64,000 nt of DNA from the NCBI GenBank assembly GCA_963708295.1, contig CAVPSJ010000005.1, forward strand, positions 64,001 through 128,000, read 5' to 3'. Source of the DNA: an uncultured delta proteobacterium (GTDB taxonomy: Bacteria; Desulfobacterota; BSN033; UBA1163). A model generated the notes under the pieces. It did no database searches, was not told where the DNA came from, and was given only the letters and a program-made list of their open reading frames with translations. Shown here piece after piece: positions 1 through 64,000 of the stretch. Position numbers and translations under genes: made by a program. How positions within the stretch are numbered: the stretch's first letter is position 1; each line of letters opens with the position of its first letter.

Positions 1-347
1 GTCACCCTCCCTTGAATCAAGCCGATCTTAATCTTGAGTAAAGGCTGCGTTTTGATGAATTCGGACAAAATCTTTACGAGGAGGACCGGGTCTCCGAAGG
101 AGATCGCCATCGCGGTGGGACCTTCGAAATAATGATCCAATTTTTCCAAATCCGTTCCTTTCGAAGCCAGCCTCATCAACGTATTCTTGATCACGTGATA
201 GGAAATCTTTTCCTGTCTCAATCTTTGTCTCAGATGACCCAACTGTTCTACATTGAGACCTCGGTAATTGGTCAGGACAACCGCCTGAAACCCCTTCATC
301 CGCTCACCGAGATCTGATATCAGCTGTGCTTTCTCTTTCCGATTCAA
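1..347 (-). CDS. rplJ: 50S ribosomal protein L10 (3' part runs off the window)
   Basis: Manual translation from TTG at 347: MNRKEKAQLISDLGERMKGFQAVVLTNYRGLNVEQLGHLRQRL...VIKNTLMRLA...FEGPTAMA. This is a typical L10 and lies directly downstream of rplA. Not on the ORF track. Confidence 0.93.
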   Translation of the reverse strand, partial: MNRKEKAQLISDLGERMKGFQAVVLTNYRGLNVEQLGHLRQRLRQEKISYHVIKNTLMRLASKGTDLEKLDHYFEGPTAMAISFGDPVLLVKILSEFIKTQPLLKIKIGLIQGRV

Positions 348-387
348 TGATCTTTCCCTCCCCTGATGACGGAGCCCGCTCGCTTTC

Positions 388-1095
388 CTAGGACTTCAAA
401 ACACTTCTGACATCCTGCGGGTCGATCTTAATTCCAGGCCCCATGGTGGTGGATAAAGCGATGCTCCGCATATAAATCCCCTTGCTGGTCGGGGGCTTTA
501 CACGAAGGATGACTTCCAGGAGCGTCCGGGTATTCTCTAATAATGGGCCGAAACCAAAAGACACCTTTCCAACCGGGACATGGACAATCCCCGCCTTCTC
601 TACCTTAAACTCCACCTTGCCTGCTTTGATCTCTCGAATGGCCTTTTCCAAGTCGAAAGTCACCGTTCCTACTTTGGGGTTAGGCATCAATCCGCGAGGC
701 CCTAAAATCTTCCCTAGCTTACTGACCAAACCCATCATGTCCGGTGTGGCGATCGCTTTGTCAAATTCCAGCCATCCTTTTGAAATCTTCTCGATGAGGT
801 CTTCTCCTCCCACAAAATCGGCAGCTGCATCGAGTGCCTCTTTCTCCTTCTGGCCCTTCGCGAAAACCAATACCCGGACTTTCTTGCCGGTGCCATGAGG
901 GAGGACAACGGTCCCTCGGACCATTTGATCTGGTTTCTTTGGATCGACCCCGAGACGAATCGCCAGGTCCACTCCTTCGTCAAACTTAGCGCATGCCGTT
1001 TCCACGAGAAGTTTCACTCCCGCCTCCAGATCATACCGCTTGCTTCGATCCACCTTGCCTCTTGCCTCTAAGTATTTTTTTCCTCTCGTTGCCAT
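388..1095 (-). CDS. rplA: 50S ribosomal protein L1
   Basis: Motifs [29 protein letters not shown] and STTMGPG; operon position. Confidence 0.98.
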
Positions 1096-1104
1096 AGTCT
1101 TCTC

Positions 1105-1527
1105 TTATACAATCTCCAGACCCATGCTGCGCGCTGTCCCCTCCACCGTCCGGATCGCACCGTCCATGTCTACGGCGTTGAGGTCTTTAAACTTAATCTG
1201 GGCGATCTCCCGAACCTGATCTTTGGTGACCTTGCCCACTTTGTTGCGATTGGGTTCCCCCGAACCTTTCACGATCTTCGCGGCCTTCTTTAAAAGGATC
1301 GAGGCCGGCGGGGTTTTGGTCACGAAATTAAAGGACCGGTCCGAATAGATCGTAATCACGACCGGGATGATCATGCCTTCCTGTCCCTGGGTCCGAGCAT
1401 TAAAGGCTTTACAAAATTCCATGATATTGACACCATGCTGGCCCAACGCCGGCCCCACCGGGGGGGAAGGATTCGCCTGTCCTGCCTGAATTTGAAGCTT
1501 TACCAGTGCTGCTATTTTCTTTGCCAT
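1105..1527 (-). CDS. rplK: 50S ribosomal protein L11
   Basis: Motifs [27 protein letters not shown] and GTARSMG. Confidence 0.98.
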
Positions 1528-1550
1528 CGTTTACTCCCCACTAACTGCAA

Positions 1551-1690
1551 AAATCCGAAACTCGAATATCGAAATCCGAAACAAATTCAAAATTCAAATT
1601 TTCAAAATAGCAGCGTTCATCTTGCCGGTGTGAATCTTGTACTTCGATCTTCGCATTTGTTTCGAGCTTCGGATTTCGTGCTTCGAATTT
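1551..1690. repeat. Heptamer-periodic imperfect inverted repeat between nusG and rplK
   Basis: The left arm AAATCCG AAACTCG AATATCG AAATCCG AAACAAA aligns with the reverse complement of 1641-1690 (AAATTCG AAGCACG AAATCCG AAGCTCG AAACAAA). Confidence 0.85.
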
Positions 1691-2219
1691 AATTTTTTTC
1701 GACTTGGATAAAATCCAGTTCCACCGGAGTCGCTCTTCCAAAGATAGAGACCAAAACCTTCAATTTTCTCTTTTCGGGTCTGACCTCTTCAATGGTCCCG
1801 ATAAAGTTGACAAACGGACCGTCGATGACTCGAACGCTGTCTCCCGTACCGAAAGAAATCTTAGGTTTTGCCTTGGATACGCCGTCTTTCATCTGGGACA
1901 GAATGTCTTCGACCTCCCCCTCCGCGATGGGGATCGGTTTCGTCCCATCGCCCGCAAAACCCGTAATCTTAGGGGTATCCTTCACAATATGCCAGGTCTC
2001 TTCGTTCAACTCCATTTTCACCAGGATATACCCGGGAAAGATTTTCCTTTGAGAGGTTTTTCTTTTCCCCTTAACCAGCTCGACCACGGTCTCCGTGGGA
2101 ACTAAGATGGTCGAAAAGAATTCTCCTTTTCCGAGATTCTTAATTCGCTCTTCTAAATTCTGCTTGGCCCTGTTTTCGAAACCGGAATAAGTGTGGACGA
2201 CATACCATTGTTGCGCCAT
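1689..2219 (-). CDS. nusG: Transcription termination/antitermination factor NusG
   Basis: Motifs [23 protein letters not shown] motif VRVIDGPF and [11 protein letters not shown]. Start placed at the ATG of MAQQW. Confidence 0.97.
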
Positions 2220-2262
2220 AATGTTTACCGTATGCACGGGGAGAACATCTTTTCCACCCCTT

Positions 2263-2481
2263 TTAGCTTGCCGCTTTCCTCAATAGCTCCTTGATAAGAT
2301 TAGACAGCGCCGCATCCACAATCCCCAGAAAGATGGCAATGACAAAGACGGCGACGAGCACGACAACCGTGCCGGAAAGGGTATCTTTCCTCGAAGGCCA
2401 GGTCACCTTCTTAAGCTCGGTCTTAGCCTCTCTTAAGAATTGTTTGGCTGTCTCGAATTTCTCTTTAATCGAAAATTCCAT
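2263..2481 (-). CDS. secE: Preprotein translocase subunit SecE
   Basis: ELKKVTWP motif followed by one TM helix; located between tRNA-Trp and nusG. Start trimmed to the ATG at 2481. Confidence 0.95.
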
Positions 2482-2582
2482 TTTATTATCCCGAGGCACC
2501 GGGCGGCCATGCCCCCTAAGAAACTCACCGCTTGCCACGGTCCCCGTGAGACCCATGGCAGGCCGTGCCCCTGACGGGTACA

Positions 2583-2659
2583 TGGCAGGCCAGGAGGGAT
2601 TTGAACCCCCATCACCCGGATTTGGAGTCCGGTGCTCTATCCGTTAGAGCTACTGGCCT
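2583..2659 (-). tRNA. tRNA-Trp (CCA)
   Basis: Cloverleaf AGGCCAG...CTGGCCT-G-CCA; anticodon arm CCGGA-CTCCAAA-TCCGG; T-loop GGTTCAAATCC. Confidence 0.96.
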
Positions 2660-2707
2660 GTATCCGGTGAGTGGAGAGTGCCACTTTCCACCTACCACTT
2701 TCTACAA

Positions 2708-2857
2708 TTACTTCGTCTCTTTATGAGCCGTATGCTTACGACAGAATCGACAATATTTTTTGAATTCCAGCTTATCCGGAGTGGTTCGTTTATTCTTCGT
2801 CGTAGAATAGTTCCTCCGTTTACACTCCGTACAGGACAAAGTCAAAATATTCCTCAT
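2708..2857 (-). CDS. rpmG: 50S ribosomal protein L33 (Zn-binding form with CxxC pairs)
   Basis: Manual translation [49 protein letters not shown] (49 aa, below the ORF track cut-off). Confidence 0.96.
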
Positions 2858-2948
2858 TGAATACTCCTAATGCTGAATCCCACCACAGCGACACTTCCCA
2901 GAATTGATAGGCTCAACTTTCAAAATCTCCCGCTCAAGCCGCATTAAG

Positions 2949-4148
2949 CTATTCAAGGACATCGCTGATGACGCCTGCACCAACCGTACGGCCTCCCTCC
3001 CGAATCGCAAACCGCAACTCCTTTTCCATCGCGATCGGCGTGATCAACTCAATCGTCAACGAAACATTGTCCCCGGGCATCACCATCTCCACCCCCTCCG
3101 GCAATGCCGCCACTCCCGTCACATCCGTCGTCCGAAAGTAAAACTGAGGCCGATACCCGTTGAAAAACGGCGTATGCCGACCCCCTTCCTCCTTCGTCAA
3201 GATATACGCCTCCGCCTTAAACTTCCGATGGGGCGTGATCGACCCAGGCTTGGCCACCACCTGTCCCCGCTCCACTTCCTCTCGCTTCGTCCCTCGCAAC
3301 AACACCCCAATGTTATCCCCAGCCTGCCCCTGATCCAGCGTCTTCCGAAACATCTCCACTCCCGTACACACCGTCTTCACCGTCGGCCGAATCCCCACCA
3401 CCTCCACCTCATCTCCCACCTTGACCACCCCTCGCTCCGCTCGCCCCGTCACCACCGTCCCTCGCCCCGAAATCGTAAACACATCCTCCACCGGCAACAA
3501 AAACGGCTTGTCTATCTCCCGAACCGGCTCCGGAATAAACGTGTCCACCGCATCCATCAGCTTCCATATCCCGCTGCACCACTGACAGTCCGGCTTCCCA
3601 CACCCACACTCCAACGCCTTCAGCGCACTGCCCCGAATCACCGGAGAACTCTCCCCAGGAAAATCATACCCCGATAACAACTCCCTCACCTCCAACTCCA
3701 CCAAATCCAATAACTCCGGATCCTCCACCATGTCCACCTTGTTCAAAAACACCACAATATACGGCACCCGAACCTGCTTCGCCAATAACACATGCTCTCG
3801 CGTCTGAGGCATCGGCCCGTCCGCCGCCGATACCACCAAAATCGTCCCGTCCATCTGCGCCGCACCCGTAATCATATTCTTGATATAGTCCGCATGCCCC
3901 GGACAATCAATGTGCGCATAATGACGCTTCGCCGTCTCATATTCCACATGCGCAATCGCGATCGTCAAACCCCGCTCCTTCTCCTCCGGCGCCTTGTCTA
4001 TCTGATCAAACGCCATGTAGGAGGCCCACTTCTTCGTCGCCAATACCTTCGTGATCGCTGAGGTCAACGTCGTCTTCCCATGATCCACATGACCAATCGT
4101 CCCGATGTTCACATGCGGCTTTGTCCTCTCATACTTCGGCTTCGACAT
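2949..4148 (-). CDS. tuf: Elongation factor Tu
   Basis: Motifs [21 protein letters not shown] and [13 protein letters not shown]. Confidence 0.99.
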
Positions 4149-4200
4149 GGCTCAAACCCTCCTTTAGCTTTCGGAAAAATCGCTCAACCCAGTCTTTTCA

Positions 4201-4276
4201 TGGAGCCCACGATCGGATTTGAACCGATGACCTCTTCCTTACCAAGGAAGTGCTCCACCGACTGAGCTACGTGGGC
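4201..4276 (-). tRNA. tRNA-Thr (GGT)
   Basis: GCCCACG...CGTGGGC-T-CCA; anticodon arm CTTCC-TTGGTAA-GGAAG. Confidence 0.96.
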
Positions 4277-4353
4277 CATAAATAAAGAAATACCCGTCAA
4301 CGGAAAGAGACAGGCTGGCCGAGTGATGAAAAGAAACTACCTCATTATCGTAA

Positions 4354-4429
4354 TGGAGCGGGAAACGGGGTTCGAACCCGCGACCCTCAGCTTGGAAGGC
4401 TGATGCTCTGCCAACTGAGCTATTCCCGC
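4354..4429 (-). tRNA. tRNA-Gly (TCC)
   Basis: GCGGGAA...TTCCCGC-T-CCA; anticodon arm TCAGC-CTTCCAA-GCTGA. Confidence 0.96.
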
Positions 4430-4653
4430 CTTTGAATAACAAACCACCTTCGTCAATGGATACCACTCGATCAAGGAGGTTCCTTTTCGTCTGATTTAAG
4501 TTAATTCGGGCTAAAACTCTCGCTGTTAAAGATCACACTTTCTGTCGGTCATGTTTGACGAAGGGAGACCGTGAATCTCGTTTACAGCGTTTCAGTGATT
4601 CAATTTGAGATTAATAATGGGTTGAATGGCTCAACGATCGCCGCTGGCAAGCC

Positions 4654-4738
4654 TGGTGGAGAGGGGAGGATTCGAACCTCCGAAGGCATCGCCAACAGAT
4701 TTACAGTCTGTCCCCTTTGGCCGCTCGGGAACCTCTCC
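4654..4738 (-). tRNA. tRNA-Tyr (GTA)
   Basis: GGAGAGG...CCTCTCC-A-CCA; anticodon arm ACAGA-CTGTAAA-TCTGT; long variable arm; 85 nt. Confidence 0.95.
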
Positions 4739-4844
4739 GACTCTAAATCTTCTTTTCTTGATTGAACATGTCCTCCTGGTATAAAAAAGACTGGGAAATC
4801 AATGAGTTACAATAGTGGAATAAGGATCATAAAGAACCGAACTT

Positions 4845-4877
4845 ATTATATTTAACAAAATAATCTCTTTTTGTCAA
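4845..4877 (-). promoter_or_regulatory. Probable sigma70 promoter for the tRNA-tuf operon
   Basis: Minus strand reads TTGACA-aaaagagattattttg-TTAAATATAAT in an AT-rich tract. The exact -10 register is ambiguous. Confidence 0.55.
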
Positions 4878-5123
4878 GAATTTTTTTTGAAAAAAAGAAA
4901 TAATTTCTTGCTCCTAGATCGTCTTACTAATATACTATATTTTGAGTTTTCTTACAATTCGAATCGAGGAGCCAAAGCCCGATTTCGGAAAATGTCTGCG
5001 TGTAAAACGAAGAGCCTTGCCTCCTCAAGATGGATTGCCGCGCGATTCTAAAGACGCACGCAATGACATCACGGAGGGGCTTCTTTTTCTGAAACTGGAT
5101 TTGAGCGGAGAGGAGGTATTCCC

Positions 5124-6959
5124 CTGGGAAAAATTAAAGTACTGTTTTTGCTCATTTCAGGCACTCTGTTCTTATCGTTTTTTTACGCAACTTCAACCGC
5201 GTCCCAGGATTCTCTCCACAAGAAGATCATCCTAAGAGGATATGATGGGAACCCCCTTACCCTTGAAAGTAAGATACCTTACAGCCCCAAAAAAACCTGT
5301 GGGAGCTGCCATGATTATGATCAAATCACGAACGGATACCACTTCCAGCAAGGTCGGACGGACGGAGCCGGCAAAATCGCCATCCGTGATGTATTCGACC
5401 CCAAGTATCCCTGGAACTTGTCTTCGGGAATGTATGGGAGGGTGATGGCCGCCTCCATGGACTTAAGCCAATTGGCCAAAAAAGCGAATGCCTCCCCCTC
5501 GGAAATCGACAAATCCTCTTTCGCGTTTGTCCAGGCTTGCGGAGCCTGCCACCCGGGAGGGGGATGGAGCGAATATGATCGCAAAGGTCACCTCTACTAT
5601 GACGAGGAGAGTAAGAGATTTGGCTACGAAGATTCAGGAGAAAACCCTCTGCTGGATGGGGACTATACTCCCTATCCTAATGGGAATACCGATGTCCGGG
5701 CTCCCTGGGATCAAAGTGGGGTCAGCGAGGCAGACTGCTTTTTCTGTCACTTAAAGGGGTACCTGTGGAAGGAGCGCGAGGCAGCCCTCCGGGGAAAGTT
5801 TTTCAAATATGGGCCTACCGTCGGAGCGGGATGGGCAGACATCAAACTGTCCCACGACGAATCAGGAAATTCGAAAGCGGATGAGATCACCGTGGATTAC
5901 GCCAGGAAAGAAGTGGCCGATTTTGAAAACCTCAACGTTCAGATTGCGAGAAGGCCCCCTGATGAAAACTGCTGGTCCTGTCATGCTGCTGCCGACGGAA
6001 AAAGGAGAGGTCGTCAGTGGAATTCAGAGACGGATGTTCATAACGCCAAAGGCCTCCAATGCCTCTCCTGCCATCCGGGCAACAAAAATCATAATTTTGC
6101 CAAAGGGGATACGATCCAGCAGACAGTACGAAGCGACTTGAACCATACCATGTATTCCTGCGAGGACTGTCATTACAAAGGCAAGGGCAAGAATGCCCCC
6201 AAATATAAACATCCCTTCTCCCCCCGACATCTGAAGAGAATTGCCTGCCAGACCTGCCATATCCCTTTTCAGACAACTTCAGCAGATCTCGTTTACGACT
6301 TTTCTTCAAACGGACGAACTCTCATCTATGAGACCTTTAAATTTCTATCGAGTGACCCTTTGGATCCGAAACAGGCTGTCCCCGGCAGGGCTCCGAGTAT
6401 CTGGTATCCTGCCTTGACAAAGTGGAAGGGCAGAATCGTTCCCGTCAAGGGACTGGTGGTTCTCTACTGGGGGGATTTGGATCCAAAAACCAATGTGGTC
6501 AAGCCCATCTCCCTCTGGAAGATACAGGGACTAAAAGAGCTTCCTCCCCTGAGTGACGACAACGGAGACGGGGTGCCTGAAGTGAATTCTCTGGGTGAGA
6601 TCAAGGCCTTCTTGAAGGCATTGCAGGAGAAGGATAAGTTTGAAAATCCTGTGGCCCATCATCCCGTCCTGATGAAGGGAGGGTTTCTTTATCAGCTGGA
6701 TAAGAAAGGAGAGGTGGAAAAGCTGAAACACGCGCAGGCGGAAGTCCTCGATTTTTCCCTCAGCCATAATGTCGCTTCAGGACCGGAGGTCCTAGGCTCC
6801 CGGGGCTGCAAAGAATGCCACTCTAAGAAATCTTCGTTCTTCCTAAGAAAAGTCCTGGTGGATCCTTGGGACGAGAAAGGGAAACCCGTTTATGTTGAAA
6901 ACTGGGAACGTCTCGGGATCGACCAGGAAAAATTAGACCAGCTTTTAATGGATCAATAA
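5124..6959 (+). CDS. Periplasmic octaheme c-type cytochrome
   Basis: Eight CxxCH motifs: CGSCH, CGACH, CFFCH, CWSCH, CLSCH, CEDCH, CQTCH, CKECH. N-terminal signal peptide. The start may be an in-frame CTG at 5124 after GGAGGT; the track start is TTG at 5148. Confidence 0.88.
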   Translation: MGKIKVLFLLISGTLFLSFFYATSTASQDSLHKKIILRGYDGNPLTLESKIPYSPKKTCGSCHDYDQITNGYHFQQGRTDGAGKIAIRDVFDPKYPWNLSSGMYGRVMAASMDLSQLAKKANASPSEIDKSSFAFVQACGACHPGGGWSEYDRKGHLYYDEESKRFGYEDSGENPLLDGDYTPYPNGNTDVRAPWDQSGVSEADCFFCHLKGYLWKEREAALRGKFFKYGPTVGAGWADIKLSHDESGNSKADEITVDYARKEVADFENLNVQIARRPPDENCWSCHAAADGKRRGRQWNSETDVHNAKGLQCLSCHPGNKNHNFAKGDTIQQTVRSDLNHTMYSCEDCHYKGKGKNAPKYKHPFSPRHLKRIACQTCHIPFQTTSADLVYDFSSNGRTLIYETFKFLSSDPLDPKQAVPGRAPSIWYPALTKWKGRIVPVKGLVVLYWGDLDPKTNVVKPISLWKIQGLKELPPLSDDNGDGVPEVNSLGEIKAFLKALQEKDKFENPVAHHPVLMKGGFLYQLDKKGEVEKLKHAQAEVLDFSLSHNVASGPEVLGSRGCKECHSKKSSFFLRKVLVDPWDEKGKPVYVENWERLGIDQEKLDQLLMDQ

Positions 6960-7039
6960 TTTCTTCGCCAAAAGATTTCATCGGGGATGCTTCCGGAAAT
7001 CGTCCCATCCATCCGTTTATTTCGAATCAACCCATTCGA

Positions 7040-7225
7040 ACCTAGAACCCGTTCTGTGGCAAGCCGGAACAGGCGAGCAGGTGAAGAAGCTTTAGGGCGG
7101 AAACCTCCTAACGATTAGCTACAAAGCCGCAACCCGAGAAGAGGGTGCATTCGCGAGAAGATCGATTGCCCATAACGCTAAGAGACCGAATCCTAAAGCT
7201 GAGGAACCTGAGTGTCTGTTCCGGC
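7040..7225 (+). repeat. Degenerate copy of the dispersed MITE-like element (internal motifs only)
   Basis: Shares GGTGAAGAAGCTTTAGGGCGGAAACCT and CCGAATCCTAAAGCTGAGGAACCTGA-like blocks with the copies at 42526 and 57639. Ends are not recognisable. Confidence 0.6.
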
Positions 7226-7279
7226 GGTGCTCCATGCGAAGGGCAGGTTTGTGGATGCCGTCCAAACCGGAATAGAAAG

Positions 7280-8630
7280 TCATTTTTCCGGGAGGGTTCT
7301 TTGAAGCGCATCGGAATGATGCCGAAGGATCATCCCCGCCCGGCTGCGCCAAAACTGGTAGTTATGTCCGGACTTCCCGTTGAAAGGCTGCACCGGAATC
7401 TGGCGGCTCCCTCCTCCCAGCAATTTCTCAAAACGTTTGTTTCCTTCTGTAATCCCGTCAATTCCTTCCTTCGCCCCATAATCATAATAGAGCCCGCCGG
7501 GCAGTTGCCTTATTCCCTTTTTTTGGGCCAGGGTTAAGGGATTGTTGGCCTGGATATGGTTCAAGTCGAGAGAAGAGCCCGAAGGAAATCGATGGGGGTC
7601 AAGGCGTCCGAACACCTCCAAGAATTCAGGCATCACCATCTTCATCATCCACTTGTCCCGAAGAGACTCGATGTCGAGAAGACCGCTCTGGCTGCTGATC
7701 GACTGGAACAGATGGGAGTGCTTCAGCCCAAGTTTCATTGCCCCGAATCCTCCCATCGAAAAACCACCGAGGCCCCTTCGCCGAAGAAGCCTTTCTTTGT
7801 ACTGAGATTGAGACTCAAGATGTTGAACAAGCTCGAGAAAATAGGATTCATGTTTTCCCATGGCCCCCGGCTTCATATAGAAGAAAGGGAGGAGGGAATA
7901 GTTCATGGCTTCTCCCGGATAGAAATCGTCACAGGCCTTTTGATTCTTTGTTTCGGGGAAGAGCCTCCTCCCCTCATTCTCATCGGTATAGAAACCATTG
8001 TCCCCATCCGGAAGAACGATGACCATTTTCTGGAGGGGATGAAAGGGATTGTTTGGACTTTCCCGAGAGTGAAGATTATGGGAAACGATCGATTGCGCAA
8101 TCTCCCTCGGGAGATAATCTCCCTTGGCAAGCCCCCCGTATCTTGAGAGCTCTTCAAACCGTTGCTCCAATGATCTCTCTAAGTCTCGATAAGTCTTATT
8201 CTTTGAATCCATCATGGCATAGGCAATGACAGCGATATCCTCGTGAAGAAGCCAATGATATTCTTCTTCCTTCACCTCGCAAAGGAGCCTCCTTGCTTTT
8301 TCAGGAGAGGTGCGTCTTCCACCACATGCCCGTTCGATGGAAGTTATACCCGTGCAAAAGAAAAAGGACCGGATACCTGGCCGTGGGGCTTTGATAAAAA
8401 TCTTCTGGCAGGATGACGAAAAACCCTTTTTCCTTATTCAAAAGGTTTGAAAAAAAGACCTCATATCGGACCAGATACCGATACGTTTGGGATGGTTTGG
8501 AGAAAAGGAAATAGGAAAGCCCCGGGTCTTCAGAGCAGCAAGGGACTTGAGCGGCGGAGGTTTCTAGCGACCCCGCGAGGATCAATAGTATAAGGAGGAA
8601 AATTATCCAAGACCGTTTTTGGTTCTTCAT
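7280..8630 (-). CDS. Putative exported esterase (alpha/beta hydrolase), split by one frameshift near 8300
   Basis: The 5' ORF has a signal/TM segment and YPVLFLLHG. The 3' ORF has VLPDG, the nucleophile elbow GFSMGG and GHNYQFW. Joined span is 1351 nt, consistent with a net single-base frameshift. Confidence 0.75.
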
Positions 8631-8940
8631 CTCAATAAGGGTTAATATAACTTCAAAAAAATACCACGACAATAATCATTAAAGAAGGCTTAAAACGGTT
8701 TGCTTCGACAGATCCAAAGCGGTCATTGCGAGGACCCTGCACTTGATGCGGGGGGCGTGGCAATCTCAAGAGATTGCTTCGCTTCCCCCTCCCTCCTCTC
8801 TTTCTTTCTGAAAGAGTGATTGCTCAAGGTCGTGCATCCATACAACCTTTCATCCCGTAATTGATAATTCTTGTTGAAGTTCTTATTCAAAATTAGTAAA
8901 CTAATCGCAAAATTCCATTGAGCACAATAGATCAGCGAAA

Positions 8941-9351
8941 ATGAATGTAAGTGCGAGAGATAAGGCTTTGTCTATTTTTACACTACTCTTTTTGATTTTG
9001 TCAGTGTCCTCGTGCAAAGATCCTAAGTTCGAACTTCCTGGCACATACGTTGCTGATTACGATGTTGCAAGGGAGAAGCTCGTGCTTAATAAAGACGGAA
9101 CGTATATTCAAGAGGTCACACTTAAGTCAAATTTCAAAGTGGATATATCAAGAGGTAGGTGGAGTTATGATAAAGAAACACAGTACGTTAGCTTTAAAGA
9201 TAATTTCATGTATGTAATCAACGGCCACGGGAAACTGAATCCCGATTATGCTCATCCGAAGAATGGAGCCGCTTCAGTTCCATGTGGGTTGTATTTTGGT
9301 CGCATGAGAACAGGAAGCTCCGTACGTGTAGTGTACAAAAAGATTGACTGA
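8941..9351 (+). CDS. Hypothetical lipoprotein, AT-rich
   Basis: Hydrophobic signal ending in VSS-C lipobox; lower GC than neighbours; followed by an ACTGAAAT...ATTTCAGT inverted repeat. Confidence 0.7.
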   Translation: MNVSARDKALSIFTLLFLILSVSSCKDPKFELPGTYVADYDVAREKLVLNKDGTYIQEVTLKSNFKVDISRGRWSYDKETQYVSFKDNFMYVINGHGKLNPDYAHPKNGAASVPCGLYFGRMRTGSSVRVVYKKID

Positions 9352-9687
9352 AATTTCATTTATTGATTTCAGTAAAGGATCTCGATTCGCGTTCAATGGT
9401 GCTGTAGTAGCACGTGCAAGAAGTTCAAACGGTCAATTACTCTGATTTCAAATGGCTCTAACCTTCGATAATCATGAATATGGCGTTCCCTTATCAAAGA
9501 CTAGGTAGGCGAAAGCCATTTTCAAGAGTTAGCCTGAAAGTGTCTACCAATTCAAGCCCGACCTCAAGTAATACCATCGCAAAATCCCAATAAAATTATT
9601 TGATCATGATCAATAATTGGTTTAAATTAGTACACACACGAAATCAATCCTGTTATTTGACAGAGTGAGGGGTAAAGAGAGGGGTCT

Positions 9688-11076
9688 ATGGAGAAAAATT
9701 GGGAGGCAATGGAGGCGCTCTTCAACCCAAAATCTGTTGCGGTGATCGGGGCCTCCGACAATCCGGGCAAGCTGGGATCTCATGTGATGAGAAGTCTTAC
9801 CGAAGGGAAATATCCCGGCAGAATCTATCCCGTCAACCCGGGGAAGAACGAAATCATGGGAATAAAGACCTATCCTTCCCTTCTTCAGGTTCCCGAATCC
9901 GTGGATCTCTCCGTGATCGTCCTTCCGGCCGAACAGGTGCCCAAAACAGTTATCGAATGCGGAGAAAAGGGAGTGAAAGGAATCGTCCTCATCACGGCGG
10001 GATTTAGAGAAATCGAAGATCAAAAAGGACAGGCTTTGCAGAGTGAGGTGACGAAACTGGCAGATCAGTTCGGCATCAAAATCATCGGCCCGAACACCTT
10101 TGGAATTGTAAACCTCCATCTCCCCCTCAACGCGTCGTTTACTCCGGAATTTTCCCGGGTGGACAAGGGCGGAATTAGCCTGGTCAGCCAGAGCGGAGGG
10201 ATGTCCCACCTGATCGCTTTTCTGTCTCTCCAGAACAAAGTCGGTTTGAGCAAAATCATCGGTTTGGGAAATCGTTGCAATGTCGATTTTTCGGAGACGG
10301 TGGAATACTTGATCCGGGATTCTCAGACGAAGGTGATCGCGCTGTATCTGGAAGGGATCGACCAGCCCAAAAGATTGATGGAGGCGGCCGAGCGAGGAAA
10401 AGGAGAAAAACCTATTCTCGCCTACAAGGTCGGACGTTCTCCCACGAGTGATCAGGCCTCTCAATTCCATACAGGCTCCCTCGCGGGGAAGCACGAGATC
10501 TATGAGGGTGCCTTTAAACAGGCCGGGATTTTAACGGTCGGAAGTTCGGAAGAGCTTCTCGACGCGGCAAAGGCGCTGACCCTGTGCCCATCTCCCGAAG
10601 GCAATCGAGTGGCTGTGCTTTCGGGGCAGGCCGGGCCCGGGATGGCTGCCTGTGATGTCTGTGAGATGGAAAGGTTGATGATTCCTGCATTCTCGGCGGA
10701 AACCCAAAAGAAGGTGGAGGAACTGCTTCCCCCCCTCGCCATCCGGACGAACCCTGTGGATATGGGACCTGCATGGTATGATTCAGCGGCGATCAAAGGA
10801 ATTGTAAATGCCGTTTTGGAAGACAGAAAGATCGATGCCGTCATCCTATGCATCATGTTCGCCTCGGCCAATCGGTCTGCTGCCGGAGTCCTCACCGGTT
10901 TTCTATCGGAAAGGAGACCTCCTAAACCGATCCTGTGCTGCTTTTCCTCCCCGCCGGGAATCTGGGACAATGAAATCAAACAGCTTGAAGCATCGGGCAT
11001 CCCGAACTATCCCACTCCGGAAAGGGCGGCAAAGGCGCTCTCGAACCTTTACAGGTATCACAGAAGGAGAAGCTAA
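9688..11076 (+). CDS. Acyl/acetate-CoA ligase (ADP-forming) alpha-type, CoA-binding protein
   Basis: Motifs FNPKSVAVIGAS, IIGPNTFG, SQSGG, GLGNRC, HTGSLAG and NPVD. Confidence 0.92.
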   Translation: MEKNWEAMEALFNPKSVAVIGASDNPGKLGSHVMRSLTEGKYPGRIYPVNPGKNEIMGIKTYPSLLQVPESVDLSVIVLPAEQVPKTVIECGEKGVKGIVLITAGFREIEDQKGQALQSEVTKLADQFGIKIIGPNTFGIVNLHLPLNASFTPEFSRVDKGGISLVSQSGGMSHLIAFLSLQNKVGLSKIIGLGNRCNVDFSETVEYLIRDSQTKVIALYLEGIDQPKRLMEAAERGKGEKPILAYKVGRSPTSDQASQFHTGSLAGKHEIYEGAFKQAGILTVGSSEELLDAAKALTLCPSPEGNRVAVLSGQAGPGMAACDVCEMERLMIPAFSAETQKKVEELLPPLAIRTNPVDMGPAWYDSAAIKGIVNAVLEDRKIDAVILCIMFASANRSAAGVLTGFLSERRPPKPILCCFSSPPGIWDNEIKQLEASGIPNYPTPERAAKALSNLYRYHRRRS

Positions 11077-11128
11077 GATCTCCCTACTCTTACCGCGGGG
11101 AGATCCACAGGACTTTTCGGAGGCAAAG

Positions 11129-11557
11129 GTGGGCTTTTTCAATTCCCTTTTGATACGAATCACCCTGGCTATCCTCGGAGGAGCTCTTTATGCCTTATTG
11201 ACTTATGCACTCACCCTATTTCTCCGCCTTTCGTCCCCCCTCGCGATCCTGGCTGCATTTCTTGTCTATCTCCTTTACTTGGGCTCAAGGCTTCTTCTCC
11301 TTTTTTCTGGAATCGACTCCCCTTACTATCAACGCGGAAGAGAAGGACCTTCCAAAACACTCCCCGAGAGGAATTCCTTCCAAGATGCAGCTCAATGGGT
11401 CGGCAAATTTTATCACCAGCATGACATCGTTCTTTTCGTTTTTCTGGGGTTTCTCTCTCTTGCGTTCCTGATCTCCATCGTCAGGGATGGGTTAGGAGGG
11501 AACCCTTTGGGAAGGACGATTCAAAATCTCTGGAACACCTTATGGCCTATTCCATGA
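11129..11557 (+). CDS. Hypothetical membrane protein
   Basis: GGAGG then GTG at 11129; three hydrophobic segments. The upstream part of the track ORF overlaps the ligase and is probably spurious. Confidence 0.65.
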   Translation: MGFFNSLLIRITLAILGGALYALLTYALTLFLRLSSPLAILAAFLVYLLYLGSRLLLLFSGIDSPYYQRGREGPSKTLPERNSFQDAAQWVGKFYHQHDIVLFVFLGFLSLAFLISIVRDGLGGNPLGRTIQNLWNTLWPIP

Positions 11558-11597
11558 TTTTCATCTCCCCCTCCCACCCGTCTTACCCTTCGCCATT

Positions 11598-11696
11598 GCG
11601 GCTGTTTCGCAACACGAAAAATGGTCCTCAGAGGCCCGCATTCTAAAGCTTTGGAACCCGACTGCCTCTCCAGGCGTTTGATTGCGGCACAGTCTC
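11598..11696 (+). mobile_element. Short copy of the MITE-like element
   Basis: Ends GCGGCTGTTTCGCAAC and ATTGCGGCACAGTCTC. Internal CCCGCATTCTAAAGCTTTGGAACCCGACT is shared with the 57639 copy. Confidence 0.7.
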
Positions 11697-11715
11697 CTTC
11701 GGCGAGGATGACAGG

Positions 11716-12999
11716 TTACAATCTCTGGATGAGGTAAAGAAATGCGGGGAGACGGCTTTCGGTCTTTAGTCTAAGAAACTTTCTCAACAGTTCCCTTCTG
11801 CTTTTCTTTTCCCCCATTCTTCCGTCCACGAGCGGTGACAGGTAGATCGCTCCTTTGGGACTCCCGGGACTCACTCTGTTTCCGGCCAAATCTGAAAGAG
11901 AAGGCAAATGACCCGAGGGAAGATCTTCTCCCATAACGAAGTTCGAAGTCACCTCAATCTTCGCATACCTTCTGTTGATATCCAACATCCTTGCAAAGGC
12001 CTCTCGAATTTTTTCGACGGAAATGGGCTTCCTCAATGCCTCCAGCGTTTTGGGATCATTCGATTCAAACCCGATGTTGATATGGGTAGAAAAAGGGAAG
12101 CGGCTCAGTGACTCAAAGAGTCCTTCTTCAGAGCGGATCATGGAATCCACGCTCCCGAAAAGAAAAAGCCAGGCTCCCCGGAGATGAGACCGCTCAAATT
12201 CAAATATTTCATAGGCACGTTCGGCAGCCGTTTCAACAAGCTCACGTCCTGCGGAAAGAGCGTCGTGCTGCCCCAGGAAAATGGCATTGTAATTGTGGAG
12301 GTCCCGCCCCAAGAACCGTTTCACATCTTGCATCTGTCGTATCACTTCTTTGGCAGTCCGGGGAGCGAAATCCTGACCCGTCTTCACTTTACAAAAACCG
12401 CAGTGATAGAGACATCCATCCGCGACGATGATGGGAATGACTTCATAGTCCACATGCCGGGTATCGGGTGGGAGCACCGTCACGTGTCCCCCGATCAAGC
12501 GATGCAATCGATCGGCTCTCCGCCTCAGGGTCTCCTCATCATTCTTGACAACGCGAGTTAAGAACTCTTTAAGACTCTTTGGCTTGGGTCTCGAGATCCG
12601 TTTGTCTATTTCGATCCGGAGTGCCTGCAGGGACTTCCCGGCCAAGATGACAGGATGATCCGTAAAGGGATCTCCATCCATAATGGAGTTGCTTGGATAA
12701 GAAAGATAAGGGAAATAATACTCACCGAAATAGTCGTAAATGCCCTTATAGTCACCCGCGGAATAATAGACCCAATCATTGCCGAGGGTTCGCTTCAGCC
12801 ACTCTGCCGGATGGGGCCAGGTCCGGGTCAGCCCTTGGATGAACTTAATCTCTCCGTTCAAATTGAACTGGAACAGATATTCCGGGGTTTTCACCTCTGA
12901 AAAAAGGCCATAGCGAAGGGGAAAGCTGACCTTGGAAAACTCCCTCGACCCTTCTTTGTTCAAAGTGATGATGAGATGATCCCGCTGGTAGGATTCCAT
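11716..12999 (-). CDS. Radical SAM protein of unknown function
   Basis: CxxxCxxC motif GCLYHCGFC, followed by IFLGQHDAL and NIGFES; long unrecognised N-terminal region. Confidence 0.85.
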   Translation of the reverse strand: MESYQRDHLIITLNKEGSREFSKVSFPLRYGLFSEVKTPEYLFQFNLNGEIKFIQGLTRTWPHPAEWLKRTLGNDWVYYSAGDYKGIYDYFGEYYFPYLSYPSNSIMDGDPFTDHPVILAGKSLQALRIEIDKRISRPKPKSLKEFLTRVVKNDEETLRRRADRLHRLIGGHVTVLPPDTRHVDYEVIPIIVADGCLYHCGFCKVKTGQDFAPRTAKEVIRQMQDVKRFLGRDLHNYNAIFLGQHDALSAGRELVETAAERAYEIFEFERSHLRGAWLFLFGSVDSMIRSEEGLFESLSRFPFSTHINIGFESNDPKTLEALRKPISVEKIREAFARMLDINRRYAKIEVTSNFVMGEDLPSGHLPSLSDLAGNRVSPGSPKGAIYLSPLVDGRMGEKKSRRELLRKFLRLKTESRLPAFLYLIQRL

Positions 13000-13009
13000 A
13001 AAATAGAAA

Positions 13010-13098
13010 GCCGGAGCTTCCCGGTAAGTTACGATTATTCATTTTGTGCCCCTTCACCCCACCTACCCTGCTTTGGCGGGACGGGCACGTTCCGGCCA
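13010..13098 (+). repeat. REP-like element of the family ending GGCACGTTCCGGYCA
   Basis: The same terminal motif recurs near 50081 and 58678, and CTTCCCGG recurs near 49986. Confidence 0.6.
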
Positions 13099-13236
13099 CC
13101 CAACTTTGAGCTAATGTTAAGTCTGGCCTGTTTGTTTTGCAAGCCTTACTTTTGTGGTATGATAAGTTGCTGCAAAGAAACAACGGATGACTTAAAAAGA
13201 GTGGGTGATTGATCCGAGCATGAAAGGAGAAGGCAT

Positions 13237-14004
13237 ATGAAAGACAAAATTAAGGATTTCGTCTTGGGTTTGGGGGTGGATGATGTCGGCATCGCCGCAG
13301 CCAAAGATTATAAAAGCCCAAGGTCGCCGGATTTGCAAGGGATTTTTCCCGGCGCCAAATCGCTGGTTGTTCTCGCTTACCAGGAGCTTTCAAACTGCGA
13401 AAGCGAAAATATGCAGATTGCCACAGGTGGAAGATTGGATACGTTGGAGTTTGCGCGTTCCTCCAATTACAGGGTGGCACGTTTCTTGGAAAAGGAATTC
13501 AAGGCCAAAGCGATGACTGTCCCCCCCTCCTACCCTCTCCACATGAGTTATGAGACCAGGGGAACATTGGGAGACGTCTCGCTCCGCCATGCTGCGATTG
13601 CCGCAGGCTTGGGTAACTTCGGCCGGCATAATCTGGTCATTCATCCAAAAATAGGCTCCAGGGTGGTCTTCACGGCAGTGATCACAAACTTCGATCTAAC
13701 TTCAGATTCGCCTGTCACCGAGAAGCTCTGTACGGATTGCAATATCTGTGTTGAAAATTGCCCTGCCCATGCCTTGGATGAAGAAGGTAAAACAGAGGAT
13801 ATGAAGTGCCTTAAGGTCAGCCAGCCTTACGGTATCGGAAGCGCCATCCGTTTCTGGACTAAATTTGCAGAGAGCCCGACTGAAGAGCAGAAGAAAATGG
13901 CAAAAGATGTCAACTTCTGGCGCTTATACCAGGCCGGCTTCATCGGATTTCAATACTTCTGCTTCAACTGTATGAAGTCCTGTCCGGTTGGCCGGGGAAC
14001 ATAG
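13237..14004 (+). CDS. Epoxyqueuosine reductase (QueG)/reductive-dehalogenase-like Fe-S protein
   Basis: Motifs SLRHAAIAAGLGNFGRHNL, CTDCNICVENCP and CFNCMKSCP. Confidence 0.85.
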   Translation: MKDKIKDFVLGLGVDDVGIAAAKDYKSPRSPDLQGIFPGAKSLVVLAYQELSNCESENMQIATGGRLDTLEFARSSNYRVARFLEKEFKAKAMTVPPSYPLHMSYETRGTLGDVSLRHAAIAAGLGNFGRHNLVIHPKIGSRVVFTAVITNFDLTSDSPVTEKLCTDCNICVENCPAHALDEEGKTEDMKCLKVSQPYGIGSAIRFWTKFAESPTEEQKKMAKDVNFWRLYQAGFIGFQYFCFNCMKSCPVGRGT

Positions 14005-14286
14005 GATACATCTCATTTATTTGAGATCCAATCAGGTTTCGGAGATATTCTCCTTCCGAGGAATCCTCGTTACTTAAACGTATTCTCGTCCCTTTGTTGC
14101 CGCAAACAAATACCGAATAGACGCCCTAAGTAAAACTTCAAGAAGATGGGGCGCTCCCATTTTTTCCCCTTTCGCATCCACAATTTTAGAATTTTCTGGA
14201 ACCAAATTCTCTCGCCGTTGTCATTAAAAATAAAGCCAGCCCCAATCTAGGGGGCGCCACAAAAATTCAAAAAGGAGGGTTTTCCA

Positions 14287-15702
14287 ATGAAAAGGCTAGT
14301 CGTTTTAATCACTTTTGTCTCATTTTTCGGGTTTCTTCGAGGAGGTAACGCTGCACCTCTGACCAGCACACTGAGGGATCAACAGAACGTGGCGATCACC
14401 GTCTACAATTCGAATATTGGCTTGGTCAAGGATACTCGGCTTCTTGAATTTAAACCTGGGGTTCACGAATTGAAGTTTATGGATGTGGCAGCCAAGATCG
14501 ATCCCACAACGGTCCACATCAAATCCCTCATCAACGGGTCGAGTCTCAAGGTCCTGGAGCAGAACTACGAATACGACCTTCTCAGCCCCCAGAAACTCCT
14601 TGAAAAGTTTGTGGGGCAGAAGGTTCAACTTGCCTCGATCAACCCTGAGACGAAAAAAGAGGAGATCATCGAAGCGACCCTCCTCTCTACTCAGGGTGGA
14701 AATATATTCCAGATTGGGGATAAGATTCATATTGGCCATTACGGACGCGTCCTCCTCTCAAGAATTCCTGAAAACCTCATTCCTCAACCGACATTGGTCT
14801 GGACGTTAGACAATAAACTCTCAAAACCTCAGAAGCTGGAAGCCTCTTATCTCACCTCCGGAATAAACTGGAAGGCGGATTATGTCGCGGTTTTAAACAA
14901 ATTGGACACGATGACTGATTTGACGGGCTGGGTGACGATTGACAATCGGAGTGGTGCCACTTATCAAAACGCTCTGCTTAAGTTGGTTGCTGGCGATATC
15001 AACCGGGTTCAAGGTGAAATGAGAATGGATTATGCCAGGCCAATGGCTGCGGCGAAAGAGGTCAGCCAGCAATTCAAAGAAGAGTCTTTCTTCGAATATC
15101 ACCTTTACACCTTAGACCGGAGAACCACGGTTAAAGACAATCAGACAAAGCAGATGACCCTTCTTGACGCCAATCAGGTCCCCATCAAGAAACTTTTCAT
15201 CTTCACGGGATCGCCTCAATACTACTACACTCAAATGAACCAGGGGACAAATAAGCAAAAAATTGGGGTTTTCCTCGAACTGGAAAACACGAAAAAGAAT
15301 AACCTTGGAATGCCTTTACCCAAAGGCACCGTCAGGGTTTACAAAGAGGACAAGGACGGGAGCCTCCAGTTTGTCGGGGAAGACCGAATCGACCATACCC
15401 CCAAGGATGAAAAATTTAAGATGAAGATCGGAGAGGCTTTCGATGTGGTGGGAGAGCGAATTCAGACGGATTACAAACGTCTGGGCTCCAATCTCTTCGA
15501 GGTAGCCTTTGAGGTGAGCTTAAGGAATCACAAGAAAGAAGACATTAAAGTCTTGGTGGAAGAACCGATTCCCGGCGATTGGGAGATGCTTTCGAACAGC
15601 CATCCTTTTGAAAAGCTTCAGGCCCATTTGATCCGTTTCGATGTCCCCGTGGGCAAAGATAAAGAGGTGAAAGTCAAATACAGAATTCGGTTCCGATATT
15701 AG
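14287..15702 (+). CDS. DUF4139-type secreted protein
   Basis: Signal peptide; motifs AITVYNSNIGLVKD, EQNYEYDL, SYLTSGINWKADY, FFEYHLYTL, GMPLPKG and GEDRIDHTP. Confidence 0.85.
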   Translation: MKRLVVLITFVSFFGFLRGGNAAPLTSTLRDQQNVAITVYNSNIGLVKDTRLLEFKPGVHELKFMDVAAKIDPTTVHIKSLINGSSLKVLEQNYEYDLLSPQKLLEKFVGQKVQLASINPETKKEEIIEATLLSTQGGNIFQIGDKIHIGHYGRVLLSRIPENLIPQPTLVWTLDNKLSKPQKLEASYLTSGINWKADYVAVLNKLDTMTDLTGWVTIDNRSGATYQNALLKLVAGDINRVQGEMRMDYARPMAAAKEVSQQFKEESFFEYHLYTLDRRTTVKDNQTKQMTLLDANQVPIKKLFIFTGSPQYYYTQMNQGTNKQKIGVFLELENTKKNNLGMPLPKGTVRVYKEDKDGSLQFVGEDRIDHTPKDEKFKMKIGEAFDVVGERIQTDYKRLGSNLFEVAFEVSLRNHKKEDIKVLVEEPIPGDWEMLSNSHPFEKLQAHLIRFDVPVGKDKEVKVKYRIRFRY

Positions 15703-15829
15703 TTTCACCCCACCCACACCCCTCCCCCGTTCAGGAGGAGGGGAAAGAGGGTGTTTCACGCGTTGGATAAGAGCAAGAAGAAGATGTTGACAATGGGCCA
15801 CGGTTCATTTATTTGATATCAAGATCGGA

Positions 15830-16798
15830 GTGGACGGGATGATCGGAAAAAAGAAGTTTTTTTTAGGGAGATTCTTAGAAATCCATCTGGGGTATCTTCT
15901 ATTCAGATTCTCTACCTTTTGGGTCAAATGCCTGCCTGTAGAATTTTTGGCATCGTGTGGGGGAAAACTTGGCCTGCTGGCTTTCCACCTCTTCAGAGGG
16001 TGGAGAAGAGTGGCTTTTGCTAATCTGAACCTGGCGCTGGGAAGGGAGAAGGGTAAAGACGAAATTTATTGGATCTGCCGGGAGCTTTTTAGGAATATCG
16101 GTAAGGATATGCTCGAGGTTTACCGCTGCCCGGATTTCAAGGATGGCTATTTTAAGACGCTTGTACGGTTCGAAGGGACTCAGCATTTAAACGATGCGCT
16201 CAATCAAGGGAAAGGCGTGATTGCTCTCAGTGCCCATCTTGGAAACTTCCCTTTGATGGGCGCCCGATTAGCCCATGAGGGTTATCCCTTATCCCTCGTC
16301 GCTCGAGATCCAGAGAATCCGAAGATAGCAAGAGCGATCACTGCTTTAAGGGACGCGGTCGGCATGGAATCCATTCCCGATGAGCCCCGGATGGCCTGCG
16401 TGTCAAGATGTTTCAAAGCCTTAAAAGGAAACCGGGTCCTTTTGCTTCAGATTGACCAGAACGCACCCGTCACAGAGGCCTGGGTCGACTTTTTTGGCTG
16501 CCTCGTTCCTACGTTTAAAGGACCTGTGCTCTTTTCCATGCGTACCGGGGCGCCGATCCTCCCTATATTTATGAAGCGAAACTCGGACAACCTCCATCAG
16601 ATCACCATCCACCCTTCTTTCACTCTAAACATCACTGGAAATGCGGAACAGGATGTCTCCTCCAATACGGCCCGGCTCACCAAAATCATCGAAGGAGCCA
16701 TCCGGCAATATCCCGAACAATGGTTGTGGATCTACCGCAGGTTTAAAAGGGCGAGGGATATTAAAACGGGTGAAAGGTTATTTCACAAACACCCCTGA
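15830..16798 (+). CDS. Lipid A/lysophospholipid acyltransferase (LpxL/HtrB family)
   Basis: Motifs GKGVIALSAHLGNF, IDQN, VDFFG and IRQYPEQWLWIYRRFK. Confidence 0.9.
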   Translation: MDGMIGKKKFFLGRFLEIHLGYLLFRFSTFWVKCLPVEFLASCGGKLGLLAFHLFRGWRRVAFANLNLALGREKGKDEIYWICRELFRNIGKDMLEVYRCPDFKDGYFKTLVRFEGTQHLNDALNQGKGVIALSAHLGNFPLMGARLAHEGYPLSLVARDPENPKIARAITALRDAVGMESIPDEPRMACVSRCFKALKGNRVLLLQIDQNAPVTEAWVDFFGCLVPTFKGPVLFSMRTGAPILPIFMKRNSDNLHQITIHPSFTLNITGNAEQDVSSNTARLTKIIEGAIRQYPEQWLWIYRRFKRARDIKTGERLFHKHP

Positions 16799-16838
16799 AA
16801 GGCGACGGAACACAGCGACAGAAGGGAGGATGAAAATC

Positions 16839-17672
16839 CTAGAACCCGCTCATCTCCATCCGGATCATGCTATCTGCAATTTCATCCTTGAAGATATCAA
16901 GAACCCGATTTCTTATGGCAAAAAATTCTTCGCTTTCCGTTATCTCCAATTTCCGTGGTCTCGGAAGATCAACCTCGATCACATCCATCACATGAGCGGG
17001 TCTCTTGCTCAGCACCACCACCCGATCTGCGAGGTAAACCGCCTCGTTGATATCGTGAGAGATGAAGAGAATCGTGGTTTTCGTCTTTCCCCAAATGTCA
17101 AGCAATTTGTCATGCATATAGAGGGTGGTTTGAAAATCAAGGGAGCTGAAGGGTTCATCCATGAGCAAAACATCGGGTTCATAAAGAAGGGCCCGGAGAA
17201 TGCAGAGAAGTTGTTGCTGCCCTCCGCTCAGTTGATAAGGATACGCGTCGTCCTGAACCTTGAAGTCAAGGTTGAAGAGAAATTGCTCGATTCGCTTCTT
17301 TCTCTCTCGCCTCGGAACTTTGTTCAACTCCAAAGGAACGAGCAGGTTGTCAAAACATGTTCTCCAGGGATAGAGCGATTCACGATAGTTCTGAAAGATA
17401 TATCCGATCTTGGCCTCAACGGAGGGTTTTCCCCCTATCGATATCTTCCCATATTCCTGGTCTTCCAAGCCGGCGATGATCCGAAAGATGGTGGTCTTCC
17501 CGCATCCGTTGGGACCCACCAACGTGATAAACTCTCCGGTCTTGCAGGAAAAATTGACGTTGTCGAGAACGCGAAGGTTTCCCTGGAACCCCTTTTCTTT
17601 GACCGAGGTGCTCGAAAAGGTCTTTGTCAGACCTTCCACTCTCAAATAATCTTTAGCTCCTAGTCGTGCCAT
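16839..17672 (-). CDS. ABC transporter ATP-binding protein (NitT/TauT/SsuB type)
   Basis: Walker A GPNGCGKTT, signature LSGGQQQ, Walker B LLMDEPFS and ISHD. Start at the ATG at 17672, next to the SBP stop. Confidence 0.93.
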   Translation of the reverse strand: MARLGAKDYLRVEGLTKTFSSTSVKEKGFQGNLRVLDNVNFSCKTGEFITLVGPNGCGKTTIFRIIAGLEDQEYGKISIGGKPSVEAKIGYIFQNYRESLYPWRTCFDNLLVPLELNKVPRRERKKRIEQFLFNLDFKVQDDAYPYQLSGGQQQLLCILRALLYEPDVLLMDEPFSSLDFQTTLYMHDKLLDIWGKTKTTILFISHDINEAVYLADRVVVLSKRPAHVMDVIEVDLPRPRKLEITESEEFFAIRNRVLDIFKDEIADSMIRMEMSGF

Positions 17673-17673
17673 G

Positions 17674-18633
17674 TTATTCCTGATAGAAAAGTTTGCTTGT
17701 ATCCACGTGCTTCTGAAACAGCCCTTCCTTCTTGAGAAGCTCAAAGTAAGGTTGGCCCCACGATTTGTCATATTCTTCAACCTTAACCCAATTTTCCCAG
17801 GGAATTTTCATGGCAAAGGGTTCCGGCAGATTTGCATATTTCACGAGAAACTTCCTTGACTCATTTTCGTTCGAGTAAATAAAATCCACCGCCTTATAAT
17901 AGGCTGCCTTTACCTTCTTCGCCACGAGCGGTTTTTCTTTCATGAATTTTGAATTGAAGGAGAAAGGGGCTCCCGGGATGCCGGTTTTAAGGTTGAGCAA
18001 AAGAAGCGGGCTCTTGACGAGACGCCGGCCTACCCCTCTGGCCTCACCAATCATCCCGAAGGGTTCCGGCGCAAAATAAGCATCGACCTGACCGGCTGCC
18101 AATGCCTGAACAATATTTCCGGGTGGAACTTCAATGAGGGTGATCTCTTTATCAGGATTAAAGGAATTTCTCAAGACTGCTTTTGCCAGGGCAAGGGAAG
18201 CCACCCCAGGAAAGGTGCCCATCCGCTTCCCTTTGAGATCCCCTATTCCGTCGAGAGGAGAATCCTTTGCGACCATCAGGGCCATGGTGTTATCCTGAAG
18301 AACTGCGCGGTTTCCGTACATGATAAAGATTTTAAAGGTGCCGGGCATATTCTGCTCAAGCAACCAATGTCCGATGATAGCGCTTCCCGTCTGGACATCA
18401 ATTCGACCGCTGACCAAGGCATCGGTGATGATCGTCCCCGACTCAAAAAGCGTGGCCGTGGCTTTCAAACCTTGCTCCTGGAAATAACCTTTCTCCAAGG
18501 CGACGAAGGTGGGAAGGGCCACCACGAGACCCAAGTATCCTATCCTGACCTCATCCTCCGCCATGGAAGGGTTCGGGCAAAGAATCGTGACCGAAAACAA
18601 AAACACCAGAACCGTTAGCCATTGCTTTTTCAT
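17674..18633 (-). CDS. ABC transporter substrate-binding protein (NitT/TauT/SsuA type)
   Basis: Signal peptide; motifs VRIGY, VALEKGYF, DLKGKR and ALAAGQVDA..PEP. Confidence 0.9.
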   Translation of the reverse strand: MKKQWLTVLVFLFSVTILCPNPSMAEDEVRIGYLGLVVALPTFVALEKGYFQEQGLKATATLFESGTIITDALVSGRIDVQTGSAIIGHWLLEQNMPGTFKIFIMYGNRAVLQDNTMALMVAKDSPLDGIGDLKGKRMGTFPGVASLALAKAVLRNSFNPDKEITLIEVPPGNIVQALAAGQVDAYFAPEPFGMIGEARGVGRRLVKSPLLLLNLKTGIPGAPFSFNSKFMKEKPLVAKKVKAAYYKAVDFIYSNENESRKFLVKYANLPEPFAMKIPWENWVKVEEYDKSWGQPYFELLKKEGLFQKHVDTSKLFYQE

Positions 18634-18710
18634 GGTTCCCTCCTGTCTCTACGGTTCAAATCCGCGTTGCATCACTCTTAACTCAACACTTTCAACTCAT
18701 AACTTTAATC

Positions 18711-21005
18711 CTATCTCCCTCCCCAATGGATCACTTTTTCTTCCAATTTAATGAATCCCTTGTTCAATCCATACCCGATGAGACCCGTGATCACGATGGT
18801 AGCATACATCTGCGGAATCTGATAGGTCATGTGGGCATTGTAGATGAGGTGACCCAACCCTTTATCCGTTCCGATGAACATCTCTAAAATGACGATGATG
18901 ATCAGCGTGAGAGAGAGAGCTGTTCGAAGTCCTGCGGTGATAAAGGGAAGCGCATCGGGAAGAATGACTCGGGTAAAAATGTAGAGGTTGCTTGCCTTCA
19001 TCGTCTCAGCCACCATCTGCCTTGTCTTCGAGGAATTCCGGACACCATAAAGCGTGTTAATCGTGATGACCAAACTGCAAGAGAAGATGACAATGGCGAT
19101 TTTGGCAGCATCTCCGATGCCAAAAGCCAGCATGAAGAGAGGAAAAAGCGAGGTCGCCGGGAATCCTCTGAAAAATTCGATCAAAAATTCTAAGGACTTG
19201 TAAGCCTTCTCCCAATATCCAACCATGATCCCGAGAGGAATCCCCAGAAGGATGGCCAGCAGGTATCCGCTGAACATTCTGTAAAGGGTGCTTCCAAGAT
19301 GGGGGTAAACCCCTTGAGAGAAAAGCAATTGTTTCAATTCGAGAAAGACATTCCATGGTGAAGGCAGAAAGAAAGGATTGACCCACTGAAAGGCGGAGAC
19401 CAGGTACCAGACGAGAAGCAAGGCCAACGGGCCGATGAAGGCCTCTCTGTCAGAGATGAAATTCCGCCACTTCTCGTAAGTCGTCTCCGTCTCCCGCAAC
19501 TGCCTTTTGACAATCTTTCCCGTTCTCGACTTGGGGAGGGAGTCTTTGAACTCCAGCTGCCGGGGCATCTTAAAGCTGGCCAATCTTTCCTTACAGAAGC
19601 TCAAGATCTCCCGATGCGTGGCTGTTTCACCATGCTTCAGGACAACATTCGCCCTCAAGATTTGGCCTCTTCTTGAATCCGGAATCCCCACCACGGCCGC
19701 CTCTTGGACCTTAGGATGGTTGACCAGTACGGTTTCAACTTCCGAAGGATAGACATTGAGTCCTCCGCTAATAATCATATCGTCCGCCCGGCCCAGGACA
19801 TAAAGATAGCCGTCCTCATCCAGCCTGGCCAGGTCCCCCGTATAGTACCATCCGTCTTTGATCTTTTTCGCCGTCGCCTTGGGGTCCTTAAAATACCCCT
19901 TCATGATTTGAGGTCCGCGGGCGATGATCTCGCCGATCTGCCCTGCCGGCACCTCCGTGCCCTCCCGGCCGATGATCTTCAAATCCACTCTCGGAACAGC
20001 CTTCCCGGCGCTGGCCATCTTCCGCGGCCCGTCTTCAATGAGCGTCAGGGTGAGCAAGGGAGAGGTCTCCGTGGCTCCGTATCCTTGAATGGGCTGTACG
20101 TGAGGATACCGTTCCCCAAACTCTTTCATCAATTGCTCAGGGACGACCGTGCCCATCATGGCCGCTACCTTCAGGCTCGAACAGTCGTACCGTTCCCAAT
20201 GGGGGACATTCAAGATCAATTGGTAAATCGGGGGAACAGCGGCTGTAATCGTAATCCGATGGTTCTGGAAGGCATCGAGGATCTTCTTGGGCGTCATTTC
20301 ATCGACGATCGACACGGACATCCCCGACTCCACCATCAAATTCATGACCACCGACCCCGTAATATGCGAAATCGGAAGGACGAAACCGAAGGTGTCCTTC
20401 TCGGAACAATGAATGGCATGATGCAGGGATTCGGGAAAGTAGCTCAGATGGTCGTTGGTGAGGACGACCCCCTTTGATCTCCCCGTCGTCCCGGAGGTGT
20501 AGAGATAGATCGATTCATCCTCTTCACTCAGCGGGACTTGAACCCTCTCGGAAGACTCCTTCTCGATGATCTCATCGTAGGAGTGCCAATCTCGAATATC
20601 TTCATCCCCCGCGTTGGTCACGATGACATGCTTCAAGAAGGGGACGGAACCCTTCACTCGATCGATAAACACTTTTTGTCTAACGTTCGTAATAATGGCA
20701 GAAGCTTCAGCCTCCTGAAGAATTGGCTCCATTTCGGCCGGGCTGAGACGAAAATCGAGAACCACTGCAATGGCGCCGATTTTCAAAGTGGCGAAATAAG
20801 ATATGGTGAATTGAGGGCAGTTCTGGAACAGAAGAACGATGCGGTCTCCTTTTTTGATTCCCATCCCAAGGAGCCGATTGGCTACACGGTTGGACAGGGT
20901 ATCGAGGTCGGAGAAGGTGATCCTCTCTTCTTTGAACAGGATGGCGATTTTGTCGGGCCTTTGAATCGCCTGTTTTTCAAGATGGTCTCGGACGATCATA
21001 GTCAA
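18711..21005 (-). CDS. Fusion of long-chain acyl-CoA ligase (AMP-binding) and NitT/TauT ABC permease
   Basis: About residues 1-505: YTSGTTGRSKG, GYGATE, GWYYTGDL, GRADD, LPKSRTGKI. C-terminal ~250 aa: FLPSP, TM helices and VILPDALPFITAGLR. One open frame. Confidence 0.88.
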   Translation of the reverse strand: MTMIVRDHLEKQAIQRPDKIAILFKEERITFSDLDTLSNRVANRLLGMGIKKGDRIVLLFQNCPQFTISYFATLKIGAIAVVLDFRLSPAEMEPILQEAEASAIITNVRQKVFIDRVKGSVPFLKHVIVTNAGDEDIRDWHSYDEIIEKESSERVQVPLSEEDESIYLYTSGTTGRSKGVVLTNDHLSYFPESLHHAIHCSEKDTFGFVLPISHITGSVVMNLMVESGMSVSIVDEMTPKKILDAFQNHRITITAAVPPIYQLILNVPHWERYDCSSLKVAAMMGTVVPEQLMKEFGERYPHVQPIQGYGATETSPLLTLTLIEDGPRKMASAGKAVPRVDLKIIGREGTEVPAGQIGEIIARGPQIMKGYFKDPKATAKKIKDGWYYTGDLARLDEDGYLYVLGRADDMIISGGLNVYPSEVETVLVNHPKVQEAAVVGIPDSRRGQILRANVVLKHGETATHREILSFCKERLASFKMPRQLEFKDSLPKSRTGKIVKRQLRETETTYEKWRNFISDREAFIGPLALLLVWYLVSAFQWVNPFFLPSPWNVFLELKQLLFSQGVYPHLGSTLYRMFSGYLLAILLGIPLGIMVGYWEKAYKSLEFLIEFFRGFPATSLFPLFMLAFGIGDAAKIAIVIFSCSLVITINTLYGVRNSSKTRQMVAETMKASNLYIFTRVILPDALPFITAGLRTALSLTLIIIVILEMFIGTDKGLGHLIYNAHMTYQIPQMYATIVITGLIGYGLNKGFIKLEEKVIHWGGR

Positions 21006-21100
21006 TCACTGTTTTTTCAAATATTTTGATTCAAACTATATTATTGTAACAGAATTAATCCTTGTTGAAGACAAAAAAATACGAATAGGCGAAAAGTTAA

Positions 21101-22414
21101 TCAAACGACCGGCTTCTGTTTTTCTTCCTTTCCTTTCTTTTCGTCGACCGTCCAGAGGATGGCCATTCCTACAACGAAAAAGAAGAGAACGGAAAGAATG
21201 CCCGATTGAACGCTTCCCGTCATCGCGATTAAAATTCCGTAGATCAGCGGCCCGAATACGGAAGCAAATTTCCCTGATACGGCAAAGAAGCCAAAAAACT
21301 CAGCGCTATTGACGTCGGGGGTGAAGGTTCCTTGAAGGGAACGCGAGGCTGCCTGACTTCCACCCATGACCATCCCCGCCAGGGCCCCTAAGATCCAGTA
21401 TTCCGTCTTTGGGTCCCAGAAGATCCCTAGCTTGAATGCCCAGATGACAATCAGGGACCAGATGCCCAAAGAAATCATCACCGTCTTCTTATTCCCGATC
21501 GCATCTGCTAAGAATCCGAACAGAAGAGAACCGAAAAAGGCGATTCCTTGGATCATCAAAAAGAAAAGGATGATCTCACCCGTCTCCATCCCTAAGACTT
21601 CAGCGCCAAAGATCGAGGCCATGACAATGACGGTTTCGATCCCGTCGTTGTAAATCAGGAAAGCCACGAGAAACTTTGTCAATTCTCGAAACGTTTTGAT
21701 CCTGCGGAAGGTACGTTGAATGCGTCGATACCCCTCTTCGAAGTAACCCCTTTCAAAGGATGTATCCGGCTTCTTCGCCCTCTCCCTCAAGAAAAGAAAG
21801 GTGGGAAGTGAAAAGATCAACCACCAGAACGCCACGGAGAGAAAACAATCCTGAACCGTGAAAGTCCCGCTCGGGAATCCGATCCGCTCGGGATATTTTA
21901 GCATGATCAAGTTGATCGCCAAGAGTGCTCCGCCGCCGATATATCCCAGCGCCCATCCTAATCCCGAGATCCGGCCGATGTTTTGATCCGTCGAAATCTC
22001 AGGGAGGAAAGCATTGTAATAGACATTTCCTCCGGCGAACCCAATATTGGCGACGATGAAGAAGATGGCTCCCTTCCAATAGTTGCCCGCATGGACGAAA
22101 TAGAGAAGGCCGGTGAAGAGAATGGCGGTATAACAAAAAAACATCAGAAAGCGCTTCTTGGAAGCGGCGGCATCTGCGACCGCTCCTAGAAATGGAGAAA
22201 GCACGGCCGAGACGGCCATGCTCATGGCCACCGAGAAAGTGAAGAACGAGGCGCCGGGGAGACGAAACCCGAAAAATTCAACTCCCCTCTCTCCTCCGGC
22301 GACAACGGTTGCAAAGTATTGATTGAAGATGACGGCGAGAATGGTGGTCGCAAAGGCGGAGTTGGCGAAATCATACATTGCCCAGCCGAAGATCTCTCGC
22401 TTTTGCACTGGCAT
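21101..22414 (-). CDS. MFS transporter (UMF1/Atg22-like)
   Basis: Motifs WAMYDFANSAF, YYNAFLP, GRISGLGWALGYIGG, YNDGIET and QAASRSL. Start trimmed to MPVQK because the upstream part is a repeat. Confidence 0.9.
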   Translation of the reverse strand: MPVQKREIFGWAMYDFANSAFATTILAVIFNQYFATVVAGGERGVEFFGFRLPGASFFTFSVAMSMAVSAVLSPFLGAVADAAASKKRFLMFFCYTAILFTGLLYFVHAGNYWKGAIFFIVANIGFAGGNVYYNAFLPEISTDQNIGRISGLGWALGYIGGGALLAINLIMLKYPERIGFPSGTFTVQDCFLSVAFWWLIFSLPTFLFLRERAKKPDTSFERGYFEEGYRRIQRTFRRIKTFRELTKFLVAFLIYNDGIETVIVMASIFGAEVLGMETGEIILFFLMIQGIAFFGSLLFGFLADAIGNKKTVMISLGIWSLIVIWAFKLGIFWDPKTEYWILGALAGMVMGGSQAASRSLQGTFTPDVNSAEFFGFFAVSGKFASVFGPLIYGILIAMTGSVQSGILSVLFFFVVGMAILWTVDEKKGKEEKQKPVV

Positions 22415-22450
22415 ATCGGAGTGATTGATGGCGGGACGCAAAATGAACCC

Positions 22451-22524
22451 GACACGGGCAAAACGAGACACGGTGAGAAAACAACGAATTTCTCCCCCTC
22501 CTCGAGTCTCCCGCTCCCCGCGTC
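22451..22524. repeat. Octamer-periodic imperfect inverted repeat
   Basis: GACACGGGCAAAACGAGACACGGTGAGAAA faces TTTCTCCCCC...GTCTCCCGCTCCCCGCGTC. Confidence 0.55.
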
Positions 22525-22566
22525 AGATTCTCTTTAGCTCCGTGTCTCCTTATTTCTTCCTGAGAA

Positions 22567-23523
22567 TTAGACTGTCCGGATCTCCTGCCGCATAAAGACG
22601 AGGTAGCAAACTCCAAAACAGACGAAGGTGATGGCGATGATCGCAATAAGATACCACACGACGATGATCAGGCTTTGCAAAAGGGGAAGGGGATTTTGAA
22701 AACGGCTCAGAGAAAGCCTCTCCAAAGGCCCCACCAAAACGAAGCCTCGGGTGGTCTTCCTCGTTGGATCAAGAATGGTGGTGGTTGCATCATTATAAAG
22801 GGTCGCCGGGGACAAAAGGGAGACCGTTCTTTGAACCTGTTCGTTTTTCACCAGGTCTGCACTCGTGCTGCTTTGGTTGATCGGGGCCACTGCATTGGCC
22901 ACAAAACCAGCCCCCAAGCCCACGAAAAAGGAGAAAAAAATCCAGATGGCCAGAGAAGCCAGGGCAGAGGTGGCCGTACTCCGGAAGACCACCGAAAAGA
23001 GGATCGCTATCCCCAGCCAGAAAGACACGTAGAGAATACTGATGATCACATAGATCGCGAGACGCAGCACTTCTTCTGATCCCGGCACCACCCCGATTAA
23101 TCGAATCCCCAGGCCTGAGATAATGAGGACGATCCCAACTAACACAACGGCGATCGTGGTCACACCTGCCAGATACTTCGCATTGATAATCGAGTCACGA
23201 TAGATGGGCTGTGAGGCGAGTTTGCTCAGCGTCCGCGAGACTCTTTCCCGATTGATCGCATCAAATCCAAGAAAAATCCCGATGAGAGGACCGAAAAAGC
23301 CGATGAACTGGACAAAGGAAAAGAGTTTTCCCGTAGAGGTAAAAAGCCACAAAAAGAGGAGGGTGGGTTTTGCCATTCCTTTGGATTCCTCCTGAATGCC
23401 CATCCCCACCATGGAGGCAATGATCACCCCGACCATCACAATCAACGCGGAAATCAGAAGAAACCGTACACTGCTGAAGTGGTCCTCCAATTCTTTTCTG
23501 AATAAGGTGAAGATCCCGTGCAA
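22567..23523 (-). CDS. ABC-2 type transporter permease
   Basis: Motifs FRKELEDHFSS, LGFDAINRER..TL..L.SQPI.R and FMRQEI; TTG start. Confidence 0.9.
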   Translation of the reverse strand: MHGIFTLFRKELEDHFSSVRFLLISALIVMVGVIIASMVGMGIQEESKGMAKPTLLFLWLFTSTGKLFSFVQFIGFFGPLIGIFLGFDAINRERVSRTLSKLASQPIYRDSIINAKYLAGVTTIAVVLVGIVLIISGLGIRLIGVVPGSEEVLRLAIYVIISILYVSFWLGIAILFSVVFRSTATSALASLAIWIFFSFFVGLGAGFVANAVAPINQSSTSADLVKNEQVQRTVSLLSPATLYNDATTTILDPTRKTTRGFVLVGPLERLSLSRFQNPLPLLQSLIIVVWYLIAIIAITFVCFGVCYLVFMRQEIRTV

Positions 23524-23524
23524 G

Positions 23525-24280
23525 TTAAGCCTCCTTGAAATATTTCATATAGAGCTCTTCGAGGGTATAATGCTCTTTTTCCACGCCCAGCTTCTTCTTG
23601 GCCAATTCTTGAATGGGCCCGATCGCTACCAGATTCCCTTTGATCATGATCCCTACCCGGTCACAAATCCTCTGGACCTGATCCAGAAGGTGGGAGGAAA
23701 GAAAGATGGTAATATTCCTATCCCGGCTCAAGGAGTGGATGAGGTCGAGCATCCGGTTCGTCCCGTCCGGGTCCAGACCAATGGTCGGCTCGTCGAGGAA
23801 AATCAGCCTGGGTTCCTTAATCAGAACCTCCGCGATTCCCAATCTCTGCCTCATCCCTTTCGAGTAGGTGCCCACCCTCTTTTCCTTGGCCTCTTCGAAA
23901 AGGCCAACTTGCTTGAGCACCTCGTCAATCTTCGTGGAAGAGATCTTATCGGGGATACGGTTCAGACGAGCAATGAACCGGAGATTCTGCCGGGCATTCA
24001 TATCATCATAGAAACCCACATTTTCAGCGAGATACCCGACCTTCTCTTTCACACGGAGGGGTTCACGCGTCGGATCGAATCCAATGACCCGGATCTTCCC
24101 CGAGGTCGGCTCCGTCAAGCCCAGGAACATGAGAAGACTCGTGGTCTTCCCCGCACCATTGGGGCCGAGGAATCCAAACACCTCCCCCTCCGGAATCTGA
24201 AGCGTCAGATTGTTCACGGCGATCTGAGTTCCATACTTCTTCGTCAGCCCTTCGGCTTCGATGACGAGATGGTTTTCCAC
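23525..24280 (-). CDS. ABC-2 type transporter ATP-binding protein
   Basis: Motifs GPNGAGKTT, YSKGMRQRL, LDEPT and SSH. GTG start one base after the upstream stop. Confidence 0.93.
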   Translation of the reverse strand: MENHLVIEAEGLTKKYGTQIAVNNLTLQIPEGEVFGFLGPNGAGKTTSLLMFLGLTEPTSGKIRVIGFDPTREPLRVKEKVGYLAENVGFYDDMNARQNLRFIARLNRIPDKISSTKIDEVLKQVGLFEEAKEKRVGTYSKGMRQRLGIAEVLIKEPRLIFLDEPTIGLDPDGTNRMLDLIHSLSRDRNITIFLSSHLLDQVQRICDRVGIMIKGNLVAIGPIQELAKKKLGVEKEHYTLEELYMKYFKEA

Positions 24281-24281
24281 T

Positions 24282-25493
24282 TTAACGTCTCCCCAACCAG
24301 ATGAATAAGGCACTCAACCCGGCAATCACGAAGATGATGATGAAGATTCCGATCCAACCCCATGCGGTGGAGGCCTTCACCGTCACTCTCATTTCAATCG
24401 TCTTATCCGATTTTTCCCCGTTGACCATGACCCCTACCGAATAATCTCCGACCAGGGCCTGGGCACCCGGCTTGACCGTGACCTCGACCTGTTTCAAAGC
24501 ACCAGGATCCAAGGAATCGATTTTCTCCGGCTTGAACGTCACATCCCAGTTTTCGGGCTTGAAGGAAGAAAAAGTGACGTTACGGTTGACCGCAGAGCCC
24601 GTGTTTTTTACGAAGAATGAAAAATTGGCCGTTTTCCCTGCAACGGCCTCCAGAGATAGGATTCCTGAAGGCGTTCCGGCATCGAGCTTATAAATACCCG
24701 TCAGGGCCACCGTCAATTTCACTTCCGCCCTTTTCTCTCCTGAGGTCACCCTCACCAGAATGGGGTAATCTCCCGGAGAAGCTTCTTTCGCAGGGGTGAT
24801 TTCCACGGCCACCGACTGGCTCGTTGCTCCCTTGATCCGCAAACTGGAAATCTGCTTCTGTTCATAAGAAGGCTTGAAATTAATCTCCCATTTTTCCGGC
24901 CCGACTGCGGCCAGGTTGAAAGTTCGATCCACCTCGCTCTTATTCATGATATCCAGCGAAAACTCGAACTTGGCATCTGTCTGGCCCCTCAATACAGGAT
25001 AAGAAGTCGTTATCTGAATGTCCTCGAGACCTGCTGTCCGTTCCTGAACCGAGACGTTCAGTTTATTGGAAAAAGTGAATTTTCCGTCCGCCGTCCGGGC
25101 ATCGAACTGAAAGACGTAGTCTCCGGGCCCCACCGTCTTATCGGGTTCCAGGGTCAAAGCGAGGTTCTTTGTCTTTCCGTTGGGAACATAAACCCCTGAG
25201 ACCACGTAACTGCCGCCTTTCAGCGTGGCTTTCCATCCCTTTGGAATCGTGGAAATCCTGACATCGATGCTTTCATCCGTACGGCCTTTATTCTCCAGGA
25301 TCAAATCCATTCGAACGGCCTCTCCTTTGGGCACAATCACCCCGGAGAATTCCGGAAAAACAGCGATGCCCCGTTCCGGCCTGAGGTCCTTTTTCTCCTC
25401 CTGGGCAAGGAGAAGGGATGGAAGGATGAGACAAAAAATGAGAACAACCAAAAAAATGGATAAAGATGCTCGGCCTCGATTTACTCGCACCAT
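24282..25493 (-). CDS. NEW3/COG1470-type exported Ig-like repeat protein with C-terminal anchor
   Basis: Signal peptide; three repeated beta modules (N.G...P.GW...GDY); C-terminal TM helix; co-transcribed with the ABC-2 genes. Confidence 0.8.
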   Translation of the reverse strand: MVRVNRGRASLSIFLVVLIFCLILPSLLLAQEEKKDLRPERGIAVFPEFSGVIVPKGEAVRMDLILENKGRTDESIDVRISTIPKGWKATLKGGSYVVSGVYVPNGKTKNLALTLEPDKTVGPGDYVFQFDARTADGKFTFSNKLNVSVQERTAGLEDIQITTSYPVLRGQTDAKFEFSLDIMNKSEVDRTFNLAAVGPEKWEINFKPSYEQKQISSLRIKGATSQSVAVEITPAKEASPGDYPILVRVTSGEKRAEVKLTVALTGIYKLDAGTPSGILSLEAVAGKTANFSFFVKNTGSAVNRNVTFSSFKPENWDVTFKPEKIDSLDPGALKQVEVTVKPGAQALVGDYSVGVMVNGEKSDKTIEMRVTVKASTAWGWIGIFIIIFVIAGLSALFIWLGRR

Positions 25494-25620
25494 GGGTCTA
25501 CCTCCTAAGAAACACCTGTTAGAGTTTCATCAATCACGTTTTTTTATTTTGACGACGGGATAGGAATTGTTATATGTAATCGCTTGTCGAGGAGTTGTCA
25601 AGATAAATCCACTAAACTTT

Positions 25621-26727
25621 TTATAACATCTTCCTGGCGGATTTCAAACCCGTCCCGGTCAACGTGGAGATCACGGTTTCCCTTCTTCTCGTTTTCCTCA
25701 AGTACTTTTTCAACCCAGCCACCGTCGCCGCTGCGGTGGGCTCGATGAAGTGACCTTTCCGTCCCATTTCCTTCTGGGCCGTTCTGATCTCCTTTTCCGT
25801 TACCGCTAGAATCTCCCCGTCCGTCTCCCGAGCCGCCTCCAGGATCTGCCTTCCCCTGATGGGTTCTGCGATGGCAATCCCCTCCGCAACGGTCTCCTTT
25901 TTTTCAACGGGCCGCGGTTCTGCCCAACCTTTCTTGAACGCCCGATAAAGAGGCGCACAAAAAGCGGACTGGACGCCCACCAGCCTCGGGATCCTCTTGA
26001 TCCTGCCGGCTTCCTTCAACTCTTTGAAACCGATATGAACTCCCAAGAAAAGTGTCCCGTTTCCTACGGGGAGGACGAGCACATCCGGGACCTTCCATCC
26101 CATTTGTTCCCAGACTTCGAAGGCAAAGGTTTTCGTCCCGTGGAGGAAAAACGGATTCCAGCAATGACTGGCATAAGGGATTCCGGAAGCAGCCTTCCAT
26201 GTTACCTCCGCCGTCCTTTCCCTCGACCCTTGCACCTTTCTGAGAGTCGCCCCGTAAGCTTGAATTTGAACCGTCTTTTCCGAAGAGGTATTCTGGGGCA
26301 CATAGATCTCGCATCCGATCCCTGCTTTGGCACAGTAAGCGGCAACGGCGGATCCCGCATTGCCCGACGAGTCCTCGACCACTTTTTGGACTCCCCACTC
26401 TTTCATTTTACTCATGAGCACGGTGGCGCCGCGATCCTTATAAGATCCTGTCGGGAAAAGATAATCGATTTTCACCAAAGCCCGATTCCCGTCGAACGTG
26501 ATCTCCTCTAAAGGAGTAAACCCTTCATTCATGGAGAGGATGGACGTTTCGCGATGGATGGGAATCGTTTCACGATATCGCCATAAGGTAGGCCCTCTTC
26601 TTACGATTCTTTTCATCGGAAATCTGGATTCAAATTCGAGGTCGAGAAAGGAGCCGCAATCGCATCGCCACCTGGAGGGCTGAAGGGAATAGGAACGGTG
26701 GCAATCGGAGCAAAAAAATCTTTCCAT
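25621..26727 (-). CDS. Threonine synthase-like PLP enzyme
   Basis: N-terminal CxxC...CxCG; EGFTPL; PLP lysine in PTGSYKDRG; DSSGNAG; PVGNG; IEPTAA; LTGTGLK. Confidence 0.88.
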   Translation of the reverse strand: MERFFCSDCHRSYSLQPSRWRCDCGSFLDLEFESRFPMKRIVRRGPTLWRYRETIPIHRETSILSMNEGFTPLEEITFDGNRALVKIDYLFPTGSYKDRGATVLMSKMKEWGVQKVVEDSSGNAGSAVAAYCAKAGIGCEIYVPQNTSSEKTVQIQAYGATLRKVQGSRERTAEVTWKAASGIPYASHCWNPFFLHGTKTFAFEVWEQMGWKVPDVLVLPVGNGTLFLGVHIGFKELKEAGRIKRIPRLVGVQSAFCAPLYRAFKKGWAEPRPVEKKETVAEGIAIAEPIRGRQILEAARETDGEILAVTEKEIRTAQKEMGRKGHFIEPTAAATVAGLKKYLRKTRRRETVISTLTGTGLKSARKML

Positions 26728-26737
26728 CCACTAGAAC

Positions 26738-26829
26738 CGCAAAGAGCATCGAGCATAGAGTGAAGAAAGAAGAAGAAAAAGAGTTGTTTTTTTCCTTTAC
26801 CCTTTACCCTTTGCTCTATGCCCTATGCG
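26738..26829. repeat. Heptamer-periodic inverted repeat of the CGCATAG/GGCATAG family, empty form
   Basis: Left arm CGCAAAG AGCATCG AGCATAG. Reverse complement of the right arm is CGCATAG GGCATAG AGCAAAG GGTAAAG GGTAAAG. Short spacer. Confidence 0.8.
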
Positions 26830-26835
26830 TTTTTG

Positions 26836-28647
26836 TTATTTGACGAGAGGAAACATCACCCGAAAGGTCGTTTGACCTTCCCCGGACTCCATCTCCATCC
26901 TTCCGTTCATCTGTTTGACTAATCGGGTTGTAATGTGGAGCCCTCTGCCTCTTCCTTCACCCAGGAGGTATCGATCTCGGTCCTCCTCTCGAATTTCTCC
27001 CGTATTGGTCACCTCCGCCACGGCCCATGAATCTTTTCGATAGGACCGAATAGAAAGATGCCCTCCCTGTTCAGGCATGGCGTTCGAAGCATTATTGAGG
27101 AGATTGTCTAAAACCCTTTCGACGTGCAGCGGGTAACATCGAATCCATAAAGGAGACTCCAACCCGCCTTCGATGAAACAAACATTCTCCCGCCTCAACT
27201 CATTGACCGCCTCCTCATTGATGACGAAGCGTTTCTTCAGCTTTTCTGTCAAATCCACCGTTTCCTCCCTCCCCTCTCCGTGAAGGGTCAGGGCCAATTC
27301 CTGAATGCGGGAGGTCTCTTTCAGAATAATATCCAAGGCCTGGACCACCTTTTCCTTCTTTGAAGAAAACTCTCCGTCCTCCACAATCTTTTGAACCCGT
27401 TTGGCAAATCCTGCCGCTGCGATGGCTGGATTCTTAAAATCGTGAAGAATATCGTCCATTTTCTCGAGCCTGAGCCCTTTCATCAATTCCATGCCGAAGA
27501 ATATGAAAATCTCGATTTCTTCCTCCGTGAATCTTCGGTGGTGGGCCTGCGCATCGAAGACCAGGAAATAGTTGACCACATCGCCCACTTTGAGCGGGAT
27601 ATAAAGAACGGAATGGATTTGCTGGACTTCCAGAAATCGTTTGAGGTCTCGAGGAAGCAGCCGACTTTCCTGCGGGTTGTGGATGAGAATGTAAGAAGGA
27701 AAGATCTTCTCGTGGTCAAATTCGCCGAAGGGACCCGCCTGGTTCACCACGGCATCGATATAAGGTTCCTTTACCGAAAAGGCCTTCCCAATCCCATGGT
27801 GTATCTCCGGATACCCTGCCTCTAAAACGACGTGGTCCCTTCCTTCGCTGACCGAAAAGAGGGAAACCCGTTGGATTCGCACGATGTCCACCAATTCGGG
27901 GACGACCAGATTGAAGACATCCTTCATCTTGATCCCCTCCCGCTTTCCCAGTTTCAGAAAGATCTGCTCCACGATCTTGTCTTTGGTTACATTCAATTTC
28001 TGGAGACCCACGATTCGCTTCCTGGCGATGACATAACTCACCCTTCTCGAGAGCATCTCCGCGATCTTGGCTTCGAGAGGCGTGAATATCTTGTCGATCT
28101 CCCTGTAGTAAATCTGAAAAGATCCTTCCGTATCGACATCTTTCAAAGAGAACCGGGGAATCAAAATGGGGACGGCCAGCATGGAATGGATCCCGTATCT
28201 TTGGACCTTCTCCTTATTCTTATACTTTTCCTCCTTCAAAATATTGGGGACGAAGTAAGCTCGATGGGTTTTCACGACCTCGCCCGCGATGGTATCCTCA
28301 AAGGGAACTGTCTCCTCACGGCCCTCCGTATAGTCGGGATAAGATCCAAAGGAAACCATTTCCTCCCTCCCGGGATCATAAATTCGTAGGCTTGCCGCCT
28401 CTGCTCCGAGATACTCCACGACGTTTTTCGCAACGGCCTCCAGGATCTCCTTCTCCGTTAGAGTGGGGTTGATCTCAAGGATGGTCTCTGTCTGACTGAT
28501 CAGCTGGTCCACGTACCGGTAGATCACTTCTTCTGTGATCAGGTTTACCACCCCGGCCACTTCTTCGAAGGAAAGGGCGCAACCCTTCCCCTTCAGGTCG
28601 GCCGCGATGGACTCCAAAAGTCCCTGATCAATCTTAAAATGGCTCAT
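26836..28647 (-). CDS. Cytoplasmic GAF-GAF sensor histidine kinase
   Basis: Two GAF-like domains (SMLAVPI; SVLYIPL), H-box LHDFKNP, N-box LDNLLNNA, GRGLHI. Start trimmed to MSHF. Confidence 0.85.
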   Translation of the reverse strand: MSHFKIDQGLLESIAADLKGKGCALSFEEVAGVVNLITEEVIYRYVDQLISQTETILEINPTLTEKEILEAVAKNVVEYLGAEAASLRIYDPGREEMVSFGSYPDYTEGREETVPFEDTIAGEVVKTHRAYFVPNILKEEKYKNKEKVQRYGIHSMLAVPILIPRFSLKDVDTEGSFQIYYREIDKIFTPLEAKIAEMLSRRVSYVIARKRIVGLQKLNVTKDKIVEQIFLKLGKREGIKMKDVFNLVVPELVDIVRIQRVSLFSVSEGRDHVVLEAGYPEIHHGIGKAFSVKEPYIDAVVNQAGPFGEFDHEKIFPSYILIHNPQESRLLPRDLKRFLEVQQIHSVLYIPLKVGDVVNYFLVFDAQAHHRRFTEEEIEIFIFFGMELMKGLRLEKMDDILHDFKNPAIAAAGFAKRVQKIVEDGEFSSKKEKVVQALDIILKETSRIQELALTLHGEGREETVDLTEKLKKRFVINEEAVNELRRENVCFIEGGLESPLWIRCYPLHVERVLDNLLNNASNAMPEQGGHLSIRSYRKDSWAVAEVTNTGEIREEDRDRYLLGEGRGRGLHITTRLVKQMNGRMEMESGEGQTTFRVMFPLVK

Positions 28648-28754
28648 CGATACCTTGGGTTTAAAGAAACCTGCGAATAATAGAACCATTATAAACTTTT
28701 CGCAAAAGGTGTCAACATGATTGAAAAAGGCGTTTTTTCCTCCTCTGGACAGGA

Positions 28755-28960
28755 TGACTATCGGCACAGAGGGGCGAGTTCTCGAACCTTTAGGATGCGG
28801 CTATGATCGGATGTTGTGGGGGATCTCATCGGCATTAAGCATCAAGACTTTATAAGGGTCTGGGACTCTTTCCAAAGATTGCTTAAAAGGTAGCCGCCCC
28901 ACCTTCGTCCCGCGAGGCGGGGCTTCGCACAGGCTCGCCTAAAGCTTCTTCAACCCGCCC
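28755..28960 (-). repeat. Reverse-oriented degenerate copy of the MITE-like element, with a nested small hairpin insertion
   Basis: The reverse complement shows CCGCATCCTAAAGGTT and GGCGGGTTGAAGAAGCTTTA...GGGCGG, split by about 40 bp. Confidence 0.5.
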
Positions 28961-29345
28961 TCGGGATCCTGCCCTCGGTACCCAGACCGATGGGAACGCC
29001 TTTTTTCAGACACCGGGCCAATTTTCACCCGCGATCGGGTGGATCCCTGAAGAGGCTTGATCGCCCCAACCGCTTTAAAGTTTCGCTGCATGGGTTGAAC
29101 GGGGGAGAGTTCGTTTCAACATCATTCCGGGCGTTGATCCAGGTTATCCTCAACGTGGACCTTACAAAGCCTCGGAGGGGACTTACCCTGGTCGCGGGCC
29201 ATCAAAAACCGGGGGTGGGCAAGGATTGAAAGGGGATTGCCGGGCTTGTTCTGGATTGAGGGGATCCTGCCTTGCCAGGATGAAAGGCGGAGAGACTCTA
29301 TTTCAAAAATTAGGATTTTACCTTTGGCGTTGATTTAAACAAAAA

Positions 29346-30662
29346 TCATCTTTCAAACTTCCTGATCAGGATGGCGCTATTAACTCCGCCGAAACCCGCT
29401 GAGATCGAAAGGCCGAGTCTGACCTCCTTTTTTCTCGCCTGGTTGGGAACATAGTCCAGGTCGCATTCCGGGTCTGGAAATTCATAGTTGAGGGTGGGAT
29501 GGATGATTCCTTTCTCGATAGCAAGGAGGACGGAGATGGCCTCAACCCCTCCTGCCGCTCCCATCATATGGCCAGTGATGGATTTGGTTGAACTGATTGG
29601 AATGTGGTAAGCGTGTTTTCCAAAGACAGCCTTGATCATTTTCGTCTCCACCTTATCATTCAGTACGGTGGAGGTGCCATGAGGATTGATGTAATCAATC
29701 TCTTCCGGATGGATGCCGGCCATTTCTAGAGTATCTTTGACTGCCTTACCCAATGCTTTTCCATCGGGATCGGGGTCAGTAAGATGGTAGGCATCGGCTG
29801 TCATCCCCCATCCAATCACCTCCCCGTAGATGTAAGCCCCTCTTTTTTTAGCGTGATCTAATTCCTCAAAGATCAACACTCCAGCCCCCTCCCCCATCAC
29901 AAACCCATCCCTCTGACGGTCAAAAGGCCGGGAGGCTTTGCTTGGGTCGTCATTTCGCGTTGACATCGCCCTTAACACATCAAACCCTCCGAACACGTAA
30001 GGGGTCATACAGGCATCTGCTCCTCCTGTAACCATGACATCTTCTCCGCCACCCTGAATCTGAAGGAAACTATTGATCATGGCGTGGGTGCCGGAGGCAC
30101 AAGCCGTAGAAACAGCATAGGAAGTGCCCCGGAGAGTGAAAAATTCATTGACATGGGAGGTAATGGAACTCAGGTAAATATTGGGGAGGCCAAAAGGAGA
30201 GAGGCTTCTTGGCCCCCTTGATAAAAAGCGTTCATGAAAGTGTTCCAGCAAATCCATCGACTCTACACCAACTCCTAAAATGACACCAATTTGAAAAGGG
30301 TCCAAGTTCTTTAATTCATATTCTCCGGTCGGCTGATGACGATCTGGGTTTCCTTCTTTCTTCTCTTCCATTTCAATCCCCGCATCCATCAGGGCAAGCC
30401 TCGCTGCAGTAATGGCAAACTGTGAGGTTCTACCAAGTCGCTTGGAATGTTTTGTGGGATTGATATATTTCGAAAGCTCAAATCCATCGATGGGAGATCC
30501 AATCTGACTCCGGTAGGGACTCATGTCTCTTTCAGGAAATGAGATCCGACGAAAAGAAGACTTCCCCTTGGTCAAACTCTCCCAGTAAGCCTCTTTTCCA
30601 ATTCCAACGGGAGTGACCGGCCCCACTCCGGTAATCACCACACGTTTCTTATAATTCTTCAC
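29346..30662 (-). CDS. fabF: 3-oxoacyl-ACP synthase II
   Basis: Motifs RVVITGVG, STACASG, SRPFD..RDGFVMGEG, INPHGTST, STKSITGH and GFGG.N. GTG start after GGAGGT. Confidence 0.93.
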   Translation of the reverse strand: MKNYKKRVVITGVGPVTPVGIGKEAYWESLTKGKSSFRRISFPERDMSPYRSQIGSPIDGFELSKYINPTKHSKRLGRTSQFAITAARLALMDAGIEMEEKKEGNPDRHQPTGEYELKNLDPFQIGVILGVGVESMDLLEHFHERFLSRGPRSLSPFGLPNIYLSSITSHVNEFFTLRGTSYAVSTACASGTHAMINSFLQIQGGGEDVMVTGGADACMTPYVFGGFDVLRAMSTRNDDPSKASRPFDRQRDGFVMGEGAGVLIFEELDHAKKRGAYIYGEVIGWGMTADAYHLTDPDPDGKALGKAVKDTLEMAGIHPEEIDYINPHGTSTVLNDKVETKMIKAVFGKHAYHIPISSTKSITGHMMGAAGGVEAISVLLAIEKGIIHPTLNYEFPDPECDLDYVPNQARKKEVRLGLSISAGFGGVNSAILIRKFER

Positions 30663-30911
30663 GCTCACCTCCCTACAGGTCGTTTCGTAATTCTTATCGA
30701 TTGTTCTGCCGTTTGTCAAGGCAGAAACTATTTTGCGAACCGTTTCCATTTTTCCTTGCCCGCAATAGCGCTAAATCGCCTCCGAGGCTGAAAAAAGTGC
30801 GCTGAACCTGTGCCAATATTTTTTTCAACAACAGGGTTGACATGTTCCCGGATTAGAAATATAAATTTCTTTGGAGTCGAATCAACCTTCTTAAGCTGTC
30901 GAGGGACAAAA

Positions 30912-31793
30912 ATGAAGGGCTTTTATCATCGAACCTGGATCTTCTTTTGTTTATGTCTTCTCTTTCTTCTTTCTGCTTGCTTTGCAAACAAGAAGCTGAC
31001 CGTAGGCACGACCGCGACATTATTGGAAGAAGTGGCGAGGGCTTCTTCTCAACAATCGGACCTGAGGGTCCTTCGGGAAGGGATGCCTGCCTATCTGATG
31101 TTGATCGATGGGATGATCCAGGCATGGCCGGACAATGACCGGTTACTCATCGCGGGGGCCCAGAGCTATTCCTCTTTTGCTTCCCTCTTTGTGGAGGACC
31201 AAGACAAGGAATATGCCAACTTGCTCTATATGAAAGGAAGACAGTACGCGTTGAGGTCTCTCGAACGGAGAGGGTTTAAGGATCCTCTCCAGACGCCTTT
31301 TGAGGATTTTAGCAGGGGATTGAAGCGCCTCGGGAAAAAGGATGTGCCCATCCTTTTTTGGACGGCAACCTGCTGGGCGAACTGGATCCGTCTTAACCTG
31401 GATTCGATGGAAGCCATCTCCGAACTTCCGAGAGTGGAAGGGATGATGAGGAGGGTCCTGGAACTCGACGAGGGATTCCATTACGGGGGTGCCCATCTCT
31501 TCATGGGAATATGGTATGCCTCCAGACCCAAAATAGCCGGTGGAGATCTCAAGAAAGCTCAAGAACATTTTCTGAAAGCCCTGGATCTTGGGCAAAGAAG
31601 ATTCTTGATGGCGTATGTTTACTACGCGAACTTTTATGCTCGAAAAAGTGAGGATCGGGGGCTCTTCGTCGCCACCCTCCAAAAAGTTTTGGACACTCCG
31701 GCTGACACGCTTCCAGACCTCGTCCTCGTCAACACCATCGCCAAGAAACAGGCAAAGGAATTGCTGAGCCATGTGGAAGAATATTTTGAATAG
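30912..31793 (+). CDS. TRAP transporter TatT-like component (helical lipoprotein)
   Basis: Lipobox LSA-C; REGMPAYL; ELDEGF..GGAHLFMG; GGDLKKAQEHF; located directly upstream of dctPQM. Confidence 0.82.
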   Translation: MKGFYHRTWIFFCLCLLFLLSACFANKKLTVGTTATLLEEVARASSQQSDLRVLREGMPAYLMLIDGMIQAWPDNDRLLIAGAQSYSSFASLFVEDQDKEYANLLYMKGRQYALRSLERRGFKDPLQTPFEDFSRGLKRLGKKDVPILFWTATCWANWIRLNLDSMEAISELPRVEGMMRRVLELDEGFHYGGAHLFMGIWYASRPKIAGGDLKKAQEHFLKALDLGQRRFLMAYVYYANFYARKSEDRGLFVATLQKVLDTPADTLPDLVLVNTIAKKQAKELLSHVEEYFE

Positions 31794-31803
31794 GAGAAAA
31801 AAT

Positions 31804-32826
31804 ATGCGCAGAGGATTTGTCATCAGAATTTTCGGACTCAGCTTAGGGATCTTCCTCTTTTTCGTCCAATCCGTTGCAGGGGCAGAAAAGGGTTCCCTGA
31901 TCAAACTGGGCACTCTGGCTCCCGAGGGAAGCGCCTGGATGAAGACCTTCAACGCCATCAACACGGAGGTTATGAAAAAGACGGAGAATAGAGTCCAGTT
32001 CAGGTTTTATCCCGGCGGGATATTAGGCGATGAGATGGATATGCTCCGAAAATTGAAGATTGGTCAAATTCAAGGCGTCGCTCTCACTTCTGCCGGACTC
32101 TCCACACTCTTTAAGGAGATGGACGCCCTCCAGGTCCCCTTCCTTTTTCAAAACTATGAAGAAGTCGATGCGGTTTTGAAGAAAATGGATTCTTTTTTCC
32201 GAAAGGGGCTTGATGACAACGGATATGTGCTCCTCGGGTGGTCCGAAGCGGGGTTTGTCTACCTGATGTCTACGGTCCCCGTGGCAGGTCTGGCCGACCT
32301 TAAAAAGGCAAAGGTCTGGATCTGGGAAGATTCGCCCATGTCCAAAGCCATTTTTGATGAGGCTGGGGTAAAGGCCATTCCCCTCACGGTCCCCGATGTC
32401 CTGGTTGGGCTCCAGACCGGACTGGTGGAGGTGGTCTATGCCCCTCCGACAGCCGCCATCTCCCTCCAGTGGTTCACGAAGGTCAAATATATCACTGATG
32501 TCCCGTTGATTTATTTGGCAGCGGGTGTCATCGTCAAAAAAGATATATTTAGACAAATCCCCCAAACCTCCCAGAATTTCATTTTGGAAAGTTTTCAACA
32601 ACAGCTAGATCAATTGAAGGTCGTCATTCGAAACGAAAATCGGGATGCCCTGAAGGTGATGGTTAAAAACGGGGTCAAGATCGTCACCTCGTCCAAGGAT
32701 CAAATCGATGAATATAAGAGGCTGTCGAATAAAGCAATGGGCCATGTCAGTGGACAGACCTTCTCTAAAAAAGTCTTGGAGGAAGTCACTTCTCTTTTGG
32801 AAAGTTATCGAAGGGGAGGAAAATAG
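31804..32826 (+). CDS. dctP: TRAP transporter substrate-binding protein DctP
   Basis: Motifs IKLGTLAPEGSAW, YPGG.LGDE and LQTGLVE. Confidence 0.9.
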   Translation: MRRGFVIRIFGLSLGIFLFFVQSVAGAEKGSLIKLGTLAPEGSAWMKTFNAINTEVMKKTENRVQFRFYPGGILGDEMDMLRKLKIGQIQGVALTSAGLSTLFKEMDALQVPFLFQNYEEVDAVLKKMDSFFRKGLDDNGYVLLGWSEAGFVYLMSTVPVAGLADLKKAKVWIWEDSPMSKAIFDEAGVKAIPLTVPDVLVGLQTGLVEVVYAPPTAAISLQWFTKVKYITDVPLIYLAAGVIVKKDIFRQIPQTSQNFILESFQQQLDQLKVVIRNENRDALKVMVKNGVKIVTSSKDQIDEYKRLSNKAMGHVSGQTFSKKVLEEVTSLLESYRRGGK

Positions 32827-33420
32827 TGAACCCCGTTAGAAATTCTAGCCGCCGCGACTCGGAGCCCGCCCCCTCTACGGAGCGGGGCATCATTTCTAAC
32901 GGGGTAAACCGATGGGAGCGGGTCGATGAGGCTCATTGCCAGGGTGGAACAGACCCTCCTCGTCACCTTCTTGAGCTTCATGATCCTCACCGCCTTCTTG
33001 CAGATCGTCCTCCGGAATTTTTTCAGCACAGGCATGGATTGGGCGGACTCCCTCATCAGGAACCTGGTCCTTTGGACCGGTTTCATTGGGGCTACCCTTG
33101 CTACAAAAGAAGGGAAACACATCAACATCGATATCGTTTCGAGATGGTTACCCTCTCTGGGTAAGAATATCGTCACGCTCATCATTCATCTTTTTTCCTT
33201 TGGGATAGGCTGCCTTTTGACCTATGCCGCATTGAAATTTATTAAGAACGAAGTCCAGATGGAAAGGATGACTTTTCTGAGTATTCCTGCCTGGATCCCG
33301 GAGATGATCCTTCCGATGACATTCGGGTTGATGACCTTTCGATTTGGCCTCCGTTCTTTTAAGAATCTTTATGAGATGGGAGGCATGAATCCGATTCATG
33401 AAAGAGAGAAAGAGATATGA
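32826..33420 (+). CDS. dctQ: TRAP transporter small permease DctQ, with an N-terminal palindromic insertion and a +1 frameshift near 32934
   Basis: GTG overlaps the dctP stop. Frame 1 reads ...NRWERVDEA, then frame 2 reads IARVEQTLL...LQIVLRNFF...HINID. Four TM helices. Confidence 0.8.
32830..32905. repeat. Palindromic element ACCCCGTTAGAAAT...ATTTCTAACGGGGT
   Basis: Perfect 14-bp inverted repeat; same family as 62685-62839. Confidence 0.9.
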
Positions 33421-34676
33421 CCCTCCTGTTGATCCTGATCGCTCTCTTTTTCATGTTTCTCGGTGCACCCTTATTCACTGTTTTCTCCGGCCTGACCCTT
33501 CTTCTTTTATTCTTTGCCCAGATCGACTCCTCAGCCATGATCATAGAAATGTATCGAATTGCCACCACTCCCATCCTGGTCGCCATCCCACTCTTCACCT
33601 TTGCCGGATATCTCCTCTCTGAAAGTAACGCGCCCAGAAGGTTGATCGGGTTGACAGACGCCTTCCTGGGCTGGTTGCCGGGAGGGCTATCCATCATCGC
33701 GCTCATCACCTGTTCCGCCTTCACGGCCCTGACAGGTGCCACCGGTCTCACCATCATTGCCCTGGGAGGCATCCTCCTTCCTGCCCTGCTGCAAGGAAAA
33801 TATCCGGAAAAATTTTCTCTCGGGTTGGTAACCAATTCAGGAACGTTAGGCGTTCTCTTGCCACCGAGCCTGCCCATTATCATTTATGCGATTGTGTCTA
33901 AGGTGCAGATTACTCAACTTTTTCTTGCAGGTCTTTTGCCCGGAATCCTGATGGTCGTCCTGCTCTCCGTTTTCAGTGTACAGAAGGCAATTGCTGCTGA
34001 GGTCCCTAGAACCAAGTTCAATACGTCTCGGATGTTTAAAGCAATAAGAGAAGCGATGTGGGAGCTTCCCCTCCCCCTTGTTGTGCTAGGGGGTATTTAC
34101 AGCGGATACTTTGCGGTGAGCGAGGCGGCTGCGATTACGGCCGTTTATGTTTTCCTCGTCGAAGTGATCATTTACCGGGACATCAAATGGCGGGAACTTC
34201 CCCAGGTCATGCGAAAAAGCATGGTGCTCGTGGGTGGAATCTTGATCATACTGGGTGCAGCCCTGGGTTTCACGAATTACCTGATCGACGCAGAAGTTCC
34301 GATGAAGCTGTTTAATTTAATCAGGGCTTACACCGATAGCCCTTTCATCTTTCTGGTCCTCCTGAACCTTTTTCTCCTGGTGGTGGGCTGTCTGCTGGAC
34401 ATCTTCTCAGCTCTGATCGTTGTCGTACCTCTGATCACTCCGGTCGCCACTGCCTACGGGATCAATCCAATTCACCTTGGCATCATCTTCCTTGCCAACC
34501 TCCAGATCGGGGCCCTGACCCCTCCTGTTGGAATGAGCCTTTTCATCTCAAGCCTCCGCTTTGAGAAACCGATGTCCAAGATTATCATGGCTTCTCTCCC
34601 CTTTATCGTTGTCCTCTTATTTGTATTAGCCATCATTACCTACGTCCCCTGGCTGAGCCTGGCGCTCGTGAAGTAA
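33417..34676 (+). CDS. dctM: TRAP transporter large permease DctM
   Basis: Motifs LVAIPLFTFAG, GTLGVLLPPS, YGINPIHLG and TPPVG; highly hydrophobic. Confidence 0.93.
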   Translation: MTLLLILIALFFMFLGAPLFTVFSGLTLLLLFFAQIDSSAMIIEMYRIATTPILVAIPLFTFAGYLLSESNAPRRLIGLTDAFLGWLPGGLSIIALITCSAFTALTGATGLTIIALGGILLPALLQGKYPEKFSLGLVTNSGTLGVLLPPSLPIIIYAIVSKVQITQLFLAGLLPGILMVVLLSVFSVQKAIAAEVPRTKFNTSRMFKAIREAMWELPLPLVVLGGIYSGYFAVSEAAAITAVYVFLVEVIIYRDIKWRELPQVMRKSMVLVGGILIILGAALGFTNYLIDAEVPMKLFNLIRAYTDSPFIFLVLLNLFLLVVGCLLDIFSALIVVVPLITPVATAYGINPIHLGIIFLANLQIGALTPPVGMSLFISSLRFEKPMSKIIMASLPFIVVLLFVLAIITYVPWLSLALVK

Positions 34677-34679
34677 AAA

Positions 34680-34708
34680 CGCATAGGGCATAGCGCGTAG
34701 CGCAAGGG
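34680..34708 (+). repeat. Left arm of the heptamer inverted repeat bracketing 34.7-38.3 kb
   Basis: CGCATAG GGCATAG CGCGTAG CGCAAGG, starting 4 nt after the dctM stop. Confidence 0.8.
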
Positions 34709-34914
34709 GGATTGACCACCCATGAGGAAAAGTAAGAGCCACCTCTATATAGAACTAATGATCAGGCTATTGGCTTCTTCCTGAAATGTTGATTGTTCAT
34801 TTTAGTTCCATAATACAAGATTTCAAACGGCAATTGGTAATGTGCTAATAACATTCCTTTCTTCCCAAGTTATTTTACCCCAAAAGACTCCCCACAAAAC
34901 TCCCAAAACACTCC

Positions 34915-34966
34915 TTGACAACTTAATAATAATGAAGTATCTTGCATGAGATTGATTTCATGAAAT
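34915..34966 (+). promoter_or_regulatory. Sigma70 promoter with a downstream palindromic operator candidate
   Basis: TTGACA-17 bp-TATCTT, followed by the perfect palindrome ATTTCATGAAAT at 34955-34966. Confidence 0.7.
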
Positions 34967-35017
34967 AAAGTTTACTAGTGCATGCTGCAAACCTCATAAG
35001 GGAGAAAGGAGTTGATT

Positions 35018-35361
35018 GTGAAACATCTATCTAAATTACTTCGTATTTCACTCTTGATTGCTCTATTGGCTTTGCCAATAACCGCTTGTATGGAAGGTTC
35101 GATGTTCTAATTTTGACGGTTGAGACACCTCAGGATAAGGCGACTGTTAGTACGCCTACGGTCACGGTAAGTGGCACAGTCACTAAGACGGCTGAGGTGA
35201 AGATTAATGACGTGGTAGTGCCGTCTAAAGGTAGCAAGTTCTCCACCGATATCAAGTTGACCGAAGGCAGCAATGTCATTAATGTTGTCGCTAAATCGGG
35301 TAAGGACACGGAAACGAAGACACTGACTATTACCTACAATCCAAGTAAGCAGTCTGGCTAA
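35018..35361 (+). CDS. Small lipoprotein with an Ig-like domain, frameshifted near 35098
   Basis: AGGAG then GTG; MKHLSKLLRISLLIALLALPITA-C-MEG; another frame continues DVLILTVETPQD...VTVSG...LTEGSNVINVVA. Confidence 0.7.
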
Positions 35362-35510
35362 GAACAGGAATCAAATTCCGAAACTGGGAGTAATTGACGG
35401 AGGAGAAGACTTAAAATTGCCTACAATAAATTTGTTTACTTAGATTATTAGGCACTACAGGGTCCAGAGATATATAAATATTTCTGGAGGTTAAAAACCT
35501 TGATAGTCGG

Positions 35511-35545
35511 GCCGCTATCTGAACGTGGAGGATAGCGGCTTTTTT
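35511..35545 (+). terminator. Intrinsic terminator
   Basis: GCCGCTATC-loop-GATAGCGGC followed by TTTTTT. Confidence 0.8.
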
Positions 35546-35604
35546 ATGCAATGAACTAGAGCGGTCTTTCAAAACTTCGATTCAGAATTAAGGGAGGAAT
35601 CAAC

Positions 35605-35931
35605 ATGGCAACATGGACATTTCTTACGAATCATGCAATTGTACTTTTCTTTCTGGCAAAACATCCATTAATCACTGGACGAGAGTTGTCAGGATTAATA
35701 GGGATTACGGAAAGGTCAGTAAGAAATATTATTTCTGATCTCGAATCAGAGGGGTATATCCAAAAGTCCAAAGAGGGAAGGCAAGTAAGGTATAAAACCA
35801 ATCCGCATTTACCTCTTCGGCACCACACTCAGAAGGATAAGGCAATAAGAATTCTCCTCGAAGCATTAGACTGCGAACAAATACGAAAAGGAGCCAAGAA
35901 ACGGGAAGCATCGTCGAAGGCAGTTCTATAA
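35605..35931 (+). CDS. Winged-helix transcriptional regulator (WTFLTNH type)
   Basis: WTFLTNHA, GITERSVRNIISDLESEGYI, LPLRH; strong GGAGG RBS. Confidence 0.85.
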   Translation: MATWTFLTNHAIVLFFLAKHPLITGRELSGLIGITERSVRNIISDLESEGYIQKSKEGRQVRYKTNPHLPLRHHTQKDKAIRILLEALDCEQIRKGAKKREASSKAVL

Positions 35932-36160
35932 AAAAAGGGACTCCAACTTTCTGTGTCTCCTGTTTCATCGCCTCCGTCGATGTATTCAGGTCAAGTAACG
36001 ATCTACCCCCTTGTTTCAATATTTCAAACGATAATCTTCATTACTCAGTATGAGCCACCATTGCGGCTTTGTAGGTGCTATACGTAACATAATCTGCTTT
36101 TTCTTGTGATATTAGTTAGTTAAGGGCTGTTTTCCATTATCACTTTTTTCTCTATCCCTG

Positions 36161-37096
36161 TCAAGATAATTCGTTTTCAGCGCCTCCGAGTAACTCCATG
36201 CTCTCCTGTTCGTCGTCATCCTCTTGTTGCGCCTGCGTTCTTTGCAGAACCACCTGCATGGCCTTGTAGTAGTCTCGTTGGACCTTGAGGTTGGCTACGC
36301 GGCAGTAGCGCTGCGTGGTGGTAATCTGGCCATGCCCCAGGAGGTCCTGGATAGTCGCAAGGTCAGCATCGGCATTAAGAAGCTGTGTGGCCATGGTGTG
36401 GCGAAGACGATGACATGAGACGTTGAGTCCACTTTGTCGCCCATAGTATTCGATCCTCTTCTGAATGCCTCGGACCGATATCGGTTTGCCTCTCATCGGT
36501 CCCTTCTGCACCAGAAACAATCCTCTGGCTTTCGAGGATCGTTTCGCCAGATACACCGAAAGAGCGGATTGGGCATCTTCACTCATGTAGACGACCCGAT
36601 CCTTAGCCCCTTTTCCATGGAAGACAAAGATCTGTCTTCTCCCGTACTCTACCGCATCAACCGTCAGCTCAGCCACCTCCTGGACCCGAAGGCCGCAGCG
36701 GAGCATCAACATGAACATGGCCCGGTCTCTCAGATCCGTGATGCCATCAAAGAGGCCCCTGACCTGGTCATCCTTCAGGTGCCGGGGCAGTGGCTTGGGC
36801 AGACGGAGCGAGATCCGGGTGACAGGGTTGATGATCGATCTGCCTTCCTCATTTGTGAGATAGTCGAAGAACAGACGGATCGTTTGCAGGTAGCACGTGA
36901 TCGTCTTGGGTGTTCGTCGCTTTCGGAGGAGATGATCGACATAGGCTCCGATCTCTGTACGAGTCACATCAGGGAGAGGCACGGTAAGCCATCTGATGAA
37001 CTGATCGAGGATGTTGACATAGCTTTTGACCGTGTGGGCTGAGTAGTTTTTTCTCTTCAAGGCTCTCCGGTACCCGATCAGCTCAGTAGGTTCCAT
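36161..37096 (-). CDS. Tyrosine recombinase (XerC/D-like), downstream gene of the pair
   Basis: Core-binding N-domain (YSAHTVKSY) and complete catalytic set: CGLRVQE, GKGAKDR, HRLRH, LLGH, TTQRY. Confidence 0.95.
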   Translation of the reverse strand: MEPTELIGYRRALKRKNYSAHTVKSYVNILDQFIRWLTVPLPDVTRTEIGAYVDHLLRKRRTPKTITCYLQTIRLFFDYLTNEEGRSIINPVTRISLRLPKPLPRHLKDDQVRGLFDGITDLRDRAMFMLMLRCGLRVQEVAELTVDAVEYGRRQIFVFHGKGAKDRVVYMSEDAQSALSVYLAKRSSKARGLFLVQKGPMRGKPISVRGIQKRIEYYGRQSGLNVSCHRLRHTMATQLLNADADLATIQDLLGHGQITTTQRYCRVANLKVQRDYYKAMQVVLQRTQAQQEDDDEQESMELLGGAENELS

Positions 37097-38096
37097 CGAT
37101 CCCTCCTTTCTCGATAATGGCCATGGCCCGGAAGTACTCTTGTTCGCGGGTGGTGTCAGTGAGCCGGGCGTATCGGCGGGTTACCTCGATGTCCTGGTGA
37201 CCCAGTAACTGCTGGAGACATTCCAGGCGCATCCCCGCGTTGAGAAGCTCGGAGGCAAACGTGTGACGCAGACAATGGACCGTGTAGCCCTTCTGATTGA
37301 GGCCTGCTTTGTTGAGATATTTTACGAAAAGGCCTCTGCCGGTACTGTAACAGAGATGCCCATTGCTCTGGCCGTAAAAGACGAATTCCTTGTTCTTGTC
37401 CCTTCGCCTCAGCCAAAGCTTGATGGCAAACAGCGCATCATCACTCAGATACACCACCCTCCCCATGCTGTTCTTCTCTCCCTCGTACAGGTCAACCTTT
37501 CTACCTTTGATGTCCAGATCGTTTAACCTCAGTCCCAAGGCCTCGCCGATTCGTATCCCTGTCCGTAAAAGGAGAAGAAATAGGGCCCGGTCCCGGATGT
37601 CGTCCATCACACCCAGAAGTTTTCTCACATCGGAGGGGTTCATGGCCCGAGGTAGGGTCTCTGGCAGCTTCAGCTTGATGCCCCGCTTAAGAACGGACCC
37701 AGGGATGATATCTTGCTCCATCAGAAAATGCACAAATGCAATGATGCAAGCCACCCTCGTCCGCACCGTGGAGATTCGTAATCCCCGATCCTGCTCCTGC
37801 TCGATGAAGCCTTCCAGGTCCCTCCGTTCGAGTTTCTCGATTTCTCTCTTGCCTAACTTCCCATAAAAGTCCAGGAAGAGCCTGACGGACGTAAAAGAAC
37901 TGGCGAGGGTCTTCGGCTTGTGATTCAGGCGCCGCTTGTGGCGCATGTAGCACTCGAACTGTTCCTTGGCGGGAATCTCCAGGCAAGAGAGCTTCTGGAG
38001 GATGCGGTCGATTGGGGTGAGTGAAAGAAGCTGTTCACATACTACTTCATTTCCACTTTTGACGGACTCATTGGTGATCGGCTGTCCCTGGGTCAT
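37083..38096 (-). CDS. Tyrosine recombinase (XerC/D-like), upstream gene of the pair
   Basis: TGIRIGE, EKN, HCLRH, LLGH, TRRY; RBS AGGAGGAGG; 14-bp overlap with the downstream recombinase. Confidence 0.95.
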   Translation of the reverse strand: MTQGQPITNESVKSGNEVVCEQLLSLTPIDRILQKLSCLEIPAKEQFECYMRHKRRLNHKPKTLASSFTSVRLFLDFYGKLGKREIEKLERRDLEGFIEQEQDRGLRISTVRTRVACIIAFVHFLMEQDIIPGSVLKRGIKLKLPETLPRAMNPSDVRKLLGVMDDIRDRALFLLLLRTGIRIGEALGLRLNDLDIKGRKVDLYEGEKNSMGRVVYLSDDALFAIKLWLRRRDKNKEFVFYGQSNGHLCYSTGRGLFVKYLNKAGLNQKGYTVHCLRHTFASELLNAGMRLECLQQLLGHQDIEVTRRYARLTDTTREQEYFRAMAIIEKGGIDGTY

Positions 38097-38136
38097 TTCT
38101 CCTCCTCCTTTTCTTTTTCAAGAAAAAGCAGAATAG

Positions 38137-38166
38137 ATCATGACCCTTAGCCGTTCTAACGGTCAA
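38137..38166 (-). promoter_or_regulatory. Candidate sigma70 promoter for the recombinase pair
   Basis: TTGACC-18 bp-CATGAT, between the right TIR and the subterminal repeat. Confidence 0.5.
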
Positions 38167-38240
38167 TCCATTTTGTTACGTATAGGTAGGTGAAGTCAAC
38201 GGTTTTTGCCTGATGCTTCTGCCAGCTAATGTTCTTATTC

Positions 38241-38273
38241 CTACGCTATGCGCTATGCCCTCTGCCCTATGCG
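38241..38273 (-). repeat. Right arm of the heptamer inverted repeat bracketing 34.7-38.3 kb
   Basis: The reverse complement CGCATAG GGCAGAG GGCATAG CGCATAG starts immediately after the hydrolase stop. Confidence 0.8.
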
Positions 38274-39200
38274 TTATTCACTTAGGAAGTCAAGGATAGC
38301 CCGATTGACTTCCTCCGGGGTTTCCCACATGGGGATGTGGCCGCTTTTCTCGATCTTCCGAAATTTCGAACCCGCGATGGCCCGATGGAGGTTCTCTCCC
38401 AATGGGGAAGGAAAGACGAGGTCCCTTTCTCCCCAGAGGAATAAGGTAGGCTTGCAAATAGCGGAGAACCGATCCTTGAGCTTCAAGGCCTCCTTGGCAT
38501 GTTTGAAGGTGGAGTAGAGAGCCCAGGTCGTCCCTTTGATCCTGGAAAGTTGATACTGCCGGTTCACGACTTCCGGAGTGACAAGTTTGATATCCGAGAT
38601 ACATTCCAGAAGGATCTGCCTGATCGAATTCTCGTTCCGGACTGCCATGACCAGATAAGGGAGGAATGGAATATTTTTGATCGCCGCCAACATTCGGAAG
38701 GATTCATTTTTGACCTCGTGGAGAATATCCGGAGGAACACAATCAATCAATATGAGCCGATCGACCCGTTCGGGAAAGAGGATCGCCATAGCCCAGGCAA
38801 CCCCTCCGCCCATCGAATTTCCGATCAGCGTCGCCTTCTCAATCCCCGCCCTGTCCATGAAATCCTTTAAACAATCGATGTAGGTCTCCGGGGTGTAAGG
38901 AATCTTGGGCCGGTCTGAGAAACCGTGACCGATCAGATCGAGGGCATAAACCCTATAGCCTTGCGAAAGGACTTCGATCTGCCTTTCCCAAACCCAGATC
39001 GCGGCGCCATAGCCATGAATCAACACGAGAGGGCGGCCTACTCCTTTCACAACATAAAAAATCGTATGGCCATTGATCTGAATCGTCTGCGGAGAGAGTG
39101 AAGGGTTCCAGTCGAACCGGGTGGGCCTGACCAGAGGAATGCTTCGTTCTCTTAAGAAAGGGGTCAATAAGACTGAGAGAATCCATAGAGGGTGAGACAT
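38274..39200 (-). CDS. Alpha/beta fold hydrolase
   Basis: Motifs LVLIHGYG, DLIGHGFS, GNSMGG, LWGERD and SGHIP. Confidence 0.92.
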   Translation of the reverse strand: MSHPLWILSVLLTPFLRERSIPLVRPTRFDWNPSLSPQTIQINGHTIFYVVKGVGRPLVLIHGYGAAIWVWERQIEVLSQGYRVYALDLIGHGFSDRPKIPYTPETYIDCLKDFMDRAGIEKATLIGNSMGGGVAWAMAILFPERVDRLILIDCVPPDILHEVKNESFRMLAAIKNIPFLPYLVMAVRNENSIRQILLECISDIKLVTPEVVNRQYQLSRIKGTTWALYSTFKHAKEALKLKDRFSAICKPTLFLWGERDLVFPSPLGENLHRAIAGSKFRKIEKSGHIPMWETPEEVNRAILDFLSE

Positions 39201-39310
39201 AGAATCTCACTTCTTTGTGAATCACTCCGATAAATATAAATTCCAATCACCAATTACTGAAAGAAGAATTATTGAGGAGTCGAAAATTGCGAAGACATAT
39301 TGTCATAAAA

Positions 39311-39420
39311 TCTCCCCTCACCCCTCTTTACCAAAGAGGGAGAATTCCTCCCTTTTGCAAAGCCTGCCTGCCGGTAGGCAGGGGAGGGAAGTTCCATTAC
39401 TCCAGTACTCCAGTATTCCG
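39311..39420. repeat. Nested REP-like hairpins plus an octamer tandem repeat
   Basis: CCCCTCACCCCTCTTT...AAAGAGGG, CCTGCCTGCCGGTAGGCAGG and CCATTACT CCAGTACT CCAGTATT. Confidence 0.65.
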
Positions 39421-39435
39421 GATTTTTGAAAAGAC

Positions 39436-40568
39436 TCATCTCTTTTTTTCTTTCTTTTTCTTGAACAGCCTCTCCATCGATTTCAGCTCCTCGGCGAGTC
39501 CCTTTTCCCCTCCCAACGTTCCCTGAAGAACCTCTTCGCCGATCACCTGAATCGGAATCCCCAGGGCCTGCGCGAGAGAGATGGCGATTTGAGTCAAGAA
39601 GGTTTCTTGAAGGCTGAACCGGGGATTGTCCACATTTCCTTTCAGGCGGAATTTGGCTTTTAACTGATGCCCCTTCTTCTCCAACAAAGAGACCAGGGTC
39701 TTCGCCGGGATCCAGAGCACGGTCCCTTCCCCATCTTTGATATGAAGGTTGATGAGATTCAGTTCCCCGGGTGCATCCACCCTCTTCTCCTTCACCGCAA
39801 TTCTGGTCTCCAGATCGAGGGTGCCCGACTCAATTTCTGCAGAAACCCTCTTCCGATAATACGGCTCAAAGGTCGTTACATCCACTCCACGAATCTCCAG
39901 GGACGTTTCCATGTCGATCGTTTTCACATCAACCCACCCATGGATGCGGATGCTTCCTCCTTGCGTTCTTCCTTCGATGTTGCCGTTCATCTCAACGGGA
40001 GAATGCGAAGAGGCCAGAGGATATCCGATATCCTTTATCTCAAAATCCAGCGCCTTCAATCTTATCTGGGAGGGTGGGTCGCCCGTTTTTCTGTCCTCGA
40101 AATCGACGGAGCCGTTTCGGACTCTGAATCCGATCGATCTGAACCTCGACAGACTCTCTTTCCTTCTTCACTTCCCCCGTCGCGAACTTCTTTGCCTTCG
40201 CTCTTCTTTTCCAGGGTCATCCAGGGACCGACCATGCGCCCCTCACGAGATCGATAGAAGAAGAAAGAAGGCTGGAGGAAGGTCAATTTTTTGATGTGCA
40301 ACGATTTTTCAAAAAGAGAGAAAAGGGAAGGATAGACGCGTATTTCCTCGGCCTGAAAGAATCTTTGTTTTGAACCGGGGTCTTCATAGTGAATTCCCCT
40401 CGCAGAAAGATAGGTGGCCTTGAGCCCGATTTCGTCCAGGGTGAATCCAGGCCCCATCGCCGCCTGGAGGCGCGGTTGAACCAATTTCACCGCGTAAAAA
40501 GTAAGGACAAAATAGCCTGCGATGACGAGGGCCCCAAGAATTCCGGCCCCGATCAACCACTTCTTCAT
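39436..40568 (-). CDS. DUF748/AsmA-like envelope protein, split by a frameshift near 40100-40150
   Basis: N-terminal TM anchor; two abutting ORFs; C-terminal LKGNVDNPRFS motif. Confidence 0.65.
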
Positions 40569-41245
40569 CCTTTCACCTCCTCTTCCACCACTTCCCGGTA
40601 ACCTGAAGGAGTGATGATGGCAAAAAAGAAGGGTGGCCCAACTTCCTCCCCTTCTCCAGACCTTTTCTTGAGAAAGGATTTGGACAGGGCGAGAAGCAGG
40701 TCGAGGGGTGATCCCGTCTGACGCTGAGCCTCCAACTTTTTCTCCATCGATAGAGACCGAGGAACAACGATCGTGTGCGAAGTGGGGAGAGCCTTTATGG
40801 ACGTCCCCTCTCCTTCGCTGCTAAAGAGGTGAAGAGGATAAGGCCGAGCGCGATCTCTGAAAGAATATCCGGCCAGAATAAGATAAACTTCATTTAAAGG
40901 AAGCTCCTCTTCCGAGGTCTCATCGGTGGCCAGAGGAGAGGAAGCATGGGGTCTCTCTCTGGAGCTTAACCATTTTCCATACCGATCGGTAAAAAAGAAG
41001 AGCGCCAGATGGGCCACCTCCTCGATCGCCTCCGTCCCTCGCCTCTGTAGAAAGTCCTGGAAAGCCAGGCTCATCTCCACTCCTATTCCCGCCCCGGCGC
41101 TCAAGAGAGCGCAGTGAGAGGTCAAACGGAGAAGTTTCTTCAGGCTGAAATGCTTCCTCTCTCCTTTTTCACCGAACCAGGTCGCCCGGCTGTCGGTGGC
41201 AAGCATAATTCCCTCAGGAGTGGAGCAGGCGATGATTTGAGTCAT
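40565..41245 (-). CDS. Proteasome-beta-like Ntn-hydrolase fold protein
   Basis: From the ATG at 41245: (M)TQIIACSTPEGIMLATDSRAT...KKL...LLSAG, giving Thr1, Asp17, Arg19, Lys35/36 and Gly50. Confidence 0.65.
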   Translation of the reverse strand: MTQIIACSTPEGIMLATDSRATWFGEKGERKHFSLKKLLRLTSHCALLSAGAGIGVEMSLAFQDFLQRRGTEAIEEVAHLALFFFTDRYGKWLSSRERPHASSPLATDETSEEELPLNEVYLILAGYSFRDRARPYPLHLFSSEGEGTSIKALPTSHTIVVPRSLSMEKKLEAQRQTGSPLDLLLALSKSFLKKRSGEGEEVGPPFFFAIITPSGYREVVEEEVKG

Positions 41246-41270
41246 GTCAAATTCGGATTTCAGGATGTTT

Positions 41271-41319
41271 CCTCTCACTCTCCCCCTCTCCCCGCCGGGG
41301 AGAGGGTGGGGGTGAGGGG
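41271..41319. repeat. REP-like palindrome
   Basis: CCTCTCACTCTCCCCCTCTCCCCGCCGGGGAGAGGGTGGGGGTGAGGGG. Related copies at about 15705-15753, 56615-56734 and 57611-57891. Confidence 0.85.
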
Positions 41320-42461
41320 TTATGGTTTTACAATCAACGAGACTTCCTTCGACTTCTTCTCTTTGGCTTCCGTCAAAAGGCTGACGATCGACTTCACCAC
41401 CAACTGATAGAGGAAGGGGTTGGGCCGTAGCGGATGGAGAGGTTTCTCCAGATCAATGGCCACGGACAAGGAAATCTTCGCCTCTTCTTCTCTTCCCAGT
41501 TTGAAAAGAACGTAGGCCGTCTCTTCCAACCTTCGCCGATAAAGAAGCTTCCGCTCTCCGGAGAAGAGTTCGGACAAGGCCTTCTGATAGATCCCTTGAA
41601 ACCGCACCTCTTTCTGGGCCGGGTTGAGGACAATCTTCGACTCCTCGGCCTCCGAGATTTCATCCGCAAAAGGCCGGATGCCCTCCTCCTCAATCCTCCA
41701 GCTGGAAAGGAGATCTACTTTAAGAAGGTCCCCTCCTTTTGCCAAAAGACGATCGTCTCCGGCGATGTCTGCCGCTTGAAGATAGGAATAGATCAACGGC
41801 TGGTTATAGTCTTTTCTGACCCTTTCTATTTCCCCTTTCGCCTGGACATAGCCCTGAGGCACGACCCCTTTCCTTGCAAGATTTAATTCATAAGCCCGTG
41901 CGAAGAGGCCGGCCACATAGGAAGGCTCGACTGGAACGATTGGAAACGGGCCTTTTTCTTCAACGCTTTTATAGAAACTCTTGAACTCCTTCCGCGTCAT
42001 CTCCCCATGGGAGAAATCGACGATCCCCAGCTGATCGCTCACGATTCCGTAGGTGACCGTCAGACCCCGGCCCGGATGAGGGATGACAAGCCAGAGAATC
42101 CGGTGGCCGAGAAAATCAATTCCACTCGCGTACCCTTCCCCGGTCTCTTCCCGCACGGGACGAAGGACAGGGGGCTCTTTGCCGGATGAAACCTCCTCAA
42201 CCACAATCCCCTTGCTCTTCAGCCGGTAAAGAGATCGCTTGATCATTTTTCGGACCTTCTTATCCGGGATCGCTTCGGACATCCGGTGGAGAATCTTGAC
42301 CGTCAACGGGTCGGAAGGGTGACCAAAGACTCAGCCAGCTGACCGCCGGTTTGGGGGTCTTTTTCTAACCACGGGAGAAGATATTGAAATATCTCCTCAT
42401 CGGTTTTCCCGCCTGCCATGTCCGTCTTTATTCGGTCCATCAGGGTTTCAATATGATCCAT
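41320..42461 (-). CDS. Hypothetical helical protein, frameshifted near 42310
   Basis: The upstream frame from ATG 42461 (MDHIETLMDRIKTD...) joins the 328-aa ORF containing DKKVRKMIKRSLYRLKSKGI. Confidence 0.65.
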
Positions 42462-42525
42462 GATCTCCTCTCTCTCCACAGATAAACAAAAAACCCCTAT
42501 TTCCTTCTCATCCCCACACCCATGA

Positions 42526-42775
42526 GAGACTGTATCATCATTAGCGAAAAAACACTCCTCTTCAAGATGGGATCCGGCTAGGCGGGATCAGGTGACAAGG
42601 CTTTAGAGCGGAAACCTTTTATCGGTCAACTACCGGGCTGCAAGCCCTTGAAACGACACCATTGAGGGAACAAGCTCGATTACCGATCACCCTGGATAAT
42701 CGCATTCTAAAGCCAAGGAGCCTGATTGCCTGTCCCGCCCATATCTCCCCTCCATCATGATGGCGATACAGTCTC
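42526..42775 (+). mobile_element. MITE-like element, 250 bp
   Basis: TIRs GAGACTGTATCATCAT and ATGGCGATACAGTCTC (14/16 match); internal motifs CTTTAGAGCGGAAACCTT and CGCATTCTAAAGC. Confidence 0.75.
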
Positions 42776-43711
42776 TCAGGAGGGAGGCGTTAAAGGGGGG
42801 CTGATGATCGTCTGCTGGATCGTCAAAAGCATGGTCATGGAAAGATTCACAAAAAGAGTATTGCGGGACAGAAGTTCCAGTTTTCTGTGGTCGTGATAAT
42901 TCCCCCCCCAGACCTGAATCAGATTCCACAGGACAAGAAAGCATGGGATCCCCGAGAGGAGCAGCAGCCAGTAGGGACAGTCTTTCCACCACATCATTTT
43001 GATAAAGGAAAACCCGGTCAAGACCGACAGTCCGACGTAAAGATCTCCCATCCTTTCCTTTCCGAACCGTACAACCAGGTTCCTTCTTCCAACGGTGTAA
43101 TCCGCCTCTCGATCGGGGAACTCGTTAATCAAGATCACATTAAAAACGGAAAGACCCACGGGGATGGAGAGCAGTAAGATCTGTGGGCTGAAGAAGCCCG
43201 TGAGGAGAAAAAAGCCCGTGGCAATGGGCAGCCATCCATAACAGAACCCGATCAGAATTTCTCCCAGGCCACGATGAGACCATCGAAAGGGTTTGCTCGA
43301 ATAAAAAAATCCAAAAAAGAGTCCCAGTCCCCCGAGCAGGAGGGTTCGAAGATCGGTCTGGTATCGGAGATAGATATAAGATCCGACGAGAATCGCCGCG
43401 GCCAAGCATCCGTATCCCAGGAATAGCGAAACCCAGGGCGGGAGGACTTCTCCGACCAAGACTCTTGACCCGCCTGAAAAACGGTTAAAGTCCCGATTGA
43501 TTCGATCCCCTTCCAGATCGTTCCAGTCTCCTACATAGTAAGTCATCCACATAATGAGGATGACCGCCGTTGTAGAAAGGACATAAAGTCCCGGAGGGCC
43601 TTTGTATCCCCCCCGCCACGCCAGGATAAATCCTAAAATCAAAGGAAGAATTCCCACGAATAGAAAAGGAACTCGTGAGAGCCTCCATAAGGCAATAAAA
43701 TAGCGTTTCAT
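42776..43711 (-). CDS. UbiA-family prenyltransferase (MenA-like)
   Basis: Asp-rich DWNDLEGD, FSGGSRVL, FYSSKPF..SHRGLGE and NEFPDREAD..GRRNLVVRFG; multiple TM helices. Confidence 0.85.
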   Translation of the reverse strand: MKRYFIALWRLSRVPFLFVGILPLILGFILAWRGGYKGPPGLYVLSTTAVILIMWMTYYVGDWNDLEGDRINRDFNRFSGGSRVLVGEVLPPWVSLFLGYGCLAAAILVGSYIYLRYQTDLRTLLLGGLGLFFGFFYSSKPFRWSHRGLGEILIGFCYGWLPIATGFFLLTGFFSPQILLLSIPVGLSVFNVILINEFPDREADYTVGRRNLVVRFGKERMGDLYVGLSVLTGFSFIKMMWWKDCPYWLLLLSGIPCFLVLWNLIQVWGGNYHDHRKLELLSRNTLFVNLSMTMLLTIQQTIISPPLTPPS

Positions 43712-44041
43712 CGACCCATGCTCCAGGTAACTCAACAGCCCTTCGCGAACGCTTGATAACTCCGCGTCTTCCGGACCGAATCTTTAAAGACGACGACCCG
43801 ACACTCCACTTTAAAGCGGACTTTGATGATGAGTCCTCACGCTTTGGTTGAGATCACGGGTTATCCGTCGAGTTCGCTCCCTCACTTCTTCCCTCTGTCA
43901 TAGGCAGCCTGTTTGCAACGGCGATGATCAAACTTCTCCTCTGGGTAGCCGTCGGAGCAGGCGTACCGGCGTTCGCATCTCCCGGAAAAGGGCGTTTGCC
44001 CCCCCACGCCACTCAAGAATTGCCATCCTGTGCCTCCGTTT

Positions 44042-47000
44042 TCATACTTCACCGGATCTTGCGATAGAGCGTGACATTCTTATAGTCGACGGCGACATCC
44101 ACAGGGTGCGTAATGCCGGAAGGTAGGGGCTGTGAGGGGCCTTCTCACCGTTGATCGTCTCGATCGATACCCGCTTCACCGGCTGAAACTTTCGCGTCAG
44201 CAGATGGCGCAAGAACAACCACGTACTCGGGCATCCTTGGATCGTCAGGCGCTGCCTGGACGACAAGGTCCTTGCCGTTTCGCTTTGACACCACGATCAA
44301 CCTGTTTCCCCGGTAGACAAGGTGTGTCGTCGGCACCCGTGCGGGCAGCATCCCCCGAATCGAGTCCAGCTGAATTCCGCACAGGGAAGCCGGGTCGGTC
44401 GCATTGATCCAGTAAATCGACGTCTTCCGGCAACTTCCGCTGCAAACGCCGGAAGGCCCGGTGAGAGATGAACTGTGGCCCGGGAATCCCGTGGAAGAAG
44501 ATGCCTGCCATCACCTCTCCCGACAGCTCCATGATCCGCAAGGCACGAAAGACATTCGACCAGCGAAGGGCAGGCCATTCCCTCTGAAGCAGTTCCCGAA
44601 ACAGGATCCCGTACCGGTCCAACAAGAGCCGGACCCGGTCCTTTCTGCGCTCTTCTGTTTCGAGGAGATCATCCGGAAGCTCAGGCCTTGGAACCAGGTG
44701 CCAGTTTCCCGGAAAAAATGAGCCTTCTTTCCTTTCAACCAGGCTGAGACGCCGCAACCGGCTTCCCCTCCGGTCGATCTTCCTTGAGTCCTCCGAAGCC
44801 CTCTCCGGAATTCTGAATCGATTCATCAGAGCCCGACGAAGGGTGATAAACGTGTCGTTCGTTACCCTTCCCTTCCACACTTCGTCCCAGAGTCGTTTGG
44901 CGAGTTCTGCGCTTCCGCTTTTGGATAAGCGAAGCAAGGTTGAAAAATCGTAGCGGCCTGCTGAGTCCGGAAAGAGATCAAGAGGCCGCGCAGTCCCCGG
45001 CCTGAGAAATCGACCCGACCGGTGGCTCTCCTCCGAAACGAATTCGGATTCTCCGGATTCTTCCTGAAGCAGATCGAGATCCGATTCAAAACAAAAAGTC
45101 ACCCGATGCCCTTCACTGCCGACCCAGAGAAGTCCTCCCTCCTGCATCAGGGTATCGAGCCAGGAGGGATCATAGGGATGCAACCGTGCGGGAAAGATCT
45201 CTGACTCCCAGGTTCCCGCCTCTGCGGGGTAGCAGAGCAGTTGTTCCACGGAACGGAAGAGCCGGTCGATCCCATCGATCCGATCCGGGGGTCTTGTGAT
45301 CCCCTGGTAATCAGCGAGAAACAGGGGCAGCCACTCGATTCCAAGCGGTTCGAAGGCCGGCGCGGCTTCGATCCTGACCAGTCGCAGCAGCATTTCAAAA
45401 TTCTCGCTGTCGCAGACCTCTTCGGCTCGCCCCCCGGTCACCAGCTGCCCCTGGACAACCTTTTGCGAATCGATCAGGTCTTCTAGGATCAACTGCAACC
45501 GTTCCGCTTCGATCCCAAAGGTTTCACGGATGAATTCGACGGTCACCGGCCCGTAAAACTGAAGCCACTGCCCAAGAAGATCATCGAGACCCTCTCCGCC
45601 TTCTGTCTCTTCCTCGGAAGCCCTGTCTTCCTCTGGCAATGGGACTCCGGCCAGCGATTCGGACACGGACTGATTTTCTTTCTCGGGGCCATAAAGGGAC
45701 CGGATCATCCTGGGAAGCATCTCCCTGGCAACGATCAGTGGCTTCCCTCGGCTCCGGGGGATGGAATTGAATGAGTCTGTCTTCCAGCTCGGGAAACGAC
45801 TCCGGATCGACCCCGTGATCCCTTCGCATGGCCTCCAGGAGATCTTCCCACTCTCCTTTCGGAATGGCCACCCGCTCCATCACCCAGTCGAGAAGCTCTC
45901 GGGATGTCTGCGGCGAATAACCGGGGCTCAGCCTCTTTCGTTTCAATTCAAACTGTTCGACCAGTCTGCGAGAAACGGTCGGCCGAAGACCGGGAGTGAA
46001 GACAACCTCCCGGAGGAGGCTGCCGCGCAGCTTCGATATCTTATCCGACCTCGGGCTGATCGTCCATGTACATGTACTGATTGACCTGTCGCCACCCATC
46101 GCTCTGGGCAAATGGGCTGGGGAGCGCCGTATGCACTTCTGTCCAGGAAATGGACCCGGACTCCAATTCCGTCAAGACCTGCTTCAGGCTTTCAAGATCG
46201 AACTCGTCCTGGATGCAGGTTCGCCACGTCTCCAGCAGGATCGGAAAATCTTCATAATGCAGGACCGCCTCCAGCAGTTTCTGGGACCGCAACCGGCTCA
46301 GCCAGAGAGGCATCCGCTCGTTGAACTTGGACCGCGGCAAAAGCAGGGCCCGGCCGGCGCACTCCCTGAACCTGGCTCCAAAGAAGCCGGAGCCTTCGAG
46401 CCGGGTCCTGAGAAGGGATTCGACCCTTGTGCTTTCCACCAGGGACAGCAGTTCTTCGCCGCCGATCTCGTGGGGAAGTTGAAGAACAATACAGTCATTG
46501 CTGACATAGAGCTCGAGCCGGTAACCGAATCTGGCCTGCCAGGCTGCATCCAGGGCCATGGCCAGCGGCCGGTTGACGCGGCCTCCCCACATCGTGTGAA
46601 TGACCGCCTGAGGAGTTCCGCCCGGTCCTGCGGCGACGAACTCCACCACCAGATGGTGCCGGTGCGGCAAGGGGCATCCGGTCGCCTCCTTCTGTTTTTT
46701 CAGAAATCGATCAGCTCCGCGGCTGCCTCGGGCTCCATGCGGTTTCTCCTCTGGAGAGACTGCGCAAAATCGGGGTCCTCCAGCCGGCCATCCGCTTCTT
46801 CGAGGAACTGCCCGATCCGTTCCGAAAAATGAAAGTCCCGGCCATTCTCTTCGGCCTTCCAGAAGGGAGCCGCTCGCTTTCTTTGGATTCCCCGGAAGCA
46901 CAAAGACGTCATTATGGGTGATTCGCTGAATCTGCCAGTTCTGTGTGCCGAGGCTGAAGGTATCCCCCACCGATGCCTCCCAGACAAACTCTTCGTCGAG

Positions 47001-48581
47001 CTCACCGATCCGGGCATTGGTCTCCTGATGGCGAAGATGGAAATATCCACGGTCCGGTATGACACCGCCGGAAAGATAGAGGGTCTGCAGCGCTCCTCTC
47101 CGGGCGCTCACCGTGTTGTCGAGCCGGTCGATGGAGACGAGGGGTTTCAGTTCCCGGATCCGGCTCTCCGCATAGCGGCCGGCAAGCATATTCAGGACCA
47201 GGTCGAACTGCTCACGGCTCAGGTGTCGATAGGGATAGGTGGCCTTCAGATTCGCAAAGAGAGCGTCACTATCCCAGGTCTCAACCCCGACCATGGAGAC
47301 GATGACCTGGGCCAGCACGTCGAGGGGACAGAGGATCGTCCTCGAGGATTCGATATCCTGATTCAGAATTGCAGGAGCAAGAGCAGCGGCCTCCAGAAGA
47401 TCTTTCGGATGGGTGGGAAAGAGGATCCCCGGCTGACCTGATTCACCTGGTGCCCGGAGCGTCCCACCCGCTGAATGGCGGAAGAAATCGAAAAGGGGGA
47501 CTGGACCAAGACGACTTCGTCCAGGGCGCCGATGTCGATCCCCAGTTCCAGGGAGTGGGTCGCCACGATGGCCCGCAACGCCCCGGCCTTGAGCCTCCGT
47601 TCTACCTCGGAGCGGATCTCCAGGGAAAGAGAGCCATGATGGGCATAGGCCATCGGCTCTTCTTCATTCTGGTTGATCATGAGCGTCAGCATTTCGCAGA
47701 GGCGCCTGCTGTTGACGAAGATCAGGGTCGAGCGGTTTCTCCGCGATGATCTTCTTCAATTCCTCAACCAGGGGATCCCATACGGAACCCGTCCCTCCCT
47801 GCTCTCCCGCGTCTTGCACGAAGCGAACACGAAGGTCGTACTGTTTTCTGGCATCGGAACAGACGATGGAAACAGGCCGCGGCGCATAACGAGGATCGCC
47901 CGGTTCTCCGGCCAATCTGAATCCGCCCACAAACTCTGCCACCTTCTCCAGCGGTTGAATCGTTGCGGAAAGGGCGATCCGCTGGAATTCCCCGGAGAGC
48001 CGCACCAGCCGGTCTACCGCCGTCATCAGGTAGACGCCCCGCTTCGTACCGAGAACCGCATGGATCTCGTCCAGGATCACCATGGAGAGGTTCGTCAGGA
48101 TCGATCGGCCTCCTCTGGAGCTGAGAAGCAGATTGAGACTTTCCGGAGTGGTGATGAGGATTTCCGGCGGGTGGCGAAGCATCTGCCGACGATCGGACTG
48201 CGGGGTATCGCCGCTTCGGGTGAGAACACGGATTTCGGGAAAATCTTCTCCCCGCTTCCTTGAAGATCCTGCCTCAAGTTCGTCCAGAGGACCGAGCAGG
48301 TTGCGCTGGATGTCGTAGTTGAGCGCCCTCAGGGGCGACACATAGAGGACGCTGGTTTGTCCGGTAGGCCATTGTCCGGTGATCAATTGATTGAGGGCCC
48401 AGAGAAACGCGGCCAGGGTCTTTCCGGTTCCCGTGGGCGCCGTGATGAGCAGATGTTCTCGCGCTGCGATCCTAGGCCAGGCCTGTTCCTGCACCTCTGT
48501 AGGCTGGCCGACTCGCTCCTCGAACCATCGTGCGACCAACGGATGAAATCGGGTCAGGACTTCTGGGTTGGAGCTCATCAT
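44042..48581 (-). CDS. lhr: Long-form Lhr ATP-dependent helicase, broken by several frameshifts
   Basis: Successive ORF pieces carry APTGTGKT, YVSPLRAL, TTPESL, DEIH, SAT, HHGSL, LELGIDIG, QRVGR, GELDEEFV, LLDRYG and GPQF; about 1500 codons in total. Confidence 0.85.
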
Positions 48582-48837
48582 TCCACTTTCACAAAGAACC
48601 TCAGCGGGATTCCATCGGAGCGGATGAGGAGTACGGCATGATGTTGAGAAACCCGAATACGATCACGGGTTGCATCATCGTTTTACAAATAGAACATATT
48701 GGTTTAGAATTCAACATCAAACTCTTCCTTTTTTCTACTTCTCTCCGGTGACCCCGCGTGGCCAAGCCAGACGGCAGGCGGTCACGAAGGGGCGAAGGAA
48801 GGGGTCGTCTCATTGTCATGATTAAAGGAGAACCGGG

Positions 48838-49398
48838 ATGAATGCGTTGTCTCGAATTCAACGGGAAGAAGCAGTGCTGGTCGTGGTCGATGTCCAGGAT
48901 GCTCTGATGAAGAAGATGAATCCAGGGGTAGGAGAAAAGGTGATCCGAAATATCCGGACCCTTCTCGCGTTTGCTCAACGTCTGGCCATCCCTGTTCTGA
49001 TCACGGAACAGTATCCCAAAGGGCTGGGGCCGACCGTCTCCGGAATCAAGATGGAGTTGGGGTCCATCCTTCCTATCGAAAAGGTCTCCTTCAGCTGTTG
49101 CGGGGTGGAGACGTTCAACGCGAAATTAAATCAAACCGGAAGGAACCAGGTCCTGTTGGTCGGGATCGAAACTCATGTGTGCATCCTCCAAACGGCCGAC
49201 GACCTCATCCGGGCGGACCGCGCGGTCTATGCCGTGGCCGATGCCATCTGTTCGCAGAGAAAATTGGACTGGGAAGTCGGCCTCCGATGGATGGAAAAAA
49301 GGGGGGCGATGATCTCGACCACCGAGATCATCGCCTTTCAACTGCTAAAGGAGGCTGGGACGGAGGAGTTCAGATCGTTGTCAAAATGGTTGAAATGA
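48838..49398 (+). CDS. Isochorismatase-family hydrolase
   Basis: Motifs VVDVQ, TEQYPKGLG, EKVSFSC and GIETHVC. Confidence 0.92.
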   Translation: MNALSRIQREEAVLVVVDVQDALMKKMNPGVGEKVIRNIRTLLAFAQRLAIPVLITEQYPKGLGPTVSGIKMELGSILPIEKVSFSCCGVETFNAKLNQTGRNQVLLVGIETHVCILQTADDLIRADRAVYAVADAICSQRKLDWEVGLRWMEKRGAMISTTEIIAFQLLKEAGTEEFRSLSKWLK

Positions 49399-49407
49399 AT
49401 AAGAACT

Positions 49408-49557
49408 CTAGAGGCATCGAAACAGTCTGGCAAAGAAATAGGAAACGAAGAAGGCATTCGTAAAAACCAAGGCTAAACGAACAACTCTCCAGAAACTGAT
49501 CTCAATTCTTCTCCCCTCTTCTGTTTCCTGAATCCCCAATAACTCTTTACCAGTCAT
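49408..49557 (-). CDS. Putative 49-aa small membrane protein
   Basis: GAGGG RBS then MTGKELLGIQETEEGRRIEISFWRVVRLALVFTNAFFVSYFFARLFRCL; lies downstream of a sigma54 site. Confidence 0.45.
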   Translation of the reverse strand: MTGKELLGIQETEEGRRIEISFWRVVRLALVFTNAFFVSYFFARLFRCL

Positions 49558-49800
49558 CTTTCCCTCGGTCGCCGACAAGTGCCCCCCGCATAGGCCGGGG
49601 CAAGCTTCACAATTTTGTAACAAGCAGCACAATTCCGTTGGAATCTCCGGGGCAATCTATTTATCTTTCAGTCGCCTCTTTACGATTTGTAAGAATACGA
49701 AACCTCCTAAAATAATAAGAAAATTATAAACAGATTGGAAATACAAATTCTCTGATGATCAGACTTACTCCCGACTTCTTTTAGTATGAATGATCTATAA

Positions 49801-49816
49801 AGCAAGTCTTATGCCA
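49801..49816 (-). promoter_or_regulatory. Sigma54 (-24/-12) promoter
   Basis: Minus strand reads TGGCAT-AAGAC-TTGCT. Confidence 0.7.
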
Positions 49817-49901
49817 ACGGCTCGATACGGGGAAATTCGCTGAGACTAAGGAGAATCGATATTAAAAGGACTCAGGATAAAAGTCAGAGGAGCCCACAAC
49901 A

Positions 49902-50096
49902 GGTGAAGCCCATCGACAGATCTCGCGGCTCTGAGCCCTTCGATAGACTCAAGGCCTTGAACTTGTCGAAAGGCTTGTCGAAGACCTTCCCGGGCACATA
50001 GTGGCAAGCAGGATGCGAGCAAAGGAAATTTCGTTCCTAGGATGCCCCCCGTGGTCGGGTCTTATCGACTTGCCTCGCGGGGCACGTTCCGGTCAC
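49902..50096 (+). repeat. Nested REP-like elements
   Basis: CCTTCGATAGACTCAAGG...CTTGTCGAA hairpins lie inside a GGTGAAGC...CTTCCCGGGC...GGCACGTTCCGGTCA element. Confidence 0.6.
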
Positions 50097-50202
50097 GTTT
50101 CTTTAGAATTCGAAGGGATATTCCTGATGCGCCTTGGCTGCAGCAGATTTCCATTGACCCTTGATGATTGCTAACAGATCCTTGAACGGCTGATCCGTCA
50201 TG

Positions 50203-51468
<1,266 letters not shown>

Positions 51469-51967
51469 CGTACCCCTCCTCATGACTCTTTCAGAAAAAA
51501 TCCTATCATTACCTCTTTTTTTTCTACCTCGTCTCCCCTCCTTTTACAAGGGGAATTTTGTGGCCTCATGAAATCGGCCCGATTCAATCATTCTCGACGG
51601 AGTTTCATATGAGGGGTGTCCCTCAAGGAGGAAATTCTTGTCGAACAGATCGCCAAGATTGTCGAAACCGATTGCGATCCAGGATCAGCTTCCCGTCGTG
51701 AGAGTGAAATGCATGCAACTCATTGATTTCCCGCCTTCGAATACGAGTCGACCTTCAATGTTGGGTTTTGAAATTTGGAATGGAGACCAACCTTCCTTAA
51801 ATCCACTCGACAAGTCTTTCCTACATGAAGTCTGATCTCCGGATGTTGATTTCTATCAGCGGCGATCTCTCTTCAGTGTGCCGATGAGAACGAACCTGTT
51901 GAAAACTTTGACGAAATCCATACTCTGAGACGGATTGCAAGATGTCATCTCGTTTTTGTAAATCAAT

Positions 51968-51983
51968 TGGCACGGTCATTGCT
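51968..51983 (+). promoter_or_regulatory. Sigma54 (-24/-12) promoter
   Basis: TGGCAC-GGTCA-TTGCT, about 50 nt before the ZraP-like gene; an NtrC-family regulator is in the same locus. Confidence 0.85.
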
Positions 51984-52032
51984 CTATGAACAAAGCAATG
52001 ATTAAATCATAATTGTGAAAGGAGCGAAAAAG

Positions 52033-52552
52033 ATGAAGAAAGAAAGTCGTTGTATTAGGATTGGTGGCAGTCATGGTTTTAGGTGTGGCCTATGCTTTTG
52101 CTCAAGGGCCAGGACCAGGGCAGGGGCCCGGTCCAGGACATAGACCGGGTTGGGGGCACGAGAAATGGTCTTCCTTGACCCCCGAACAACAGACCAAACT
52201 CCAAGAATTGCGTCAGAAGTTTAATGATGAGACGGCCCAGTTGAGGGGAACCATGCTCACCAAAAGGCTTGAGCTCCAATCTCTCTGGAGGAATCCCAAG
52301 GCTGATTCCAAGGCCATTCTGGAAAAGGAAAAAGAATTCAGAAGCCTTCAGAATCAGATGAAAGATAAGGCTGTCCAGCTCCAGCTGGAGGTCCGTACGA
52401 TCCTGACTCCCGAGCAGTTGTCCCAATTCGGACCGGGGTTGGGGATGGGTCGTGGTTTCGGCGGCGGCCACATGATGGGCGGCGGACATGGAATGGGCCG
52501 GGGTGGAATGGGTCCTGGTCGTGGGATGGGCCCCGGTGAAGGATGCTATTGA
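52033..52552 (+). CDS. ZraP/Spy/CpxP-family periplasmic protein (one extra base after the start codon)
   Basis: AGGAG then ATG at 52033, which is out of frame by 1 with KKVVVLGLVAVM...AFA; two LTPEQ motifs; Gly/Met/His-rich tail. Confidence 0.85.
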
Positions 52553-52577
52553 TTGCCGGTTCTGAAAGCAAGTCCCG

Positions 52578-52606
52578 AAAGGGGAAGGCGAAGCCTTCCC
52601 CTTTTT
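52578..52606 (+). terminator. Intrinsic terminator
   Basis: AAAGGGGAAGGC-GAA-GCCTTCCCCTTT-TT. Confidence 0.85.
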
Positions 52607-52699
52607 AATTTTGACATTTCAAAATCATTTCGATATGGTTTAGAGTAGATTGGAAAAACGGTGCTTCCGGGTGGTTGGGGTTGACTGCGGGTGAAAACG

Positions 52700-53182
52700 A
52701 TGAAATCAAAAATACCCGTGCTTATTTTCTTTTTTCTGTTGATCTTCGCAGCGTCTCTCTCTTTTTCCCAGCCCCCTGGGATGGGAATGAGAAAGGGAAG
52801 AGGAGAAAATCCTTGCTGGAGAGCAGCCGAACTTGATCTCTCACGGGAGCAGAGGAAAAACCTTGAAGGGATCCAACAGGCCTACTTCCGAGAATCCCAA
52901 CTTCTCCGGGCACAGCTTTTCACAAGGCGTTTGGAACTCCGCGAACTTTTTGTCAGCCCAACCGTCAAAATAGAATCGATCCGTTCCAAGAATTCGGAAA
53001 TCATCGAACTCGAATCGAAACAGGAGGAGAAGTCGATTGAATACCTGATCAAGGTAAGAAACCTTCTCACTCCCGAACAGCTGCAGAAATGGTGTCCTGA
53101 ACAAGAATTCCCCTCTTTTCGCCACATGATGTATGGAACCGGCCCCATGCATCCTAGAAAAACCTTCCCTCCTCCCGAGTAA
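52700..53182 (+). CDS. Second ZraP/Spy/CpxP-family periplasmic protein
   Basis: Signal peptide; LDLSREQ and LTPEQ motifs. Confidence 0.82.
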   Translation: MKSKIPVLIFFFLLIFAASLSFSQPPGMGMRKGRGENPCWRAAELDLSREQRKNLEGIQQAYFRESQLLRAQLFTRRLELRELFVSPTVKIESIRSKNSEIIELESKQEEKSIEYLIKVRNLLTPEQLQKWCPEQEFPSFRHMMYGTGPMHPRKTFPPPE

Positions 53183-53210
53183 CCCGGAGGGAAATCGGGA
53201 CGCGGCTATT

Positions 53211-54983
53211 TTGGACAAGGACAAGAGCAAGATAAAAAGAAGTTTTTCCCTCATCTATTTAGGAATCTTTTCCGGAATCCTCCTCGTCATTCTTATCATC
53301 AACGGACTCTTGGAAATCAATCGAACCCGGAACGGATTCTACCTCCTGTTGGAAAGGGAGGCAACCGTTCTCATTCAGCATTTCGAGAGAAATATCCAGG
53401 AAGTCCTCACCTCTCTGGAATGGATGGAAAGTGAGCCCGGGAAGGATCCCGTCAGCTCTCCCGTGTCGGGGCTCTCTTACGGCCTGGAAGATTCCGTTGC
53501 CGAATACCTTCTGGAAGTCCTCCACCGGGTGGATCAAATCGACAGAGAAAAACCTCTGAACCCCTCTGATCTCCGATATCTCATCGACCAGTACCGCATC
53601 ACTTCAATCGAAATCTACGACTCCAAAGGAAACTCCCTCCGCGGGTGGCCTTCCGGGTTTTCTCCCCCTGGAAAAAAACCGCTTCTTCAGGAACTGATTG
53701 GGAAGAAACAACCCGTGGCCATCGATCTCCTGGGCCGCTCCCTTTCCGAAGACCAATGGTTCTCGATGGCTGTCTGGAGGAGAACGACCCCGGAGATCAT
53801 CGCCCTGTACCTCAACGGAGACCAACTGAAAAGACTTCTCCGGCAATTCGCCGTCCAGAGGGCGATCTCCGATATCGGCCTGAGAGAGGGCATCCTCTAT
53901 ATCTCCGTCCAGGACACCTCTCTTCACGTGATTGCGAATACCGACTCCGCCCTGATTGGGAGAAGAGAGGAGGACCCTTTTCTAAAGAGCTCCCTTCAGG
54001 GGAAACGCGTCCTTTTCCGCCACTATCGGCCCTCGAAAGAGAAGGAGGTCTTCGAAGTGGTCAAGCCTTTCTCTCTCAAGGACAAAACCATGGGGCTCAT
54101 CCGAATTGGATACACGCCGGAGGAAATCCAGCCCGTCCTGAGCCAGATCAAGAAGAATGTTTTTCTCTCGGTCTTTTTCTTCCTTATTTTGGGGATTTCG
54201 GCGATCACTCTGATCTGGGTGAATCAGAATCGGCACTTCAAGAAAATGAAGGAGATGGAGGATCGGATCCAGCTGGCCGAAAGAATTTCATCCCTCGGCC
54301 ACCTCGCGGCAGGCGTTGCCCATGAGATTCGGAATCCACTCAATGCCATCGGGATGGGCCTCCAGAGGCTCAAAAGAGAGTTTCTCCCTCCCGATGAATC
54401 GAAAAGAGAAGAGTATATCTCTTTTGCGGAGTTGATCCTCAAAGAAATCAGGAGGGTCAACAACATCATCGAACAGTTTCTGACGCTCTCCAGACCCTTT
54501 CAACTGAACTTGAAGGAATCTTCCCTCCAGGACGTGTTACGCCATCTGGTCGCTCTCTTTCAGGAAGAGGCCTCTTCTCTGGGGATCCGCCTTCAGTCAG
54601 AGATCCCTTCGGACCTGCCCCTCCTCGCCATCGATCCGGAAAAGTTGACACAAGCCTTGATCAATATTATGAGAAATGGAATGCAGGCCATGGAGGAGGG
54701 AGGGCTTCTTCGTATCGAAGCGAAATCCCTGAAAGTGGGCGTGGAAGTCACGATCTCAGACTTGGGTTCTGGAATTCCTCCGGAACAGATGGAAAAGATC
54801 TTTAACTATTACTATACGACCAAAGAGAAAGGAGTGGGGTTGGGGCTCCCCATTGCCCATCGAATCATCGAAGCTCATGGGGGCCAATTGAAAATCGAAA
54901 GCCGGGTGGGGGTGGGGACGAAGGTCACCGTAACGCTGCCTGTTGAAAGAAAGAATGAAGCGGGCAGTAGCAAAAAACAGTAG
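53211..54983 (+). CDS. Membrane sensor histidine kinase (ZraS/HydH-like)
   Basis: Two TM helices flanking a periplasmic domain; AAGVAHEIRNPL, N-box, DLGSGI and TTKEKGVGLGL. Exact start uncertain. Confidence 0.9.
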   Translation: MDKDKSKIKRSFSLIYLGIFSGILLVILIINGLLEINRTRNGFYLLLEREATVLIQHFERNIQEVLTSLEWMESEPGKDPVSSPVSGLSYGLEDSVAEYLLEVLHRVDQIDREKPLNPSDLRYLIDQYRITSIEIYDSKGNSLRGWPSGFSPPGKKPLLQELIGKKQPVAIDLLGRSLSEDQWFSMAVWRRTTPEIIALYLNGDQLKRLLRQFAVQRAISDIGLREGILYISVQDTSLHVIANTDSALIGRREEDPFLKSSLQGKRVLFRHYRPSKEKEVFEVVKPFSLKDKTMGLIRIGYTPEEIQPVLSQIKKNVFLSVFFFLILGISAITLIWVNQNRHFKKMKEMEDRIQLAERISSLGHLAAGVAHEIRNPLNAIGMGLQRLKREFLPPDESKREEYISFAELILKEIRRVNNIIEQFLTLSRPFQLNLKESSLQDVLRHLVALFQEEASSLGIRLQSEIPSDLPLLAIDPEKLTQALINIMRNGMQAMEEGGLLRIEAKSLKVGVEVTISDLGSGIPPEQMEKIFNYYYTTKEKGVGLGLPIAHRIIEAHGGQLKIESRVGVGTKVTVTLPVERKNEAGSSKKQ

Positions 54984-55025
54984 GCAGTAGGCAGTAAGCA
55001 GTGGGCAATACAATACACAGTAAAT
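54963..55025 (+). repeat. Heptamer tandem repeat
   Basis: ACAGTAG GCAGTAG GCAGTAA GCAGTGG GCAATAC, overlapping the kinase stop. Confidence 0.75.
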
Positions 55026-55112
55026 CGTTATGCGCGTAAATAGCGCAAACATTATGGGCTGTGCATTTTTCGCTATGCCTATTTTGAATCACGGACACGG
55101 GGCACGTTTTTG

Positions 55113-56498
55113 ATGATGGAAAAAGCGAAGATACTGATTGCCGAGGATGAAAAAACCCAGAGGGAGCTCCTGGAAGGATTCTTGAAAAAAGAAGGCTTCT
55201 TGGTTGAGGCCGTAGCCAACGGCAGGGAAGTTCTCAGGGAGCTCCAAGGAAATTTTTTCGATCTGGCCTTGATCGACTACAAGATGCCCGAACTCGACGG
55301 CATTCAAACCCTGCGGGAAATTCGAAAACTCTATCCAGACCTCCCTGTCGTGATGATGACGGCCTACGGAACCGTAGAAACAGCCGTGGCCTCGATGAAA
55401 GAAGGGGCCCTGGACTATCTGACCAAACCGATCGATCTGGATGAACTCCTTCTCATGCTTCAAAAGGTGATCGAAAGATCCACCCTCATCAGAGAGAATA
55501 TAGAATTAAAAGCCCAGCTTCAGGAGCGTTATCGATTTGCCCAGATCGTGTACGGAAGTCCGAAGATGGAAGAAGTCATGGGGCTGGTGGCTCGGGTGGC
55601 ACCCAGCCAAACCACTGTCCTCATCCGGGGGGAGAGCGGGACGGGGAAAGAATTAATCGCCAATGCCATCCATTATGCAAGCCCTCGATCCGAAAACCCC
55701 TGGGTGAAGGTCAGCTGCGCAGCGATTCCCGAAACCCTCCTGGAGAGCGAACTCTTCGGCCATGAGAGAGGAGCTTTCACAGGGGCGACCCACCGAAGAA
55801 TAGGCCGATTTGAAGAAGCCAACGGCGGATCCATCTTTCTCGACGAGATTGGAGACCTCTCCCCCAGCACTCAGGTGAAACTTTTGAGAATTCTGCAGGA
55901 CAGGGAATTCCAGCGTCTGGGATCCAACCAAAGCCTCAAGACCGACGTCAGGGTGATCACCGCCACCCATCGGAATTTGGAAGAGGCGATTCCAAAGGGA
56001 CTTTTTAGAGAGGACCTGTACTATCGGCTAAACGTCATCTCGATCACCCTTCCCTCTTTGCGGGAGAGGAGAGAAGACATTCCTCTTTTGACCGACCATT
56101 TCTTAAAAAAATATTCCGAGAAAAACCAGAAATCGATCTCCAATATTTCTAAAGAAGCAACGGCCCTCCTTCTCCGGTACGATTATCCCGGAAATGTCAG
56201 AGAACTGGAGAATCTCATCGAACGGGCGGTGGTGCTCTGCCGTGGCGAAATCATCACGACCCAGGATCTTCCTTTTCACCTCAAGGAGGAGAAATCCGAG
56301 AGGCTCTGGGAACCTTCCAAGAAAGAAAAGAGTCTCCCTGAGTCTTTGGAGGAAATTGAGAAAAGCTCCATCCTCAACGCCCTCCATCAACATCAGGGAG
56401 TTCAGACAAGGGCTGCCGAGAGCCTCGGCATCAGCGAGAGGGTGCTTCGATACAAAATGAAAAAGTATGGAATTCGTTTTGAAGAAACAAAAGAATAG
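55113..56498 (+). CDS. Sigma54-dependent response regulator (NtrC/ZraR family)
   Basis: Receiver domain (AEDE, DYKMP), [29 protein letters not shown] and a C-terminal HTH. Confidence 0.96.
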
Positions 56499-56855
56499 GA
56501 TATGATAGGAAACGATGACTTCGATCTTTTTCCCAACGAGGCCGCATACCGGACAAAAAACATCGATGGAAGACCGAGGTCAAACAAAACAAGAGAGCGA
56601 GCAGGAGAAGTACTTCACCCACCCCCACCCTGTCCCTCCCCCTGAAAGGGAGGGAAATCATTATCCTCCTCCCCGTGAAGGGAAGGGAAATCATCAGCTC
56701 CTCACCCTTCAAGAGGGAAGGAAGAAGGGGAAGGATAAGCTATTTGTTACGTCCACGCCTCTGGATTCTTGGAATTGAGACGGGAAGATTTGGCCTTCGG
56801 ATTTCGTTGCTGTTTGAACTTTGAGGTTTGAAATTTGGGTTCCGAGGAGTTCCGT

Positions 56856-57539
56856 ATGACCTATTACCGCTACCGTTTTTCGTATGGTCAGGGTTTGACA
56901 CCTGCCATCAAGAATCTGATGATCGCGATGGGAGCAGTCTTTCTGGTCCAGCAACTGCTCCGCATGACCAGCATCGACCTGTACGTCTATTATTTCCTCA
57001 ACACCTTCGCACTCGACCCTGAAAAGGTTTGGAACGAATATTATATCTGGCAACTGTTCACCTATATTTTTCTGCATGGAGACTTCTTCCACATTCTTTT
57101 CAACCTTTTTTCACTCTGGATGTTCGGGGGGGAATTGGAAAGCTATTGGGGATCGAGAAGGTTTCTTTTCTACTTCTTCTTCTGCGGCATCGGCGCGGGA
57201 ATTTTCACCGTTTTACTTTCTCCTTATCCTGTCATCGGAGCCTCCGGGGCAATTTATGGCATCCTTCTCGCATTTGGCTGGCTCTTCCCCGATCGCCCCA
57301 TTTACATCTATTTCCTCTTCCCCCTCCCTGCGAAATATATGGTGATTATTTTCGGCCTCATTGAATTCTTTTCATCCGGTTCGGCAGCGGGCGGCGTCGC
57401 TCACCTGACCCATCTGGGAGGTCTCGTTTTCGGGTTCTTTTTTATGGCCTACCCGACGATCCGGCAAAAACTTCGCCGTGAATATTACAAGCGGAAGTGG
57501 CCCCCGAAGGGCCCCGGCGGCAAAAACTATTATCATTAA
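56856..57539 (+). CDS. Rhomboid-family intramembrane serine protease
   Basis: Motifs WQLFTYIFLH, HILFN, GASG and AHLTHLGG. Confidence 0.93.
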   Translation: MTYYRYRFSYGQGLTPAIKNLMIAMGAVFLVQQLLRMTSIDLYVYYFLNTFALDPEKVWNEYYIWQLFTYIFLHGDFFHILFNLFSLWMFGGELESYWGSRRFLFYFFFCGIGAGIFTVLLSPYPVIGASGAIYGILLAFGWLFPDRPIYIYFLFPLPAKYMVIIFGLIEFFSSGSAAGGVAHLTHLGGLVFGFFFMAYPTIRQKLRREYYKRKWPPKGPGGKNYYH

Positions 57540-57638
57540 AAGCAACCTCTTCGACTCCCCGGTCTGAAACCCGGGGTATGTTCTGGGTTGATGCTGAGCG
57601 TTCCTTTTTACCCCCTCTCCCCATCCCTCTCCCCAGTG

Positions 57639-57866
57639 GAGGCTGTGTCGCAATATGGAAATACGGCTTTTCGCAAAAGGGGAGAGGCGGTCGGGTGGAA
57701 AAGATTTAGAGCGGCAACCTTTAACCGTTTGGATTCAGGGTCGCCAACCATATGAAGACATTCGATTTTGAGCCAATGATCCTTTCCCATACCTAAAAGA
57801 CCCGCATTCTAAAACTTTGGAACCCGACTACCTCTCCCCTCGGACGTTCCATTGCGACACAGTCTC
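57639..57866 (+). mobile_element. MITE-like element (228 bp) inserted in a REP hairpin, with GTG duplication
   Basis: TIRs GAGGCTGTGTCGCAAT and ATTGCGACACAGTCTC (15/16 match); GTG at 57636-57638 and 57867-57869. Confidence 0.82.
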
Positions 57867-57891
57867 GTGGGGAGAGGGGAAGGGTGAGGGG

Positions 57892-58647
57892 ATGGTCTTC
57901 ATCGGGACGAGCGGTTACAATTATCCCCATTGGTGGAACGGGACCTTCTATCCTTCTGATCTTCCGCAGAAAAGGTGGCTTGAGTTTTACGCCGAATACT
58001 TCAACACGGTAGAGCTCAATGTTTCCTTTTATCGCCTTCCCAGGAAAGAAGTTTTTCAAGGCTGGTATAAACGAACGCCGAAAGAATTTGTCTTTTCTCT
58101 GAAAGGAAGCCGGTTCATCACCCACCTCAAGCGACTAAAGGATTGCAGGGAACCGGTTTCTCTTTTCTTCGACCATGCATCGCCCTTAAAAGAGAAATTG
58201 GGTACGGTCCTCTGGCAGCTTCCCCCACGGTTCAAGTTTCAGAAGGAGAGACTGGAGGAATTCTGTGTCCTTCTGACCACCCTCCCCCGTTCCAAACACC
58301 ATCGCCATGCCTTCGAGTTCAGGGATGAATCCTGGTTCTGCCCCGAGGCCTTTCGGGTGCTGGATGACTTTCATTTTGCCTTTTGCCTGGCCCATGGGTC
58401 AGGCCTCCCTTCCATAAAAAGAGCAACCTCTGATTTCATTTATGTCCGCCTCCACGGCGGGGAGGTGCTCTACGGCTCCAATTATTCGGACAGGGAATTG
58501 AAACAGTGGGCAGGAAAAATCCAGGCGTGGAGAAAAAAGGATAAGACCGCGTTTGTCTATTTCAACAATGATGCCTATGGTTTTGCCGTCAAGAACGCCC
58601 TGGCCCTGAAAAAGTGGATGTCCCGGGATCGAATCATCCCGTATTGA
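57892..58647 (+). CDS. DUF72 (YecE-like) protein
   Basis: Motifs IGTSGY, NTVELNVSFY, LWQLPP, AFEFR, YVRLHG and YFNND. Confidence 0.92.
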   Translation: MVFIGTSGYNYPHWWNGTFYPSDLPQKRWLEFYAEYFNTVELNVSFYRLPRKEVFQGWYKRTPKEFVFSLKGSRFITHLKRLKDCREPVSLFFDHASPLKEKLGTVLWQLPPRFKFQKERLEEFCVLLTTLPRSKHHRHAFEFRDESWFCPEAFRVLDDFHFAFCLAHGSGLPSIKRATSDFIYVRLHGGEVLYGSNYSDRELKQWAGKIQAWRKKDKTAFVYFNNDAYGFAVKNALALKKWMSRDRIIPY

Positions 58648-58741
58648 AGCTCTCCGCCCTAAAAGGCGGACTTTCGGGGCACGTTCCGGCCACGCCTCCT
58701 CGGTTTTCCATGGCCGATTTGCAGCCCCTCTCCCCGGTCGC

Positions 58742-59473
58742 TCAGGCAGGATAGAGTTTCTCTGCTAATTGCCTTCCGGTGACGGTCCGAAACACCTTCC
58801 CGATCACTCCCCCGACTTTTTCCCGGTCTTTTGAAATCCCTTCTTCTTCCATATTGACCAGTCCATCCGCCTCATACAGAATCTGAAAGTTCAATGTCTC
58901 TTCTTCCCTTGGGCTGTGATGATGGCCGATGATATCGCAAATTTCGTCAATCATTTCTTTCTGGACATTCAGTCTTCCCAAAATCTCCCTGGCCACGGCA
59001 GGTCCCTCGAGTTCCTGGTAATGGCCTGAGGAGCTCCCGTGTTTTCTCTCCGCCTCATGGATCCCAATATCATGAAGATAGGCGGCCCCCATCACGACCA
59101 GAGGGTTTCCCCCCTCCATCTTTAAGATCTGTTCCGCAAACCGGGCAACTTTGATGGCGTGATGGACCCGTTTGAAATCCGTTCCGAAATATTTTTTCAT
59201 TTCGAGTGCAATTCTTTCTCTTAATGAATCCCTCTGTTCCGCTTTTTGTCTTTCCTTCGCCTCTTCGGGTACGGCACCCACACATTGTTCGGCATAAGGG
59301 CACCACTGGGCACAACCAAAATCCAATCGGGGATTGACGATTTCGTGCCCGCAGCGGCACTTACGCCTCACCTCGTCTCTGAAGAACTCCACCGTTCCCC
59401 CGCATTTGGGACATGGGGTATCAAAAATGTCCCCCGGTTTCCAAAACCTCATATCCTGCCCTGGACACTTCAT
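58742..59473 (-). CDS. HD-domain protein with an N-terminal Cys-rich zinc ribbon
   Basis: MKCPGQD, CPKCG..VEFF.D, C.CG, GCAQWC...C, followed by HHA, LHDIG, HH and EAD. Confidence 0.88.
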   Translation of the reverse strand: MKCPGQDMRFWKPGDIFDTPCPKCGGTVEFFRDEVRRKCRCGHEIVNPRLDFGCAQWCPYAEQCVGAVPEEAKERQKAEQRDSLRERIALEMKKYFGTDFKRVHHAIKVARFAEQILKMEGGNPLVVMGAAYLHDIGIHEAERKHGSSSGHYQELEGPAVAREILGRLNVQKEMIDEICDIIGHHHSPREEETLNFQILYEADGLVNMEEEGISKDREKVGGVIGKVFRTVTGRQLAEKLYPA

Positions 59474-59830
59474 GTTTTTTCTCCTCCTAACCCTATTATT
59501 CCACCCCATATTAGAGATTTCATTGACTTATGTCAAAACGCTAAGATTCTCCATGTCGGAAGAGGAAATCGTTTTTAAACTGAAAAGGATCACTTAACAT
59601 TATGATATTACTTATGAAAATAATGAGTTCCGGTTGCAAGGGTGGACTTTAAGACCCGAATTCTAAGAGTGATACCGAGATCCAGAAACAAGTTTGGGAT
59701 GGCAAAAGGAAGAGGATCGATCCATCATGAGTTTTTCTCTTGCAAATTGCCAAATCATATGTTAACTGAATTTAATTGGCCTATTTCTGTGTCCTAAAGG
59801 AGGAAAAATGCAAGAGAAGGGGAGGAATCG

Positions 59831-60628
59831 ATGTCTTCGGTAACGATGAAAGAGCTTCTGGAGGCCGGGGTTCATTTCGGCCACGAGACGAAACGGTGGG
59901 ATCCCAAAATGAAACCTTATATTTTTGGGGCGAGGAATGGAATTTATATCATTGACCTTCAGAAGACGGTCCAGCTCTTCAAGGAAGCTTATCAATTCGT
60001 CCGGGATATCGCGGCCAAAGGAGAATACATCCTTTTTGTCGGGACAAAAAAGCAGGCCCAGGAAACGATCTCCGACCAGGCCACGCGTTCCGGAATGTTT
60101 TATGTGAATCACCGCTGGCTGGGAGGGATGCTGACGAATTTCCAGACCATTAAACGATCCATTGACCGATTGAATAAGCTGGAAGCGATGAAGAATGAAG
60201 AAATTTACACCCTCCTCCCGAAAAAAGAGGTCCTGGAACTGGAAAAAGAGAGAAGTAAGCTGGAAAGATCCCTGGGAGGCATCAAGAATATGGATCGCCT
60301 CCCCGGAACCATCTTCATCGTCGATCCCAAGAAAGAAAAGATTGCCGTGAGGGAAGCCCGGAAAATTGGCATCCCCTCCATCGGCATCGTCGATACCAAT
60401 TGTAATCCCGAAGAACTGGATTACATCATCCCCGGAAATGACGATGCCATCCGCGCCATCCAACTTTTTGCGACGAAAATTGCGGATGCGGCCATTGAGG
60501 GAAAACAGCTTTACGAAAAAGAACTCCAGAGGGAGAGCGCCAAAGAAGAAAAAGAGAGAGCAGAAAAAATCGAGCCTCCCAAAGAAATACAGCTGGAAGA
60601 AGCGGCCGTAGAAACAGAGGAGGGATAG
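59831..60628 (+). CDS. rpsB: 30S ribosomal protein S2
   Basis: Motifs [24 protein letters not shown] and PGNDDA. Confidence 0.98.
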
Positions 60629-60634
60629 AATCGG

Positions 60635-62112
<1,478 letters not shown>

Positions 62113-62115
62113 ACC

Positions 62116-62676
62116 ATGGATGAGAAGACCTATACCGAAGCCGTCTCCAGGATGGAAAAAACCCTTTCTTCCCTCAAGACCGATTTAAATAAGATCCGGA
62201 CGGGAAGAGCTTCCCTGGCCCTCTTCGACGATATCCGCCTGGATTACTACGGGACACCGACCCCGCTGAACCAGATGGCAACCTTGTCCGTCCCTGAACC
62301 CAGGCTGATCACCATCCAACCCTGGGATACCACCGTCATCGGTGGAATTGAAAAGGCCATTCTCAAGTCGGAGCTCGGGGTCACGCCGGTGAGCGACGGG
62401 AAAATCATCCGCATCAACATCCCGCGACTGACGGAAGAACGACGGAAGGAACTGGTCAAGGTGGTCAGAAAGATGGCCGAGGGAGCAAAAGTGGCGGTCC
62501 GAAACATCCGGAGAGAGGCAAATGACCAGTTGAAGGGGTTGGAGAAGAATAAGAAGATTTCTCAGGACGAGCTTCACCAATCGATGGATAGGGTGCAAAA
62601 ATCGACGGATCAGTTCATCGAAAAAGTCGACAGTGTTCTTGCCGCGAAGGAAAAAGAAATCTTGGAAATTTCTTGA
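62116..62676 (+). CDS. frr: Ribosome recycling factor
   Basis: Motifs [25 protein letters not shown] and VRNIRR. Confidence 0.97.
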
Positions 62677-62684
62677 TACGCTAA

Positions 62685-62839
62685 ACCCCGTTAGAAAGTC
62701 TTCTACTTTTTAACGGGAAGGCTCACACGGGGCGTCAAACCCTGTGTCCGCCCCGCTTAGAGATAAATCTCTAATGGGGTTCGCTGAAAAAGGAGTGGTT
62801 TTGACCCCCGCTGCAAGCAGCGGGGCTTTCTAACAGGGT
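62685..62839. repeat. Nested palindromic element of the ACCCCGTTAGAAA family
   Basis: ACCCCGTTAGAAAG...CTTTCTAACAGGGT, with internal degenerate copies and a CCCCGCTGCAAGCAGCGGGG hairpin. Confidence 0.8.
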
Positions 62840-62855
62840 AAAGGGGGTGATGCCA

Positions 62856-63023
62856 GTGGCTTATGTCATTACGGAAGAATGTGTGGCTTGCGGGACCTGT
62901 GCAGAGGAATGTCCTGCGGAAGCCATTGAAGAAGGGGAGCCTTATGTGATCAACGACGAGAAATGTACCGAATGCGGAAGTTGCTTTGAGGCATGCCCTG
63001 TCGAAGCGATCGTTGAAAAATGA
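62856..63023 (+). CDS. 2x[4Fe-4S] ferredoxin, 55 aa
   Basis: GTG start; [55 protein letters not shown] has two CxxCxxCxxxCP motifs. Not on the ORF track. Confidence 0.95.
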
Positions 63024-63212
63024 CACCGAAGGGGGAGAGGGCTCTCTCGGGGCCTCTTCCCTTCCTTCCTGAAATCTTCTCTTTCGACCCATCGTTCTCC
63101 CCGAATCTTGGATTGAAAATGAATATCTAATATGCTAACTTTAAAAAAGTTATTGACCCAGGAATACTTCTTCAAGAAAATTCTTGTTTCGGCCCGGAAG
63201 GGCTTGTAAACC

Positions 63213-63956
63213 ATGGAAGAGATCGATCGAGAAAACCTGCCCCATCATATCGCGATCATCATGGACGGGAATGGTCGCTGGGCCAAGAAAAAGCTTCTCA
63301 ACCGGATCAGCGGCCACATCAAAGGAGTCAATCCCGTCCGGGAGGTCGTCACGGCTTGCCGGGAACTGGGGATCAAGGTGCTCACCCTCTATGCCTTCTC
63401 CATCGAGAATTGGAAAAGGCCCGCAGAGGAAGTGCACGCCCTGATGGAATTGCTGAAGGAATATCTTCAGAAAGAATGCACGGAAATGGTCCAGAACAAT
63501 ATCCGGCTCAACGCCATCGGTCGCATCGAGGATCTCCCTCCGGATGTCCAGAGGGTCCTGCACGAGACGAAGAGAAAGACCCAACATTGTGACGGGATGA
63601 TTCTCAATTTAGCTTTGAGTTACGGCGGCCGTTCCGAGATTCTCCACGCGGTCCAGGGAGTGGTCTCGGATCTCCAGCAGGGGAAGGTCAAACCGGAGGA
63701 GATCACGATTCAACGTTTCTCTCAATATCTCTGGACCCGCGGGATACCCGACCCGGACCTTCTCATCCGGACCAGCGGCGAATTTCGTATTTCGAACTTC
63801 CTCCTTTGGCAAATTGCCTACACTGAATTGTACGTCACCGACACCCTATGGCCGGATTTTGACCGAGAAGAGCTCTTAAAGGCCATCAGGGATTATCAAT
63901 CCAGAGAAAGAAGATTCGGTCTGACCAGCGAACAATTGAACGGAAAAGAAGAATAA
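63213..63956 (+). CDS. uppS: Undecaprenyl diphosphate synthase
   Basis: Motifs HIAIIMDGNGRWA, YAFSIENW, ALSYGGR and RTSGE.RISNFLLWQ. Confidence 0.97.
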   Translation: MEEIDRENLPHHIAIIMDGNGRWAKKKLLNRISGHIKGVNPVREVVTACRELGIKVLTLYAFSIENWKRPAEEVHALMELLKEYLQKECTEMVQNNIRLNAIGRIEDLPPDVQRVLHETKRKTQHCDGMILNLALSYGGRSEILHAVQGVVSDLQQGKVKPEEITIQRFSQYLWTRGIPDPDLLIRTSGEFRISNFLLWQIAYTELYVTDTLWPDFDREELLKAIRDYQSRERRFGLTSEQLNGKEE

Positions 63957-63960
63957 TTGA

Positions 63961-63995
63961 ATTGCAGATCGCAGATTTCAAATCGCAAATTGGAA
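63961..63995 (+). repeat. Heptamer tandem repeat
   Basis: ATTGCAG ATCGCAG ATTTCAA ATCGCAA ATTGGAA, right after the uppS stop. Confidence 0.7.
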
Positions 63996-64000
63996 GAGGC

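Follow-up and report, generated by a model that had tools for sequence, protein, structure and literature searches.

A two-gene unit between inverted ends

Within the window, by which we mean the whole 64-kb stretch of DNA under analysis, sequence inspection and a repeat finder delimit a 2,108-bp unit at positions 36078-38185. It is bounded by the terminal inverted repeats (TIRs) CTATACGTAACATAAT (36078-36093, plus strand) at the left end and ATTTTGTTACGTATAG (38170-38185, plus strand) at the right end, which are complementary at 15 of 16 positions (94%), and the 7-mer GTAGGTG abuts the unit on both sides, at 36071-36077 and at 38186-38192. The repeat finder also returned a subterminal inverted pair (I4), consisting of TCTGCTTTTTCTTG at the left end (36093-36106, plus strand) and its inverted copy CAAGAAAAAGCAGA at the right end (38119-38132, plus strand), the latter sitting directly upstream of the ribosome-binding site and start codon of the first gene; the short form of this motif of the element ends is CTGCTTTTTCTT. 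The original prediction had proposed the unit with its 16-bp inverted repeats and outer 7-mers, as well as the 14-bp subterminal repeat, and re-reading the coordinates together with the repeat finder bears out both. A 12-nt end tip, allowed up to two mismatches, matches two sites in the 64-kb window, both of them the ends of the unit, a count that is not in itself rare (at least two matches in 16 of 100 shuffles); the assignment of the ends draws its weight from the fact that the same ends and the same 7-mer recur at every other copy.

The unit is filled by two minus-strand open reading frames that overlap by 14 nt, in agreement with the prediction of exactly two overlapping genes. P0001 (37083-38096, 337 aa) adjoins the right end and P0002 (36161-37096, 311 aa) the left end; we label them recA-type and recB-type, names specific to the present analysis, of which the first has nothing to do with RecA. 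Both match the Pfam family Phage_integrase (E values of 4e-36 for P0001 and 9e-37 for P0002) and have one N-terminal SAM-like domain and one catalytic domain each, the N-terminus of P0001 being about 45 aa longer than that of P0002. Motif inspection and alignment to XerA (4a8e) give the tyrosine recombinase residues R182, K208, H274, R277, H300 and Y309 in P0001, and R137, K165, H229, R232, H255 and Y264 in P0002, so that both genes have intact frames and the full catalytic set that had been claimed for them, with the qualification that K208 of P0001 lies off the exact XerA/XerD alignment column and is assigned by hairpin position only. This lysine falls within a GEKN hairpin present in 33 of 38 A-type relatives.

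Several promoter-like sites are predicted at the ends of the unit. On the minus strand, an inward-pointing match, TTGACC-18-CATGAT (9 of 12 consensus positions), lies inside the right end at 38137-38166, between the right-end repeats, where a candidate promoter had been expected; it overlaps the dyad TGACC...GGTCA, and TTGA occupies the corresponding column in 17 of 21 aligned right ends. The second site, TTGACA-17-GATAAT (11 of 12; 36136-36164, minus strand), begins at the recB stop codon and points outward across the left end, with TTGAC at the corresponding alignment column in 13 of 21 left ends. Beyond the right 7-mer, the flank AAGTCAA (38193-38199) follows the target-arm consensus over 89 ends (GAYTT on the other strand) and forms, together with the CAAAAT of the TIR, the promoter-like pair TTGACT-18-CAAAAT. 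The end architecture of TIR, promoter-like boxes, subterminal motif and ribosome-binding site is kept across 21 elements.

Copies, the seven-base word, and target sites

The 2.1-kb unit is an intact, multi-copy mobile element. The host genome holds three intact copies, on contigs C5 (the window), C8 and C12, and three remnants (C17:30886-31556, C17:393510-393856 and C11:217487-217672). The C12 copy is 94% identical to that of the window; between C8 and C12 the identity is 100% over 2,116 bp, yet their right flanks differ. In the sister genome G010 we found four copies of the 2.1-kb unit alone, with GTAGGTG at all eight ends and differing outer flanks, two of these copies being 100% identical to each other. 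Other copies with the same ends, different flanks and 7-bp repeats, the check proposed with the original prediction, are thus present in both genomes. A third genome, G003, contains three copies of a subfamily at 63% identity, and whole-region BLAST shows that the first 11-12 nt of the left end are identical among relatives of 63-79% identity.

The family comprises IS-sized integrative elements of 2.04-2.24 kb whose genes are two paralogous Xer-like tyrosine recombinases only. The predicted pair of IS size stands as a two-gene, multi-copy element, with the exception of one subclade (three loci) that adds a third gene of about 400 aa with weak TPR matches only; no third recombinase was found in any of 25 complete units. 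Relatives are present in Thermodesulfobacteriota and Nitrospirota MAGs. Within the phylum their spread at E ≤ 1e-60 is patchy (17 of 401 genomes, 12 of 254 genera), and clustering at 85-90% identity yields more than 120 groups of proteins. Their proteins are at present annotated only as XerC/XerD or 'integrase', which gives the family relevance for annotation. In a plasmid collection, the best matches were 29-36% identical and belong to other types of recombinase locus, namely an IS91-linked gene and a pair of 409 and 695 aa, the latter reaching 36% identity to P0001 across 58% of its length.

GTAGGTG is found at all five right ends in the host genome, beyond which the flanks differ, and at both readable left ends of the window lineage. 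Across the family, complete units with both 7-mers readable carry identical 7-mers on the two sides in 22 of 28 cases, or 19 of 25 after removal of three duplicate rows, four more rows having been dropped where an end ran off the stretch; the matched units use seven different words, and in the remaining 6 of 25 the two sides differ. In the five bases outside the 7-mer, 89 distinct ends share a weak arm, alike on the left and the right (G 51%, A 62%, C/T 80%, T 75%, T 44%), although protein recognition need not be its whole origin: insertion into related repeats time and again, or selection of a -35-like box, could account for part of this GAYTT arm.

To the right of the C12 and C11 copies lies a 77-bp repeat of the genome whose first bases are GTAGGTG, and the left ends of CTTCCTG-core relatives adjoin the opposite end of this repeat. 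BLAST coordinates place further, unoccupied copies of this repeat in the genome, each with a single GTAGGTG; these are paralogous sites. The repeat gave no fold (z +1.2) and no Rfam family, and its reading as an attC-like hairpin or an RNA was rejected. The original prediction had suggested relaxed target choice, but target choice is specific, since sites match the carried 7-mer, have weak GAYTT arms and, in the host genome, lie at the ends of the 77-bp repeat. We found no orthologous empty site of the 2.1-kb unit: nothing matching the surroundings of the C8 copy turned up among 25 relatives, and for the two of four G010 copies tested (L022 and L023) the flanks are present in the genus and never contiguous in the 13 other genomes searched. 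The only stand-ins are the paralogous, unoccupied repeat copies and the module ends that lack the element in G001 (GTAGATG) and G009 (GTAGATA). Among sequencing runs, all represented by Logan contigs, none contained more than 0.21 of the sampled words, and four runs yielded short, diverged contigs only, none of which joins the right end to the left end or skips the element; their summed depth climbs around 36076 and drops beyond about 38240, a profile of mixed organisms and not of copy number.

A proposed route of movement and its alternatives

An exact end-7 bp-end pattern of the form 11-7-11 occurs in five metagenome stretches and in one of the 401 phylum genomes, with no case in viral contigs. 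Head-to-tail junctions of this kind were read in three contigs, none from the host genome. L168 runs from a flank through ACAGGAA, a left end, the element, a right end and ACAGGAA into a left end again, with a period of 2,157 bp; in L167 an element lies beside a TIR-like end; and L183, the site in the one phylum genome with the pattern, has a right end, GTAAATA and a left end. These junctions could stem from tandem copies instead of circles.

The constant 7-mer, the arm outside it and the location of the sites at repeat ends are compatible with a crossover core kept for site-specific recombination, the left GTAGGTG being the proposed overlap region of the left junction. We consider it likely, with a probability of about 85%, that the element excises as a circle in the manner of Xer systems and then re-integrates at sites matching its carried 7-mer, preferably with GAYTT arms. 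The copies, ends, conserved core, gene order, protein co-divergence and head-to-tail junction sequences were observed directly, while the circular intermediate, the binding partner of each protein and the promoter logic are proposed. Both enzymes would bind the inverted ends over 11-16 bp, with the TIR as the proposed core-type binding arm, and recombination between the directly repeated 7-bp cores, here GTAGGTG, would release the element as a circle whose junction of right end, 7 bp and left end would form a lox/dif-like 11-7-11 site. The circle would re-enter, by strand exchange, a target with the same 7-mer, with a preference for GAYTT arms (TTGACTT-N7-AAGTCAA); since strand exchange needs a matching overlap, a lineage would take its own 7-base word from site to site. 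Judging from the consensus boxes, the weak inward promoter at the right end may drive the two-gene operon while the element is integrated, and the stronger outward promoter at the left end may read over the junction into the operon upon circle formation. Should the 7-base overlap be the main address, swapping the carried word should re-target the element, which would offer a compact and testable system in which to study programmable site-specific integration, and such addressing would help to account for insertion hot spots at short genomic repeats.

The window copy adds a complication to this route. Its left flank, which supplied one arm of the putative empty site reconstructed in the original prediction, is part of a two-gene, 1.3-kb module (34775-36070, plus strand) that lies outside the inverted ends and contains an open reading frame for a small Glucodextran_B-like protein (35086-35361), an nhaA-I riboswitch match (35460-35520) and a winged-helix gene (35605-35931). 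C5 and C8 are 95.6% identical over the entire segment 34775-38192, beyond which their DNA is unrelated in either direction, and identity per 100 bp is similar over the module and recB. Because the element was duplicated along with 1.3 kb of neighbouring DNA, the last move of the window copy may have bypassed its two inverted ends. It is possible, if doubtful, that the last mover in the host genome was this 3.4-kb composite, with the inverted end at 36078 internal to it and the module as cargo, moved by these recombinases or in some other way. Apart from the shared block itself, this view is favoured by the lack of the whole block at the orthologous dctM/hydrolase intergenic site in G011, G015 and G003, by the left edge of the module, where TTCTTCCTG followed by AAATG resembles the CTTCCTG/AAGTC sites of the sister subfamily, and by a second module with the same left edge upstream of a left-end remnant (C17:391548-393512). 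Against it, the repeated unit in the four G010 copies is 2.1 kb alone, the C12 contig opens 2 nt outside the left end, the inverted-end sequence is absent from the left edge of the module, and in G001 and G009 the module is found by itself, ending in GTAGATG and GTAGATA, respectively. Two independent site-specific insertions at the same GTAGGTG ending two module copies would also produce the same picture.

A more elaborate scheme, which we regard as improbable, would have the two recombinases split their tasks, one reading the element's inverted ends and the other the target's GAYTT arms, with attL and attR as mixed dif-like sites. Together with short landing-pad repeats bearing two different 7-bp cores (GTAGGTG and CTTCCTG), the family would then constitute a cassette-shuffling system whose enzymes move gene modules bounded by those cores (for example 34775-36077 and a co-oriented array at C17:2-50 kb), and, if true, an integron-like platform on Xer-type chemistry.

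The combination of inverted ends and 7-bp direct repeats looks IS-like, and the locus could be read, in line with the original prediction, as a conventional transposon or IS that duplicates an arbitrary 7-bp target. This has very little left in its favour. An ordinary target-site duplication would differ from copy to copy, but the same word stands at all readable ends of the lineage in two genomes, and at all five right ends the right 7-mer belongs to repeated sequence. DDE, HUH and serine enzymes are absent as well, the unit encoding only the two Phage_integrase proteins. Inverted repeats around recombinase genes, with an outward promoter-like site at the left end, might also bring to mind an invertible switch in which the segment is flipped to turn, for instance, that promoter toward or away from a neighbour; we give this next to no credence, since the asymmetric 7-bp cores are directly oriented and would lead to deletion, not inversion, the copies occupy many unrelated loci, and head-to-tail junctions were found.

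The phylogeny of the recombinases is consistent with the preferred reading, excision and re-integration of an element that carries its own pair of enzymes. In a tree of 72 rows, A-type proteins (38 rows, support 100) and B-type proteins (30 rows, support 93) each occupy one side of a branch, and the A and B subclades run in parallel, which reflects co-divergence of the two proteins; in every locus holding both, the A-type gene adjoins the right end and the B-type gene the left end. A merely duplicated housekeeping Xer system of the host, resolving chromosome or plasmid dimers, is scarcely credible, for although the best NCBIfam matches are XerA, XerC and XerD models, all scores lie far below the family cut-offs (152-192 bits against 220-335, and 123-190 against 330-335 in the comparison with chromosomal XerC/XerD), separate Xer homologues of the host, on C11 and C13 (28-33% identity), fall outside both clades, and the genes occur in several copies, have a scattered distribution among relatives and lie between ends of their own.

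Comparison with known systems

To our knowledge, every IS-sized element depends on a DDE, HUH or serine enzyme, and tyrosine recombinases have been described in transposons of greater size or complexity, such as TnPZ, Tn554, RIT, SE and GInt. A 2-kb recombinase pair with two lox/dif-like half sites would be the minimal tyrosine-recombinase transposon, and an abundant one, given its protein clusters. In IS911, IS30 and similar elements, the circle junction forms a promoter, as the joined ends put a strong promoter upstream of the mobility genes; a possible likeness to the present element lies in this junction-promoter logic, predicted here from consensus boxes only, whereas those IS use DDE transposases and the element uses tyrosine recombinases. 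The BIM 'bipartite modules' consist of one recombinase and an unrelated protein, and were rejected as relatives. We found no published description of a two-recombinase-only design, while the supplements of PMC3414803 and PMC8138268 could list such pairs under 'Xer' subgroups. In keeping with the suggestion of a poorly described class, a table of tyrosine-recombinase transposon groups has no two-gene group (PMC10214605).

Integrons are set apart by an IntI-type integrase with hairpin-forming attC sites, a combination that we did not find here, IntI models scoring 63-112 bits against cut-offs of 265-435. Tn554 is not known to have inverted ends. Tn554-type elements and actinobacterial two-recombinase tandems resemble the element in bringing two tyrosine recombinases together and inserting site-specifically; the former require a third protein, TnpC, and one of their recombinases exceeds 600 aa (PMC3414803, PMC10214605), whereas the only open reading frames here are of 337 and 311 aa, with no third one inside the ends to complete a TnpA, TnpB and TnpC set. 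XerC/XerD-dif and IMEXs share a heteromeric pair of simple Xer-type enzymes and two inverted arms around a short central region, but XerCD are host genes acting on one chromosomal site, and IMEXs borrow them (PMC5357621); the present pair is element-borne and uses many sites.

In SE, too, an operon at one end encodes a pair of catalytic tyrosine recombinases, and there are imperfect inverted repeats of 13-19 bp, a circular form and selected targets. SE and GInt are built on four core genes, among them one for a non-catalytic recombinase-like protein and one for an accessory protein, and SE need all four (intA, tfp, intB and srap), measure at least 6.3 kb, were found in Gammaproteobacteria only and carry 6 bases from one side only (PMC10214605), in contrast to the two genes found here. 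RIT elements come closer in layout, as compact sets of adjacent tyrosine-recombinase genes alone between inverted repeats, with mobility inferred from copies. They have three genes, ritA, ritB and ritC, in about 3.5 kb, with two CB domains in RitA and an extra C-terminal helix in RitC (PMC3414803, PMC8138268); the present element has two genes, of 311-337 aa, and no third recombinase.

The closest known mechanism is that of TnPZ (ICEHptfs) of Helicobacter and its recombinase XerT, which inserts at many sites sharing the 7-bp word AAGAATG, present as direct repeats at the element's ends and once at empty sites (PMC2731543). The likeness extends to an Xer-like tyrosine recombinase, short terminal inverted repeats and a 7-bp word shared by the sites, which the present element also has as direct repeats at both ends. 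TnPZ is large and conjugative, with type IV secretion genes and a single recombinase gene, xerT (PMC2731543), whereas the element described here measures 2.1 kb, carries two recombinases without transfer genes, and uses 7-mers that differ among its lineages.

Organization of the unit and its recombinase pair

The element occupies 36078-38185 (2,108 bp), with 16-bp inverted ends matching at 15/16 positions and GTAGGTG directly outside both; sequence reading and repeat finding bore out the unit, ends and 7-mer as originally described. A second inverted motif, TCTGCTTTTTCTTG, adjoins the left end (L-end) and, at the right end (R-end), lies 38 bp further inward. The unit is filled by two minus-strand ORFs, P0001 (37083-38096, 337 aa) and P0002 (36161-37096, 311 aa), which share a 14-nt overlap. 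Both encode Phage_integrase proteins with an N-terminal SAM-like domain, share 35% identity across the catalytic domain, and contain the Arg, Lys, His-x-x-Arg, His, Tyr set, the Lys of P0001 being assigned in a GEKN hairpin outside the exact XerD column. Their top curated-model matches are XerA/XerC/XerD, at scores far under the cut-offs.

At every locus carrying both genes, the P0001-type gene adjoins the R-end and the P0002-type gene the L-end. In a 72-row tree, the P0001-type (38 rows, support 100) and P0002-type (30 rows, support 93) sequences each form one side of a branch, the subclades of one type parallel those of the other, and the source genome's own Xer homologues (contigs C11 and C13; 28-33% identity) fall outside both groups. 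The fixed gene order, separate branches and parallel subclades together indicate that the pair is old and co-evolving. Close relatives of the pair were found in different phyla. We conclude that the element is a real, intact member of a minimal tyrosine-recombinase element family, and the kind of element had been correctly recognized from the start.

Some members depart from this plan. At three loci of one subclade (L039:6378-7568, L051:6597-7799 and L025:697-1896), the L-end and the second recombinase gene are separated by a third, co-oriented gene, which encodes a conserved protein of ~400 aa with weak TPR matches only. One Nitrospirota copy is interrupted by an IS630-like insertion, and several relatives have solitary ends of 45-100 bp.

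Alignment of 21 elements revealed a common layout of the ends. From the tip inward, the R-end comprises TTGA(C/T) (17/21), a dyad, TCATnAT, CTGCTTTTTC, AGGAGG and ATG, while the L-end, read outward, comprises TTGAC (13/21), ~17 nt, a GATAAT-like hexamer, TAACTAACTAATATC, AAGAAAAAGCAG and the tip. A consensus scan identified promoter-like sites within the R-end (TTGACC-18-CATGAT, 9/12 consensus match) and directed out of the L-end (TTGACA-17-GATAAT, 36164-36136, 11/12), as well as a hybrid of flank TTGACT and tip CAAAAT. As predicted from these motifs, a weak resident promoter would be accompanied by a stronger outward one, from which the operon would be read only where the ends are joined.

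Copies, probable crossover core and joined ends

In the source genome, which comprises 20 contigs with the window as C5, two other full copies are 94% identical to the window copy; one lies on C8 and the other opens C12. This genome also holds three remnants: a right end with the 5' portion of the first gene (C17:30886-31556), a more diverged left end with the 3' part of the second gene (C17:393510-393856), and a right end alone (C11:217487-217672). Between C8 and C12 the copies show no difference over 2,116 bp (100% identity), but their right flanks are unlike. The sister genome G010 (two contigs) carries four copies of exactly the 2.1-kb unit, two of them 100% identical, all with different outer flanks. 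More distant versions, at 63-79% nucleotide identity, occur in the related genomes G003 (three copies) and G019 (three loci). The element is mobile and was probably active recently. Searching relatives with the flanks of the C8 copy and of two G010 copies yielded no orthologous empty site, and among the short, diverged contigs from four sequencing runs there was none that joined the R-end to the L-end.

Among evenly drawn genomes of the phylum, P0001 matches at E<=1e-60 occur in 17/401 genomes and 12/254 genera, a patchy, mobile-element-like spread. Relatives of P0001 fall into >120 protein clusters (85-90% identity), many of them on ~2.1-kb contigs; their names go no further than 'XerD', 'integrase' and the like. 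A collection-wide scan for the end motif returned many stretches with the family's subterminal signature inside, along with chance matches in unrelated taxa; by MAG title, the sources were Syntrophales/Smithellaceae/Syntrophaceae, Desulfobacterales, 'delta proteobacterium', Nitrospirota/Thermodesulfovibrionales and Manganitrophaceae.

Relaxed target choice, as proposed in the original prediction, proved wrong: GTAGGTG stands at all five right ends in the source genome, where flanks diverge only beyond the 7-mer, and at both ends of each of the four copies in G010 (eight ends). Both 7-mers could be read in 28 complete family units (four more were left out because one end ran off the stretch) and are identical in 22/28, or 19/25 without three duplicate rows. 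Given in gene orientation, the 19 identical pairs comprise seven words: CACCTAC (10), GTAGGTG (3), TTCCTGT (2), and CAGGGTG, CATGTCG, CTGCTAT and GCGATAA (1 each). In the G003 subfamily, the same word runs in the other direction with respect to the genes. The six unlike pairs, most differing at a few positions, would be expected from integration into an imperfectly matching target; they are too few to tell which side of the overlap needs to match. The 7-mer is best read as a crossover core that the element carries with it, and not as a duplicate of arbitrary target sequence.

An exact pattern of end (11), 7-mer and end (11) was found in five metagenome stretches. One, L168, reads flank, ACAGGAA, L-end, R-end, ACAGGAA and L-end again, a head-to-tail junction with a period of 2,157 bp; in L167, a complete element neighbours a TIR-like end and the 7-mer is identical on both sides; another has an R-end beside an end-like target, and two represent one gene-less palindromic site. 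In these last two (L164:1091-1119 and L165:1912-1940), a nearly perfect palindrome places two L-type ends around CACCTGC on 5-kb contigs that have no recombinase; this palindrome may be a solitary site or a miniature form derived from the element. Across the 401 phylum genomes the pattern occurs once (L183), as a true junction of R-end, GTAAATA and L-end surrounded by short gene remnants only. The joined form of the ends exists as DNA, in junction sequences that read alike for circles and tandem copies and of which none comes from the source genome.

Target, 77-bp repeat and neighbouring module

Base preferences in the five positions outside the core (89 distinct ends: G 51%, A 62%, C/T 80%, T 75%, T 44%; L- and R-ends alike) suggest a target resembling TTGACTT-N7-AAGTCAA. 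The right flank in the window is GTAGGTG-AAGTCAAC. At the C12 and C11 copies, the right flank is a 77-bp interspersed repeat that starts exactly with GTAGGTG and ends with CTTCCTG. This repeat has 19 matches in the source genome (C17:393387-393470, which is L007:1378-1461; C17:2111-48026; and contigs C4, C8, C11, C12, C14 and C19), more than 10 of which share one orientation in C17:2-50 kb. Of the 14 other genomes of the genus, 8 contain 1-6 matches, and 11 genomes outside the genus have none; the repeat showed no fold and no Rfam family match. Copies in the first 50 kb of C17 are situated between gene groups, and one (C17:31542-31625) is joined directly to internal sequence of a truncated recombinase gene. 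Unoccupied copies have one GTAGGTG, after ...CTTT or ...GACTT, and the L-ends of CTTCCTG-core relatives adjoin the repeat's other end (CATTTAGTACTTCCTG directly against the element end). Since GTAGGTG and CTTCCTG ends both abut it, the repeat looks like a landing pad for two element lineages, one at each end.

In the window, the element adjoins a 1.3-kb module. Together they make up a 3.4-kb block (34775-38192), of which C8 holds a second copy, 95.6% identical and bordered on either side by unrelated DNA. The module contains a Glucodextran_B-like small ORF (35086-35361), an nhaA-I riboswitch match (35460-35520) and a winged-helix gene (35605-35931). The nhaA-I match (Rfam, Na+/Li+ riboswitch class; 50.1 bits, gathering score 37) lies upstream of the winged-helix gene, and further copies of 35460-35547 exist on several contigs and in relatives. 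The Glucodextran_B-like ORF differs in frame from a lipoprotein-type signal (ORF 35012-35110, ...LPITAC), and 35012-35361 may be a frameshifted small lipoprotein gene. The module's first ~55 bp (34775-34829, TTCTTCCTGAAATGTTGATTG...) are found by themselves in many genomes of the genus and at C17:391548; they may serve such modules as a common leader or promoter.

A DctM permease gene and an alpha/beta-hydrolase gene border the intergenic hairpin in which the block lies. The block is missing from that site in G011, G015 and G003; relatives have a variable hairpin-like spacer there. The entire 3.5-kb insertion is framed by inverted GCATAGGGCATAGCG-type sequences (34677-34705 and 38241-38282). 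In G009 and G001 the module lacks the element and ends in GTAGATA and GTAGATG, respectively. In G009 (L038, contig C189, ~2000-2182) an ORF begins immediately after the GTAGATA end and, judging by its N-terminal sequence, resembles an IS110-family transposase. Entry of the element at the module's terminal GTAGGTG followed by composite copying, or two entries at the same site, would each fit. Three other short multi-copy families (39266-39391, 41264-41326 and 42526-42787) are found across contigs of the source genome.

Relation to known systems

The family is apparently undescribed: the parts consulted of PMC3414803, PMC8138268, PMC10214605, PMC5357621 and PMC2731543 contain no description of an element of two tyrosine recombinases between inverted ends. 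Five groups of tyrosine-recombinase transposons appear in Table 1 of PMC10214605: ICE/IME, SE, GInt, RIT and Tn554. BIM modules were rejected as a relative, since in the sections consulted they pair one recombinase with an unrelated protein. The nearest mechanism in the sections consulted is that of TnPZ/XerT (PMC2731543), in which a 7-bp word is present as direct repeats around the element and singly at empty sites, next to short inverted ends; in contrast to the window element, TnPZ elements are large and conjugative and carry a single recombinase.
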